Source: Alphaproteobacteria bacterium (GTDB taxonomy: Bacteria; Pseudomonadota; Alphaproteobacteria; SMXP01). From it: a DNA stretch of 64,000 nt. Positions 1-64,000 of the stretch are shown piece by piece (the stretch's first letter is position 1; each line of letters opens with the position of its first letter). The notes under the pieces are model-generated. The model was not told the DNA's origin. It searched no databases and worked only from the letters and a program-made list of their open reading frames with translations. The position numbers were made by a program, and so were the translations under genes. Location: positions 300,877 through 364,876 of the forward strand of contig CBDFKK010000006.1 of assembly GCA_965248815.1 (NCBI GenBank), given 5' to 3'.

Positions 1-536
<536 letters not shown>

Positions 537-608
537 CTAGAAATTGCAAAATTTGCAAAGTCGCGGTCGTAACTCGCGTGACAACCAGCTGACGTAGCCG
601 TCCTGGGA

Positions 609-791
609 CTAGTCTTCTTGAGGCGGCAAAACCTGACGCCCCCGATAGGTGCCGGTCTTGGGTTCGATATGATGGGGCCTATGCAATTCGCCCGAGTCCT
701 TGTCTTCGACAAATGTCGCGCGCTTCAGCCGATCATGAGCTCGCCGCATGTCCCGCTTGGACCGCGTCACTTTATTTCTTGGGACGGCCAT
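609..791 (-). CDS. rpmF: 50S ribosomal protein L32 (no zinc-binding cysteines)
   Basis: [20 protein letters not shown]...RPHHI...GTYRGRQV; GAGG Shine-Dalgarno upstream. Confidence 0.96.
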
Positions 792-850
792 GATGAAACC
801 TCTAGTCTTAATCTGATCTAAGGGCCGATTCCGGCCTTGCTACGACCGGG

Positions 851-879
851 GTCATACAGGAATTGGGGCCGACACTCAA
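851..879 (-). promoter_or_regulatory. Candidate sigma70 promoter of rpmF
   Basis: TTGAGT-N17-TATGAC on the minus strand in the kdsA-rpmF spacer. Confidence 0.35.
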
Positions 880-914
880 GCAGACTAGAGCGTTTTCAGG
901 AAAGTGGACCCGCG

Positions 915-1745
915 TCAAAGAGACTTTGCCACGCGATCCAGCGCGACAAGCGAGGCCAGCAACGATTCCATCTCGTCCAGCGGAACCATATTGGGTCCAT
1001 CGGATGGCGCTTTTTCTGGATCCCGGTGAGTTTCCATGAAGACCGCCGCAACACCGACTGCAACGGCCGCGCGCGCCAGCACCGGGATAAATTCCCGCTG
1101 ACCGCCGCTTGCACCGCCGAGGCCGCCGGGCTGTTGCACCGAATGCGTGGCATCGAAGACGACCGGCGCGCCAATGTCCGCCAGGATCGGCAACGAGCGC
1201 ATGTCCGAAACCAACGTGTTGTAGCCGAAGCTCGCGCCGCGCTCGGTCACCAGAACATTCGGGTTTCCGGCGCCGACCACTTTGTCGATCACATTCTTCA
1301 TGTCCCAGGGAGCCAGAAACTGACCCTTCTTGACGTTCACCACCGCGCCGGTCGCGGCGGCGGCGGTTAATAGGTCGGTTTGTCGGCACAGGAATGCTGG
1401 TATTTGAATGACATCAACGACCTCCGCAACAAGTTGACACTGTTCCGGCGTATGGACATCCGTGAGGACCGGTATGTTGAGCTCTTTCTTGATGGCTTCA
1501 AATACAGGCAAAGCCGCGTCAAGACCTACACCCCGCGCACCGGAGGCACTCGTGCGGTTGGCCTTGTCAAACGACGTTTTGTAAACGAATCCGATGCCAA
1601 GGCCGGCGGTCAGTTCTTTCAGAGCGCCCGCCATATCCATCGCATGATCATGACTTTCCATGGCGCACGGACCGGCGATCAAAGCCAGCGGCCGATGATT
1701 GGCTAGCTCAACATCGGAAACCTTTATGACCGAATTAGGATCCAT
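915..1745 (-). CDS. kdsA: KDO 8-phosphate synthase
   Basis: IAGPC, KTSFDKANRTS, QIPAFLCRQTDL, FDATHSVQQPGG, SDGPN motifs. Confidence 0.98.
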   Translation of the reverse strand: MDPNSVIKVSDVELANHRPLALIAGPCAMESHDHAMDMAGALKELTAGLGIGFVYKTSFDKANRTSASGARGVGLDAALPVFEAIKKELNIPVLTDVHTPEQCQLVAEVVDVIQIPAFLCRQTDLLTAAAATGAVVNVKKGQFLAPWDMKNVIDKVVGAGNPNVLVTERGASFGYNTLVSDMRSLPILADIGAPVVFDATHSVQQPGGLGGASGGQREFIPVLARAAVAVGVAAVFMETHRDPEKAPSDGPNMVPLDEMESLLASLVALDRVAKSL

Positions 1746-1824
1746 GACCGCCCACTTTAATCGAAGTTATTGAGTTTGAAGGTTAGTCAGATAAAGCAAG
1801 CCCTTAAAGCTAAATCTGAATTCT

Positions 1825-3459
<1,635 letters not shown>

Positions 3460-3555
3460 TCAAACTAGATCACTTTTGCGCCGGCAAAAAGACCTAATGC
3501 TCATTTTTCTGAAAGAAATGATGACCTGTCCACAAAGTACTGGGTCACGTTTAAA

Positions 3556-3906
3556 CTATTCACGAGGAACGTCAGGCCCCGCGGGCACTTCTGCCGGTTC
3601 GCTCGGCGCAGGCGTCGTCGGAGTAGGAGCAAACGTCGCCGGATCGTCGCTGCCGATCACCGAGCTTCCGCCCCCTCCACCGCCGGCCGTCATGGTCAAC
3701 AATATGCTGGTGATGAAGAAACAAACTGCCAAAACAGCGGTCGTGCGCGTGAGCACATTTGCTGCGCCACGCCCAGACATGAAACCACCCATGCCGCCTC
3801 CGCCTCCGCCGATGCCGAGGGCACCTCCTTCGGAGCGCTGGAGCAGCACGCTCCCGACCAGTGCCAAGGCAATCAGCAAGTGAATTACGAGCAAAAACGC
3901 AGTCAT
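3556..3906 (-). CDS. secG: Preprotein translocase subunit SecG
   Basis: Two hydrophobic segments, VLLQRSEGGALG, RGAANVLTRTT; upstream of pyrG. Confidence 0.95.
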   Translation of the reverse strand: MTAFLLVIHLLIALALVGSVLLQRSEGGALGIGGGGGGMGGFMSGRGAANVLTRTTAVLAVCFFITSILLTMTAGGGGGGSSVIGSDDPATFAPTPTTPAPSEPAEVPAGPDVPRE

Positions 3907-3992
3907 ACTATCTCCCGAAGACCAGAACGGGCTCTTTTACTCCAGAGATATGGTGAAAGGCTAGTGGAATAACCAGAGGGCGCCAAAGATGG

Positions 3993-5072
3993 CTACGATG
4001 CCTGACGCAGATTTCGCTTCGCAACCGTGGACGCGATCTGAGAACCGATATCTGCCTCACTCGACCCGGGACTTAGCGCCATCTGAAGAGCCGTCCCAAG
4101 TTTTGTCAGCAGGGCCAAATCCTTCGGATCTGGGCTTTTTGCCGCTGCGACACTGGCTGATAACGATTCAGCTACCGTGACCAGCGAGTGAGCCAGCTCT
4201 GTGGCATCTGCAAAAGGTGAATCGCCGACCCGCCTGTCCAGATCCTTAGTCACCTCAAGCAATAGTGTCACTTCATCGGTTAATTGTTGTGCTTCGCCTG
4301 GCACGTCGCCGTCACGATGCACGGCTTCCGCGATGACAGAGGCTGCTATTGAAATATGAATGGCCTGGCGCTGAAGTTTTTCGGCCAAAATGGCTTTTTG
4401 CGTTAAGTCGATCGCGGCGGCCGTCTCAACATCAGAGACCGGTTCATTGTTGACTTTCGTTTTGAGTGAATTGGGAACGTCGACGAGATTATCTTGTTCA
4501 TCTCCGCGCGCCTCTTTGCGGCGATCAGGCCCAACATAGTTGCTTGTAATTACAAAGCGTTTGCGGGAGTCGATATGGGTCAGAATGCGGGCCGAAAACT
4601 CCTGTGTCGAAAACGGCCGACGCACAAGGTCATCGGCGCCAGCATCGATGATAGTCTTGGCATCTTCATCGTTAAGCTTCCAGCCTGACGTGACGAAAAC
4701 GACAAACGGGTTCGGCCCCAAGTCTCCATGGCGTACATCGCTTACAAATGTGCTGACATCTTTGACATTGCTGTCAATCTCCGCGACGACGAGATCGATA
4801 ACTTCGGATTCAATTGTTTCGCGCAATTCCTTAAGGCTCGTGGCGTAGGAAAAATGACGAAAGCCGATCGTATAGAGAATGCTGCGCGTGATGCGCAGAT
4901 TTGCAGTAACCGGATCGAATATTGCGACCGTAGCCGCTTCAAATCTGCGTTCCTCAGAATTGTGTGGTTCGCTCATATCACTCAGCACGTTTGTCATTGC
5001 TGAGCCCATCGGCTCAAGAGGCTCGCATACTAGGAAGCGTTCTCTTGAGTTATCATTGATAGATGAAGTCAA
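3993..5072 (-). CDS. Atypical CheY-like receiver protein with YxGPDRR motif and C-terminal extension (true start probably a downstream Met)
   Basis: Receiver pattern (IDLVVAE, AGADDLVRRPFS) followed by RFVITSNYVGPDRRK. Confidence 0.75.
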   Translation of the reverse strand: MTSSINDNSRERFLVCEPLEPMGSAMTNVLSDMSEPHNSEERRFEAATVAIFDPVTANLRITRSILYTIGFRHFSYATSLKELRETIESEVIDLVVAEIDSNVKDVSTFVSDVRHGDLGPNPFVVFVTSGWKLNDEDAKTIIDAGADDLVRRPFSTQEFSARILTHIDSRKRFVITSNYVGPDRRKEARGDEQDNLVDVPNSLKTKVNNEPVSDVETAAAIDLTQKAILAEKLQRQAIHISIAASVIAEAVHRDGDVPGEAQQLTDEVTLLLEVTKDLDRRVGDSPFADATELAHSLVTVAESLSASVAAAKSPDPKDLALLTKLGTALQMALSPGSSEADIGSQIASTVAKRNLRQAS

Positions 5073-5095
5073 ATTTAATTAAACTTTCAATGACC

Positions 5096-5866
5096 TTACA
5101 TTCCCGCTTTTACGATTTGCCAGAAGTCTTGCGCTTTCAAACTGGCGCCGCCTACTAGTGCGCCATCGACGTCAGCAATCGAGAGGATTTCGCGCGCATT
5201 TTGCGGCTTTACCGAACCGCCATAGAGAACGCGAACTTTATTACCGTCATCACCAAGTGATTTGATCAATTTATCGCGAATGAAGCGGTGGACTTCGTTC
5301 ACATCGTTAAGGGTCGGCGTTCGCCCGGTTCCAATCGCCCAAACCGGTTCGTAGGCAATAACCGTGTTCTTAGAATTTGCCGATCCGGGCAGCGACCCTT
5401 TGAGTTGACGGCCGATGACACGAAGAGTCTTGCTTTGAAGCCGCTCGCTTTCCGTCTCGCCCACACAAATGATGGCACGCAGATTCTGTTCAATCACCGC
5501 TTCGGCCTTTGCTTTGACCTCATCATCGGATTCTCCGTGATCAGTTCTGCGTTCGGAGTGACCGGCAATAATCCACTTAGCACCAGCCTCCTTCAGCATC
5601 GCCGCGCTCAAATCCCCGGTATGCGCACCACCTGGCTGGGCGTGACAATCTTGCGCTCCCAAAGCCAAAGGCGTCCCCACCGTCAAAGGCTTGAACGAAT
5701 GCAAAAGGGTGGCGGGTGGACATATAATGACGTCAGCCGGGCATCGTTTAGCTTTGCCCAGCCGCGCGATCAACGAATTGATTTCGCGTTTCGACTGCGC
5801 AAGGCCATTCATTTTCCAATTGCCGGCGATGACGGGCCTGCGTTTGATCGATTTTAACGTGGTCAT
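5096..5866 (-). CDS. tpiA: Triosephosphate isomerase
   Basis: [38 protein letters not shown]; ATG at 5866 preferred. Confidence 0.98.
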
Positions 5867-5934
5867 AGACCGCTTCTCCTGCAATCCTTGCGGGGGCCAT
5901 AACAAATTGCCGGGATTTTGGCCAGAGGGCCCGC

Positions 5935-5963
5935 TTGCTCGGCTCGCGCCGCCCCACTATCAT
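5935..5963 (+). promoter_or_regulatory. Candidate sigma70 promoter for ppiD-trpE
   Basis: TTGCTC-N17-TATCAT about 50 bp upstream of ATG 6012. Confidence 0.4.
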
Positions 5964-6011
5964 CCGCCGCCAAATAGGTTGTCACGAGTTAACCAAAGGG
6001 ATTCCGACTCC

Positions 6012-7922
6012 ATGCTCAGCAGATTAAAGGACGCGGCCAAATCATGGGTCGCAGGTATCTTTATCGGCTTGCTTGTTCTCAGCTTTGCCGTTTGGGGCAT
6101 CGGGGACATATTTTTGGGTACCACCAATGAAAATGTCGCCGAGATTGGAGGGACACCGATTACAGCGGTAGACTTCGAACGACAGTTTCGATCACAGGTT
6201 CAGGAATTGTCGTCTCAGACCGATGGTATATTCGACACACTACAAGCGCGTCGTTTGGGTTTAGACCAGCAAGTCTTGGCCAATATGATTCAAACCACAG
6301 CTCTTGGTGTTGCGGGACAAGATTTGGGGCTCACCGTTTCCGATAAGGCGCTCGAGAAATCAATTAAGTCCAACCAAGCTTTCTCCGGAGCCATTGGCAC
6401 ATTCTCACAGCAGACTTATGACGAACTGCTTATTCAGAATGGTCTTACCCGCCAATCATATGAAATCGCATTGCGCCAAGACCTCGCTCGCGCTCAGCTC
6501 GTGGACACCATTACAGCAGGCCCTGTTGCCTCGCGGCGAATGGCTGAGGCGATCTTCACTTACCGAACCGAACGTCGGGTGATCGACTATTTGGTCATTC
6601 CGCCAGAAACCGCCGGCCAATTGGCAGAACCGACGCGAACCGAATTGGAGGAATATCACACAGGTAACGCGGCGCGATTTACCGCACCCGAATACCGGAG
6701 CTTTACTTACATTTTGACTGAATCAGCTGATTTTCGTGACAAGGTTGAGGTCTCAGAAGACGATATTAAGGCCCAGTACGATTTCGATAAATCACGTTTC
6801 ACCGTGCCCGAAAGACGCGCGGTTGAAGTGATTTATTTCGATAACGAGGAAGCTTTAATTCAAGCACAAAAGGATATGGCTGATGGTCTGTCGTTCGAAG
6901 GACTCATCGCGAGCCGCAATCTGAGCCTGGACGAGATCACCCGCGAAAACGTCACCCAAGCCGAAATGATCGATGAACCTGTGGCTGCAATCGCATTTCA
7001 ATTGGAGAATGGTCAAATTAGTGACGCCATCCAAGGCGTCGTCAATTGGGCTTTGGCACGCGTGAAAAACATTGCTCCTGGCCGTGTACAACCTTACGAG
7101 GAAGCGCGTGAGGTCCTGCGCGACGAACTGATCGGAGGTCTTGCGACCAACTCATTATTTGAATTTTCAGCCGAAATCGAGGATGCGCTTGCCGGTGGTG
7201 CAACCCTGGAAGAAGCGGCGACGGCACTCGGCATTAATGCCGTTTCAGTAAAATCTGTCAGCCGCGCTGGTTTTGACAAAGACGAGCGAGAACCTGGCCA
7301 ACTGCCCGATGATGATGCGGCTTTGGATTCGATTTTGACCGAAGTGTTTCGCAGCGATATCGGATTTGAAGGTGATCTTTTACCAATTGAACAAGACGGT
7401 TACTTCGTCGTCCGCATTGACGATGTCACGTCCTCGGCGACCAAACCCTTCGACACGGTTGTTGAAGAAGTCAGAACCACTCTACTTGGCGTGAAGCGGC
7501 AGGAAAAATTGGATGAGTTTTCCAAGAAAATTGCGGAACGGGCGACCGGCGGTACACCGTTTGAGACTTTGGCTAACGAAATCGGACGAACGATTTTGTC
7601 GACCGCACCTAACATTGGACGCTCCGACAATGACGAAACACTATCTACACAATTTATTTCAGATGCATTTGCAGCCGAGATTGGTGCTTTCATCAGCGGG
7701 CCGACGGCTTTTGGAGAGAGTTGGGTCGTGGCGACGCCGCGAGAGTCCATTACGCAAAGCTTGGCCTCAAATGCCGCAGATATTGATTCCCTTCATGAAC
7801 AATTAGGGCAAGCCACCATTCAAGACTTAGGCGATCAATACGTAGCCGCACTTCAAGACAAATTTGGAGTGGAAACCTACCCTGATGTTATTGATTCGAC
7901 CCTGGGCGGCTCCATTGATTGA
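6012..7922 (+). CDS. ppiD: PpiD/SurA N-terminal domain periplasmic chaperone
   Basis: N-terminal anchor LLVLSFAVWGIGD, FTAPEYRS and FTVPERR motifs, located between tpiA and trpE; start moved to ATG 6012. Confidence 0.88.
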   Translation: MLSRLKDAAKSWVAGIFIGLLVLSFAVWGIGDIFLGTTNENVAEIGGTPITAVDFERQFRSQVQELSSQTDGIFDTLQARRLGLDQQVLANMIQTTALGVAGQDLGLTVSDKALEKSIKSNQAFSGAIGTFSQQTYDELLIQNGLTRQSYEIALRQDLARAQLVDTITAGPVASRRMAEAIFTYRTERRVIDYLVIPPETAGQLAEPTRTELEEYHTGNAARFTAPEYRSFTYILTESADFRDKVEVSEDDIKAQYDFDKSRFTVPERRAVEVIYFDNEEALIQAQKDMADGLSFEGLIASRNLSLDEITRENVTQAEMIDEPVAAIAFQLENGQISDAIQGVVNWALARVKNIAPGRVQPYEEAREVLRDELIGGLATNSLFEFSAEIEDALAGGATLEEAATALGINAVSVKSVSRAGFDKDEREPGQLPDDDAALDSILTEVFRSDIGFEGDLLPIEQDGYFVVRIDDVTSSATKPFDTVVEEVRTTLLGVKRQEKLDEFSKKIAERATGGTPFETLANEIGRTILSTAPNIGRSDNDETLSTQFISDAFAAEIGAFISGPTAFGESWVVATPRESITQSLASNAADIDSLHEQLGQATIQDLGDQYVAALQDKFGVETYPDVIDSTLGGSID

Positions 7923-7932
7923 GACATAAGCA

Positions 7933-9438
7933 ATGACACTCCGCCCCGATTATGAGGCGTTTGCACAAAAATTCGAAAAGAACGAACCTCAGGTCGTTTG
8001 GACAAAGGTCGTAGCGGACTTGGAAACGCCGGTCTCCGCGATGCTCAAGCTGGCGGACGGCGAACCCAATAGTTTTCTCCTTGAATCTGTTGAAGGTGGT
8101 TCCGTACGCGGAAGATATTCCGTGATTGGATTGCGCCCAGATTTGATCTGGCGTGCGCACGGCAATGAATCTGAGATCAACCGCAACGCGCTTGCAGATC
8201 CAGGGACTTTCATAAAATGTGAATTGGACACCCTAGCCTCGTTAAGAGCCTTGCTAAAGGAGTCCTTGATTGACCAAGACCCTGAATTGCCGCCCATGGC
8301 TGCCGGAGTGTTCGGGTATTTGGGTTACGATATGGTGCGTCTCATGGAAGACCTGCCAAATGTCAATCCGGATTCGCTCGGATTGCCTGACGGCATTCTT
8401 CTTCGCCCGACCATCATGGCCATTTTTGACGCCGTCAAAGACGAACTGATTGTGGTGACGCCGGTCTGGCCCGGTGCGCAATCCGCCCGGGCGACATTCG
8501 ACGAAGCATGTGAGCGAATTCAAAACGTCGTTAAGGCACTCGAAAAAAAGTTGCCTCGCCCGGCTACAACGGGGGATCAGATCCAACTACCCGAGCCAGT
8601 TTCAAATACAAAGCAAACTGAATATTACGCCATGGTCGAACGCGCGAAGGAGTACATTGCTGCCGGCGATGTCTTTCAAGTTGTTCCTAGCCAGCGCTTT
8701 CGTGTTCCGTTTGAGTTGCCGCCCTTTTCACTCTATCGATCGCTGCGCAGGCTGAATCCATCTCCTTTCTTGTTTTATTTCGACTTCGATGACTTCTCCG
8801 TTGTGGGATCCAGTCCTGAAATTCTTGTAAGGGTTCGCGACGGTCGCGTGACGATCCGGCCGATTGCTGGAACGCGGCCGCGCGGCGCAACTCCGGATGA
8901 AGATCGAGCTTTGGCTAAAGATCTTCTGGCCGACCCTAAAGAGCGCGCCGAGCATTTAATGCTGCTGGATCTAGGCCGCAATGATGTAGGGCGTGTTGCA
9001 GAAGTTGGATCCGTCGAGGTCACCGAACAATTCGAACTCGAATATTATAGTCACGTCATGCACATCATTTCGAATGTTGAAGGAAAGCTGAAGTCCAACC
9101 ACGACGCGATATCAGCTCTAATCGCGGGATTTCCAGCGGGCACCGTTTCCGGTGCGCCTAAAGTGCGAGCCATGGAAATTATAGATGAATTGGAAAAGGA
9201 AAAACGGGGCGTATATGCAGGTTGCGTTGGCTATTTTTCATCAAGCGGCGACATGGACACATGCATTGCGCTGCGCACGGCAGTTGTAAAAGACGGACAA
9301 ATGTATGTTCAGGCCGGTGGCGGCGTTGTTGCGGATAGTGATCCTGAATTTGAATATCAAGAGACTGTCAACAAGGCCAAAGCGCTTATGAATGCCGCAA
9401 CGGAAGCTGTGCGTTTTGCAACACGCCGCAAACCCTAA
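7933..9438 (+). CDS. trpE: Anthranilate synthase component I
   Basis: DLETPVS, LLESVEGG, GSSPEILV, RAEHLMLLDLGRND, GFPAGTVSGAPK. Confidence 0.98.
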   Translation: MTLRPDYEAFAQKFEKNEPQVVWTKVVADLETPVSAMLKLADGEPNSFLLESVEGGSVRGRYSVIGLRPDLIWRAHGNESEINRNALADPGTFIKCELDTLASLRALLKESLIDQDPELPPMAAGVFGYLGYDMVRLMEDLPNVNPDSLGLPDGILLRPTIMAIFDAVKDELIVVTPVWPGAQSARATFDEACERIQNVVKALEKKLPRPATTGDQIQLPEPVSNTKQTEYYAMVERAKEYIAAGDVFQVVPSQRFRVPFELPPFSLYRSLRRLNPSPFLFYFDFDDFSVVGSSPEILVRVRDGRVTIRPIAGTRPRGATPDEDRALAKDLLADPKERAEHLMLLDLGRNDVGRVAEVGSVEVTEQFELEYYSHVMHIISNVEGKLKSNHDAISALIAGFPAGTVSGAPKVRAMEIIDELEKEKRGVYAGCVGYFSSSGDMDTCIALRTAVVKDGQMYVQAGGGVVADSDPEFEYQETVNKAKALMNAATEAVRFATRRKP

Positions 9439-9448
9439 AATCAAAGGT

Positions 9449-10699
9449 CTAGTCTTGAGCGGCCAGCCTGATTTGTTCAGCTTGGCGCTTCTTGATAACT
9501 GCCGTTAGCGGCGCAACCGCAAACCCACGGCGCTCTGCCGTCTCAAGCCAGAGCTCCAGTATATCAAGGGTGATATCATGGGGATGTGCGATAGCGATTG
9601 CGGTTCCCTCGACTTGTGCAATTTCTTCGAGCTTTTGAACCTGAGCAAGAATCCCTAGCGTATTCAACTCATGATCTAAAAAGATGTCGCGTGAAGCATA
9701 AATCGCGCCCGATTGGCGTGCCGCAATATGTCCCGCCGATAGTGCACTCGTGCGCGAGTCCAAGAACAAAAGACCATCTGCCTTTAAGCGATCCATCACT
9801 CCGATCATCGCAGCCGCATTCTTCGTAAAACGGCTGCCCATGTAATTGTTGATCCCGACATAGCCAGGAAATTGGTCCAAGGACCAATCAAGTCGGTCAT
9901 GAAGTTCATCGGTCGTCGGGTCCAGGCGCAGCGCATTGGGGCCAGGGTCTAACGGACCGTCCGGTTCCATCGGGACATGCACAAGAAGCTCAAATCCACT
10001 GAGACGTGCGCGGCGCGCAATGTCCTTCGCATTTTGAACGTAGGGCAAAATCGACAACGTTAGGGGAGCAGTCAGGCTGATCAGTCGATCCACTTTGCCG
10101 GACGAGTTGCCAACATCATCAATGACAATGGCAATCATCGGACGATCGAGGGCAGCGGCGTACGGAGCACCAAAGTCAAGCCAGGCGGTTTCACTCTTAT
10201 CGGATTTGCCGGGGTCAATGTGCGAACGACGGCCTTTTGAACCAGGGAGGTCGGTCGCTGCGCTTCGTTGACCAGAGCAAACGCAAACGAGGCACGCAAC
10301 GCCGCAACGCGAGGAACAAACGGCAGGCCGCCGGTTTTTTCGCCAAGAGAGACTGGCGCCGTAAAGGATGAACGCGGTTTGTTGAGACCGCTTCTTGCCG
10401 CCTCTACCAAAGAGACTTGCGCAAAGCTCAAGAGTTGTTCGGTTGGTCCGCCCTGCTCTTCGGTGACATAGACCGTCGACGAATCAAGTGGACCTGTTAT
10501 CAGTCCCAAGAGACTTCCCAATACGAAGCCAACACATAAAGTTCCCAGGCAATAGAACGCAAAGCGCTTCTGTACGCGGTCCTTATGGGCCTTTTCAGTC
10601 TCAATATTCTTCGCATTCCCGAATATTCTTCGCATTCCCGACAAAAGTTACAGGAACGGGAGAACCTTCCTCGTGATGTTCCATGCGCCTGGCCGACAT
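9449..10699 (-). pseudogene. Divergent polysaccharide deacetylase family gene, apparently split by a 19-bp duplication and a second frameshift (fragments 9449-10138 and 10135-10644)
   Basis: IAIVIDDVG, HVPMEP, FLDSRT, RDIFLD motifs; the domain frame stays open upstream (AWLDFGAPYAAALDRPMIAIV); the membrane anchor lies in another frame. Confidence 0.7.
10603..10640. repeat. Perfect tandem duplication, 2 x 19 bp (AATATTCTTCGCATTCCCG)
   Basis: Read directly: 10603-10621 equals 10622-10640. Confidence 0.95.
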
Positions 10700-10891
10700 A
10701 TTGCCAAGTGAGCTTGGGAAAGACGGCACTCTGTACACCGACTCGCCCTGCGCCTTGGTCCCAATTTCGGCGGTATTCTGAGGGATTCAGGGTTACGGAA
10801 TCGTTAAGAATTGGTGAATAACTCAACGGACGCTTGGCAAATAGAAGCGTCATGCTCTAGTTTGCGCAGCCGCGGTGCTAAGAGTATCCCT

Positions 10892-11473
10892 ATGATTTTG
10901 TTGATCGATAACTACGATAGCTTTACCTACAACCTGGTCCATTTCTTGGGCGAGCTTGGCGCTGAGTGCTCCGTCTATCGAAACGACAAAATCGAGGTCG
11001 ACGAGGCTCTATCTTTGAAGGCGGACGCGATCGTGATTTCTCCCGGTCCGTGTACGCCTAACGAGGCCGGGATTTCTGTAGACCTTGTAAGGGCTGCAAG
11101 CGGGCGCATGCCCCTATTGGGCGTTTGCTTAGGCCATCAAGCAATCGGCCAGGCCTATGGCGCAAAGGTCGTCCGCGCTAACAAACTGATGCATGGCAAG
11201 CTCAGCCGCATCACTCATACGGGATCGGGGGTCTTTGCAAAACTCCCAGAAGCGTTCGAAGCTACTAGATATCATTCTTTGGTCTTAGAAGCCGACAGTT
11301 TGCCGACGTGCTTTGACGTTACCGCCAAGACCGAAGACGGTACGATTATGGCCATTGAACACAAGGAACATGAAGTTCACGGCGTGCAATTTCATCCGGA
11401 GAGCATTGCCTCCGAGCATGGCCATCGCCTTCTAAAGAATTTCCTTGTGCGGGCAAAAATCTGCGATAGCTAA
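10892..11473 (+). CDS. trpG: Anthranilate synthase component II (glutamine amidotransferase)
   Basis: LIDNYDSFTYNL, SPGPC, GVCLGHQ, QFHPES; start moved to ATG 10892. Confidence 0.97.
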   Translation: MILLIDNYDSFTYNLVHFLGELGAECSVYRNDKIEVDEALSLKADAIVISPGPCTPNEAGISVDLVRAASGRMPLLGVCLGHQAIGQAYGAKVVRANKLMHGKLSRITHTGSGVFAKLPEAFEATRYHSLVLEADSLPTCFDVTAKTEDGTIMAIEHKEHEVHGVQFHPESIASEHGHRLLKNFLVRAKICDS

Positions 11474-11476
11474 ATC

Positions 11477-12490
11477 ATGGACGACTTCAAAAAGCTTATC
11501 GCCCTTGCTGCCGACGGCACTGATCTAACGAGAGAGCAATCCTCGCAGGCATTCGAATACATGATGACGGGCGCCGCGACGCCGAGCCAAATTGGCGGCT
11601 TTCTTATGGCTTTGCGCGTCAAAGGAGAAACGGTCGACGAAATCACCGGCGGCGTGCAAGTCATGAGAGAAAAGGCGATGACTGTAGCGGCGCCAAAGGG
11701 TGCGCTTGATACATGCGGCACGGGAGGCGATGCGTCCGGTACACTGAACATCTCCACGGCGGCCGCCTTTGTCGTCGCCGGATGCGGCGTGCCGATCGCA
11801 AAACACGGTAACAAAGCGCAATCCTCGCTTTCAGGATCGGCAGATGTCTTGGTCAAGCTCGGGGTCAAGCTCGATATCGGCGCTGAGGCAATCTCCCGCT
11901 GCATTAGCGACGCGGGCCTGGGCTTCATGATGGCGCCGTTTCACCACTCGGCCATGAAACATGTCGGTCCTATTCGCGCTGAACTTGGCACCCGCACGAT
12001 CTTCAATCTGATGGGCCCATTGGCCAACCCAGCCGGCGCGCGACGACAGCTCATCGGCGTATTTGCTAAACGCTGGCTGAAGCCTCTTGCAGAAGTACTT
12101 CACAGTCTGGGGTCGACCCGCGTCTGGGTCGTGCATGGCTCCGATGGTCTTGATGAAATAACAACGACAGGACCGTCATCGGTCGCTTCATTGGACGCTG
12201 GCAAAATTGAAATGTTTGAGGTCTCTCCGGAGGAAGCTGGTTTACAACGCGCCTCCCTCGATACACTCAAAGGAGCTGACGCTGACTACAATGCCCAAAA
12301 GCTTCGCGCGCTCTTGGAAGGAGAGACCGGCCCCTATCGCGATATCGTTTTGCTGAACAGCGCAGCAGCGCTCATTGTCGCTGGTAAAGTCAGCACTCTG
12401 GCTGCTGGCGTTGACATGGCAGCTGCCGCTCTCGACCAAAGTCACGCGCTCGACGTGCTGACCAAGCTCGTTGAAATCTCGAACGGATAG
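11477..12490 (+). CDS. trpD: Anthranilate phosphoribosyltransferase
   Basis: [36 protein letters not shown]. Confidence 0.98.
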
Positions 12491-12495
12491 CGACA

Positions 12496-13296
12496 ATGCC
12501 AACGATATTGGACGAGATTTCGGCATACAAGTTGAAAGAGATTAAGGCGAACAAGGCTGCCCACTCTCTTTCAGAAATGGAGTCAAGCGCTCGATCCGCT
12601 TCGGCGCCGCGCGGCTTCCATCAAGCACTCATGTCGGCCAAGAAAACCCGCGGATATGGGTTGATCTGCGAAATTAAAAAGGCAAGCCCGTCCAAGGGCC
12701 TCATTCGGTCCGATTTTGATCCGCCGTCACTCGCGCGCGCCTATGAGGCAGGCGGTGCAACATGCCTGTCGGTCCTGACAGATACCCCGAGCTTTCAGGG
12801 GCGAGATAGCTATTTGACAGAAGCGCGCGATGCAGTTGCCCTGCCCGTTCTCAGAAAAGACTTCATGTTCGACCCCTATCAGGTTGTCGAAGCAAGAGCT
12901 TTAGAGGCGGACTGCATCTTGATTATTATGGTCGCCGTTTCGGAAACCCAAGCCGCAGAGCTCCACGATTGCGCCCAGGAATGGGAGATGGACGTGCTAT
13001 TGGAAGTCCACAGCCCCGAAGAATTGGAGCGGGCCCTTAGATTATCAAGCCCCCTCATCGGGATAAATAATCGCAATCTCAATACGTTTGAGACTAAACT
13101 TGAAGTGTCGCAGCAATTGGCACCCCTGGTTCCGGGTGATCGGATGGCGATCTCCGAGAGCGGCCTTTCGACCGCTGAAGATATCGAGCAGCTATTGAAT
13201 GTCGGAATTGCAGCATTTCTGATCGGGGAAAGTCTTATGCGAATGCCGGATGTGGAAGCGGCCACGAGAAACCTCTTGGCAGCGCTGCCAAATTAA
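12496..13296 (+). CDS. trpC: Indole-3-glycerol phosphate synthase
   Basis: [31 protein letters not shown]. Confidence 0.98.
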
Positions 13297-13315
13297 ATGG
13301 GATGATTGAACCATC

Positions 13316-13825
13316 GTGTCGAAGCTAAGCCACATCGATCCATCCGGCCGGGCTACCATGGTCGATGTCACCAGCAAGAGCGAATCAGAGCGAGTGGCCG
13401 TTGCAGCGGGATCCATCCGCATGAAACCCGAAACCCTAAAACTCGTCATGCAAGCCGGACTCAAGAAAGGCGATGTGATTGGCGTGTCACGTTTGGCCGG
13501 AATAATGGCCGCCAAGAAAACACCCGAGTTAATCCCCCTATGTCACCCCCTCTCCCTTTCGGGAATCGAAGTCGAATTGGAACCCGATCTTGATCGTAGC
13601 GCGATCAACATTCGCGCTACCGTCAAAGTGACTGGCAAAACCGGTGTCGAAATGGAAGCGCTGACGGCAGTCTCGGTTGCGGCGCTTACGGTTTACGACA
13701 TGGCGAAGGCCGTCGACAGAGATATGGAAATCGACTCCATACGATTGGTTGAAAAGAGCGGCGGCAAGTCGGGCAGCTACTCGCGTGAGTCTGACGGTCA
13801 TTCTAAATCGACCAAGAGCAAGTAA
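13316..13825 (+). CDS. moaC: Cyclic pyranopterin monophosphate synthase
   Basis: [37 protein letters not shown]. Confidence 0.98.
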
Positions 13826-13834
13826 GACACTGCG

Positions 13835-15037
13835 ATGATCTCCGTCGACGAAGCTCTAGAACGCATACTGACGAATATCGATCAGTTGCCGTCCGAAACA
13901 GTCAGCTTGCCGGCGGGACCTGGGCGCGTGCTGGCCCGAGACCATATGGCACGCCGCAGTCAGCCGCCGTGCGATGTCTCAGCAATGGATGGTTATGCGG
14001 TGCGTGCGGCAGATGTTGCCAAAGCGTCGACAATTCTCAAGCTCGTCGGCGAGTCGGCCGCAGGCTCGACGTATGGGAGAAAGCTCGGCGTCGGCGAAAC
14101 AGTTCGTATCTTCACAGGCGCAGCTGTTCCTACAGGTGCCGACGCTGTCGTAATTCAAGAAGACGTGAATGCGCTCGACAATCGCCGGATTGAGTTTCAG
14201 GAGAGGGCTGAACGCGGCCGTCACATTCGCCGCAAGGGTATCGACTTCTTGGATGGCGATGCGGGACTACGCCAGGGCCAAATGCTCACGGCCCGTGATC
14301 TGGGGCTTGCGGCATCAATGGATCTGCCCTGGCTGGAGGTTACGCGCAAACCCAAAATAGCCATTTTGGCGACGGGCGATGAGTTAACATTTCCGGGCGA
14401 CTTGTCATCTCCCAATCAAATCATTTCATCGAGTCCTTATGCCCTTGGTGCTTATATTGATCAGTGGGGCGGTGGCGCCACCCAGCTGGGGATCGCCCGC
14501 GACAACGAGCAGAGTTTAAAGCGAGCCGCAGAAAGTGCGCGGGGAACTGATCTGCTTGTCACCATTGGTGGAGCTTCCGTTGGCGATCATGATTTGGTAC
14601 GCGATGTTCTTCGCGACATGGGTATGAAACTCGAATTTTGGAGAGTGGCTATGCGTCCCGGAAAGCCCATGATGTTTGGTGACATCAACGGCGTTCCGCT
14701 TTTAGGTTTACCCGGCAACCCAGTTTCATGTTTGGTTTGTGCGCTTTTATTTTTGAAACCGATTGTCGCGAGTATGTTGGGTCAAGCCAGAGTCAAACTA
14801 TCTGACTTGCTAGAACCGGCCAGGCTTGGAAAAGATTTACCGGCGAATGGCAAACGCCAAGACTATATGCGCGCGACACTTGAGCGCGCCACCGACGGTG
14901 ATCTCGTCGCAACGCCGTTCGACCTTCAAGATAGCTCGGTCATGTCCCTCATGGCCGCCGCAAGCTGCCTCATCGTCCGCCCGCCTTTCGCAAGTGAGGC
15001 CCGACAGGGAGACTCGGTCGACTTTTTGCGGTTATAG
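13835..15037 (+). CDS. moeA: Molybdopterin molybdotransferase
   Basis: SAMDGYA, RIFTGA, ATGDEL, GGASVGDHD, MRPGKP, GLPGNPVS. Confidence 0.97.
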   Translation: MISVDEALERILTNIDQLPSETVSLPAGPGRVLARDHMARRSQPPCDVSAMDGYAVRAADVAKASTILKLVGESAAGSTYGRKLGVGETVRIFTGAAVPTGADAVVIQEDVNALDNRRIEFQERAERGRHIRRKGIDFLDGDAGLRQGQMLTARDLGLAASMDLPWLEVTRKPKIAILATGDELTFPGDLSSPNQIISSSPYALGAYIDQWGGGATQLGIARDNEQSLKRAAESARGTDLLVTIGGASVGDHDLVRDVLRDMGMKLEFWRVAMRPGKPMMFGDINGVPLLGLPGNPVSCLVCALLFLKPIVASMLGQARVKLSDLLEPARLGKDLPANGKRQDYMRATLERATDGDLVATPFDLQDSSVMSLMAAASCLIVRPPFASEARQGDSVDFLRL

Positions 15038-15096
15038 GCAAGTCTCAAAACGAATCATCTCATGGCAAAGTGTTAACCTTTAGGGTAAACTTCGCC

Positions 15097-15151
15097 TTGA
15101 CGGCAGATGAGAACTAAACTAGAACAGATTTCAAATGTTAGCACTTTGTTC
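15097..15151 (+). promoter_or_regulatory. lexA promoter with alphaproteobacterial SOS boxes
   Basis: TTGACG-N17-TAGAAC; perfect GAAC-N7-GAAC at 15111-15125 overlapping the -10, and degenerate GTTA-N7-GTTC at 15137-15151. Confidence 0.85.
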
Positions 15152-15172
15152 TAGAAGATCGGGAGCGGCTGG

Positions 15173-15889
15173 ATGCTGACGCGCAAACAACATGAATTGT
15201 TGATGTTTATTCACGAGCGCATCCGGGAATCCGGCGTGTCGCCGTCGTTTGACGAAATGAAGGATGCCCTGGGCCTCAAGTCTAAATCCGGCATTCACCG
15301 CTTGATTACAGCCCTTGAAGAGCGAGGATTTATCAAACGCCTTGCCCATCGGGCCCGAGCGCTGGAAATTATACGCCTGCCTGACGATACGCTCGCCGGC
15401 CGCGGCTCTATGGTACGCGATCGGCCGAAAGGCTTTTCACCCAGCGTCATCGAAGGCTCACGTGGTAAGCAAGTCGAAGTACCCGTCGCCAACGGCAACG
15501 ACGATCACGCAGTCGACGTGCCGATGCTAGGGCGGATTGCCGCCGGTACCCCAATTGAGGCATTACAGAACAACACCCACAATGTCAGTGTTCCCATGGA
15601 GATGATGGCAACGGGGGATCATTACGCCTTGGAAGTTCAAGGCGATTCAATGATTCAAGCGGGCATTTTGGATGGCGATGTGGTTGTCATTCAGCGCAGT
15701 GACACGGCCACCAATGGCGATATCGTTGTCGCTTTGGTTGACAGCAATGAAGCCACGCTGAAACGCCTGAGAAAGCGCGGCGAGACAGTCGCGCTGGAGG
15801 CCGCAAATCCGGCGTACGAAACACGTATTTTTGGGCCTGACCGGGTGCAAGTTCAAGGGCGCTTAGTGGGACTGCTTCGGCGTTACTAG
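15173..15889 (+). CDS. lexA: SOS repressor LexA
   Basis: [27 protein letters not shown] cleavage site, GDSM and TLKR catalytic motifs. Confidence 0.99.
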
Positions 15890-16667
15890 CGCACGGCAGT
15901 GATTGACGCTCGAGGGGCCTGGGCTTGCTGATTTTGGATTTGCCTGGCGTCCTTGCTCTCAGCACTCCTGAGCAGTTTCAAACTTTCCCGAAACGATGAC
16001 CATGGTCTGCTTCCGCGCCGGTCTGCAGCACTTACCACCCGTGGACCACCCTGCTCAAACCAAACCGCATGTGCTCCTTCTTGCTGTAAATCATAACGGT
16101 CGATGACTATTGCATAACGGCGGCACGATCGTTCTTGGGACTTAGGAATAGGCACGCTGGCAACAATGAAATCAGCACGCTGACAATCTTCGGCAAAGGC
16201 ACGGGGGTCTGTAACAAAGGCAACGATGGGCCGGCCAGGATCGACCGTGATGCATCCGAGCACATCGCATCTGTAGAGGCGCGATCGGGCATCGGACTGA
16301 TCATGATCCGGTAAAAGCCCTTCGCCTTGAAGCCATCGTGAAACGGCGAAGCGCGCTTTGCGATCTGACAACGCAAGAAGGTCTCCCGTCGATGAGCGAA
16401 CCGCGAGATTCGAACCGTCACGATCGACGAGCATGTAGGGTCGCTCATAGCTGACGGCACTGCCGATGCCAACCAAAATCAAGCCCACTCCTGCATAGCG
16501 CCAACTCTGTCGCCACAGCGCAAGCCACAGGCCGCCCATCAATATCAATAACAAGGCATATTGCGGCCATGCCGGTGCTGCCATTTCGGAGCCGGACCAA
16601 GTGGATACGGCTTCGGAGACCGAGATAACGAGCTCGATGCCCCATGCCATGGGTACTAGGGCCAATT

Positions 16668-16686
16668 GTTCAAGTCCGAGCGGGAC
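16668..16686. repeat. 19-bp target site duplication of IS copy 1 (GTTCAAGTCCGAGCGGGAC), second copy at 18200-18218
   Basis: Identical 19-mers directly abut both IS termini. Confidence 0.95.
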
Positions 16687-16760
16687 TGTCCGTCATCAGA
16701 TAAATTGGAACAGATTTTGATTTGAGCTAGCGGAGTATATGGCTCATCTGTTGTATCAGT

Positions 16761-17741
16761 TTAAGCAGCGGCTTTGCTGTGTTGCAAGCGCCGATGCTCG
16801 ATCGTTTTTCGCTTGATCCTTTCTCTTTGCAATAGAATGGTTTGGCCGCGCCCAAAGTAAACATCTGCGGGCGTGAGGTTTTGCAGACTCTCGTGATAGC
16901 GCTGGTGATTGTAGTGACCCACGAACTCATCGATCTGCGCTTCAAGATCGCCAGGTAGGTAATAGTTTTCCAGCAAGATGCGGTTCTTGAGCGTTTGATG
17001 CCAACGCTCGATTTTGCCTTGCGTTTGCGGATGATACGGCGCGCCGCGAACATGCCTCATGCCTTGATCATCCATCCAGTCAGCAAGATCGCCGGCAATA
17101 TAACTTGAACCATTGTCAGATAGCAGACGCGGCTTGTGTGCGACATTTGCCTGATCGCAACCCGATGCCTCCAGAGCCATTTCCAACGTATCAGTGACGT
17201 CTTCAGCTCTCATCGTGGTGCACAGCTTCCACGCAATGATGTAGCGCGAGAAGTCATCAAGAATCGTAGAGAGATAAAACCAGCCCCAGCCGATGACCTT
17301 GAGGTAGGTGAAGTCGGTCTGCCACATTTGATTTGGCGCCGTGGTCTTGTCGCGGAACTCATTGGCAGCCTTGATGACCACGAAGGCCGGGCTGGTAATC
17401 AGATCAAGAGCTTTGAGCAGGCGATACACTGAAGCTTCGGATACAAAATAGCTTTGCGTATCAGTGAACCGCACTGCCAACTCGCGCGGGCTCAGTTCCG
17501 GTTCCTGAAGAGCCATATCGACGATCCGCTCTCGAATATCATCGGGGATGCGGTTCCACACGCGTTTTGGCTTGGGAGACCGGTCTTCCAATGCTTGTAC
17601 GCCACCACGCAAATACCGGTCGTACCATCGGTAAAACGTCGTTGCCGGGATGCCGAGCTTGTCCAGCGTCCGCAGCACCGGGAGATGGGATCGCTCGACT
17701 AGGCGGATGATCTCGAGCTTCTCCGATGCGGGGTATCTCAT
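16761..17741 (-). CDS. Transposase OrfB (HTH plus DDE integrase core)
   Basis: WQTDFTY, LDDFSR, LSDNGS, HPQTQGKIERWHQTLK, YNHQRYHESL. Confidence 0.96.
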   Translation of the reverse strand: MRYPASEKLEIIRLVERSHLPVLRTLDKLGIPATTFYRWYDRYLRGGVQALEDRSPKPKRVWNRIPDDIRERIVDMALQEPELSPRELAVRFTDTQSYFVSEASVYRLLKALDLITSPAFVVIKAANEFRDKTTAPNQMWQTDFTYLKVIGWGWFYLSTILDDFSRYIIAWKLCTTMRAEDVTDTLEMALEASGCDQANVAHKPRLLSDNGSSYIAGDLADWMDDQGMRHVRGAPYHPQTQGKIERWHQTLKNRILLENYYLPGDLEAQIDEFVGHYNHQRYHESLQNLTPADVYFGRGQTILLQRERIKRKTIEHRRLQHSKAAA

Positions 17742-18112
17742 GCGCCGTCTCCCCCATCCCCGATCATGCTTTTTTTAAGCAGCCGGTTCTCCAGCACCTG
17801 TTCGGCAAGCGCTTCCTTGAGGTCATGCCTCTCGCGGCGCAGGTCCTTGACCTCGCCCGAGGACGCCTGGCGGGCGGTATCCCCCGAAAGCCGCTTCTTG
17901 CCGGCTTCCAGGAACTCCTTCGACCAGCTGTAGTAGAGGCTCTCGGCGATCCCTTCCCGACGGCACAGCTCGGCGATGCTGTCCTCGCCGCGCAGGCCCG
18001 AGAGCACAATCCGGATCTTCTCTTCAGCTGAATATTGCTTGCGCGTCTTGCGCCGGATGTCCCGTACCGCCGTCTCGGCGCCGTCCTTCAAACTCATGGA
18101 TTTCTGGATCAT
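17738..18112 (-). CDS. Transposase OrfA (HTH plus putative zipper)
   Basis: RKQYSAEEKIRIV, IAELCRREGI, YYSW, ENRLLKK; ATGA overlap with OrfB; A7 run at 17770-17776. Confidence 0.93.
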   Translation of the reverse strand: MIQKSMSLKDGAETAVRDIRRKTRKQYSAEEKIRIVLSGLRGEDSIAELCRREGIAESLYYSWSKEFLEAGKKRLSGDTARQASSGEVKDLRRERHDLKEALAEQVLENRLLKKSMIGDGGDGA

Positions 18113-18804
18113 CTGCGTTCCCTTCGGTCACGACGATGAGCCAGAAATCCTCCGTTACACAATCAACTCCATCTGTCCCACAGGCGCTGATGTCAGACAG
18201 TTCAAGTCCGAGCGGGACGAGCAAAAGCGCAAGCACGCCCATCGGCATGATCAAAAAGCCGACGAGAGGCACAGCTACTAAATTCGCCACGATTCCTAAC
18301 GTTGCAACTCTATTGAAGTGAAAGGCGGCGAACGGCGCGATCATGATCTCCGCGATTGCGGTCGTTGCAGCAAGACCAAACAAATACGCCACGAATAACC
18401 GCCAAGGCGAAAACCCACGAGCCCAAGCCCAGCTTTCGCGATTGTTCGTCAAATAACGATCACGGCGCCATTCGTAAGTGGCAACCAGGCCAATCACAGC
18501 GGCAAAAGACATTTGAAAGCTGACGTGCAATAGGCTTTCAGGTGTCGACAACAAGACGAACGTGGCAGCTATTGCCACATTTCGCATTGAAACGGCGGGC
18601 CGGTCGACCATGATCGCCACAAACATGATCGAGATCATGATAAAGGCCCGCTGTGTTGATATCGACGCACCCGACACAAAGAGATAAAAAAGTGCGCCGA
18701 TGAGGCCGGCCATCGCTGCCCATTTCTTTATCGGATAGTTTAGGGTAATGGGCTGAATCAGCGCTAGGCCAGCCCTCACCGCCACAAAGATCAAGCCGCC
18801 GACC

Positions 18805-18812
18805 AGTGTCAT
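18805..18812. repeat. 8-bp target site duplication of IS copy 2 (AGTGTCAT), second copy at 20326-20333
   Basis: Identical 8-mers directly abut both IS termini. Confidence 0.93.
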
Positions 18813-18886
18813 TGTCCGTCATCAGATAAATTGGAACAGATTTCGGTTTGAGCTAGCGGAGTATATGGCTCATCTGTTGTATCAGT

Positions 18887-19867
18887 TTAAGCAGCGGCTT
18901 TGCTGTGTTGCAAGCGCCGATGCTCGATCGTTTTTCGCTTGATCCTTTCTCTTTGCAATAGAATGGTTTGGCCGCGCCCAAAGTAAACATCTGCGGGCGT
19001 GAGGTTTTGCAGACTCTCGTGATAGCGCTGGTGATTGTAGTGACCCACGAACTCATCGATCTGCGCTTCAAGATCGCCAGGTAGGTAATAGTTTTCCAGC
19101 AAGATGCGGTTCTTGAGCGTTTGATGCCAACGCTCGATTTTGCCTTGCGTTTGCGGATGATACGGCGCGCCGCGAACATGCCTCATGCCTTGATCATCCA
19201 TCCAGTCAGCAAGATCGCCGGCAATATAACTTGAACCATTGTCAGATAGCAGACGCGGCTTGTGTGCGACATTTGCCTGATCGCAACCCGATGCCTCCAG
19301 AGCCATTTCCAACGTATCAGTGACGTCTTCAGCTCTCATCGTGGTGCACAGCTTCCACGCAATGATGTAGCGCGAGAAGTCATCAAGAATCGTAGAGAGA
19401 TAAAACCAGCCCCAGCCGATGACCTTGAGGTAGGTGAAGTCGGTCTGCCACATTTGATTTGGCGCCGTGGTCTTGTCGCGGAACTCATTGGCAGCCTTGA
19501 TGACCACGAAGGCCGGGCTGGTAATCAGATCAAGAGCTTTGAGCAGGCGGTACACTGAAGCTTCGGATACAAAATAGCTTTGCGTATCAGTGAACCGCAC
19601 TGCCAACTCGCGCGGGCTCAGTTCCGGTTCCTGAAGAGCCATATCGACGATCCGCTCTCGAATATCATCGGGGATGCGGTTCCACACGCGTTTTGGCTTG
19701 GGAGACCGGTCTTCCAATGCTTGTACGCCACCACGCAAATACCGGTCGTACCATCGGTAAAACGTCGTTGCCGGGATGCCGAGCTTGTCCAGCGTCCGCA
19801 GCACCGGGAGATGGGATCGCTCGACTAGGCGGATGATCTCGAGCTTCTCCGATGCGGGGTATCTCAT
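18887..19867 (-). CDS. Transposase OrfB (copy 2)
   Basis: Protein identical to 16761-17741. Confidence 0.96.
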   Translation of the reverse strand: MRYPASEKLEIIRLVERSHLPVLRTLDKLGIPATTFYRWYDRYLRGGVQALEDRSPKPKRVWNRIPDDIRERIVDMALQEPELSPRELAVRFTDTQSYFVSEASVYRLLKALDLITSPAFVVIKAANEFRDKTTAPNQMWQTDFTYLKVIGWGWFYLSTILDDFSRYIIAWKLCTTMRAEDVTDTLEMALEASGCDQANVAHKPRLLSDNGSSYIAGDLADWMDDQGMRHVRGAPYHPQTQGKIERWHQTLKNRILLENYYLPGDLEAQIDEFVGHYNHQRYHESLQNLTPADVYFGRGQTILLQRERIKRKTIEHRRLQHSKAAA

Positions 19868-20238
19868 GCGCCGTCTCCCCCATCCCCGATCATGCTTTTT
19901 TTAAGCAGCCGGTTCTCCAGCACCTGTTCGGCAAGCGCTTCCTTGAGGTCATGCCTCTCGCGGCGCAGGTCCTTGACCTCGCCCGAGGACGCCTGGCGGG
20001 CGGTATCCCCCGAAAGCCGCTTCTTGCCGGCTTCCAGGAACTCCTTCGACCAGCTGTAGTAGAGGCTCTCGGCGATCCCTTCCCGACGGCACAGCTCGGC
20101 GATGCTGTCCTCGCCGCGCAGGCCCGAGAGCACAATCCGGATCTTCTCTTCAGCTGAATATTGCTTGCGCGTCTTGCGCCGGATGTCCCGTACCGCCGTC
20201 TCGGCGCCGTCCTTCAAACTCATGGATTTCTGGATCAT
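19864..20238 (-). CDS. Transposase OrfA (copy 2)
   Basis: Protein identical to 17738-18112. Confidence 0.93.
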   Translation of the reverse strand: MIQKSMSLKDGAETAVRDIRRKTRKQYSAEEKIRIVLSGLRGEDSIAELCRREGIAESLYYSWSKEFLEAGKKRLSGDTARQASSGEVKDLRRERHDLKEALAEQVLENRLLKKSMIGDGGDGA

Positions 20239-21392
20239 CTGCGTTCCCTTCGGTCACGACGATGAGCCAGAAATCCTCCGTTACACAATCAACTCCATCT
20301 GTCCCACAGGCGCTGATGTCAGACAAGTGTCATGTGAAGGCCCGAAATGGCCAATAAATGCGCGAGCCCTGATGCCCGCAGAGAGTTAACTACGGCATCG
20401 GGAATGGCTTCGCGATCGCCGGTCAATAGCGCGGCTGCGATCGCACCCTCTGAACCGGGCAAGGACGAGCGAATGTGTTCTGCAATGGCTTGACGAAAAC
20501 CTCGAAGAGCGCCTGCAGCTCGAGAGAGCAAACCGTTGGATCGAGACATGGGGCTCGTGTCGGGTGTGCTGACTGAATAACCCACCGCCCCGATGCGCTC
20601 GAACCAGGCACGCCGCGCAAAATCAAAACCGTCAGGCGAAACCGGCCCCGGAGGAGGCATCAGCATGACCCGCACCTGAAAGCCCATCGCGGGTGTTATT
20701 TCCGCTAACCGTTGGTGCACCGACACCCTCACGCGCACCGGTAGGTCTTGGTCTGCAAGGTTTCCGATCCGGTTCGGCGCAATGACAAGGCGCCAATCGC
20801 CTTCCGGCTGGCGCGCCGCACTCTCAATCCAGCCTTCGAGCGACACTGGTCCAATCTCTCGCTGCAGCACCGGAGCCGCAACGTTTAAAGTACGCAATTG
20901 GCTTACAACAAAGCCGAGTGTAATGGTGAAAACAAAAATGCTGGCGACAAATGCCGCATAACCAAGTTCAGGTGATCGCTCTTCCCAGCGACGCCGCATG
21001 ACAGTGATCGCAGCAACCGCAAAGGCGACAAGACCAACAGATGTGAGACCGGCCGAAAGTTGAGGCTCATACGTCAGGGAAAAGTAGCCGGCAATCCCGA
21101 GACCTAGAGCCACCGGTATCCACATCAACCAGCGATCACGATCCGCCCAAAAGCAGGCGCGTACGAAGCGTCCGGCGCGACGCAGGCCTTCCATCCACAA
21201 ATCGAGTGCGCCCGCAAGACTTCGGCGACATTGCCTCCAATCGGACAAGAACGCCCAACCGCGACCCAGCATAAGTTTTCTACCCAACGGCGGCGCGGTG
21301 CCTTAGCCTTCGACATATCAATGTGCTAAAACATCGGCGCATTTCGGGGAGTCCCCCGTTCTTTGTCCTTCATCATAGCCCCGAGACCGTGC

Positions 21393-22811
21393 ATGTTGCC
21401 AGCATCCGCACCGATAACGCGTTTTGCGCCCTCACCCACCGGTATGCTGCATATTGGATCGGCTCGAACGGCACTCTTCAATTGGCTCTTTGCCCGCCGC
21501 TATAGCGGCCGCTACCTCCTGCGCATCGAGGATACGGATCGAAAGCGATCTACTGATGCGGCCAAGTCCGCCATCTTGAATGGCCTCACTTGGCTGGGTC
21601 TCGATTGGGATGGGGATGAGATTTATCAATCGGAACGCTCCGATCGACATATCGAGGTTGCACAGAGCTTGCTCGATCAAGGCAGGGCCTATCCCTGCTA
21701 CTGCACTCCCGACGAACTAGAAGCGATGCGCCAGCGCGCGCGCGCGGAACAGCGACCGGCAGTCTATGACGGCACATGGCGTGACCGAGATCCTTCCGAA
21801 GCTCCTTCCGATATCAAGCCCGTCCTGCGTTTTCGCGCAAATCATGACGGCGAGACAATCATTCACGATCAAGTCCAAGGCGACGTTTCCGTCAGCAATA
21901 GTCAAATCGACGACTTGATTATGTTAAGAAGCGATGGGACACCAACCTACATACTGTCGGTCGTGGTCGACGATCATGACATGGAAGTGACCCACGTTAT
22001 TCGAGGCGACGATCATCTCACCAACGCCTTTCGCCAAAAGCAGATTTATGAAGCTCTCAGTTGGCAGCCCCCTGAATTTGCACACATCCCGCTGATACAT
22101 GGGCCTGACGGCGCCAAACTGTCCAAGCGCCACGGCGCCCTCGCCGTTGAAGCCTATCGTGACATGGGCTATTTGCCGGCCGCCTTGCGCAACTATTTGT
22201 TGCGTCTGGGCTGGTCGCACGGTGATGACGAAATCATCTCAACTGGACAAGCTCTTGAATGGTTCGATCTCGACGCGATCGGGAAATCTCCGGCTAGGTT
22301 CGACTTCGACAAACTCGATCATTTGAACGCTCACTATATGCGTGACACGCCAAACCAAGATCTGGCCGCGCTGGTCTCAGGAATTCTGAAGCAGCAAGGA
22401 ATAAAGCTAGACCACAAGGCTGAGAGTCGTTTGGTCAATTTAATGCCACAACTCAAAGAGCGTGCTAAAACCCTGCTAGACATTGCAAATAGCTGCACAT
22501 TCTTAATTGCGAAGAGACCTTTGGATTTAACAGAAAATGCCAAAAAACTGTTAGAAAATGAAACGAAGGAGATGCTTTTTACCCTATGGCAAGATTTAGA
22601 TGCGTCCGATCTTTGGTCGGCCGAGGCATTGGAAGCCCGCATTCGGGAATTTGCCGATAAAAAAGGGATGAAATTTGGCAAGGTAGCGCAGCCGCTGCGC
22701 GCTGCACTAACCGGTGGTCAACAGTCCCCTGGCATTTTCGATGTTATGGCTGCTCTCGGCCGTGAGGAATCACTGGGCCGCATTGCCGACCATGCAACGA
22801 CACCGAACTAA
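21393..22811 (+). CDS. gltX: Glutamate--tRNA ligase
   Basis: [30 protein letters not shown]; ATG 21393 preferred. Confidence 0.98.
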
Positions 22812-22870
22812 GCATTTTTGCAGGCGGCCTCAGCCGGCTCGATACATAACAATTTTGGAGCGACAAACAT

Positions 22871-24178
22871 ATGGTAGTTAAGGCGAAAGAGCTTGACGGT
22901 GGCGCGAAATTAGAATTTGGAGACAAGCAGATTGCGCTTCCGGTATTTCAGGGCAGTCTTGGTCCTGACGTTGTTGACGTGCGCAATCTGTATACAGAAA
23001 CAGGCGCTTTCACTTACGACCCTGGATTTACGTCCACTGCCAGCTGCGAATCCTCCATTACGTTTATCGACGGCGAAAAGGGTGTCTTGCTTTACCGTGG
23101 ATATCCCATTGATGAACTTGCCGAACAAGGCAGCTTTCTCGAAACTTGTTTTTTGCTGTTGTACGGCGAGCTTCCCAACAAAAAGCAAATGGATGAGTTC
23201 GACAAAGCCATCACCTATCACACCATGGTGCATGAGCAACTCACGAATTTCTTTAGAGGCTTTCGAAGAGACGCGCACCCCATGGCCATTATGGTTGGCG
23301 TGGTCGGGGCTCTTTCCGCTTTCTATCACGATTCAACGGACATTTCCGATCCGCACCAACGAATGATTGCAAGCCGGCGCATGATTGCAAAAATGCCGAC
23401 CATTGCTGCAATGGCCTTCAAATACTCCATCGGCCAGCCGTTCATCTATCCACGCAACAATTTGGACTATGCAGAAAACTTTTTGAATATGTGCTTTGGC
23501 GTGCCTGCCGAAGACTACAAACCGAGTCGGACATTGGCCCGCGCGATGGATCGCATATTCATCTTGCATGCCGACCATGAACAAAATGCTTCGACATCGA
23601 CGGTTCGGCTCGCGGGTTCATCGGGCGCTAATCCGTTTGCTTGTGTTGCCGCAGGTATTGCATGCCTTTGGGGTCCAGCCCATGGCGGCGCCAATGAGGC
23701 CGCCCTCAATATGTTGAGCGAAATCGGTACGGTCGATCGCATTCCCGAATATGTGCAACGGGCTAAAGATAAAGACGACCCCTTCCGCCTCATGGGCTTT
23801 GGTCATCGCGTTTACAAAAACTACGATCCGCGCGCGCGCGTCATGCAGCAGACTTGCCATGAAGTTTTAGATGAGTTGGGTATAGAGGACGATCCGCTTT
23901 TGGAAGTCGCTATGGAGCTCGAAAAAATCGCCTTAAATGACGAGTATTTTGTTGAAAAGAAATTGTATCCCAATATCGATTTCTATTCAGGCATCACGCT
24001 CAAAGCGTTGGGCTTTCCAACCACCATGTTCACCGTGCTCTTTGCCTTAGCACGAACCGTCGGCTGGATTGCGCAATGGGAAGAGATGATCGAAGACCCC
24101 AATCAGCGCATCGGGCGTCCAAGGCAGATTTATACAGGCGAAGGCAAACGCAGTTACGTGCCGCTATCCACAAGATAA
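22871..24178 (+). CDS. gltA: Citrate synthase
   Basis: [36 protein letters not shown]. Confidence 0.99.
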
Positions 24179-24227
24179 GTCGTTAACGCCGGCTAAGTTT
24201 GGTGCTGACGGTCTTTAGGTGGCCCTA

Positions 24228-25433
24228 TTAACTTATGCCTACAATTTCAAGCACTGTCTTTGCTGCACGAATACTGGGTTTTTCGCCTTCAACCGTTAGT
24301 TCATCAACGACCGTTTCAAGCAGCGCAATCTGTGTCGCGCGGGCCTTTCTGTCCTGGAGCAATTTCTCCAGTGCATCGGCCATGAGTTCGGGTTGACAGT
24401 ACTCTTGCAAGAATTCCGGCACGACTTCGCGCCCCAATATCAAATTGGCAAGAGTAATAAAGCGTACCAAAATCAAGTGACGGTAAATCATGGCACCGAG
24501 CCGCCCGATCTTGTAACCGACAATCATCGGCACTCGTGCAATCGCAAGTTCAAGCGCGACGGTACCCGATGTAGCCAGCGCCACGGTGCTCGCATCGAAT
24601 GCTGCAAATCTCTCTTCCTCGCCTGTGACAATCGATGTCCGCCACGGCCATTCCTTTATGGCCTCGGCAACTTTGTCGTGAACGTTTGGCACGGTTGGGA
24701 TAACGACGCTGAAAGACACTTGTCGATCTGCTAACACATCAAGGGTTTGACGGAACAGTGGCAACATATATTTGATTTCGCCGCGACGGCTTCCCGGTAA
24801 TACGCAAATTAGAGTTTCGTCTTCAGGAATGTCATTCTGACGTCGAAACGTGCGACCGCTTCCGGCGACGGGATTGCGTTCAGTTACCGGGTGACCAATA
24901 TAAGTGGCCGGCAACGATGCCTTTTCATAATATGCGGGTTCGAATGGCAGCAATGTCATGACGTGATCGTAAGCGCGCGCCAATTTGAAAATTCTGTTAG
25001 GCCGGCTTCCCCAAATTTGGGGTGACACAAATTTGATAATGGGGTTCCTAAAATTTTTGTTCTTAAGTCTCTGGGCCAACCATTGATTGAATTCTCCGCT
25101 ATCGATCAACACAATCGCGTCTGGAATGGTTTCAAGCGCATGGTCTGCAATTTGACGAATTCGTTTCAAGTTGTTTGGGATCGTGCGAAGAACTTGTGAA
25201 ACCCCAATCAATGCAATCTGATCAAAATCGAAAAGGCTATTGAGGCCCTGACGTGCCATGATCGGACCGCCGACGCCGGAAAAAGTAATTTCACCATCGA
25301 ACAATTGCTTTAAGGCAACCATCAATTGCCCGCCAAGAGCATCCCCCGAAGGTTCACCCGCAACCAGCAAAACTTTGAGCCTATTGTTACTGGTAAGGCC
25401 TGAAGACGGTTGCAAATCTATTGAATTGGTCAC
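24228..25433 (-). CDS. lpxB: Lipid A disaccharide synthase
   Basis: VAGEPSGDALG, SPQIW, LPFE, GHP, LPGSR, SGTVALE. Confidence 0.96.
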   Translation of the reverse strand: MTNSIDLQPSSGLTSNNRLKVLLVAGEPSGDALGGQLMVALKQLFDGEITFSGVGGPIMARQGLNSLFDFDQIALIGVSQVLRTIPNNLKRIRQIADHALETIPDAIVLIDSGEFNQWLAQRLKNKNFRNPIIKFVSPQIWGSRPNRIFKLARAYDHVMTLLPFEPAYYEKASLPATYIGHPVTERNPVAGSGRTFRRQNDIPEDETLICVLPGSRRGEIKYMLPLFRQTLDVLADRQVSFSVVIPTVPNVHDKVAEAIKEWPWRTSIVTGEEERFAAFDASTVALATSGTVALELAIARVPMIVGYKIGRLGAMIYRHLILVRFITLANLILGREVVPEFLQEYCQPELMADALEKLLQDRKARATQIALLETVVDELTVEGEKPSIRAAKTVLEIVGIS

Positions 25434-26317
25434 TTTGTCGTTCTGTCGTACGGAAATCCGAAAACGAACATGCCATAATCGTCTGCAGCACGCCCAACGG
25501 CGTCTCGATCAATGACCAGCACTCCGCCCGCGGCACAAGCAATGCCAGCCAATCCGGCCTCTGCCGCTTTTTTTACAGTCCTGACGCCGATTACAGGCAG
25601 GTCAACACGCCGCTCTTGTTCGGGTTTTGGCATTTTTACGAAGACACCGCTGCGTTTCTCAGTGCTGCGGCTCTGGTCGCGTGAAAACCCCGCGCATCTT
25701 TCAAGCATGGCATCTGTGCCTTCCACGGCCTCTACGGCTAACACGTGCTGATGTCTCACAACTGCACCTTGGCCGATATCCAGTTGCCCTATCTGCTGAA
25801 CGACTTCAACTGCATATCGGATATCTTCAGAGTGTTCATCGGCCGGACGAATCTGACCCAAAGCACCTTCCTCCATAATGAGCTCGCTCAACACGTCGTT
25901 GATGCCGACAATTCTAAATCCTTCTTCTTCGAAAGCATCGACAACAAGCTTCATGATTGCGTCATCGCCACGCCGAAATATCTTTAAGATTTTTGCGACC
26001 AGAGTTGCGCCCGCACGGTCTACTTTTAAATTTTTAAAATTTGGGCGATGCACGCGGCCCGCCATAACGACATCGACACAATCTTCAGCTTGAAGAACTT
26101 TGTAGGTGTTTCCCATGGTGCCAAGCTGTGTCCAGCCATGCTCGAAAGATGTAATGTCCGCGTCCAATACAAGTCCTTCTATGCCGACTACAAAGTATGG
26201 CTTCTTGGCCGAGCGATAGGATTCCGCAATGAGCAACGGCAATCGCCCCTGTCCAGCAATAATGCCGAGTTTCGAAACCTTCGTTTCCTCGCCCGTGAAG
26301 GCAGTCGTGTCGCTCAA
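25430..26317 (-). CDS. lpxI: UDP-2,3-diacylglucosamine diphosphatase LpxI
   Basis: [33 protein letters not shown]; between lpxA and lpxB. Confidence 0.93.
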
Positions 26318-27114
26318 TTGTCGGCATCCTGACTAGGCGGCAGGACGATCGATCGATTTGAGGCGCCTCGAATGAATTCTACGATCTCCATGACTTCGTG
26401 ATTGCTGGCGAACTGTAGAGCAACATCCTGGATCCGCTCTTGGAACATACCTTCTTGTGCAAAGAGTAGGCGGTAGGCATTGCGCAGATCATGAATCTTG
26501 TCGCGCGAAAGACCTCGCCGCTTCATACCAACGATATTGAGACCGACGAGGCGAGAAAAACCATGAACCGAACCGTAAGGGATAACGTCCGCTGTAACGG
26601 CAGACATACCGCCAATAAAAGCAAAATTGCCAATTCTGCTATGCTGCTGAACGGCCGACAGACCTCCCAGCATGACATGATTGCCCACTGTTACGTGTCC
26701 TCCCAAAGTGGCGTTGTTGGCAAATATCGCGTTGTCCCCAACGACACAATCGTGAGCGATATGGCTTCCAACCATAAAGTATCCGTTATTACCGACGATG
26801 GTCTCGTTATTGTCCAAAGCGGTACCGGGATTCATTGTCACATGTTCTCGAATAACATTGCTTTCGCCGATGACGAGCCTGGTTTTTTCTCCTTCATATT
26901 TCAAATGTTGAGGCGGATGTCCCAGCGAAGCAAAAGGATAAATCACACATCCCTTGCCGATGTGTGTATTGCCCGATACGACAACATGGGAGACTAGGCG
27001 AACGCCATCTTCCATTTTGACATCCGGCCCAACGACACAATACGGGCCAACGTCCACATCCTGCCCGAGCTGCGCACCGTCCTCGATAATGGCTGTCGGA
27101 TGGACGCTTCTCAT
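26314..27114 (-). CDS. lpxA: UDP-N-acetylglucosamine acyltransferase
   Basis: Hexapeptide repeats, [22 protein letters not shown]. Confidence 0.97.
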
Positions 27115-27611
27115 AATTGCCTCTGTTGTTCATTTCGGTCGACGGCCATTGCCGCATAGTCTGCTTCCACAGCGACTTGGCCGTTAACCAGCGCTTTGCC
27201 TCGGAATTTGCGGACCGGACCGTGAGATCTAACCAGCTCGATCGGAATTCTAAGTGTGTCGCCCGGCACGACGGGTCTGCGAAAACGAGCTCTGTCGATC
27301 GACATAAAGAAAGCAAGCTTGTCTTCCATAGTCTCCGGTTCGGAAAATACCGACAATGCGATTGCTGTTTGCGCCATCGCCTCGATTATGAGAACGCCTG
27401 GCATTACTGGACGTTCGGGAAAGTGGCCTTGAAAAAATGGTTCGTTAATCGTCACATTCTTAATGCCAGTTGCCGATTTACCCGCCCGCAAATCCTCTAT
27501 TCGATCGATCATTAAGAACGGATATCGATGCGGCAAAAGCTGCATCAACCGCTCGATGTCTGCGCTTTCAACAATTTCTTCTCTTAAGTCGCTTACCATT
27601 TCATCAGACAT
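27111..27611 (-). CDS. fabZ: 3-hydroxyacyl-ACP dehydratase
   Basis: [30 protein letters not shown]; start at 27611 or 27599. Confidence 0.97.
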
Positions 27612-27646
27612 CGAACTATTCTCTGGTTCTTGAATGAACAATCTTG

Positions 27647-28675
27647 TTAGCTTTTGCGCTTCGGCTTCTTGGCCAAACGTCTCAGTGTGGCTACCTCTCG
27701 CCGCCATTCTGCAATTGGCCTGGCTGGAAAACCACCATAGGCGAAACCTCCTGACAGATCGTTTGTCACACCGGATCTGGCGGCCACTTGAGCACCTTCA
27801 CCAATCTTCACATGATCAGCCACACCAACTTTTCCGCCCAACACAACATGATCTTCTAACACGACGCTGCCAGATAGGCCCACTTGGGAGACAAGGATAC
27901 AATTCCGACCAATTCTGCAATTGTGCCCAATCTGAACCAGATTATCTATTTTTGTCCCTGCGCCGATCACCGTGTCATCCGCCGCTCCACGATCGATGGT
28001 CGAGTTGGCCCCTATTTCAACATCGTCTTGAATGATAACTCGTCCCACTTGAGGGATTTTGACATGTCCGGCTGAACTCGAAGCGTAGCCAAATCCATCT
28101 TGGCCAATTTGGGAGCCGTTGTGAATTCTTACATTGTCGCCAATCAGGCAATAGCAAAGGGAAACGTTGTGTCCGACATAGCTGTTCGCACCAACTCTGA
28201 CCCCCGATGCCAAGACGGAGTTAGCGCCGACAAAGCAATCGTCTCCAATCTCAACGTCGTCTTCAATCGTCGCGCCGGCCGACACGACGCAGCGGTTTCC
28301 AAGGCGTGCTCCGGCAGCGATATTGGCTTGATTGCTGATGACGGGGGACGCCGGCGGCCCGGTTAGAACGCGCGAAGCTACCAAGGCATATGCTTTTTCG
28401 GGATCAGCTGTCCTCAACACGCACATGGACTTTGGTGCGCCGTTGGCATGCGCGGCTTTAATAAAGCAGGCGCCAGCTCGTGATGAAACAAGATCCTTTA
28501 GATATTTTTCCTCACTAACGAAGCTAATATCTGCCCCGGTAGCAAGATGAAGCGGCGCCGCACCAAAGATTAATTGCTGAGGATCCGCGCCCGACGGCAA
28601 ATCTGCTTCCGTAAGCTCGGCAATTGCCTCAAGCGTCAGCGGCGTTGTCTTGGGATAGAACCGATGATCCAACAT
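27647..28675 (-). CDS. lpxD: UDP-3-O-acyl-glucosamine N-acyltransferase
   Basis: [30 protein letters not shown]. Confidence 0.97.
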
Positions 28676-28767
28676 TTCGCCGCCAGACTATGCTCAACGC
28701 GCCTCGTTAAGCAACGAAACTGTTGGCTCATGACCCATGTCACTTAGCGCTGGACGAGCGCGGCCTT

Positions 28768-29403
28768 TTATTCTGCGGTGGTTTGTGTGACCTCGCCGCT
28801 ATCTGAGACCTCAAGCTTCACCCGCTCAAGCTTAACTTCCTTCAGCTTTTCATTGAGCCGCTTCAGCGCAACGGGAGTGACGTCGATATCTGGGATTGCG
28901 AACATCACGTTTGAGCGGTCGACTAAAATTGTCGCTGATCGCTCAGTTATGATGTCTCCGAGGATAGGCTCGAGGGCCTTGCCAATTTCAGCTTGAGCGT
29001 TAGCTAAGGATGCCTGAAATTCCCTATTCTTGATCTGCTGAGTGACCTCGAAATCCCGTTGCTTTATTTGCAATTTCTCAGCTCGCTCCTGCAAAACTTC
29101 AGGAGCCAGCAAAGATTGCTGGGAGATCAATTGCTCTTCTTCTTTTTTAAGTTCGTCAAATTCGCCCTGGAGTTCCTTGGCAATCGTTTCCTGAAGTCCC
29201 TTGGCCTGTTCGGCAATATTCTTACCGGCATCAGATTCACCAAGCAGCTGTGCCCGGTCGATAACCAGAATGATAGGTATCGTCACCTGGGCTTCGGCCC
29301 TGGGGATGAATGAGCCGATCCCAGCCCCTGCAACTGCAATGGTAGAAAGTCCAATGATGGCGGCAGTGATACGCACTGCTTTGAGTTGCCAAATACTTGT
29401 CAT
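28768..29403 (-). CDS. skp: OmpH/Skp family periplasmic chaperone
   Basis: Signal-like N terminus, coiled-coil body, IDVT near C terminus, between bamA and lpxD. Confidence 0.85.
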   Translation of the reverse strand: MTSIWQLKAVRITAAIIGLSTIAVAGAGIGSFIPRAEAQVTIPIILVIDRAQLLGESDAGKNIAEQAKGLQETIAKELQGEFDELKKEEEQLISQQSLLAPEVLQERAEKLQIKQRDFEVTQQIKNREFQASLANAQAEIGKALEPILGDIITERSATILVDRSNVMFAIPDIDVTPVALKRLNEKLKEVKLERVKLEVSDSGEVTQTTAE

Positions 29404-29405
29404 GT

Positions 29406-31724
29406 TTAAAACCTCGTGCCGGCGCTGAATCTAAAGCTCTCTGTTTTGTCGTAGTCCTCTTTAAGAAAAGCGTGACCAAAGTCAAGTCGTACCGGTCCAA
29501 AAGGCGAATCCCAGAAGATACTTACGCCTGCTGAGCCTCTGAGACCCAGATCATCGACAATGCCCGGCGCCAAATCAGCATCATCCAATTGTCCTAAAGT
29601 TCCAAAATCGGCAAAGAGCGCCGCCTTGATGCCGAATTCTTCTGGCAAGCCCAGAGGAAAAGTCAATTCGACGGTGCTTATGCCGTATAATTTGCCGCCC
29701 AAAGCGTCGTCAGTAAGCAAGTCCCTGGGGCCAATGCCCGAGACTTCAAAGCCTCTAAAACTTCCACCACCCTTGTAGAACCGGTCATTAAGGCGGACAT
29801 CTTTTCCTCCCCAGCCCTGAATGTAACCCCCGGTGACCGTCAGGCTCGCAACTACACCTTCGAACAGACCGTAATAGAGGCCGCCGCCGACTTCGCTGCG
29901 GATATAGCGCACGCTGCCACCGACGCCGGCAAAGTCCTGCGAGAATGTCGCTTCCCAGCCCCTCGTCGGTTCGATGGGGTCGTTTCGCTTGTCGATCGTG
30001 TAGGTATAACCGATCACTGACGTCGTCTGCTTGCCACGCTGATCGCACACCCTTATCGAAATAATTCCCGACGTACACAGAAAATCAGATACTTCAATGT
30101 CGTCCTGTCTGAACGTGTAGCGCAGTCCTAGACTTGAATATTCCGTCAGCGGAAATCCGGTCCGAAGACCAATGCCGCGGCTTTGCGTTTTAAAGCCGGA
30201 TTCTTGTTCGAAATCCGTTCTGACCTGAAAAATATCGAAGCCCGCAGCGAGCTGACGGTCCAAAAAGTAGGGTTCCGTAAAGCGGAGATCGATTTGCTGC
30301 CGCCTGCCGCTAACGGTTAGCCGAAGGCGCAGAAACTGTCCGCGTCCTAACAAATTCCGTTCGGTAATGCTAAAGTCGGCAATGAAGTTATCTGTCGATG
30401 AAAAACCCGCACCAATCGAAAGTTCACCGGTCGATTGTTCTTGGAGTTGAACGTTGATGACGGTCTTGTCTCCCGCCGTTCCGGGTTCCTCAGTGACCTC
30501 GACTTCACTGAAATAGTTCAAACCTCTAACGCGAATGCGTGATCGCTCAATCAAGATCTTGTTATACGCATCCCCTTCGACCAAACGAAATTCCCGGCGA
30601 ACAACGCGGTCAAGCGTACGTACGTTGCCATTGATATTGATCCGCTCAACATAGACGCGCGGGCCTTCCGCCATCTGAAACAAAATATCGATGACAAGTG
30701 CGTCTCGATCCCGGCGCAAGCGAGGTTTGACATCGACGAAGGCATAACCAGCCGCGCCTGCCGCAAACGTTAGCGACTCGACGATTTCATCAATTTGATC
30801 TGCGTTGTAGGTATCACCCTCTTCGAACGACACCAACCTTAGAAGCGCATCCGAGTTCAGGGCTTCCAATTCTGTTTCTATGTCCACCGTGCCAAATTTG
30901 TATCGCTCTCCCTCTTCGACAGCGATTGTAATAATAAAGTCTTCACGGTCGCGCGTCAGCTCGGCAACGGCGGAGATTACCCTAAAGTCGGCATAGCCTT
31001 TTGACAGATAAAATTGGCGTAGTTGTTCCCGGTCAAATGCCAAGCGGTCCGGGTCATAGTTGTCATTCGTCTCAAGCAGATTCCACCATTTCGATTCTGC
31101 AGTCGCCACGACGTCTTTCAAATCGCCATCGTCAAACCGTTCATTGCCAATAATATTGATTTTGCGAACGCCAGTAACAGGTCCCTCGCTGATCTCAAAA
31201 ACCAAATCGACGCGATTTTGAGGCAGCTGAATAACTTTCGGATTGACGGTCGCCGCAAATCGGCCTTTGCGGCGATACATCTCAATAATTTTTTGAACGT
31301 CAGTCTGAACTTTTGCGCGCGTGTAAACGATGCGCGGCTTCAATTGAATTTCTTCGACAATGTCGTCGTCATCGAGGGCCTTGTTATTTTCAAATGCGAT
31401 GCGATTGATAATTGGGTTTTCGACGATGGCGACGATAAGGTCGAAATCGCGGCGCAGGATAGCGACATCGGCAAATAGTCCGGTCGCAAATAGCGTCTTT
31501 AGCGATAAATCAATTGTAAGAGGATCGAAATCATCTCCGGGCTCAATCACCAAATAGGAAACGACTGTAGCCGCCTCGATGCGCTGATTTCCTTCCACCA
31601 GAATCCGGCTGATCCTTCCACCAGCAGCAAAGTCACTTTGGGCCCAGCTGCTAGATGTCCATGAAAATAAGACCAGTAAGCCTGCAATGGTGAGATGGAG
31701 CACATTTCTGCTGAAGCTCATCAT
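29406..31724 (-). CDS. bamA: Outer membrane protein assembly factor BamA
   Basis: POTRA repeats (GNQRIE, GNVRTLD), FRGF motif, WDSPFGP, terminal Phe. Confidence 0.98.
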   Translation of the reverse strand: MMSFSRNVLHLTIAGLLVLFSWTSSSWAQSDFAAGGRISRILVEGNQRIEAATVVSYLVIEPGDDFDPLTIDLSLKTLFATGLFADVAILRRDFDLIVAIVENPIINRIAFENNKALDDDDIVEEIQLKPRIVYTRAKVQTDVQKIIEMYRRKGRFAATVNPKVIQLPQNRVDLVFEISEGPVTGVRKINIIGNERFDDGDLKDVVATAESKWWNLLETNDNYDPDRLAFDREQLRQFYLSKGYADFRVISAVAELTRDREDFIITIAVEEGERYKFGTVDIETELEALNSDALLRLVSFEEGDTYNADQIDEIVESLTFAAGAAGYAFVDVKPRLRRDRDALVIDILFQMAEGPRVYVERININGNVRTLDRVVRREFRLVEGDAYNKILIERSRIRVRGLNYFSEVEVTEEPGTAGDKTVINVQLQEQSTGELSIGAGFSSTDNFIADFSITERNLLGRGQFLRLRLTVSGRRQQIDLRFTEPYFLDRQLAAGFDIFQVRTDFEQESGFKTQSRGIGLRTGFPLTEYSSLGLRYTFRQDDIEVSDFLCTSGIISIRVCDQRGKQTTSVIGYTYTIDKRNDPIEPTRGWEATFSQDFAGVGGSVRYIRSEVGGGLYYGLFEGVVASLTVTGGYIQGWGGKDVRLNDRFYKGGGSFRGFEVSGIGPRDLLTDDALGGKLYGISTVELTFPLGLPEEFGIKAALFADFGTLGQLDDADLAPGIVDDLGLRGSAGVSIFWDSPFGPVRLDFGHAFLKEDYDKTESFRFSAGTRF

Positions 31725-31763
31725 TGATTGGATACGCCCCTCTAATATTACCTAGCTTACGGC

Positions 31764-32939
31764 CTACAAAAGAATCCCCATGAGGCCGTTAAAAATAGGA
31801 AGGTGAACAAGATCATTCCATGTTGCAAAGATCATTAGACAAAGGACAAGCGCAAGACCGACTCGAAAGCCGAATTCTTGTGCCCGTTCGTTGAGGGGTT
31901 TTCCAGCGACGGCTTCGTAGCCGTAATAAAGGAGGTGGCCTCCGTCTAACATTGGGATCGGAAACAAATTAATCAGTCCAATGCTAACCGATAAAATCGC
32001 GCAAAGTTGAATGAGCGCCGAGAGCCCGACACTTGCAACCTGACCCGAATACTGAGCGATGCGCAACGGACCACCCAATTGGTCCGTATCTTCTTTGCCC
32101 GCGATAATTCGACCGATGTAGACAAACGTCCGCTCTATGACCAACCAAGTTTCTTCCGCGCCCATCCATAGCGCGACAAAAGGGTTGTATCTGACGCGCT
32201 CAACTTCTTCTTGAATTTTGCGGCTGACCCCCAACAGGCCAACACGGTGCACATTGCCGAATTGATCGGTAATCTCGCCGCGCTTTGGAGTGACTTCAAA
32301 TGTAAGTAACTCCGGTCCGCGACGAACGATTATTTCGAGTGCCGTATCAGCACTCAAACTTACGATACGTTGTAGATCCGAGAATGAGTCAATCCGAGTG
32401 CCGTCGATTTCTTCAACAATGTCGCCGACTTGAATACCCGCCTCTTCCGCAGCACTCCCCGGCTGAATATCATCAACCTCTGCCGTCAAGACTTGTTCAC
32501 CAATAACGGAGAACAAAAAGGTAAAAATGAAAATTGCCAAGACGAAGTTAGCGATCGGTCCCGCAGCAACTATGAGAGCCCTTTGGTATAACGGTTTAAA
32601 ATGAAAACACCCGGCGCGCTCTTCATCCGTCATTGACGATTTTTGTTGAGCCAAAGTTTCCCGGTCAGGCGTGCTCGCTGAATTTTCATCGCCAAAAAAT
32701 TTGACGTAGCCCCCTAAGGGTAGCCAACTGATCCGCCAGCGCGTTCCCGATCGATCAAACCATCCGAATATCTCTCGACCAAATCCGATGGAAAAAACGT
32801 CGATTCGTGTTTTGAAAATCCGCGCAACCCCGAAGTGACCGAGCTCGTGAAAGAACACCACGATTGTTAGAACGGCAACAAATGGCACGAGGTAGGAAAA
32901 GAATGACCATACGTAGCCAAAGTAAATAGAAAAATCCAT
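31764..32939 (-). CDS. rseP: RIP metalloprotease RseP
   Basis: HELGH, GGYV, AGPIAN, PDZ region, NLFPIPMLDGGH; ATG 32939 preferred. Confidence 0.97.
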   Translation of the reverse strand: MDFSIYFGYVWSFFSYLVPFVAVLTIVVFFHELGHFGVARIFKTRIDVFSIGFGREIFGWFDRSGTRWRISWLPLGGYVKFFGDENSASTPDRETLAQQKSSMTDEERAGCFHFKPLYQRALIVAAGPIANFVLAIFIFTFLFSVIGEQVLTAEVDDIQPGSAAEEAGIQVGDIVEEIDGTRIDSFSDLQRIVSLSADTALEIIVRRGPELLTFEVTPKRGEITDQFGNVHRVGLLGVSRKIQEEVERVRYNPFVALWMGAEETWLVIERTFVYIGRIIAGKEDTDQLGGPLRIAQYSGQVASVGLSALIQLCAILSVSIGLINLFPIPMLDGGHLLYYGYEAVAGKPLNERAQEFGFRVGLALVLCLMIFATWNDLVHLPIFNGLMGILL

Positions 32940-32946
32940 GAGGCGC

Positions 32947-34242
32947 TCACATTCTCCCTGACGCACTAGACCGTTCGCTGACACGGAATTCCGCTTCAGC
33001 TCGCGCTCGTGCGTCTAAATCAGTCACATCTTCAAAGCTGTTGAGATGTGGCCCCCCCTGCCCCCGAGATAGCTCTTCAACGGTGCGCTCGACGATTGCA
33101 ACGATATCGAGAAAGCCGATGCGTCGATCGAGAAATCCTCGAACTGCCACTTCATTTGCGGCGTTGAGAATAGTAGGCGCGCCTCCTCCGCTTTGCAAGC
33201 ATTGACGGGCCAGAGAAATGGCGGGAAATCGCTGATTATCTGGTGATTCAAAGGTCAGAGTCCCGACCTCGCCGAGGTTCAATCGCGGTGAGGGAGCAGG
33301 TATTCTTTCCGGCCACGCCAAAGTGCTGGCAATCGGTGTGCGCATGTCGGGTGTCCCAAGTTGGGCCAATACGGAACCGTCTATGTATCGCACTAAACTG
33401 TGCACAATAGATTGAGGATGAACCAACACCTCGATTCTCTCGTGATCGACGGGAAATAGGTGCGCGGCTTCAATCAATTCTAGGCCCTTGTTCATCATGG
33501 TTGCAGAATCGACAGATATTTTTGCACCCATGGACCAGTTCGGATGAGCGACGGCCTGCTCCGGCGTCGCCGATTTCATGTCTTCGAGTTCGGCGGTTCG
33601 AAACGGTCCACCGGATGCAGTCAGAATTAAACCTTCGACGGTTTCGGAGTGCTCATAATCGAAGACTTGAAAAATTGCGTTGTGCTCCGAATCGACCGGG
33701 AGCAGCGTTGCGCCGGTCTCACCGACGGCTTTCATAAACAAAGGTCCCGCACAAACCAGACACTCTTTGTTTGCCAGCGCCACAGCTGCTCCTCGTTGCA
33801 CAGCCTTAAGCGTGGGCGGCAAGCCCGCTGCACCGACAATGGCAGCCATCACCCAATCGGCAGGCCGATCCGCCGCTTCAACAAGCGCGCCGCGGCCAGC
33901 GGCCGACTCAACGCCGGTTCCATCAAGGCCTTCCTTGAGACGATCAAACAGGCTCGCATCTCCAATCACGGCGGTCTTGGGCCTGAACTCTCGTGCCTGC
34001 TCGATCAATAACTCTACGTTCTTTTGTGCCGTAAGCGCTTGAATGGGAAAAGCGTCCTGACCGACCGCCTGTCTGGCGCGTGAAATAAGATCGAGGGTGT
34101 TGCAGCCAACCGATCCTGTCGATCCCAAAACCGTAATCGTGCGGCTTGTCAGGGCTGGTCCGGGCCATTGATCGATTGTCGAATTGCTTCGAGAGATAAT
34201 GTCCATGGTTTCAGGCCCGACGAAGATATCAAAATCGACCAC
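32947..34242 (-). CDS. dxr: 1-deoxy-D-xylulose-5-phosphate reductoisomerase (start may be ATG 34206)
   Basis: [42 protein letters not shown]. Confidence 0.98.
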
Positions 34243-35087
34243 TACTGCGTAGTTGCTAGCATTATCAGGCTTACGGCTAAGACTGCAAATATGAGCCCGT
34301 CAAGCCGATCAAGGACACCCCCATGGCCCGGTATAAAACCGCTCGTGTCTTTGGCGTTGAAGTGGCGCTTAGCAGCCGACTCAGCAATGTCCCCAATTTG
34401 GCCCAAGAGCCCAAGAAATGCTCCTATAACCGCGAACAAAAGAATGGGTGTCGCGCCCCAAAAAAATGCCGCACCACCGGCAAACACAGATGCCCAAAAG
34501 ATGGCACCAACAAGCCCGGCCCAAGTCTTCGATGGCGACAGCTTAGGCGCAAGTTTCGGCCCTCCAATTGTGCGACCAAATAGATAGGCCCCGGTATCGG
34601 TCGCCCAAACCACAAACAACAATGAAATCGCCACCTCAAGCCCAAATTCAGGGTGCCCTCGGATCCACATAAAACCTAAACATGGCAAGGTCGTATAAAC
34701 GATTCCTAAGAAAGTCCAATAAGCGTTTCCGTGCTTCGATAAAGACCATAAGGACACCAGAAAAGCCATTGCGAGCGCAAATACCACGCCGAGCCAGGGT
34801 GCTGAGACGGCAAAAATGAAAATCGAAATGACGCTGATGCCCGCGTGGACAATAAAATAGCTCCGAACGACATCGCCAAAAACCAAGCGATTCCATTCGA
34901 AGGCCATTAAGACAACTAGGACGGCAACCATCGCCGCGAGCAAATAACCACCTAGCCAAGTGATCAGAACGGTTATCGGCACTAAAACGAGAGCCGATAG
35001 CCAACGAAGCCCCAAGGACGCCCGCGTGCGTGGCTGAGCCAATGTCTGTTTGGTCGGCACGTCTTGCCGACTTGAATCGCTCGTCAC
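34242..35087 (-). CDS. cdsA: Phosphatidate cytidylyltransferase
   Basis: [32 protein letters not shown]. Confidence 0.96.
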
Positions 35088-35851
35088 GTTACCCTTTTTA
35101 ATGTTCTTTGCCGCACTTTAGCACCTTGACCGCTTATCTCTTTTGGCCGTGCCCCGAAACGGCGTTCGCGTTTCTGATATTCCTCGATGGCCTCTTGCAA
35201 GTCTTGGCCTGTAAAGTCCGGCCAGAATTTATCGATGAATACCAATTCGGAATATGCAGACTGCCAAGTTAAGAAGTTACTGAGCCGCATCTCGCCGCTC
35301 GTTCGTATGACTAGATCAGGATCCGGCAAGTCTGTGGTGTAGAGGAATTTATCAAAGGTTTGCGCATCAATATCGGACGGCTCGAGTTGACCCGATTGAA
35401 CGGCTTGAGACATGCGCATGGCGGCGGTTGCAATTTCATCCCGCCCGCCATAGTTGAACGCCAGAACAAGCGTAAACCGGTCATTGTCTCGAGACCGCGT
35501 CTCCGCGTCGTCAATAAGGGCTACCAGATCGTTCGCAAGATTTTCGCGCTCGCCGATTACTCTCACGCGAATGCCATTATCGACTAATTCATTCAGGTCC
35601 TGCCGAATATAGAGCCTCAAAAGGCCCATGAGATCATTGACTTCTTTTTGCGGGCGATTCCAGTTTTCCGAAGAGAATCCGTAGAGGGTTAGATAGTCCA
35701 ACCCCAAATCTTCAATTGATCGCACAAGCTGCCGCACCGCCTCAACTCCTTGGCGATGTCCTGCCTTACGCGGTACGCCGTGAGCTTTAGCCCAACGGCC
35801 ATTTCCATCCATGATGATGGCGATATGCCGTGGCGTCCCAAACTTTTCCAT
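35084..35851 (-). CDS. uppS: Undecaprenyl diphosphate synthase
   Basis: IIMDGNGRWA, FSSENWNRP, IRTSGEMRLSNFL. Confidence 0.97.
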   Translation of the reverse strand: MEKFGTPRHIAIIMDGNGRWAKAHGVPRKAGHRQGVEAVRQLVRSIEDLGLDYLTLYGFSSENWNRPQKEVNDLMGLLRLYIRQDLNELVDNGIRVRVIGERENLANDLVALIDDAETRSRDNDRFTLVLAFNYGGRDEIATAAMRMSQAVQSGQLEPSDIDAQTFDKFLYTTDLPDPDLVIRTSGEMRLSNFLTWQSAYSELVFIDKFWPDFTGQDLQEAIEEYQKRERRFGARPKEISGQGAKVRQRTLKRVT

Positions 35852-35916
35852 CGTGACTGTTCTAGCCGCTCAAATTGTTGTGGGCTTCGCCGTGCTTTGC
35901 TAAGGGCAAAACACGC

Positions 35917-36483
35917 CTAGACCTGCATGATCTCGGCTTCTTTGGTCGTAAATATTTCATCGACCTTTTTGATATGATCATCTGTCATTGTCTGAATTTC
36001 ATCGGACCAAACCTTATGTTCGTCCTTGCCCATGTGGCCATCTTTTTCTAATCGTTTAAGTTGTTCCATCCCGTCGCGACGCACATTTCTGACTGCGACG
36101 CGCGCTTGCTCAGCATATTTGCTGGCAACTTTGGACAGTTCTAGCCGCCGCTCTTCATTGAGCTCTGGAATGGGAACGCGGATTAGTTGGCCATCTACAA
36201 TGGGGTTGATACCCAATCCGGCATTTTGAATCGCTTTTTCGACTGCGCTCACCAGGCCCTTGTCCCAGACTTGAACCGTTAGCAAGCGCGATTCAGGAAC
36301 TCCAATAGTTCCAACTTGGTTCATAGGCATCTGGCTGCCATATGCGTCGACAACTATGGGCTCTAACAGGTTTGCCGACGCCCGGCCGGTTCTCAAACCA
36401 GCTAACTCGGCATGCAGTGCCTTCAAAGCACCGTCCATACGCCGGGTAATGTCGTCAATATCGAGCTCGCTTGATTCGGACAT
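35917..36483 (-). CDS. frr: Ribosome recycling factor
   Basis: [25 protein letters not shown]. Confidence 0.98.
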
Positions 36484-36537
36484 TTTCTAGCTCCAGTTAC
36501 ATGAGAGGTACTGGTTATAAGTCCTTTTAATGACAAA

Positions 36538-37287
36538 TCATTCTTTAATCAAAGTTGATCGCCCGTTGCCTTTGAGGACGCGAACAAACTCCCCTTTTTC
36601 TTTGATATCAAACACAACAATCGGAACGTTGTTCTCCCTAGCAACACTGATTGCCGAAGCGTCCATCACTTTAAGATCTCGCGACAAAACCTCCAAATAT
36701 GACAACTTGTCATAGCGGACGGCAGACTTGTGCAGCTTGGGGTCCGCCGAATAAACCCCGTCTACTTGAGTGCCCTTGATAAGCGCGTCGCATCCCATCT
36801 CGGCCGAGCGCAGCGCGGCCGCTGTGTCGGTCGTGAAAAAGGGATTGCCGGTTCCGGCCGCAAAGATCACGGCACGACCCTTTTCCATATGGCGTACCGC
36901 ACGTCGCCGAATAAACGGCTCGCAGACGCTCGACATAGGGATGGCGGATTGGACTCGGGTCTGAACGCCCAAGCCCTCCAGAGCGTTCTGCATGGCTAGA
37001 GCGTTCATCACGGTTGCCAGCATACCCATATAGTCTGCGCTTGCGCGATCCATGCCCCGCGCTGCTCCGGACAGACCGCGAAAAATATTACCGCCTCCGA
37101 TGACCATGCAGACTTCAACGCCTTCGTTGACGGCATCGCGGACCTCGCCAGCAATGCGGTTGACCGTCGCAAGGTCAATTCCAAACGATTCATCGCCCAT
37201 GAGCGCTTCGCCCGAAATCTTCAAAAGAACGCGGGAATATGCGAGCACGCCGTCGGATGCTGTGGTTTTTGTCGCTAGCTTCGACAC
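36538..37287 (-). CDS. pyrH: UMP kinase
   Basis: [26 protein letters not shown]. Confidence 0.98.
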
Positions 37288-37379
37288 AATTGATCAGGCC
37301 TTCTAACTGATGTCGTTATGACTTGAGCAGCGAACTTGAGTCGTTCTTGAAGCTCAGAAAAACGTCGCCGATAAAGCCA

Positions 37380-38321
37380 CTAATTGCCCGCCATTGCGGC
37401 AACTTCTTCGGCAAAATCTTCAGCATCACCCTTCTCAATACCTTCGCCCAATTGGAGACGCTGAAAATTCTTGATCGCTACGGACGATCCAAGTTCCTGG
37501 CCCAGGTTTTTGATCAAGTCACTAATTTTTGTTTCATTGTCGATGACGAAGGTTTGAGACAGAAGAACCTTTTCCTCAAAAAACTTGCGCAAACGGCCGT
37601 TCACCATGTTTTCGATAATGTTTTCAGGTTTGCCGGATTCACGCGCTTGTTCAGTCAGCACCGCCTTTTCTTTGGCCACGACATCGGCGTTCAACTCATC
37701 TTCAGAAACCGACAAAGGGTCGGTCGAGGCAATGTGCATCGCGAGTTGCCGGCCGACTTCTCCCAATCGGGCAGGCTCCCCACCCGACTCGAGGCCAACC
37801 AGCACTGCGATTTTGCCCATATTGTCGGCGACTTTGTTGTGTACGTAAGACACAACGGCGCCTTCATTGACATCGATGGCAGCACATCTTCGGAGCGAGA
37901 TGTTTTCGCCAATCTTAGCGATCATGTTCGTAATATGCGCTTCCACCGGAACATCCGCGCCTGGAAACGGCATGGCATTGAGTCTTTCCAGATCACCGCC
38001 GGCTTCGAGTGCAAGCTTGGCCAACGTTCCCGCTAGCCCCTGAAACGTCTCGTTGTGCGCCACAAAATCCGTTTCGGAATTGACTTCGACGACCGCCGCC
38101 CGCCTTGGTGGATTGGCATCTTCAAGCGCGACCGCGACCAAACCCTCAGCAGCTAAGCGGCCAGATTTTTTTTCCGCCTTTGCAATGCCCTTCGTGCGCA
38201 GCCAATCAACGGCCGCGTCCATATCGCCGCCGTTCTCAGCGAGCGCAGCCTTACAATCCATCATGCCGGCGCCTGTTTTTTCCCTCAGCGCCTTAACTTG
38301 TGATGCGGAGATATTTGACAT
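37380..38321 (-). CDS. tsf: Elongation factor Ts
   Basis: LREKTGAGMMDCK, EVNSETDFV. Confidence 0.98.
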   Translation of the reverse strand: MSNISASQVKALREKTGAGMMDCKAALAENGGDMDAAVDWLRTKGIAKAEKKSGRLAAEGLVAVALEDANPPRRAAVVEVNSETDFVAHNETFQGLAGTLAKLALEAGGDLERLNAMPFPGADVPVEAHITNMIAKIGENISLRRCAAIDVNEGAVVSYVHNKVADNMGKIAVLVGLESGGEPARLGEVGRQLAMHIASTDPLSVSEDELNADVVAKEKAVLTEQARESGKPENIIENMVNGRLRKFFEEKVLLSQTFVIDNETKISDLIKNLGQELGSSVAIKNFQRLQLGEGIEKGDAEDFAEEVAAMAGN

Positions 38322-38384
38322 CTTTTGTGCCCTATCAAATGGTTGTCGGCAGCAAAGTCATCGGCGGCCGCCAATGGTCTAACC

Positions 38385-39269
38385 TTAGGCGGAAGCTTTC
38401 TCAGCGTGGGCTGCAGTATCACCGCCTTCTTCGGCAGGTGCCGCTGGGCCAGAATCTTCAACTGGTTTATCCTCGCTTTGCTCCGGAGCTTCAGCCGCGC
38501 CGCCTTCTGCTGCCTGCAAATCGGGCAAGATTTCTTCAGTGACGACCTCAGCGGCTCCAACATCGACACCAGAGGCCGATTGGCTGGCAGAAATTCCGTC
38601 AAGGACAGCACGCGCGACTAAATCGCAATAGAGCGTGATCGCACGCGCCGCATCGTCGTTGCCCGGAATGGGATAAGTGATGCCGACAGGATCGGAATTC
38701 GTATCGATGATCCCAATCACCGGAATACCAAGCTTGATCCCTTCCTTGATGGCGATTGATTCCTTGTTGGTGTCAATCACGAACATGATATCGGGAATGC
38801 CGCCCATTTCTTTGATGCCGCCGAGAGCGCGATCGAGCTTGTCTTTTTCTCGCGTCAGCCTAAGAAGCTCTTTCTTAGTCAGACCCGTATTGTCTTCTGA
38901 AAGATTCTGCTCCAATTGACGAAGCCGCGCGATCGAGTTGGAAATTGTCTTCCAATTTGTCAGCGTGCCCCCTAACCAGCGGTGATTAATGTAGTACTGA
39001 GCGCAGCGTTTCGCCGCCTCTGATAACGTGCCGGTCGCTTGCCTCTTTGTTCCCACAAACAGGACACGTCCCCCGCCGGCTACGATGTCGCGCACGGCCA
39101 AGAGTGCCTGATGCAACAGGGGCACGGTCTTTGATAGATCGATGATATGAATATTGTTTCGAACACCGAAAATGTATGACTCCATTTTCGGGTTCCAGCG
39201 GTGGGTCTGATGACCAAAATGCACACCAGCTTCAAGAAGCTGGCGCATGGAATAATCCGGTAACGCCAT
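38385..39269 (-). CDS. rpsB: 30S ribosomal protein S2
   Basis: [26 protein letters not shown]; start moved to ATG 39269. Confidence 0.98.
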
Positions 39270-39398
39270 AATTCTATCCTTCTCCGGTTCAACCTCCACG
39301 AAGCTCGTTACGCCGCGGCGTAACACCGGAACGACCACGGACCCTCATTCGTCTTCAAAACGAAAGGGGCCAGATGGCCGAAGCCCCGTGTGCGGAAT
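39270..39398 (-). ncRNA. Probable rpsB leader (t44/S2 autoregulatory RNA)
   Basis: About 130-nt hairpin-rich leader (e.g. GTTACGCC-GC-GGCGTAAC) ending in GTGGAGG-TTGAACC before the rpsB RBS, resembling the t44 3' element. Confidence 0.55.
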
Positions 39399-39404
39399 GC
39401 GGGG

Positions 39405-39433
39405 GTTATAGGCAGTTAAGGGGTCTGATGCAA
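39405..39433 (-). promoter_or_regulatory. Sigma70 promoter of rpsB-tsf
   Basis: TTGCAT-N17-TATAAC followed by a GC-rich discriminator. Confidence 0.65.
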
Positions 39434-39472
39434 GGCTTGGCGGATCTCACGGGATATTGCGGAACGGACCCC

Positions 39473-42400
39473 TTATATCTCCTTGACGTCTACAACCCCG
39501 CCGATTGCCATCAATGCCCCCTTGAGCCCCGGTCCCACGGGGATTTGTCCCTGCAATTTGAGTTCAACTTCCTGGGCACCGGAATTCACCAACAGAACGA
39601 TGTTCATATCTCCGGCCGCCGACAAGCCTCGGCCGTTGCGCTCAGGGTCAACCGATTGGAGCGTTTGTTTGATCAACGCGAGCGTATCAGGCTCATTAAT
39701 GAAAACCCGTAACCCATTAAAAGCCTTTGATAAAACGTCCTCTAACGAGCGCACGGCCTTGGTCGTCAATCTTAAATCGTCTCCCTCCCATTCGGCCGTG
39801 GCAGTGACGACGATCGAACGACCCGGCTCGAGCAAGTCGCCACTCTGGATCAAGACGTCGGAAAAAACCGTAACCTCGTATCCACCGGTTAGGTCCGAAA
39901 GCGCAACATAAGCAAATTGCCGGTCGTTGCGCTGAGATCGTCGATTTTGCCGTTTTAGGACCGTTCCAGCCAAATTCACAATGCTGGACTGCCGATCAGT
40001 ACGGGCCAAGAGTTCCCCAATCGGCACGATGCTTCGTCCGCGAAGCACATCGCGATAATCGTCAAGCGGATGTCCGGAGAGATAGAAACCGACGGCCAGC
40101 AATTCCTGTTCAAGACGTTCGAATGCCGTCCACTCATCAACTGCTGGTAATGCAAGTCTACTCAGCTCCTGAGGGTCTTCGCCGAACAAATTGGACTGGG
40201 AGCTGGCCCGTTCTTCGGCCGCATGAGTTGCCTGGCTCAAGAGACTGTCAGCGCCGGAAGTGACCTGGGCGCGATTGGGCCACAATCTATCGAAGGCTCC
40301 GGCGCGGGCAAGATTTTCAATCGCACGCTTGTTGACGGAACGCGGATCGACCCGCCTTGCGAAATCGGCCAAGTCCTCAAAGGGACCGCATCCCTGTCTG
40401 GTCTCAACCAATTTACGCATGGCCTGGTCACCGACATTCTTGACCGCAGAAAGGGCGTAAATGATCTTGTCGTCGACCACAGCAAAATCAGAGTCGGACA
40501 TGTTAATATCAGGCGGCAAAATTTGAATGCCCAGCTTTTCGGCGTCTTGCTTAAAGATACTGAGTTTGTCCGTATTGCCTTTGTCCAAAGTCATAGAGGC
40601 CGCGAAAAACTCGATAGGGAAATTGGCTTTGATATAGGCGGTTTGAAAAGCCACCAATGCGTAGCCGGCTGAATGGCTTTTGTTGAAACCGTAGCCAGCA
40701 AACTTCGCAACCAATTCGAAAATATAGTCTGCCTGACGTTTCTCAACACCGTTCGCCACCGCACCCTCAATGAAACGGCTTTTCTGCTTCGCCATTTCAT
40801 CTTTTTTCTTCTTACCCATAGCGCGACGCAACAAGTCTGCCTCGCCGAGAGAATAGCCTGACAGCACTTGTGCAATTTGCATCACCTGTTCTTGATAGAT
40901 GATGACGCCATAGGTATCGGCAACGATCGGCTCCACGGTCTCATGTAGGAATTCAGGTTTTTCCCGTTCGTGTTTGCAGGCCAAGTATTTGGGAATGTTT
41001 TTCATGGGTCCCGGGCGAAACAGCGCGACCAAGGCTACCAAGTCCTCAAAGTTACTCGGTTGGGCTTGGCGAAGCAGGTCACGCATGCCGCTTCCTTCAA
41101 ATTGGAAAACCCCGATAGAATCGCCGCGCGCCAACATCTCATATGTTTTCACGTCATCTAGCGGCAAACGGTCAATATCAACGTCGATACCGCGCGCTGC
41201 AATCAACTTGCGCGCACGATCCAGTACTGTGAGCGTCTTAAGGCCGAGAAAATCGAATTTCACAAGACCCGCGAATTCAACCCAATTGAGATTGAACTGA
41301 GTGACTGGCATATCCGACCGCGGATCGAAATAAATTGGGACTAATTCCTGCAACGGGCGATCGCCAATCACGACCCCAGCCGCGTGTGTCGACGCGTGGC
41401 GGTAAAGGCCCTCTAACTTAAGAGCGATCTCCATGAGGCGTGAAACGGTTTCATCAGAGCGCATCTTTTGTTGCAACTCTGGTTCACCCTCGATGGCTTG
41501 GGAAAGCGAAACCGGATTGGCAGGATTATTGGGAATGAGTTTCGAAATGCCGTCGACCTGCATGTAAGGCATTTGCAAAACCCGGCCGACGTCGCGCACG
41601 ACGGCGCGCGCCTGAAGTTTACCGAACGTAATAATCTGTGCGACCCGATCGCTGCCGTACTTGTCTTGAACATAGCGGATGACTTCATCGCGCCGCTCTT
41701 GGCAAAAGTCGATGTCAAAGTCCGGCATCGAAACGCGTTCAGGATTTAGAAAGCGTTCAAACAGCAGCCCAAACTTGAGCGGATCAAGGTCCGTAACTGT
41801 CAATGCCCAGGCGACAACAGACCCCGCCCCGGAACCTCGGCCTGGGCCTACGGGAATGCCTTCGAGTTTCGCCCATTTGATGAAGTCCGCCACGATCAAG
41901 AAGTATCCGGCGAAATCCATTTTCGTTATGACATCGAGCTCAAAGTTCAGTTGCTTCCAATAGGTCTCCTCGTCGGACGAGAGCTCTACTTGCTCAAGCC
42001 GGGCTCGAAGTCCACTTTCGGCTTGCTCGCGAAGTTCTTCCGACTCTGTCATGTCGGACTCAGATTGATAGTTCGGCAGAATGGGTGCGCGCTGCTCCGG
42101 CATATAGGCGCACCGCTGCGCAATCTCGAATGTGTTGTCGATTGCTTCGGGCACGTCCGCAAATAGGGCCACCATTTCGGCCGGCGACTTTATGTAATGT
42201 TCTGGCGTCAAGTGGCGGCGATCTTCTTGCGCTACGTAGGCCCCTTGCGAAATGCAAAGTAAAACATCATGGGCCTCTGCGAGATCTCGTGACGTAAAGT
42301 AAGGTTCGTTTGTAGCGACGAGCGGCAGATCAAAGTCATAGGCCATCTCCACCAAATCATGGCCGATCTGCTCGGTACGGCTATGTTCGTGCCGCTGCAA

Positions 42401-42967
42401 TTCGACATAAAGACTTCTCGGAAAGAGGCTCGCCAATCGATCTAAGATTTGTTTGGCCTGACCCCGCTGCGATCCAGCAAGCGCGCGATCAATAGGTCCA
42501 TCGCGCCCGCCGGTCAGCGCAATGAGTCCGGCGGCGTGAACTCCTAGATCTTCGAGCGTCACATGAGGGCCCGGTGACTCGGCCGAGTTTTCGAATGCCT
42601 TGCTCGAAAGTTTCATGAGGTTCAAATAGCCGGCCTCATTTTGGGCCAATAGCGCGATCACCGGATAGGGCGGCTGCTGATGAAAGCGCGCACTAGGCTC
42701 GCTGCGCGCGTCCTCAACCAAAGCCCCTTCTATGTCGATCGCCAAGCTGCAGCCGACAATGGGCTGTACGCCCTCGTCCGCCAGAGTTTTTGAAAATTCC
42801 AAGGCGCCAAATAGATTATTGGTGTCAGTAATGGCCAGCGCAGGCATATTCATTTGCCGGCAAATCTCGGGGAGTTGCGCAATATGGATTGCGCCTTCCG
42901 ACAAGGAATAAGCGGTATGCAGTCGCAAATGAATGAACGGACTAAAGCCGGATGATGGTTGCGCCAT
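39473..42967 (-). CDS. dnaE: DNA polymerase III alpha subunit
   Basis: HLRLHTAYSL, GPGRGSGAGS, NPERVSMPDFDIDF, GYGFNKSH; normal length. Confidence 0.99.
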   Translation of the reverse strand: MAQPSSGFSPFIHLRLHTAYSLSEGAIHIAQLPEICRQMNMPALAITDTNNLFGALEFSKTLADEGVQPIVGCSLAIDIEGALVEDARSEPSARFHQQPPYPVIALLAQNEAGYLNLMKLSSKAFENSAESPGPHVTLEDLGVHAAGLIALTGGRDGPIDRALAGSQRGQAKQILDRLASLFPRSLYVELQRHEHSRTEQIGHDLVEMAYDFDLPLVATNEPYFTSRDLAEAHDVLLCISQGAYVAQEDRRHLTPEHYIKSPAEMVALFADVPEAIDNTFEIAQRCAYMPEQRAPILPNYQSESDMTESEELREQAESGLRARLEQVELSSDEETYWKQLNFELDVITKMDFAGYFLIVADFIKWAKLEGIPVGPGRGSGAGSVVAWALTVTDLDPLKFGLLFERFLNPERVSMPDFDIDFCQERRDEVIRYVQDKYGSDRVAQIITFGKLQARAVVRDVGRVLQMPYMQVDGISKLIPNNPANPVSLSQAIEGEPELQQKMRSDETVSRLMEIALKLEGLYRHASTHAAGVVIGDRPLQELVPIYFDPRSDMPVTQFNLNWVEFAGLVKFDFLGLKTLTVLDRARKLIAARGIDVDIDRLPLDDVKTYEMLARGDSIGVFQFEGSGMRDLLRQAQPSNFEDLVALVALFRPGPMKNIPKYLACKHEREKPEFLHETVEPIVADTYGVIIYQEQVMQIAQVLSGYSLGEADLLRRAMGKKKKDEMAKQKSRFIEGAVANGVEKRQADYIFELVAKFAGYGFNKSHSAGYALVAFQTAYIKANFPIEFFAASMTLDKGNTDKLSIFKQDAEKLGIQILPPDINMSDSDFAVVDDKIIYALSAVKNVGDQAMRKLVETRQGCGPFEDLADFARRVDPRSVNKRAIENLARAGAFDRLWPNRAQVTSGADSLLSQATHAAEERASSQSNLFGEDPQELSRLALPAVDEWTAFERLEQELLAVGFYLSGHPLDDYRDVLRGRSIVPIGELLARTDRQSSIVNLAGTVLKRQNRRSQRNDRQFAYVALSDLTGGYEVTVFSDVLIQSGDLLEPGRSIVVTATAEWEGDDLRLTTKAVRSLEDVLSKAFNGLRVFINEPDTLALIKQTLQSVDPERNGRGLSAAGDMNIVLLVNSGAQEVELKLQGQIPVGPGLKGALMAIGGVVDVKEI

Positions 42968-43107
42968 TCTTGTCCTGAGTGGGCGCGAAGCGCCTATTTC
43001 TTGCTTGAAGATCCCAACCGAATCCCACGACCATGATGCGTCAAGGAAGAAGCCAAGTCATCTCATCGAGGTCAGCGGCCTGTTAATTTGACCGCGAGGC
43101 GCTCCTG

Positions 43108-43230
43108 TCAGGGAAGCAAAGCGATCCTCGTCGATGTGGAGGCCTCGGCGACGGCCAGCCAAATGAATAGAGACCACATGAAAGCTCCAATGGCCAAAAC
43201 CGCCAGACTATCTTCCAAAATCGGTTTCAT
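43108..43230 (-). CDS. 40-aa small membrane protein, SidA-like SOS division inhibitor candidate
   Basis: MKPILEDSLAVLAIGAFMWSLFIWLAVAEASTSTRIALLP; AGGAGGT SD 6 nt before ATG; two LexA boxes; directly upstream of dnaE; absent from the ORF track. Confidence 0.8.
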   Translation of the reverse strand: MKPILEDSLAVLAIGAFMWSLFIWLAVAEASTSTRIALLP

Positions 43231-43232
43231 TT

Positions 43233-43287
43233 GTTCACCTCCTGTTCTTACGGAGGCCATGTTCTATTTTTGTTCCAAAGCTGTCAA
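43233..43287 (-). promoter_or_regulatory. LexA-controlled promoter with two SOS boxes
   Basis: GTTC-N7-GTTC at 43233-43247 and 43261-43275; TTGACA on the minus strand at 43282-43287. Confidence 0.85.
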
Positions 43288-43349
43288 GCGAGAACCGGTA
43301 GGACGTTAATCTCTAAAAGAATGGCTGAAATCGCGGAATAAATGAACAG

Positions 43350-44039
43350 TCACGCTTCGATGAGCTGGCCATCTTGAAGATGAACCAAGCGGTCGAAGAG
43401 ATTGGCGAGCTCGATATTGTGTGTGGCCACAATCGCCGCCAAGCCTTCTTCACGAACCAGATGAAGCAAGCTGTCGAACACCGCTTCAGCGGTATGAGGA
43501 TCAAGATTGCCAGTTGGCTCATCTGCCAAAAGAACTTTTGGACGGTTGGCCAACGCTCTTGCAATCGCCACTCGCTGCTGCTCGCCGCCCGACAATTGCA
43601 TCGGTTGATGTTCCAAGCGGCCCGAAAGGCCCATTTCGGAAAGCAACCGCTCGGCCTCGTCTTTTGAACGGCCGCGGCGCTTACCGCCGATCAACTGGGG
43701 CATCGTAACATTTTCTATCGCCGTGAACTCGGGAAGTAGATGATGGAATTGATAGACAAAGCCTAAGTCTTCGCGCCGAATCTTCGTACGCTGACTATCG
43801 CTGAGCGAGACACAATCTCTGCCCTGAAGCAGAACGTGACCGCCGTTCGGGCGTTCCAAGAGACCCGCGACATGAAGCAAAGTTGATTTGCCAGACCCCG
43901 AAGGCCCCAGCAATCCAATGGCCTCTCCCTCGTCGACCGACAGGCTCGCACCGCGCAAGACTTCAAGGAATGTTTCGCCCTGAGGATATGCACGCACGAT
44001 GTCGCGCAATTCCAGAACTGGTCCCTTCCCCCTTGCCAT
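43350..44039 (-). CDS. lolD: Lipoprotein-releasing ABC transporter ATP-binding protein
   Basis: [34 protein letters not shown]. Confidence 0.94.
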
Positions 44040-44053
44040 GTTTCCCCTACAAC

Positions 44054-45310
44054 TTATTCATATCTAAGCGCTTCAACCGGATCTAAGCGTGCCGCACGCC
44101 AAGACGGATAAAGCGTCGCAAAAAACGAAAGGCCAAGAGCCATCAGCACAATGACAGCAACTTCACTTGGCACCATTTCGGCCGGCATCGTCGCCAAGAA
44201 ATAGACCTCAGGTGAAAAGAGCTCTGTGCCCGACAGGCGCGACAGTCCTTGACGCAGCGGCTCGATATACCTGCAAAACAAAACACCAATAACAAAGCCA
44301 ATCAGCGTCCCCACAACGCCGATTGCCGAGCCGGTAATGAAGAAGACCCGCATTATGGCGCCCTGGGTCGCCCCCATACTTCGCAATATTGCAATGTCAT
44401 GCCCCTTATCTTTGACCAGCATGATCAATCCCGAAATAATATTCAAAGCTGCAACAAGAATGATCAGAGTCAGAATGAGAAACATAACGTTACGTTCGAC
44501 AGCTAGCGCACTGACGAACGTCGAATTGGTCTGTTTCCAATCAAGAATTCGCACTTGCTGGTCGACATCTCTTTGTAACAGGGCGCGGTAATTCTCAACA
44601 TTGTCCGGTTCGTCTACCATTACCTCGAGTGCGGTTGCCGCATCTTCGGCATTGAAATAAAGCTGCGCCTCGTCGAACGGCATGAAGACAAAACTTGCAT
44701 CATATTCGGACATGCCGATCTCGAAGATGGCAACAACGGGGTAAGACTTAACTCGCGGCGTCACGCCGAACGGCGTGACCGCGCCGCGGGCCGAAATCAA
44801 CGTCATCCCGTCGCCTAATCCGATGCCCAGGTTTTGCGCCAAACGACTACCGATGGCGATCCCAGTCGCCTCATCGAAACCATCAAGTGTCCCCAATAAA
44901 ATTTTATCCGATATGACGTCGAATTCTTTGAGATCCTGTTCTCTCAAACCTCGAACTAAGACACCCGAGGTATAACTATTATAGGAAGCCATGACTTGGC
45001 CTTGGACGATCGGCGCAACACGTTCGATACCCTCGAATGATCTGACGAGTTCGGCCGTTTGGTCAAAGTCGTAAAGCCGCCCGTCTCTTATGCCGTAGAT
45101 CATGATGTGACCGTTGACGCCGAGCACCCGGTCCATGAGTTCGATACGGAAACCGTTCATGACGGCCATGACGATAATGAGAGTGGCAACGCCAAGCGCG
45201 ATGCCGACAAGTGAGAACCCGGTGATGACCGAAATAAAACTTTCGCGGCGGCGCGCGCGCAAATAGCGGCCCGCCAACATCCATTCAAACGGCGCAAACG
45301 GCAGGGTCAA
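44054..45310 (-). CDS. lolE: Lipoprotein-releasing ABC transporter permease LolC/E
   Basis: [38 protein letters not shown]. Confidence 0.93.
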
Positions 45311-46641
45311 GAGACACGTCCTTCAGATACAAGTTTGTTGACGGCAGCCTCCGCCGATAATTCTTCCCGGTCTCCGGTTGCTCTGTTTTTCACTTCTACC
45401 ACGCCGTTCTTTACACCTTTGGGACCCACGATCAACTGCAATGGCAATCCAATCAGATCCATATTGCTAAACTTTGAACCGGCCCGTTCATCCGTATCAT
45501 CATACAACACTTCTAGATTTGCTGCGTTAAGTTGTTCGTACACTGTCTTGCATACACCGTCAGTTTGAGCATCCCCGGCCTTCAAATTGATCAGCCCCAC
45601 GTCAAATGGAGCAACGGATTGTGGCCAAATGATGCCGGCATCGTCATGGCTTGCTTCGATAATTCCGCCCACGAGGCGGGAAACGCCGATGCCATAGGAG
45701 CCCATTTCGACGGCGATATTCTCCCCTTGGGGCCCGGTCACAACGGCGCCCATAGGTTCTGAATATTTGGTTCCAAAATTAAAAATATGACCAACCTCTA
45801 TGCCGCGCGCGCTGAGGCGGCGATCCGCAGGCACCTCGTTTTCAAATCGTTCGGAATCATGTTTTTCGTCAGTCGCTGCATAAAGACGGGTGCGCTCTTC
45901 AATCAGCGAGGTGAGATCGCTTGCATAGTCAATGTCGTCGCCTGGCGCAGCCACTTCAATGAGATCCTTATGACAGAACACTTCGCTTTCACCTGTTTCC
46001 GCCAGGATCACGAACTCATGACTCATATCACCGCCAATGGGACCTGCGTCGGCCGCCATGGGCACCGCCTTTAACCCCATGCGATCAAACGTGCGCAAGT
46101 AGGCAATGAACATTTGATTGTAAGAATGACGTGCGCTCTCTTTATCCAAATCAAATGAATATGCGTCTTTCATGAGAAATTCGCGCCCACGCATAACGCC
46201 AAAACGAGGTCTGATCTCATCGCGGAATTTCCATTGAATGTGATAGAGGTTTTTAGGCAGATCCTTGTACGAACGAACCGTACCCCTAAAAATATCGGTG
46301 ATCAGTTCCTCGTTGGTCGGTCCGTACAGCAGTTCCCGATCATGGCGATCGCTAATGCGAAGCATCTCCTGGCCGTAGTCGTCGTAGCGGTTACTTTCCC
46401 TCCAAAGGTCAGCAGGCTGTATGGTCGGCATCAAGAGCTCCACGGCACCGGCGCGATTTTGCTCTTGCCTGACGATATTTTCGATTTTTTGTAAGACGCG
46501 AAGGCCCAGAGGCAGCCAGGAATAAATCCCCGCGGCGGACTGCCTGATCATGGCTGCGCGCAGCATGAGCCGGTGCGACACGATCTGTGCTTCAGAAGGC
46601 GTTTCCTTCAATGTTGGCAAGAAGAAGCGCGATAACTTCAT
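45307..46641 (-). CDS. proS: Proline--tRNA ligase (short form without editing domain)
   Basis: [32 protein letters not shown]. Confidence 0.98.
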
Positions 46642-46762
46642 CCAATCCTCAGTCCTGAAATTTGCGGCCGGCCAAAACCCTGAATGGGCCGCCCTCCTCT
46701 GGAGAGCGTCAATTGTTTTAGGAGAACCGGCCTCTCAAGGCAAACAGGCCTTAAGGCTAAAG

Positions 46763-47188
46763 TCAAAGCGATTGGCAAAAGGCGATGAGTGCCGTTTGTT
46801 CCTCCAAGACCAGGGCATTATCATTCAAACTGACAATGCCACTATCGAGGTCCACTGAAACTTGTCCGACCGAGCCCTCTGGTTCCAGGAGCGCGTCATC
46901 TCGAAGTTTGATCAACAGATTGAAAGTGACTTCGTTCGGAAAATTGAACTCGCTATACCCCCCGTCCAAGTCTGCCGGTGAAACCGGCTGGCCTCCAGCC
47001 CCGATTCCCGGCTTGTAGGTCACGTCGGCGCGCGGCCAATGTTGCGACAAGAGTCGGCAATCATTTTCGGAAATCACGAACAGCTTTGGCTTTGCTTGAG
47101 GAGATGGGACTTGGCCCAAAACAAGGGACACAGAGCCCACCAAGAACGACGCGAACAAAACCAATGTTGCAAAAAGCATACGGCACAT
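46763..47188 (-). CDS. Hypothetical exported protein
   Basis: Signal-like N terminus; fills the DUF1467-proS gap in operon orientation. Confidence 0.65.
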   Translation of the reverse strand: MCRMLFATLVLFASFLVGSVSLVLGQVPSPQAKPKLFVISENDCRLLSQHWPRADVTYKPGIGAGGQPVSPADLDGGYSEFNFPNEVTFNLLIKLRDDALLEPEGSVGQVSVDLDSGIVSLNDNALVLEEQTALIAFCQSL

Positions 47189-47270
47189 ACCAACACACTA
47201 GCTGCCGGGTCTTTCACAATCGTTATCGGTTCGCCTTACATTGTTCAGACGTAGCGTCACAGCCTGCCCA

Positions 47271-47519
47271 TTAACCTGCTGGCTCTAATGGTATTATTCC
47301 GCTGCCGATGGCCACGTAGATAACGCCCCACACGAAGATCGTAATGATCGTCGTAATGATTGCCTTGCGAACCAACAGGGGCTGCGACGGAGCGCCAGGC
47401 TCGGTTCCCGGCTCGACATCGCCGTCGTCACTTTGGGTTCTGACGCCCCAAGGCAGAACCATGAAGAAGATCAGCCACCAAACTATTAGAAACACAACAA
47501 GGCCGCCGACAATGTTCAC
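47271..47519 (-). CDS. DUF1467 family small membrane protein
   Basis: IVWWLIFFMVLPWGVRTQ...PGTEPGAP...KAIITT; follows mce. Confidence 0.88.
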   Translation of the reverse strand: MNIVGGLVVFLIVWWLIFFMVLPWGVRTQSDDGDVEPGTEPGAPSQPLLVRKAIITTIITIFVWGVIYVAIGSGIIPLEPAG

Positions 47520-47533
47520 GTCACTTCGCCTTG

Positions 47534-47597
47534 TTCTCTAGACCTCTTCTTCTCTAGACCTCTTCTTCTCTAGACCTCTTCTTCTCTAGACCTCTTC
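47534..47597. repeat. Perfect tandem repeat, 4 x 16 bp (TTCTCTAGACCTCTTC)
   Basis: Units start at 47534, 47550, 47566 and 47582. Confidence 0.96.
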
Positions 47598-47990
47598 GAG
47601 CTCGACTAAGGTTCCGCACAGGTCTTTTGGATGAAGAAAAATAACCGGCTTACCGTGTGCGCCAATTTTTGGTTCCCCGTCGCCGAGGATTCGCAACCCG
47701 TCTTCGATAAGCGAGTCACGCGCAGCCAATATGTCTTCCACTTCAAGGCAAATATGATGAATGCCACCGGCATTGTTCTTTTCAAGAAACCGAGTGATCG
47801 GCGACTGATCCCCAAGCGGCTCTAGCAGTTCTATTTTGGTATTCGGCAGCTCAACAAAAACCGTCGTAACGCCATGCTCAGGAACAGACACAGGATCGGA
47901 TACCTTTGCCCCGAGCACGTCTCGATAGAGTTGGGATGCCGCTTTTAAATCCGGTACTGCGATCGCCACATGGTTCAACTGACCAATCAT
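47586..47990 (-). CDS. mce: Methylmalonyl-CoA epimerase
   Basis: LNHVAIAVPD, KIELLEPLG, GIHHIC, FLHPKD, LVELEE; ATG 47990. Confidence 0.96.
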   Translation of the reverse strand: MIGQLNHVAIAVPDLKAASQLYRDVLGAKVSDPVSVPEHGVTTVFVELPNTKIELLEPLGDQSPITRFLEKNNAGGIHHICLEVEDILAARDSLIEDGLRILGDGEPKIGAHGKPVIFLHPKDLCGTLVELEEV

Positions 47991-48049
47991 AACTTCTCCC
48001 AATATTCCGTAGACAGCCCGCCATCAGTTGCCGCCCATAGATTTCAATT

Positions 48050-49744
48050 TCAAACCCTAATAATTGACACGTCGACAACCGGCTTCTTGCCGTAGCGTCG
48101 AACGACAAACTTGCGGGCGGCGCGTCCTACTAGTTGCTCAATCGCTTCGTCTTTGTCTCGCTGTTTCTTGGTCAGTTTGTCTACGACATCCTCGACGCAC
48201 TGTCCGATACCTTCCGCGAAACTTTCGTCTTCATCTAACCGGGATTCTGGAAGTCCTTGAATTTTTATTTCCGGCTCGGCCAAAATCTTTCCAAGCTGAT
48301 CAAGCGCCAAAGCGATTCCCACATAACCCACGAAAGAAATTTTGCGGCGCTCTTTGAGATGGCTTTCATCCTCATCAACGATGACATGACCGTCCACATA
48401 TAGGCGGCCGTTAGGTACTTGTTCAATTATGCGGCTATCCCCTGGGGCAATCCGGATCATCGTTCCGTTTCGAGCCGCAATAGCCTTAGGTACCTGAAGC
48501 TCCCGCGCTAATTCAGCGTGTTCAAGTAAATGCCGCGCTTCACCGTGAACGGGAATAGCTATTTCTGGACGCACCCATTGATACATCATCGTGAGTTCAT
48601 CGCGGCACGGATGGCCGGAGACATGCACGAAATGATCGCGCTCGGTAATGATCCGCACACCCATTTCTGCAAGTTTATTCTGAAGCTCATAGATCGAAAT
48701 CTCGTTTCCGGGAATGATCCGCGACGAAAAGATGACTGTATCGCCGCGTTCAAGCATGATATGGGCAAGACCTCCACTGACGATGCGGCCAAGGGCGGCG
48801 CGCTGCTCGCCTTGGCTTCCCGTACACAAATAAAGGACTTTGCTGGAAGGCAAATAACCGGCGTCCTCCTCAGCGACCATGGGCGGAAAATCCTGCAACA
48901 AGTCCACGGACCGCGCCGCTTCCACCATGCGATGCATGGAACGCCCGACGAGGCACAAATGCCGGTCATGAGCCGCAGCGACACGCGCGACCGTCTCTAA
49001 CCGGGCGACATTGGAAGCAAAGCAAGTGACCACCACCCGCCCTTTGAGCTCGCCTACTAGTTCAAGCAAACTAGCGCGCACATCCGCTTCAGAGCCCGCT
49101 ACGCCAGGCACAAAGACGTTGGTCGAATCGCAGACCATGGCCACTACGCCGTCTTGTCCGAGATTTCGCAAATAGTCTTCGTCGGCGACGTCGCCGATTA
49201 AAGGTTCAGGATCGATCTTCCAATCCCCCGTATGCAGCACACAGCCCAATGGCGTGCGCACCGCGAGTGCATTCGGTTCAGGAATGGAATGCGTCAGGGT
49301 GACCAGTTCAATATCGAAAGGGCCCAATCCGAGCCGGCCTCCTAAGGGAACGATTGTGATTTTTGCTTCGTCCTGCAGCCCGTGCTCATCCAATTTGTTG
49401 CGCACCAAAGCTGCCGTAAACGGGGTCGCGTAAATGGGGCACTTAAGCAACGGCCAAATATGAGCGACCGCGCCGATATGGTCTTCATGTCCGTGTGTGA
49501 GTATCAGTCCCAAAAGCTGATCTTTGAGTCGCAAAACATATTGAGGGTCAGCCATGATCAGCTCGACACCCGGAGTTTTTTCGTTGCCGAACGTGACCCC
49601 AAGATCGACCATGATCCATTTGCGGCGATTCGCGGGACCATAGCCGTACAGGTTCAAATTCATGCCGATTTCGCCGGCTCCACCGAGAGGCAGGAACACG
49701 AGTTCATCGTCTTTGTCGGGTGCCGCAGATTGTGGCATGAGCAA
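48050..49744 (-). CDS. rnj: Ribonuclease J
   Basis: PLGGAGEIGMN, THGHEDHIG, HTGDWK, TGSQGE, HVSGH, PVHGE. Confidence 0.96.
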   Translation of the reverse strand: MLMPQSAAPDKDDELVFLPLGGAGEIGMNLNLYGYGPANRRKWIMVDLGVTFGNEKTPGVELIMADPQYVLRLKDQLLGLILTHGHEDHIGAVAHIWPLLKCPIYATPFTAALVRNKLDEHGLQDEAKITIVPLGGRLGLGPFDIELVTLTHSIPEPNALAVRTPLGCVLHTGDWKIDPEPLIGDVADEDYLRNLGQDGVVAMVCDSTNVFVPGVAGSEADVRASLLELVGELKGRVVVTCFASNVARLETVARVAAAHDRHLCLVGRSMHRMVEAARSVDLLQDFPPMVAEEDAGYLPSSKVLYLCTGSQGEQRAALGRIVSGGLAHIMLERGDTVIFSSRIIPGNEISIYELQNKLAEMGVRIITERDHFVHVSGHPCRDELTMMYQWVRPEIAIPVHGEARHLLEHAELARELQVPKAIAARNGTMIRIAPGDSRIIEQVPNGRLYVDGHVIVDEDESHLKERRKISFVGYVGIALALDQLGKILAEPEIKIQGLPESRLDEDESFAEGIGQCVEDVVDKLTKKQRDKDEAIEQLVGRAARKFVVRRYGKKPVVDVSIIRV

Positions 49745-49745
49745 T

Positions 49746-50537
49746 TTATTGCGCGACCTTTGTTGCAGCGTCTTTGTTGCGCTTGTAGATCTCCAAAAGC
49801 CCTGAGATGGTCAAGTCCTGTTCGATATGGTCAATGACCGATGTCGCGTTTTTGAACAACCCTGCAAGTCCACCGGTCGCAATCACCGTGCACGGCTTGT
49901 CGACTTCCGCTTTAATCCTTGCCACAAGCCCTTCGATCAAGCTCACGTAACCCCAGTAAATCCCCGACCGCATGGCCTGTACGGTATCTTTACCGACAAC
50001 AGCCTGGGTCGGTTCGATCGAGATAGCAGGCAATTGTGCAGCAGCCATGTGCAATGCTTCCGCGGACAAATTTATACCGGGTGCAATCACGCCGCCCTCA
50101 TATGCGCCATCCTCGGCAATCACATCCAATGTCGTTGCCGTTCCAAAATCAATCACAATGAGCGGCCCCCGATATTGAATATGTGCCCCAACCGCGTTGA
50201 CGAGCCGATCGGCGCCGACGGCCGCCGGATCGTATACTCTAATTTCAAGTCCCAGCGAAAGCTCCGGCGATCCAACGATAAGAGGAGAGAGTTTAAACCA
50301 TTTTTGGCAAAACTCCGCTAAGTGCGATAAGGCGTGGGGAACGACGGACGCAATAATGACAACATCGATCGTGGCATGGTCAATTCCGCCCACGGCCAAG
50401 AGCTGGTTTAACGCGGCCACATACTCGTCGGCCGTCCGCTCACTATTTGTCGCAAGCCTCCATTGACCTTTGAGGCGATCTCCGTCGAATACGGCGAAAA
50501 GCGTATTTGTATTGCCCGCGTCAATCGCCAGCAGCAT
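49746..50537 (-). CDS. coaX: Type III pantothenate kinase
   Basis: AIDAGNT, GADR, DFGTATT, GGVIAPG, ATGG. Confidence 0.96.
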   Translation of the reverse strand: MLLAIDAGNTNTLFAVFDGDRLKGQWRLATNSERTADEYVAALNQLLAVGGIDHATIDVVIIASVVPHALSHLAEFCQKWFKLSPLIVGSPELSLGLEIRVYDPAAVGADRLVNAVGAHIQYRGPLIVIDFGTATTLDVIAEDGAYEGGVIAPGINLSAEALHMAAAQLPAISIEPTQAVVGKDTVQAMRSGIYWGYVSLIEGLVARIKAEVDKPCTVIATGGLAGLFKNATSVIDHIEQDLTISGLLEIYKRNKDAATKVAQ

Positions 50538-50552
50538 TACAAATTTTTCCTT

Positions 50553-51344
50553 TCACCCTTGTGGCCCGAAGAAGACTTCGCCGGCTGCAATTTTTCGCAT
50601 CTCGCCATCGGGCAAAATGAGCTGCAGCTCGCCGATTTCGGAGATGGTATCAAATACGCCGCTCAGCGTCTCATTGGGCAATCTGACGTCGATCGCCTGG
50701 CCGAGCCCTGCGGCTTTCGATAGCCACGCTTCCCGTATGGGATCAAATCCATCCCTCGCCCATTGACCATAGACCTCGTCGAAACACCGCATAAGTTGCT
50801 CCAGTGCCGCACCTGATTTGGGAGATTTCACAAACTTTGCCAACGATGTCGCTGGAAATTCCGTATCAGTCGGATACGAAATCAAATTGACACCAATTCC
50901 AATGGCCAGAGAGCTAGTGTCCGTCGAAGCGCGGATCGACTCCAAAAGAATGCCGGAAACTTTTCGCCCTTCTAATAAGACATCGTTGGGCCATTTCAAA
51001 GATACGGCCGATGCTTCGACGTGGCTTCTTATGAGTGACCCCGCGGCAAGCGAAGCCACGAATGATAATTGAGCGGCAGTTGTCAAGTCATGCTCAAGCG
51101 GGCGCAACAAAGTACAAAACAAGTTTCCAGAAAGCGATACCCACTCCCGTCCTCTGCGACCCCTTCCTGCTGTTTGGCGTTTTGCCCAAATCCACGTCGG
51201 TCCGATCACGCCATCGCGCGCCAGGCGACGCGCTTCTTCATTGGTACTGTCAATTTCATCATAGGCGCGCAACTCGTAGCCGGACGGGATATCAAGCCCG
51301 TGACCGAGAGGCGCACCTTTATATGAAGAGGGATGAGGCAACAC
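50553..51344 (-). CDS. birA: Biotin--protein ligase (no HTH domain)
   Basis: DSTN, QTAGRGRRGREW, KWPND, KVSGILLE, GIGVN. Confidence 0.96.
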   Translation of the reverse strand: MLPHPSSYKGAPLGHGLDIPSGYELRAYDEIDSTNEEARRLARDGVIGPTWIWAKRQTAGRGRRGREWVSLSGNLFCTLLRPLEHDLTTAAQLSFVASLAAGSLIRSHVEASAVSLKWPNDVLLEGRKVSGILLESIRASTDTSSLAIGIGVNLISYPTDTEFPATSLAKFVKSPKSGAALEQLMRCFDEVYGQWARDGFDPIREAWLSKAAGLGQAIDVRLPNETLSGVFDTISEIGELQLILPDGEMRKIAAGEVFFGPQG

Positions 51345-52797
51345 TATTCGTTATGCCAACCAGCCAAAAAGCGAATAAGACATAGAACAGGGTGAAAATG
51401 GTCGAAACAACTAAAACCGTATTCAATTCACTGGGAATGGGTTGGGTGAAAGGGACAGCGGGCTCATCGAAGTACATGATTTTCACGATGCGAACATAGT
51501 AATAAGCACCGACGACACTCGCCAAAACCCCAATGATCGCCAAGGCATATAGGCCCGAATTCACCGCCGCAATGAATACATAAAGCTTGGCGAAGAACCC
51601 CGCCATGGGCGGAATGCCCGCGAGAGAAAACATTAGAACAAGAAGAGCCGCCGCCATCATCGGCTGGTTCTTCCAAAGACCCGCCAATTCCTCAATGTCT
51701 TCCACCATTCCCTCTTTGCGGCGCATGGACAGGATGCAGGCAAACACGCCAAGGGTCATGGCCAGATAGATAGTTAGATAGATGAGGACACCACGGACAC
51801 CCTCTTCGGTCCCCGCCGCCAAACCCACGAGGGCATAGCCCATATGCCCGATGGAAGAATAGGCCATCAGCCGTTTGATGTTGCGCTGACCGATGGCAGC
51901 GAAAGCACCTACCACCATACTCAAGGCCGATATCGCGATAATAATCTGCTGCCATTGGGGAGACATGCCGACCTCGGCGTCTGAAAATGGCCAAATGAGG
52001 ACACGCACAAAGAGCGCCATGGCGGCGATTTTGGGGGCCGCCGAAAACAATGCGGTAACTGGCGTCGGTGCACCTTCGTAGACATCCGGCGTCCACATGT
52101 GAAAGGGAACCGCGGACACCTTGAACGCTAACCCCGCGCACAGAAAAACCAAGCCAAACGTGAGACCGACTGAAAGCTCTCCGCTCCCTAAGACAGATCG
52201 TAAGACTTCAAAATTCGTCGTGCCGGTAAACCCATAAATGAGCGAACAACCGTAAAGCAAAAGCCCCGACGACAGCGCGCCCAATACAAAATATTTCAAT
52301 CCCGCTTCAGTCGAGCGAAGACTGTCGCGATTGAACGCTGCCAAAACATAGAGCGCTAGGCTTTGTAACTCGATGCCCATATAGAGGGTAATGAGGTCGT
52401 TGGCCGAAACCATCGTGCTCATGCCCAATGAAGCGAGCAGAACGAGAATAGGATATTCGAAGCGCTCTATTTTTTCGTCACGCAAAAACCCGAGAGACAT
52501 TACAATTGCGACGGCGGAGCCGATAAAAATCAGTGCCTTAACGAAACGGCCATAGGAATCCACGACAAAACTATCGCCAAACGCGAGAAGCCGCGCCGGC
52601 TCGGGCAAGACCACGAATATTCCCGCAACCGCCAGCACAGCAACGCAGGCCCATGCGATCCATCGCGTCCAGCTATCGCCGCCAAAGACGCCGATCATAA
52701 GCAGACTCAAGGCACCGACTGCCAAAATGCACTCGGGGATAGCGAGCACTAAGCTCGTCCAGAATGTCTCCTGAGTCGAAACGGCAAAACTTTGCAT
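51319..52797 (-). CDS. nuoN: NADH-quinone oxidoreductase subunit N
   Basis: EAGLKYF, FKVSAVPFHMWTPDVYEGAP, KRLMAYSSI. Confidence 0.98.
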   Translation of the reverse strand: MQSFAVSTQETFWTSLVLAIPECILAVGALSLLMIGVFGGDSWTRWIAWACVAVLAVAGIFVVLPEPARLLAFGDSFVVDSYGRFVKALIFIGSAVAIVMSLGFLRDEKIERFEYPILVLLASLGMSTMVSANDLITLYMGIELQSLALYVLAAFNRDSLRSTEAGLKYFVLGALSSGLLLYGCSLIYGFTGTTNFEVLRSVLGSGELSVGLTFGLVFLCAGLAFKVSAVPFHMWTPDVYEGAPTPVTALFSAAPKIAAMALFVRVLIWPFSDAEVGMSPQWQQIIIAISALSMVVGAFAAIGQRNIKRLMAYSSIGHMGYALVGLAAGTEEGVRGVLIYLTIYLAMTLGVFACILSMRRKEGMVEDIEELAGLWKNQPMMAAALLVLMFSLAGIPPMAGFFAKLYVFIAAVNSGLYALAIIGVLASVVGAYYYVRIVKIMYFDEPAVPFTQPIPSELNTVLVVSTIFTLFYVLFAFWLVGITNSVASSLFI

Positions 52798-52816
52798 CTT
52801 GGCTTCTTATACCGTC

Positions 52817-54325
52817 CTAGTTTGACGTCACTGAAATGCTCTCATTGGCCTGCAGCGCCGTCGTATAGCTTGAGATCAGATTTTCAACAGAAGCGTTGGT
52901 CATATCGAAAACGGAAGCGGGATAAAACCCTAAGAAGAGCGTGGCAATGACCAAGGGCAGCAATATGGCGACCTCACGAGGCGTCAGGTCCGCGATGCTT
53001 TTCAAAGTCTCTTTTTCCAAATTCCCGAAGATCACACGCCGGTAAAGCCACAAGGCATAGCCTGCGCTTAAAATTATTCCCGTTGTGGCAAAAAATGCCG
53101 CCCACGTATTGACCTGATACACACCAACGAGAGAGGTGATTTCACCAATGAACCCGCTGGTACCCGGCAGCCCGACATTTCCCAGCGTAAACAACATGAA
53201 AATCGCAGCATAGATCGGCATGCGGTGCACGAGACCACCATAGGCCATGATTTCGCGCGTATGCATGCGGTCGTAAATAACACCTACACACAGAAACAGT
53301 GCACCTGAAATAACGCCGTGGCTGAGCATCTGAAAGATGCCGCCTTGAATGCCCTGAATGTTCGCCGAGAATATACCGAGTGTGACGAATCCCATATGAG
53401 CGACGGAGGAATAAGCGATTAGCTTTTTGATGTCCTCTTGCATCAGGGCCACCAGAGAAGTGTAAATAATGGCGATCACACTGAGAGCAAAGACAAGGGG
53501 CGCAAAGATATCCGACGCCACGGGAAACATCGGCAATGAAAAACGCAAGAACCCGTAACCACCCATTTTGAGCAAAATGCCCGCCAGAATGACAGACCCC
53601 GCCGTCGGCGCTTCGACATGAGCATCCGGCAGCCACGTATGCACCGGCCACATCGGAAGCTTAACAGCGAAGGACGCAAAGAACGCAAGCCATAGCCAGG
53701 TTTGCACTTCCGGCGCAAAATGGTGTTCGAGCAAAGTGGGAATATCGGTAGTCCCGGCGATCACATACATCGCGATTAACGCAATGAGCATCAAAACCGA
53801 ACCAAGCAACGTAAAGAGAAAGAATTTGAACGAGGCGTAGACCCGATTGCTGCAGCCCCATATCCCGATGATGATAAACATCGGAATGAGACCACCCTCG
53901 AAAAAGAGATAAAAGAGAACCAAGTCGAGCGCACAAAAGACGCCAATCATTAGCGTTTCCAATACCAAAAACGCAATCATGTATTCTTTAACGTTCGACT
54001 TAATCGCCTCCCAGCTGGCCAATATGCAGAGCGGGGTCAGGAACGTCGTCAAGATCACAAACAGGATCGAAATCCCGTCAACACCCATGTGATAATTGAT
54101 ATTACTGTCGAGCCAGGGGCGGTTGACGACAAATTGAAATCCGGCAACCGATGGATCGAATGCGAACAGGACCCACAACGAAACGAGAAATACAACCGTC
54201 GTGGTCCACAACGCGACGTAACGAGCATTCCGGTCGACGATTTTTTCGTCGCCGCTGATAGTGGCGATGAAAAGCGCACCGATCAGCGGAACAAACGTGA
54301 TGATACCGAGCCAATCCCAATTCAT
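52817..54325 (-). CDS. nuoM: NADH-quinone oxidoreductase subunit M
   Basis: [32 protein letters not shown]. Confidence 0.98.
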
Positions 54326-56292
54326 TGGATCACTCCGATGGCCCGAGCGTAATAGAAGGTTATGAGCAGCGCGATGCCGATCAACATTGCAAAGGCATAG
54401 TGATAGACAAATCCAGTCTGTAGCTTCACGACGCGCCTTGTCGTTTCCAGCACTGCCTTCGCAACTCCATCAGGACCAAATCCGTCGATCACCCAGCCGT
54501 CACCTTGTTTCCAAAGGAAATACCCCAACCGTTTGGCAGGCCGGACGAAAACAAAATCGTACAACTCGTCGAAATACCACTTGTTGAGAAGGAACTGATA
54601 AAGGAAGCCATCATCCCTGATGAACCGCGCTGGCAATTCTGGTGAGCGCACATACCACAACCAAGCCCATCCAAGACCGAGGACGGTCATGACGAGCGGC
54701 GCCCAGAAGACCCAGGTATCATGTAGTTCGTTCTTGAGATCGAGCGCAGAGACTTCCGCAACATTTAAGATTGACGCGCCCCAAAACGTTTCCCGCTCTG
54801 GTCCGATAAAACCGCTATAAAACAAGACGCCAGCGAAGACGGCGCCGATCGCGAGCAAGACGAGCGGGATCATCATGACCGGAGGCGATTCATGAACCTG
54901 GCCCATGACCTCCATAGGCGCCCGCGATTTTCCAAAGAAGGTCATGAAGAGCAGCCGCCAAGAGTAGAACGATGTCATGGCCGCCGCAGTCAAGCCAAAC
55001 CAAAAAGCAAACGTGCCGACAGGAGTGTGAACCGCATAAGCGACTTCGATAATGGCATCTTTCGAAACGAAGCCGGAGAAACCGATGATCGAGTGAGGCC
55101 AGCCGATGCCAGTAATCGAGATTGTCGCCAACAACATCACTACAAATGTCCATGGCAAATGCCTATAAAGCCCGCCCATGTTGCGCATGTCCTGCTCGTC
55201 GCTCAGCGTGTGAATGACAGACCCTGCGCCCAAAAACAGTAGTGCCTTGAAGAAGGCGTGCGTAAACAGGTGAAACATCGCGGCCTGATAGGCGCCGACG
55301 CCGGCAGCAAAGAACATGTACCCTAACTGACTACAGGTTGAGTATGCGACGACCCGCTTGATGTCATTCTGAACCAGGCCGATGCTCGCCGCGAATAAGG
55401 CCGTCACGGCACCGACAACGGTCACAACCGCAAGTGCTACAGGCGCATACTCGAACAAATAAGAACAACGGCAGATCAGAAAAACGCCAGCGGTTACCAT
55501 GGTTGCCGCATGTATAAGAGCCGACACAGGCGTCGGGCCCTCCATGGCATCGGGCAACCACGTATGGAGAAGAAACTGCGCCGACTTGCCCATAGCGCCC
55601 AGGAATAGGAGTAAGCAAATCGTAGTCAAGATGTCGACGTTAAGGCCTAAAAATTCAAAACTCTGGCCGGCCATCTCCGGCGCCATTTCAAAAACCGTAT
55701 CGAAGTCGACGGACCCGAATACTAAGTAAATCGCCATGATGCCCAGAGCAAAGCCGAAGTCACCCACGCGATTCACGATGAAAGCTTTTATGGCGGCAGC
55801 ATTGGCCGATGGCTTTGTGTACCAAAAGCCAATCAGCAGATAGGACGCGAGCCCCACCCCTTCCCAACCGAAGAACAACTGCATGAAATTGTCGGCGGTC
55901 ACCAGCATTAACATGGCGAATGTGAACAGCGACAGATATGCAAAAAAGCGCGATCGATGCGGGTCGTGGCTCATATAACCGATGGAATAGATATGAACGA
56001 GCGACGACACAACATTGACGACGACGAGCATCACCACCGTAAGTGTGTCGATGCGAAGCGCCCAATCGGCTTCGAATGAGCCCACATCGAACCATCGAAA
56101 GATTGTGACGGGCTCGTCCGGCGCCAGGCCCAAAACTGCAACGCGATAGAAAGCGACGCATGACAATAATGCCGCAATGACCATAAACGAGCAGGTCACG
56201 ACCTCGGAGCCACGATGCGTAAGCCAGCGGCCAAACAGGCCCGCAAGCAAGGCGCCCACCGCAGGCAGGAAAACGATCATTTGATAAAGCAT
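54322..56292 (-). CDS. nuoL: NADH-quinone oxidoreductase subunit L
   Basis: [42 protein letters not shown]. Confidence 0.98.
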
Positions 56293-56307
56293 TAGAGTGC
56301 CGCTTCC

Positions 56308-56616
56308 CTAGCCCTTCATCAGATTGATGTTTTCAACATCAATGTTGCCGCGATTGCGGAAATAAACCACCAAAATGGCGAGCCCCACGGCCGCCTCGGC
56401 CGCCGCCACTGTTAAGACGAATAACGCAAAGACCTGACCTACGAGATCTCCGAGGTGCGACGAGAAGGCGACCAAATTGATATTGACCGCCAGAAGCATC
56501 AGCTCAATCGACATTAAAATGATGATGACGTTCTTGCGATTGAGAAAAATGCCAAAGATACCGAGGGTAAAAAGCATCGCCGCAACAGTCAGGTAGTGGC
56601 CGAGGCCAATGATCAT
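56308..56616 (-). CDS. nuoK: NADH-quinone oxidoreductase subunit K
   Basis: [23 protein letters not shown]; ATG 56616. Confidence 0.97.
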
Positions 56617-56626
56617 GCGCGACTCC

Positions 56627-57241
56627 CTAAATCCCTTGCCCAGGTTTGACCTGAACAAGTTCAACGCCATCTTCCCGCCGCCGCCCGACTTGATCGGCGA
56701 TTACCTGCCTGCGCACGCCTTCGCGGGTTCGAAGCGTGAGCACGATGGCGCCAATCATTGCAATCAGGAGCACGATTCCCGATGCCTGAAAAAGAAAGAT
56801 GTAGTTGGTATATATAATGTCGCCGAGAGCGCCCGTGTTGGTTTGTTGGGCAACCGGCGGCGCGGGAAATGCAGCCACAGATGCTACTTCTGGCGCGATA
56901 CTCGTGACGCTCAAAACCAGCATCAGTTCCAACAACACGACGAGACCGATAAGCGCGCCTACCGGTAAGTACTGCAGAAATCCTTGTCGGAGCTCAACAA
57001 AATCGATGTCGAGCATCATCACCACAAAGAGAAACAACACGGCAACGGCCCCGACATAGACGATGACGAGGATCAAAGCCAAAAACTCAGCACCAAGCAG
57101 AACAAATAGGCCGGCCGCATTGAAGAAAGCAAGAATGAGAAACAATACCGAGTGAACTGGATTGCGCGCAGCGATCACCATGAAGCCGGCCGCTACAATG
57201 ACCGCCGCAAAGATGTAAAAGGCAATAGCTTGCAAAATCAT
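56627..57241 (-). CDS. nuoJ: NADH-quinone oxidoreductase subunit J
   Basis: [26 protein letters not shown]. Confidence 0.97.
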
Positions 57242-57429
57242 AGTTACGTTTCTTTATCTAACGTGTCCGTTAAGTCCGGCTCTCATGAATTCCTCAAACA
57301 CTTTCATTATCAGTTCACACGTTGGCATTTCGCACATAGAATTTTGATATCTCATTGTAACGTACTGATATCGATATATATTCTTGGATTTTGGACTTCA
57401 GTTTTCATATACTCAAATGTTCAAATTCT

Positions 57430-57918
57430 TTAACGGTACGGCGCATCTAGCTCTAAGTTCTTTGCAATCTCTCTCTCCCAACGATCGCCATTGGCGAGCA
57501 ACCGATCCTTGTCATAGAGCAGTTCTTCTCGCGTTTCGGTGGCGAATTCGAAGTTGGGGCCCTCAACGATGGCATCGACCGGGCAGGCCTCTTGGCAGAA
57601 ACCGCAATAGATGCATTTGACCATGTCAATGTCGTATCGCGTCGTCCGACGGCTGCCGTCATCTCGCGGTTCAGCTTCGATGGTGATGGCCTGTGCTGGA
57701 CAGATGGCTTCGCAGAGCTTGCAGGCGATGCAACGCTCTTCGCCATTCGGATACCGCCTGAGTGCATGTTCACCGCGGAATCGAGGGCTGAGATCGCCTT
57801 TTTCAAACGGATAATTCACGGTTGCTTTGGGCTTAAAGAAATAGCGCATGGCAACGCGGAAGCCGCTGATAAAGTCCATCAGCATGGCGGCCCGAGCAAC
57901 ACTTGCGATCCGTGACAT
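57430..57918 (-). CDS. nuoI: NADH-quinone oxidoreductase subunit I
   Basis: [12 protein letters not shown] and [12 protein letters not shown] ferredoxin motifs. Confidence 0.98.
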
Positions 57919-57946
57919 CAGTCGTCAGCCTTTAGTACGAATATCA

Positions 57947-59017
57947 TCATTCTGGAACGCTGCAGTCATTGACCGCGCAAATGGGGAAGGTATCAGGAAA
58001 TGCGACGACAAGACCTGCGCTCAAGGCGACCCAAACGAGAGACAGCGGCAAGAAAACCTTCCAACCGAGTCGCATAAGCTGATCGTATCGATAGCGCGGT
58101 ACCATCGCTTTCGCCATGGCAAACAAAAAGAAAAAGAAACAAACCTTCAGGGCGAACCAAATGACGCCGGGAACGGCGTAGAGAAATTCCAATCTCGGAA
58201 AGACCGGAAGCCAGCCACCAAAGAACAAAATGGTCAACATGGAACACATCAAAACGATGTTGAGATACTCGCCAATCATAAAGAGCAGGTACGGCGTCGA
58301 CGAATATTCGACTTGATATCCGGCGACCAATTCGGACTCGGCTTCGGGCAAGTCGAACGGTGGCCGATTGGTTTCCGCCAGGGCCGAGACAAAAAAGACG
58401 ACAAACATTGGAAACAGCCAGCTGACCGCAAAGCCAAGTAGTGGCCAATCTTTTTGTGCCATCACCACTTCTGAAAGATTTAATGAACCGACGTGGACGA
58501 GAACCGCAACGATGACAAAACCGATGGAAACCTCATAGGACACCATCTGTGCTGCGGATCGCAGACCCCCCAAAAATGGATATTTCGAATTCGACGCCCA
58601 TCCGCCCATAATGATGCCATACACACCGAGGGAAGAAATCGCAAAGATATAAAGAATGCCGACGTTAATATCGGCGATTACCCAGCCTTCTGCCACAGGC
58701 ACAACTGCCCACGCGCCCATTGCAAGAATAAAAGTAACGAGCGGCGCAATAATAAAGACCGCCTTATTGGCGCCTGCGGGGATAACGATTTCTTTGAAAA
58801 TAAATTTGAAAAAGTCGGCAAACGACTGTAGCAATCCAAAAGGCCCGACCACATTTGGGCCTCGCCGCAATTGCACGGCAGCCCATATCTTACGGTCGGC
58901 GAGCAAAATGAAAGCCAAAGATACGAGAAGCACGATCATCATGATGAGAATCTGGATGAGCCACGCCACCGGGTAGCCCCAGAAATTTCCCAAGAGTTCT
59001 ATAAAGAACTGTTCCAT
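57947..59017 (-). CDS. nuoH: NADH-quinone oxidoreductase subunit H
   Basis: [32 protein letters not shown]; ATG 59017 preferred. Confidence 0.98.
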
Positions 59018-59031
59018 GACGCTCGGTGTTC

Positions 59032-61134
59032 CTAGCCCGCTTTCGCCGGCGCGTCTTCGCTTCGCCGCGCCCAATACATCGTGCTGCACTCGGCCATGAT
59101 TTTTGAGGCTCGCGCAATTGGATTTGTGAGGTAAAAATCTGTAAGGGGAAGCTCGAAAGGAGCATCGAGCAACTGACCTGGCACGCCGATCTTTTGGGGA
59201 TCAAATGACGCGGCGCTGCCGCCGCCGGGCGCGAAATCAATAGACCCCAGCACGGGCGTCTGTGATCTCATCACAATCCGCAATTGATCGAGATTGTCAT
59301 AGTCCAATGTCTGGCCGAGTGCACCGGAAAGGGCACGCACTATTGCCCAATCATCGCGAGCATCCCCCGGCGGATAGGCGGCGCGATTTCCGAGCTGTGC
59401 GCGGCCTTCCGTATTCACCCAAGTCGCATGTTTTTCTGTATAAGCCGCGCCCGGCAAAATGATGTCGGCGCGGTGTGCGCCCTGATCGCCGTGACTGCCT
59501 TGATACACAACAAATGCACCGCCCATATTTTCAGCAGCAATCTCGTCGGCGCCGAGTAGATATATAATGTCGATGTCTCCGGAACGGGCTCCAGCGACTA
59601 TGTTTTCTACATCGCGGCCGCCCTCCTCGGGTACAAAACCGAGGTCAAGTCCGGCGACCCGCGCGGCGGCGGTATGCAATACGTTGAATCCATTCCACCC
59701 ATCGTCATTGCCGGAAGGCGCAACGATCATACCCGTTTTCTGAGCGATTTCGGCAGCGGCGGCCAAAACGGCCGCTCCGTCAGCGCGCGCCAGCGCTCCC
59801 ATACCGAGGATGAGCATGGGCTGCTTGGCATTGCCCAAAGCTTGAGCAAAAGAATGAGCGCCGCCCGCAATTTCTTTCAGAGTCTGCGGTCCGGCCCCAA
59901 TCCAATCGACGTCATAGGAGAGATCAACGCGCGGTCCGATGCCGGCAATCTTTACACCGCGGCCTAAATAGTTTTTTCGGATGCGAGCATTGATAAGCGG
60001 CGCTTCCCAACGCGGGTTCGTACCGATTAGAAGTATGGCGTCGGCGTCTTCAACGCCAGCGATCGTCGTGTTGAAGAGGTAGCCTTCTCGGGGACCGGGT
60101 CCAATTTTTGCGCTATCCTGGCGACAGTCCAGATGGGGACTACCGATCTTACCCATCAGATCTTTGAGCGCATACATCGACTCCGCGCATGCTTGATCGC
60201 CTGCGATGGCGGCTATTCGATCAGGCACACTTTGTCTCACACGCATAGCGATCGTTTCAAACGCCTCTTGCCAAGATACCGGCAAAAGCTTGCCGCTTTT
60301 TCGGACATAGGGCGTGTCCAGCCGCTGGCTCCGCAGACCATCCCAAATGAAGCGAGTTCTGTCTGAAATCCATTCCTCGTTGATGTCTTCATGAACCCGT
60401 GGCAGTACACGCATGACTTCGCGGCCACGGGCATCGACTCGAATGTTGGAACCAACGGCATCCATCGCATCAATGGTCTCCGTCTTGCGCAATTCCCATG
60501 GACGTGCCGTAAACGCATAAGGCTTAGACGTCAGTGCACCAACAGGGCAAATATCAATTACGTTTCCGGAAAGCTCAGATGTCATTGATTCTTCGAGGTA
60601 CGTCGTAATCTCCATGTCTTCGCCGCGTCCAATTGCACCAAGCTCCTCGACGCCGGTAATCTCCGCAGCAAAGCGAACGCACCTGGTACACTGGATGCAC
60701 CGCGTCATAATCGTCTTGATTAGCGGGCCCATATACTTTTCATCAACCGCACGTTTGTTTTCGTCGTATCGGCTGCCGTCCGTACCGTAAGCCATGGCTT
60801 GATCTTGTAGATCGCATTCCCCGCCTTGGTCACAAATCGGGCAATCGAGCGGGTGATTGATGAGGAGAAATTCCATCACCCCTTCCCTCGCCTTCTTTAC
60901 GAGCTTCGACTTGGTCAAAACAACCATGCCGTCAGCGGCAGTCATCGCGCACGAGGCGATTGGCTTCGGCGACTTTTCAAGTTCTACCAAACACATGCGG
61001 CAATTGCCCGCGATCGAAAGCCGCTCGTGATAGCAAAAGCGTGGAATTTCAGCGCCAGCTTCTTCACAAGCCTGCAGAACCGTTGTTCCCGGTACGACTT
61101 CGACGTCAATGCCATCAATGGTTAGTTTGGGCAT
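59032..61134 (-). CDS. nuoG: NADH-quinone oxidoreductase subunit G
   Basis: [35 protein letters not shown]. Confidence 0.98.
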
Positions 61135-61139
61135 AGTTT

Positions 61140-62441
61140 CTATTCCGCCGCCGCGCTGACCGGTATTGGCCGGTCGTTACGGTAAGTCTCAATGCGTTCT
61201 TCAATTTCGTGGCGAAAATGCCGGATCAATCCTTGCACGGGCCAAGCTGCCGCGTCGCCAAGCGCGCAAATTGTGTGCCCTTCGACTTGGTTGGCCACGT
61301 CTAACAAAGTATCGATTTCAGAGGTCTTTGCTTCCCCCCGCACCATCCGTTCAAGAACACGCCACATCCAACCTGTTCCTTCACGGCACGGCGTGCACTG
61401 GCCGCACGACTCGTGTTTATAAAAATAAGAGATACGAGCAATCGCCTTTACGATATCGGTCGATTTATCCATCACAATAACAGCTGCAGTTCCCAAACCT
61501 GATTTCACTTCCTTAAGGGCGTCAAAATCCATCAGCACGGTATCGCATATATCTTTCGGCAAGAGCGGTACCGATGAACCGCCAGGTATGACGGCCTTTA
61601 GATTATCCCAACCGCCCGGCACGCCGCCCGCGTGAGTTTCAATCAAAGTGCGTAAGGGAATGCTCATCTCTTCTTCGACATTGCACGGACTATTCACGTG
61701 TCCGGAAATACAAAAAATTTTTGTTCCGGTATTGTTGGGACGGCCGAAGCTGGCAAACCAATCGGCACCGCGCCGAATGATGGTTGGGGCAACGGCAATG
61801 CTCTCAACGTTATTTACAGTAGTCGGCGCGCCGTAAAGACCAACATTGGCCGGGAATGGCGGCTTCAGTCGGGGCTGGCCTTTCTTGCCTTCGAGGCTTT
61901 CGAGCAACGCCGTTTCTTCTCCACAGATATAGGCGCCAGCGCCATGGTGCACGTAGACGTCAAAATCCCAGCCACTGTTGCAGGCGTTCTTACCCACAAG
62001 ACCGGCGGCGTAAGCCTCATCGATGGCCGCCTGCAGCCGCTCGCGCTCTCGTATGTACTCGCCTCTGATATATATGTAGCAAGCGTGGGCGCGCATGGCG
62101 TAACTCGCCACCAAACAGCCCTCGACCAGCAGATGCGGATCGTGTCGCATGATGTCACGGTCCTTGCACGTTCCCGGCTCGGACTCGTCGGCGTTGACGA
62201 CCAAATAGTGTGGCCGGCCGTCGGATTCCCTGGGCATGAAAGACCATTTGAGGCCCGTGGGAAAGCCGGCGCCGCCGCGACCGCGCAAACCGGATTCTTT
62301 GATCTGCTCGATAATCCAGTCTTGGCCCATCGCGATTAAATCGGCGGTGCCATTCCAAGCTCCGCGGCTGCGAGCCGCCTCCAAACGCCAGTCCTGGAGG
62401 CCGTAGAGATTAGTAAAAATGCGATCCTTGTCTTCGAGCAT
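61140..62441 (-). CDS. nuoF: NADH-quinone oxidoreductase subunit F
   Basis: [39 protein letters not shown]. Confidence 0.99.
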
Positions 62442-63118
62442 CAGTCTTGCCTCTGCTCGGAAACTTTGCCGCCGCGATCTTTGAAATTCACCGGTGCGGC
62501 AGCAACTTGCGGGTCATAGATCGATTGTTCCGTCAGCGTCGTCGATCCGCTCTGGGGCTCAGATGATGTTCGCGACCTTGCGGAACCCGGTTTTGGCATA
62601 TGCCCTCTGCGGATTTCATCCAGCAGTGAAAGAAGACTTTTGCCATCCAAGTCCTCATAGAAATCGTCGTTAATTTGCACCATCGGTGCATTCACGCAGG
62701 CGCCAAGGCATTCAACTTCGGTCCAAGTAAACAGCCCGTCCTCTGACGTCGACCCTATCGGACCGATTTGTTCGTTGCAGACCTTCTTAAGATCGTCGGC
62801 GCCACGGAGCCAGCAAGGCGTAGTTCCGCAGAGCTGAACGTGGAAACGGCCGATCGGTTTCAAATTGAACATGGTGTAAAACGTGGCGACCTCGTAAACT
62901 CGGATGTAGGGCATGCCGAGCATGTCGGCAATAACGCGCATGGCAGGTTCACTCACCCAACTACTGTTTTGCCGCTGCGCTTGCCACAACAAAGGAATTA
63001 CGGCGCTTCGCTCTTTGCCCTGCGGATATTTTGCAATTTCCTTTTTTGCCCACTCCAGATTATCAGTTGTGAATTCGAAGTTCTCGGGCTGGTCGGGAGA
63101 TAGACGTCGCGCACTCAT
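62441..63118 (-). CDS. nuoE: NADH-quinone oxidoreductase subunit E
   Basis: [25 protein letters not shown]. Confidence 0.98.
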
Positions 63119-64000
63119 CTATCAATTTCTCCAAACACGATGTCCAATGACCCGATGATCGCCGATACGTCCGCTAACATGTGTCCTTTGCACATGTCGT
63201 CCATAGCTTGCAAATGAGGAAATCCGGGTGCGCGAATTTTGCAGCGATAGGGCTTATTTGATCCGTCCGAAACCAAATAGACCCCGAATTCGCCCTTCGG
63301 CGCTTCCACGGCCGCATACACTTCGCCTTCCGGCACATGAAACCCTTCAGTATACAGCTTAAAATGATGGATGAGGGCTTCCATTGAATTTTTCATTTCG
63401 GACCGGCGCGGCGGTGCAACCTTTCCGTCGGTAGATAGCACGGGACCTTCGGGCATCTTTTCAATGCATTGCTTCATAATCGAAATGCTTTGCTGCATTT
63501 CTTCCATGCGTACCAAATAGCGATCGTAGCAATCCCCATGTTTACCGATGGGAATATCGAATTCGAGATCGTTGTAGCATTCATAAGGTTGAGAGCGACG
63601 CAGATCCCACGCCACACCCGAACCGCGCACCATCACGCCGGAGAAACCCCAAGCGAATGCCTCCTCGACGCTGACCACGCCAATATCGACATTGCGCTGT
63701 TTGAAAATCCGGTTGTCCGTCACAAGCTGTTCGATGTCGCCCATAACTTTAGGGAAGGTCTCACAAAACTCTAAAATGTCTTCCGCAAGGCCCGCAGGCA
63801 TGTCTTGATGAACACCTCCTGGGCGAAAAAAGGCTGCATGAAGACGCGAGCCGGAAATGCGCTCGTAGAAAATCATGAGCTTTTCGCGTTCTTCGAACCC
63901 CCATAATGGCGGCGTTAGCGCGCCCACATCCATGGCTTGCGTGGTCACATTCAAAATATGAGACAAGATCCGGCCGATCTCTGAAAACAGAACGCGGATA
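63115..64000 (-). CDS. nuoD: NADH-quinone oxidoreductase subunit D, 3' part (starts beyond the window)
   Basis: [26 protein letters not shown]. Confidence 0.98.

Follow-up and report, generated by a model that had tools for sequence, protein, structure and literature searches.

The comEC gene in this genome is interrupted twice by the same 1513-bp insertion sequence; one copy is flanked by a 19-bp and the other by an 8-bp direct repeat. The question is how a single transposase came to leave two such different marks in one gene. Positions refer to the window, the whole 64,000-nucleotide stretch of DNA that was analysed (Table 1).

Two target duplications in comEC

The two copies differ at three bases (element positions 32, 34 and 738). 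The last of these lies inside orfB and is silent at the protein level, and the OrfA and OrfB translations of both copies are identical, as the first-pass annotation had read them. Both repeats are exact; their boundaries, and the 11-bp difference in length reported earlier, were confirmed to the base. Copy 1 is 100% identical to three further copies elsewhere in the genome, and its flanks are unique on both sides, with no other left or right match in the genome. A chance origin of the 19-bp or the 8-bp flanking match is negligible, because only ~0.004 flanking matches of at least 8 bp are expected among the 277 copies surveyed below.

Table 1. Features of the comEC locus and of the two element copies.
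Feature	Position	Strand	Remark
comEC C-terminal fragment	15886-16686	minus	
19-bp direct repeat, left copy, GTTCAAGTCCGAGCGGGAC	16668-16686	.	single-copy in the G001 ComEC alignment
IS copy 1, 1513 bp	16687-18199		transposase genes on minus strand
orfB, 326 aa, HTH_23/HTH_32 + rve + rve_3 domains	16761-17741	minus	
orfA, 124 aa, HTH_Tnp_1 DNA-binding protein	17738-18112	minus	PF01527, E = 8e-11
A7G run, AAAAAAAG (minus-strand letters)	17769-17776	minus	candidate -1 frameshift/slippage site
19-bp direct repeat, right copy, GTTCAAGTCCGAGCGGGAC	18200-18218	.	
comEC middle fragment, 613 bp, between the IS copies	18200-18812	minus	
8-bp direct repeat, left copy, AGTGTCAT	18805-18812	.	
IS copy 2, 1513 bp	18813-20325	minus	orientation as copy 1
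8-bp direct repeat, right copy, AGTGTCAT	20326-20333	.	
comEC N-terminal fragment	20326-21287	minus	

In silico excision of each element together with one repeat copy opens a 787-codon frame on the minus strand. The first-pass annotation had taken this restoration as independent confirmation of both repeat lengths. The frame does open, but it sets the length modulo 3 only: removing 4 bp for 19, or 5 bp for 8, works too. Collinearity with a related protein is the stronger evidence. The 753-aa ComEC of G001, a genome of the same genus, reads ...LLLMPIGLEQLALTPMSWG... and ...AISGLHMALVGGLVF..., and its alignment with the comEC pieces here (...LLLVPLGLE/QLALVPMAWG... and ...AISGLHMTLV/GGLIF..., the slash separating the pieces) contains no indel. 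Each repeat is therefore the duplication of a single-copy target, and both are real target duplications. Protein collinearity was used instead of a nucleotide empty site, as comEC nucleotide identity to the nearest genome is only 68%.

At each of the four junctions, short-read unitigs from three runs of one sample (X4–X6) cross from unique flank into the element for 27–29 nt and agree fully with the assembly. They support the assembly without proving it independently: the overlap is shorter than the 31 letters required for bridging, and the assembly itself was probably built from this sample. The right copy of the 19-bp repeat is contained in a short-read unitig covering 18172–18839. No short-read contig of X4–X6 spans an element, and several bins inside the elements are without cover. 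X1–X3 are marine and sponge metagenomes (share 0.05–0.07).

Gene layout and family placement of the element

The start codon of orfB overlaps the stop codon of orfA (ATGA). The orfB frame, which is -1 relative to orfA, is open from the A7G run onward and comprises 337 codons, compared with the 326-aa match; judged by its sequence, the A7G run is likely a -1 frameshift or slippage site. The rve domain of OrfB (PF00665, E = 8e-27) accompanies a DD(35)E catalytic triad formed by D143, D209 and E245, with a Lys seven residues past the Glu (ERWHQTLK). The element termini, TGTCC...AGACA (TGTCCGTCATCAG... and ...CTGATGTCAGACA), lie in imperfect terminal inverted repeats of ~29 bp, of which 20/29 positions are identical by manual count.

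Features of two families are combined in this element. Two overlapping ORFs with an A-rich slippery site at which frameshifting is predicted, the DD(35)E triad with its Lys, the rve domain and the 5´-TG...CA-3´ ends are those of the IS3 family, but the duplications of 8, 9, 10 or 19 bp lie outside the 3–5 bp of that family. Conversely, TGT..ACA ends and a duplication within 2–15 bp (8–10 bp in 17/18 cases) are those of the IS481 family, whose single ORF, with neither an orfA ahead of it nor a frameshift, contrasts with the 124-aa orfA and the A7G run found here. OrfB scores 197 bits against the NCBIfam IS3 model NF033516, above the cut-off of 160, over profile positions 132–368 of 369 only, which is the C-terminal part. 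Against the IS481 model NF033577 it scores 213 bits, below the cut-off of 224, yet profile positions 2–284 of 284 are aligned. Relatives are annotated as 'IS3-like ISSsp2 family'. The element is an ISSsp2-like insertion sequence that joins an IS3 gene layout to an IS481-type catalytic protein and is no canonical IS3 element. The 3–5-bp IS3 yardstick of the first-pass annotation is thus inapplicable to an element with a full-length IS481-type OrfB and a clade norm of 8–10 bp, while its remark that long duplications and TGT ends belong to IS481/IS1202-type elements was borne out.

Duplication lengths among copies of the clade

The survey of duplication lengths proposed earlier for the element and its homologues was run on 277 complete copies from seven multi-copy genomes and ~160 other loci. 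This genome holds 29 IS-A, 14 IS-B (82% identical) and five mosaic copies, and 229 unique copies come from other genomes and metagenome contigs; the relatives were drawn from two collection scans, as the best 80 of 531 and the best 80 of 595 loci. Exact duplications flank 18 of the 277 copies and fall into a short class of 8 bp (7 copies), 9 bp (7) and 10 bp (3) and a long class with one member of 19 bp; the gap from 11 to 18 bp is empty, and no exact duplication of 20–45 bp occurs among the 277 copies. The normal duplication of the clade is 8–10 bp (17/18 exact cases), so that copy 2, with 8 bp, is an ordinary case. The single exception is the 19-mer, ~10 bp longer than the norm and unique among the 277 copies. 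The survey thus yields one mode (8–10 bp), an outlier and empty gaps but no second or third peak, and it leaves quantisation neither shown nor refuted. One long event among 18 cannot establish periodicity, and we agree with the earlier caution that two sites could not do so.

Two empty sites within the genome directly confirm one 8-bp and one 9-bp duplication. The G181-type element alone yields 8, 9 and 10 bp, and the spacing of the two strand transfers is therefore somewhat flexible. Flanking matches of 3–4 bp (10/229) are only slightly more frequent than expected by chance. A search for longer or displaced repeats, using shared 10-mers in the 400-bp flanks of all 43 full copies of this genome, found nothing beyond the listed repeats, and neither did a search for displaced 7-mers at offsets of 0–15 nt at 115 other loci. 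Comparison of all left with all right flanks gave two convincing split duplications only, of 10 bp (IS-A) and 9 bp (IS-B). The shorter pairs, one of 7 bp in G181 and others of 5–6 bp, fit chance and were rejected. Duplicated sequences did not significantly resemble the element termini when compared visually and with a rough expected value. Literature on 8- or 9-bp direct repeats in the IS3 family included none on this clade, judged by title and abstract, and a keyword search joining helical turn, insertion-sequence target site duplication and transposase found no paper.

No duplication flanks 259/277 copies (~93%). That most copies of this element lack one had been overlooked in the first reading. 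Many of the duplication-less copies in this genome stand at deletion or rearrangement junctions, where they either mark target losses of 78, 1,284 and 19,632 bp or separate truncated genes that are unrelated to each other. Inverted-repeat-like 'surrogate ends' bordering the lost target DNA were dropped as chance, with GGACA in one of three cases only (the 78-bp loss). Exchange between element copies is rife in this genome: one 10-bp duplication is divided between a pair of inverted copies separated by 250 kb, and five copies are IS-A/IS-B mosaics. Ngan et al. (2024; PMC11708052) report IS movements, including that of an IS481, without duplication at large deletions and duplications, and propose insertion into existing breaks.

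Origin of the 19-bp duplication and comparison with known systems

The length of a duplication is the distance between the target attacks by the two active sites of the transposition complex. In DDE transposition, the nick positions alone set this length; therefore, no repair step stretches an 8-bp duplication to 19 bp. We propose that two ISSsp2-like copies inserted into comEC independently. The transposase would usually join the element ends to target strands 8–10 bp apart, and copy 2, with its 8-bp repeat, would be such a case. For copy 1, two strand transfers would have occurred 19 bp apart in a single integration, with gap repair duplicating all 19 bp. The most likely reason would be a step of one helical turn: the second end would have struck ~10–11 bp further along, at the next position open to attack on the same helical face of the target. 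The same explanation has been put forward for the discrete duplication lengths of IS481EU, IS481 and IS1202, which are related elements. Whereas the duplications and their norm are direct observations, the single-step origin and the helical phase as cause of the length are what we infer, and we hold this combination with moderate confidence. The 19-bp length exceeds the mode (8–10 bp) by 9–11 bp, and a long event falling anywhere in 11–45 bp would land on 18–20 bp with a chance of 3 in 35. Against the helical reading, there is no second peak, and one long event in 18 provides no test of periodicity; the base class is 8–10 bp here compared with 4–6 bp in the published cases; most copies (259/277) lack a duplication, so that irregular outcomes at the element's ends are frequent and do not have to come in quantised steps; and in IS1202 each length class goes with a transposase subgroup marked by indels and not with one and the same protein. 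One improbable way for one element to reach both lengths would be that OrfB alone (full IS481-type, with its own start) and the frameshifted OrfAB form complexes whose active sites differ by one helical turn, the form or mix setting 8–10 or ~19 bp. If so, the element would be a tractable bacterial system for the 10–11-bp quantisation in the IS481/IS1202/IS481EU group.

The 19 bp could instead be accidental, in a single step that joined one end at a pre-existing nick, break or fork end and that belongs to a broad spectrum of irregular integrations. Duplication-less copies are the majority in the clade, the target losses in this genome differ widely, and existing-break insertion has been proposed for such movements (PMC11708052). 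However, none of the 277 copies has a duplication of 11–18 or 20–45 bp, the deletions may equally be two-step recombination between nearby copies and hence no guide to integration chemistry, and the sole long value sits where the published 10–11-bp spacing predicts. We consider an accidental length unlikely.

More doubtful still is a two-step origin, in which two insertions with 8-bp duplications, 11 bp apart (8 + 3 + 8 = 19) on sister or homologous molecules, were followed by a crossover inside the element, which produced a single copy bordered on each side by the full 19 bp. It draws on the exchange between copies (the divided 10-bp duplication and the mosaics), on the many duplication-less copies at rearrangement junctions and on the clustering of insertions, as seen in the 613-bp distance between the comEC copies and in a target loss of only 78 bp. 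It nevertheless requires that two molecules were hit independently, 11 bp apart, and that the crossover followed; had one molecule received both insertions, a deletion or three tandem copies would have resulted, unlike the observed structure. The flanking comEC sequence occurs nowhere else in the genome and offers no second template, and neither a reciprocal product nor a sub-site allele is present in the X4–X6 contigs, which drop rare variants. That the 19-mer arose during assembly or polishing at the repeat boundary, which the first-pass annotation had raised as misassembly, is highly improbable: ~30 near-identical copies are a classic source of misjoins, but unitigs of three runs hold unique flank, 19-mer and 27–29 nt of element terminus on both sides without differences, and the ComEC frame and G001 collinearity match exactly one ancestral 19-mer.

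One-helical-turn jumps have been described before. A bacterial element with ~30 near-identical, evidently active copies that made both 8-bp and 19-bp duplications could be tested at the bench, which would be harder with the eukaryotic IS481EU. The annotation 'IS3 family' can hide an IS481-type core with 8–10-bp duplications, for which the 3–5-bp rule is unsuited. A missing duplication is the rule in this clade, which matters for IS finders that rely on flanking repeats and bears on the reading of genome reduction in this IS-laden genome.

Among known elements, ISSsp2 (the NCBI annotation name of a relative on plasmid pCAR3) shares 72.6% nucleotide identity across the whole 1513 bp and has the same termini and layout; its pCAR3 copy lacks a flanking repeat. 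IS481 elements are ~1–1.3 kb long, with one ORF and mostly 6-bp duplications, and in these respects, as in the OrfB score below the model cut-off, the present element differs from IS481 proper, which it resembles in the nearly end-to-end OrfB alignment and the TGT..ACA termini. The reported 2–15-bp range of the IS481 family takes in the 8–10 bp of this clade (PMC10045372). Canonical IS3 elements (IS911, IS2, IS3, IS150 and IS407) share orfA/orfB, a -1 frameshift on an A-run, DD(35)E with K/R, TG..CA ends, a length of ~1.5 kb and an IS3 model score above cut-off. They differ in their 3–5-bp duplication (PMC10045372), and OrfB here has its own N-terminal HTH domains, its own ATG and a full-length IS481 model match.

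Duplication classes spaced by 10–11 bp, with the helical turn as the likely cause, are already in print for IS481EU, IS481 and IS1202 (Kojima, 2023, PMC10045372; Siguier et al., bioRxiv 10.1101/2022.12.17.520857). IS1202 is likewise a bacterial relative of IS481 with length classes 11 bp apart (5–6, 16–17 and 27–28 bp) and some copies without repeats, attributed to inter-copy recombination; it carries only one ORF, Xer sites are the target of one of its subgroups, and each class is described as having its own transposase subgroup with characteristic indels, in contrast to the one protein here (bioRxiv 10.1101/2022.12.17.520857). IS481EU of parabasalids shares the IS481-type DDE transposase and the TGT..ACA termini and shows classes of ~4, 15 and 25 bp even in one family, a spacing of ~10 bp that its authors noted as one helical turn (PMC10045372). 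It is eukaryotic, with a single ORF and a base class of 4–5 bp compared with 8–10 bp here. IS481EU-7_TV has 4 bp in seven copies, 5 bp in one, 15 bp in two and 24 bp in one (PMC10045372), so that the long class is frequent there (3/11 copies) compared with 1/18 in the present clade.

Two copies of one element in comEC

comEC is interrupted by two copies of the same insertion sequence (IS-A), which lie 613 bp apart and differ only at element positions 32, 34 and 738. The OrfA (124 aa) and OrfB (326 aa) proteins encoded on the minus strand are identical between the copies, and the window sequence bears out the first-pass annotation's description of a single element with one 19-bp and one 8-bp repeat. 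Excision of each element with one repeat copy yields a 787-codon open frame, which that annotation took as confirming both lengths. The frame does reopen; this test sets the repeat length modulo 3 only, and taking out 4 or 5 bases also reopens it. A better test is provided by the intact ComEC (753 aa) of the sole same-genus genome compared, which aligns to all three comEC pieces across both junctions with zero indels, indicating that both repeats are true duplications of a single-copy target. In addition, all four junctions (unique flank, repeat and 27–29 nt of element terminus) are found without differences in unitigs from three short-read runs of one sample. These unitigs argue against misassembly and are not independent proof; the sample is probably the assembly's own, and the stretch of terminus falls slightly short of a 31-letter bridging criterion. 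comEC is broken twice, and DNA uptake by the ComEC route is presumably lost.

Features of the window and selected element copies in its genome (G000, contigs C4–C8)
Feature	Position	Remarks
IS copy 1	16687–18199	1513 bp; transposase genes on minus strand
IS copy 2	18813–20325	1513 bp; same orientation as copy 1
Exact direct repeat of copy 1	16668–16686 and 18200–18218	19 bp
Exact direct repeat of copy 2	18805–18812 and 20326–20333	8 bp
A7G run	17769–17776	orfB frame open from here
comEC	between lexA and gltX	minus strand; host gene of both copies
lexA	15173–15889	
gltX	21363–22811	
Duplication-less IS-A copy	G000:C5:8082–9594	target loss 78 bp
Duplication-less IS-A copy	G000:C7:459440–460952	target loss 1,284 bp
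Duplication-less IS-A copy	G000:C6:22406–23918	target loss 19,632 bp
Five mosaic copies	G000:C4:61892, C8:421395, C7:280725, C8:80680, C7:204066	1512 bp; IS-A body with right end of IS-B or a third variant

The gene layout is of the IS3-family type. orfA encodes an HTH_Tnp_1 protein, and orfB lies in the −1 frame with its ATG overlapping the orfA stop. OrfB is a full protein in its own right, with HTH domains and a DD(35)E triad followed by Lys seven residues after the Glu; the imperfect terminal inverted repeats end in TGT..ACA. The NCBIfam IS481 model is matched over positions 2–284 of 284 (213 bits, slightly below the cut-off of 224), and the IS3 model scores 197 bits, above its cut-off of 160, but over its C-terminal part only. 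Alphaproteobacterial plasmids commonly carry relatives at 71–74% nucleotide identity (303 records) annotated as 'IS3 family', in one record as 'IS3-like element ISSsp2 family'. Judged by these protein matches, the element is placed on the IS3/IS481 border, which makes the IS3 rule of 3–5-bp duplications, against which the repeats had been measured, the wrong yardstick.

Duplication lengths among 277 copies

The survey of duplication lengths proposed in the first-pass annotation was run on the eight contigs (4.98 Mb) of the window's genome and on complete copies elsewhere. Of the 29 full IS-A copies in this genome, 23 lack a duplication, five are flanked by 8 bp and one by the 19 bp; two inverted copies at a distance of 250 kb share the two arms of a 10-bp duplication. 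The sister element IS-B (1512 bp, 82% identical to IS-A) has 14 full copies, two with 9 bp and 12 with none; in one further case, contig ends separate the two arms of a 9-bp duplication. None of the five mosaic copies has a duplication. Direct confirmation of one 8-bp and one 9-bp duplication comes from two empty sites, which lie within other repeats of the same genome.

Outside this genome, 160 loci were drawn from genomes and metagenomes (80 of 531 and 80 of 595 relatives), together with all copies in five multi-copy genomes and a sixth, G181 (~40 copies). Once duplicates were removed and a minimum flank of 20 bp was imposed, 229 complete copies gave duplications of 8 bp (2), 9 bp (5) and 10 bp (3); two more have a 10-bp duplication with one mismatch, and flank identity in the other 217 is at most 4 bp. 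Over all 277 copies, the 18 exact duplications comprise 8 bp (7), 9 bp (7), 10 bp (3) and 19 bp (1), so that 17 of 18 fall at 8–10 bp, and none of 11–18 or 20–45 bp was present. Longer or displaced repeats were not found in the flanks of the 43 full copies of the window's genome and 115 other loci. The G181 element by itself yields 8, 9 and 10 bp, so the strand-transfer spacing has some elasticity. Copies 97.8–99.0% identical to it are present in genomes of two different families (L241 and L266 in G383; L243 and L265 in G012), a degree of similarity that suggests recent horizontal spread. Within G181, two pairs of loci (L299/L302 and L284/L305) have one identical flank in common and diverge at the other, the result either of duplication of the element together with one flank or of two hits on a single site in a repeat.

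Copies without a duplication

Duplications are present in 18 of the 277 copies (6.5%) and absent in 259 (~93%), a scarcity common to every genome examined and to essentially all metagenome contigs. Flanks of copies lacking a duplication (115 loci, L012–L171) still exhibit a weak mirrored preference, roughly GA(C/G) | element | (C/G)TC, with A at −2 in 54, A at −1 in 5 and T at +2 in 44, so both junctions of duplication-less copies look transposase-made. Identities of 2–4 bp at these junctions are in excess (27 seen, ~14 expected). Three duplication-less IS-A copies could be compared with an intact target elsewhere in the window's genome, and all have lost target DNA (Table). The largest loss lies in a segmental duplication (C6:16406–25364 and C6:44412–71486, 99.2–99.9% identical), in one segment of which IS-A replaces 19.6 kb kept in the other.

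A Pfam run on 60 peptides from open frames adjoining 35 duplication-less IS-A and IS-B copies of this genome (L314–L348) revealed, at several junctions, unrelated truncated genes joined across the element: M48 peptidase and alcohol dehydrogenase, MacB-type permease and MFS transporter, glyoxalase and S9 peptidase, and family 2 glycosyltransferase and ABC transporter. Truncated Pup-ligase and RTX protein genes abut another IS across the junction, and two parts of one gene flank the element in the 78-bp case only. Such junctions are a sign of IS-driven deletion and rearrangement; together with the target losses, they show that these duplication-less copies mark such events rather than clean insertions. 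Crossover between two direct copies, as arranged in comEC, would produce a deletion and leave a single copy lacking the duplication. The copies of this kind may all be products of two steps, or some may stem from one irregular step. The comEC pair itself (16687–20325) is a substrate for such a crossover, which would delete the middle of the gene. The mosaic copies provide evidence of exchange between diverged elements. Insertion sequences saturate this genome in many places, for example at C8:4962–5508, and frequently lie one inside the other. A different IS3-family element (HTH_21, rve, rve_3) is present in ~67 copies, and further elements in ~11–20.

The 19-bp duplication and a possible helical-turn spacing

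The positions at which the two element ends nick the target set the duplication length, and lengthening by repair is not possible. The simplest account of the 19-mer is one integration with two strand transfers 19 bp apart. This length exceeds the usual 8–10 bp by 9–11 bp, which corresponds to a single turn of B-DNA. Were long events free to land at any length in 11–45 bp, the chance of 18–20 bp would be 3 in 35, which for a single long event is suggestive and no more.

Integration may also have occurred in one step with an accidental spacing, for example through the joining of one end at a nick already present in the target. For this element irregular outcomes are frequent, as the duplication-less copies and target losses attest, and Ngan et al. 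2024 (PMC11708052) propose entry into existing breaks where IS movements, one of them of an IS481, leave no duplication; we regard accidental spacing as a minority possibility. A two-step origin is distinctly improbable. In it, two molecules would each take up an insertion, at sites 11 bp from one another (8 + 3 + 8), and a crossover would follow. Recombination between copies is clearly rife in this genome, but the scheme demands two hits this close on separate molecules, the comEC flanks are unique in the genome, and insertions on one molecule would leave a deletion or three tandem copies, neither of which is seen. Misassembly, which the first-pass annotation had raised, is unlikely given the short-read unitigs and the indel-free ComEC alignment.

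The helically quantised spacing proposed in that annotation is partly supported, the 19-bp event being real and longer than the element's norm by about one helical turn; one event cannot establish it, and the idea is already in print for sister families. IS481EU elements are described with duplication classes of ~4, 15 and 25 bp, and one of their families has 7, 1, 2 and 1 copies at 4, 5, 15 and 24 bp; the classes of IS481EU, IS481 and IS1202 are spaced by ~10 bp, one helical turn (Kojima 2023, PMC10045372). Three IS1202 subgroups are reported at 5–6, 16–17 and 27–28 bp (Siguier et al., bioRxiv 10.1101/2022.12.17.520857). With its single long event, the present case fits these classes but starts from a different base class, 8–10 bp for IS-A and its relatives compared with ~4 bp for IS481EU and 5–6 bp for the shortest IS1202 class, and the element would be a convenient bacterial system for probing the published helical-turn idea.
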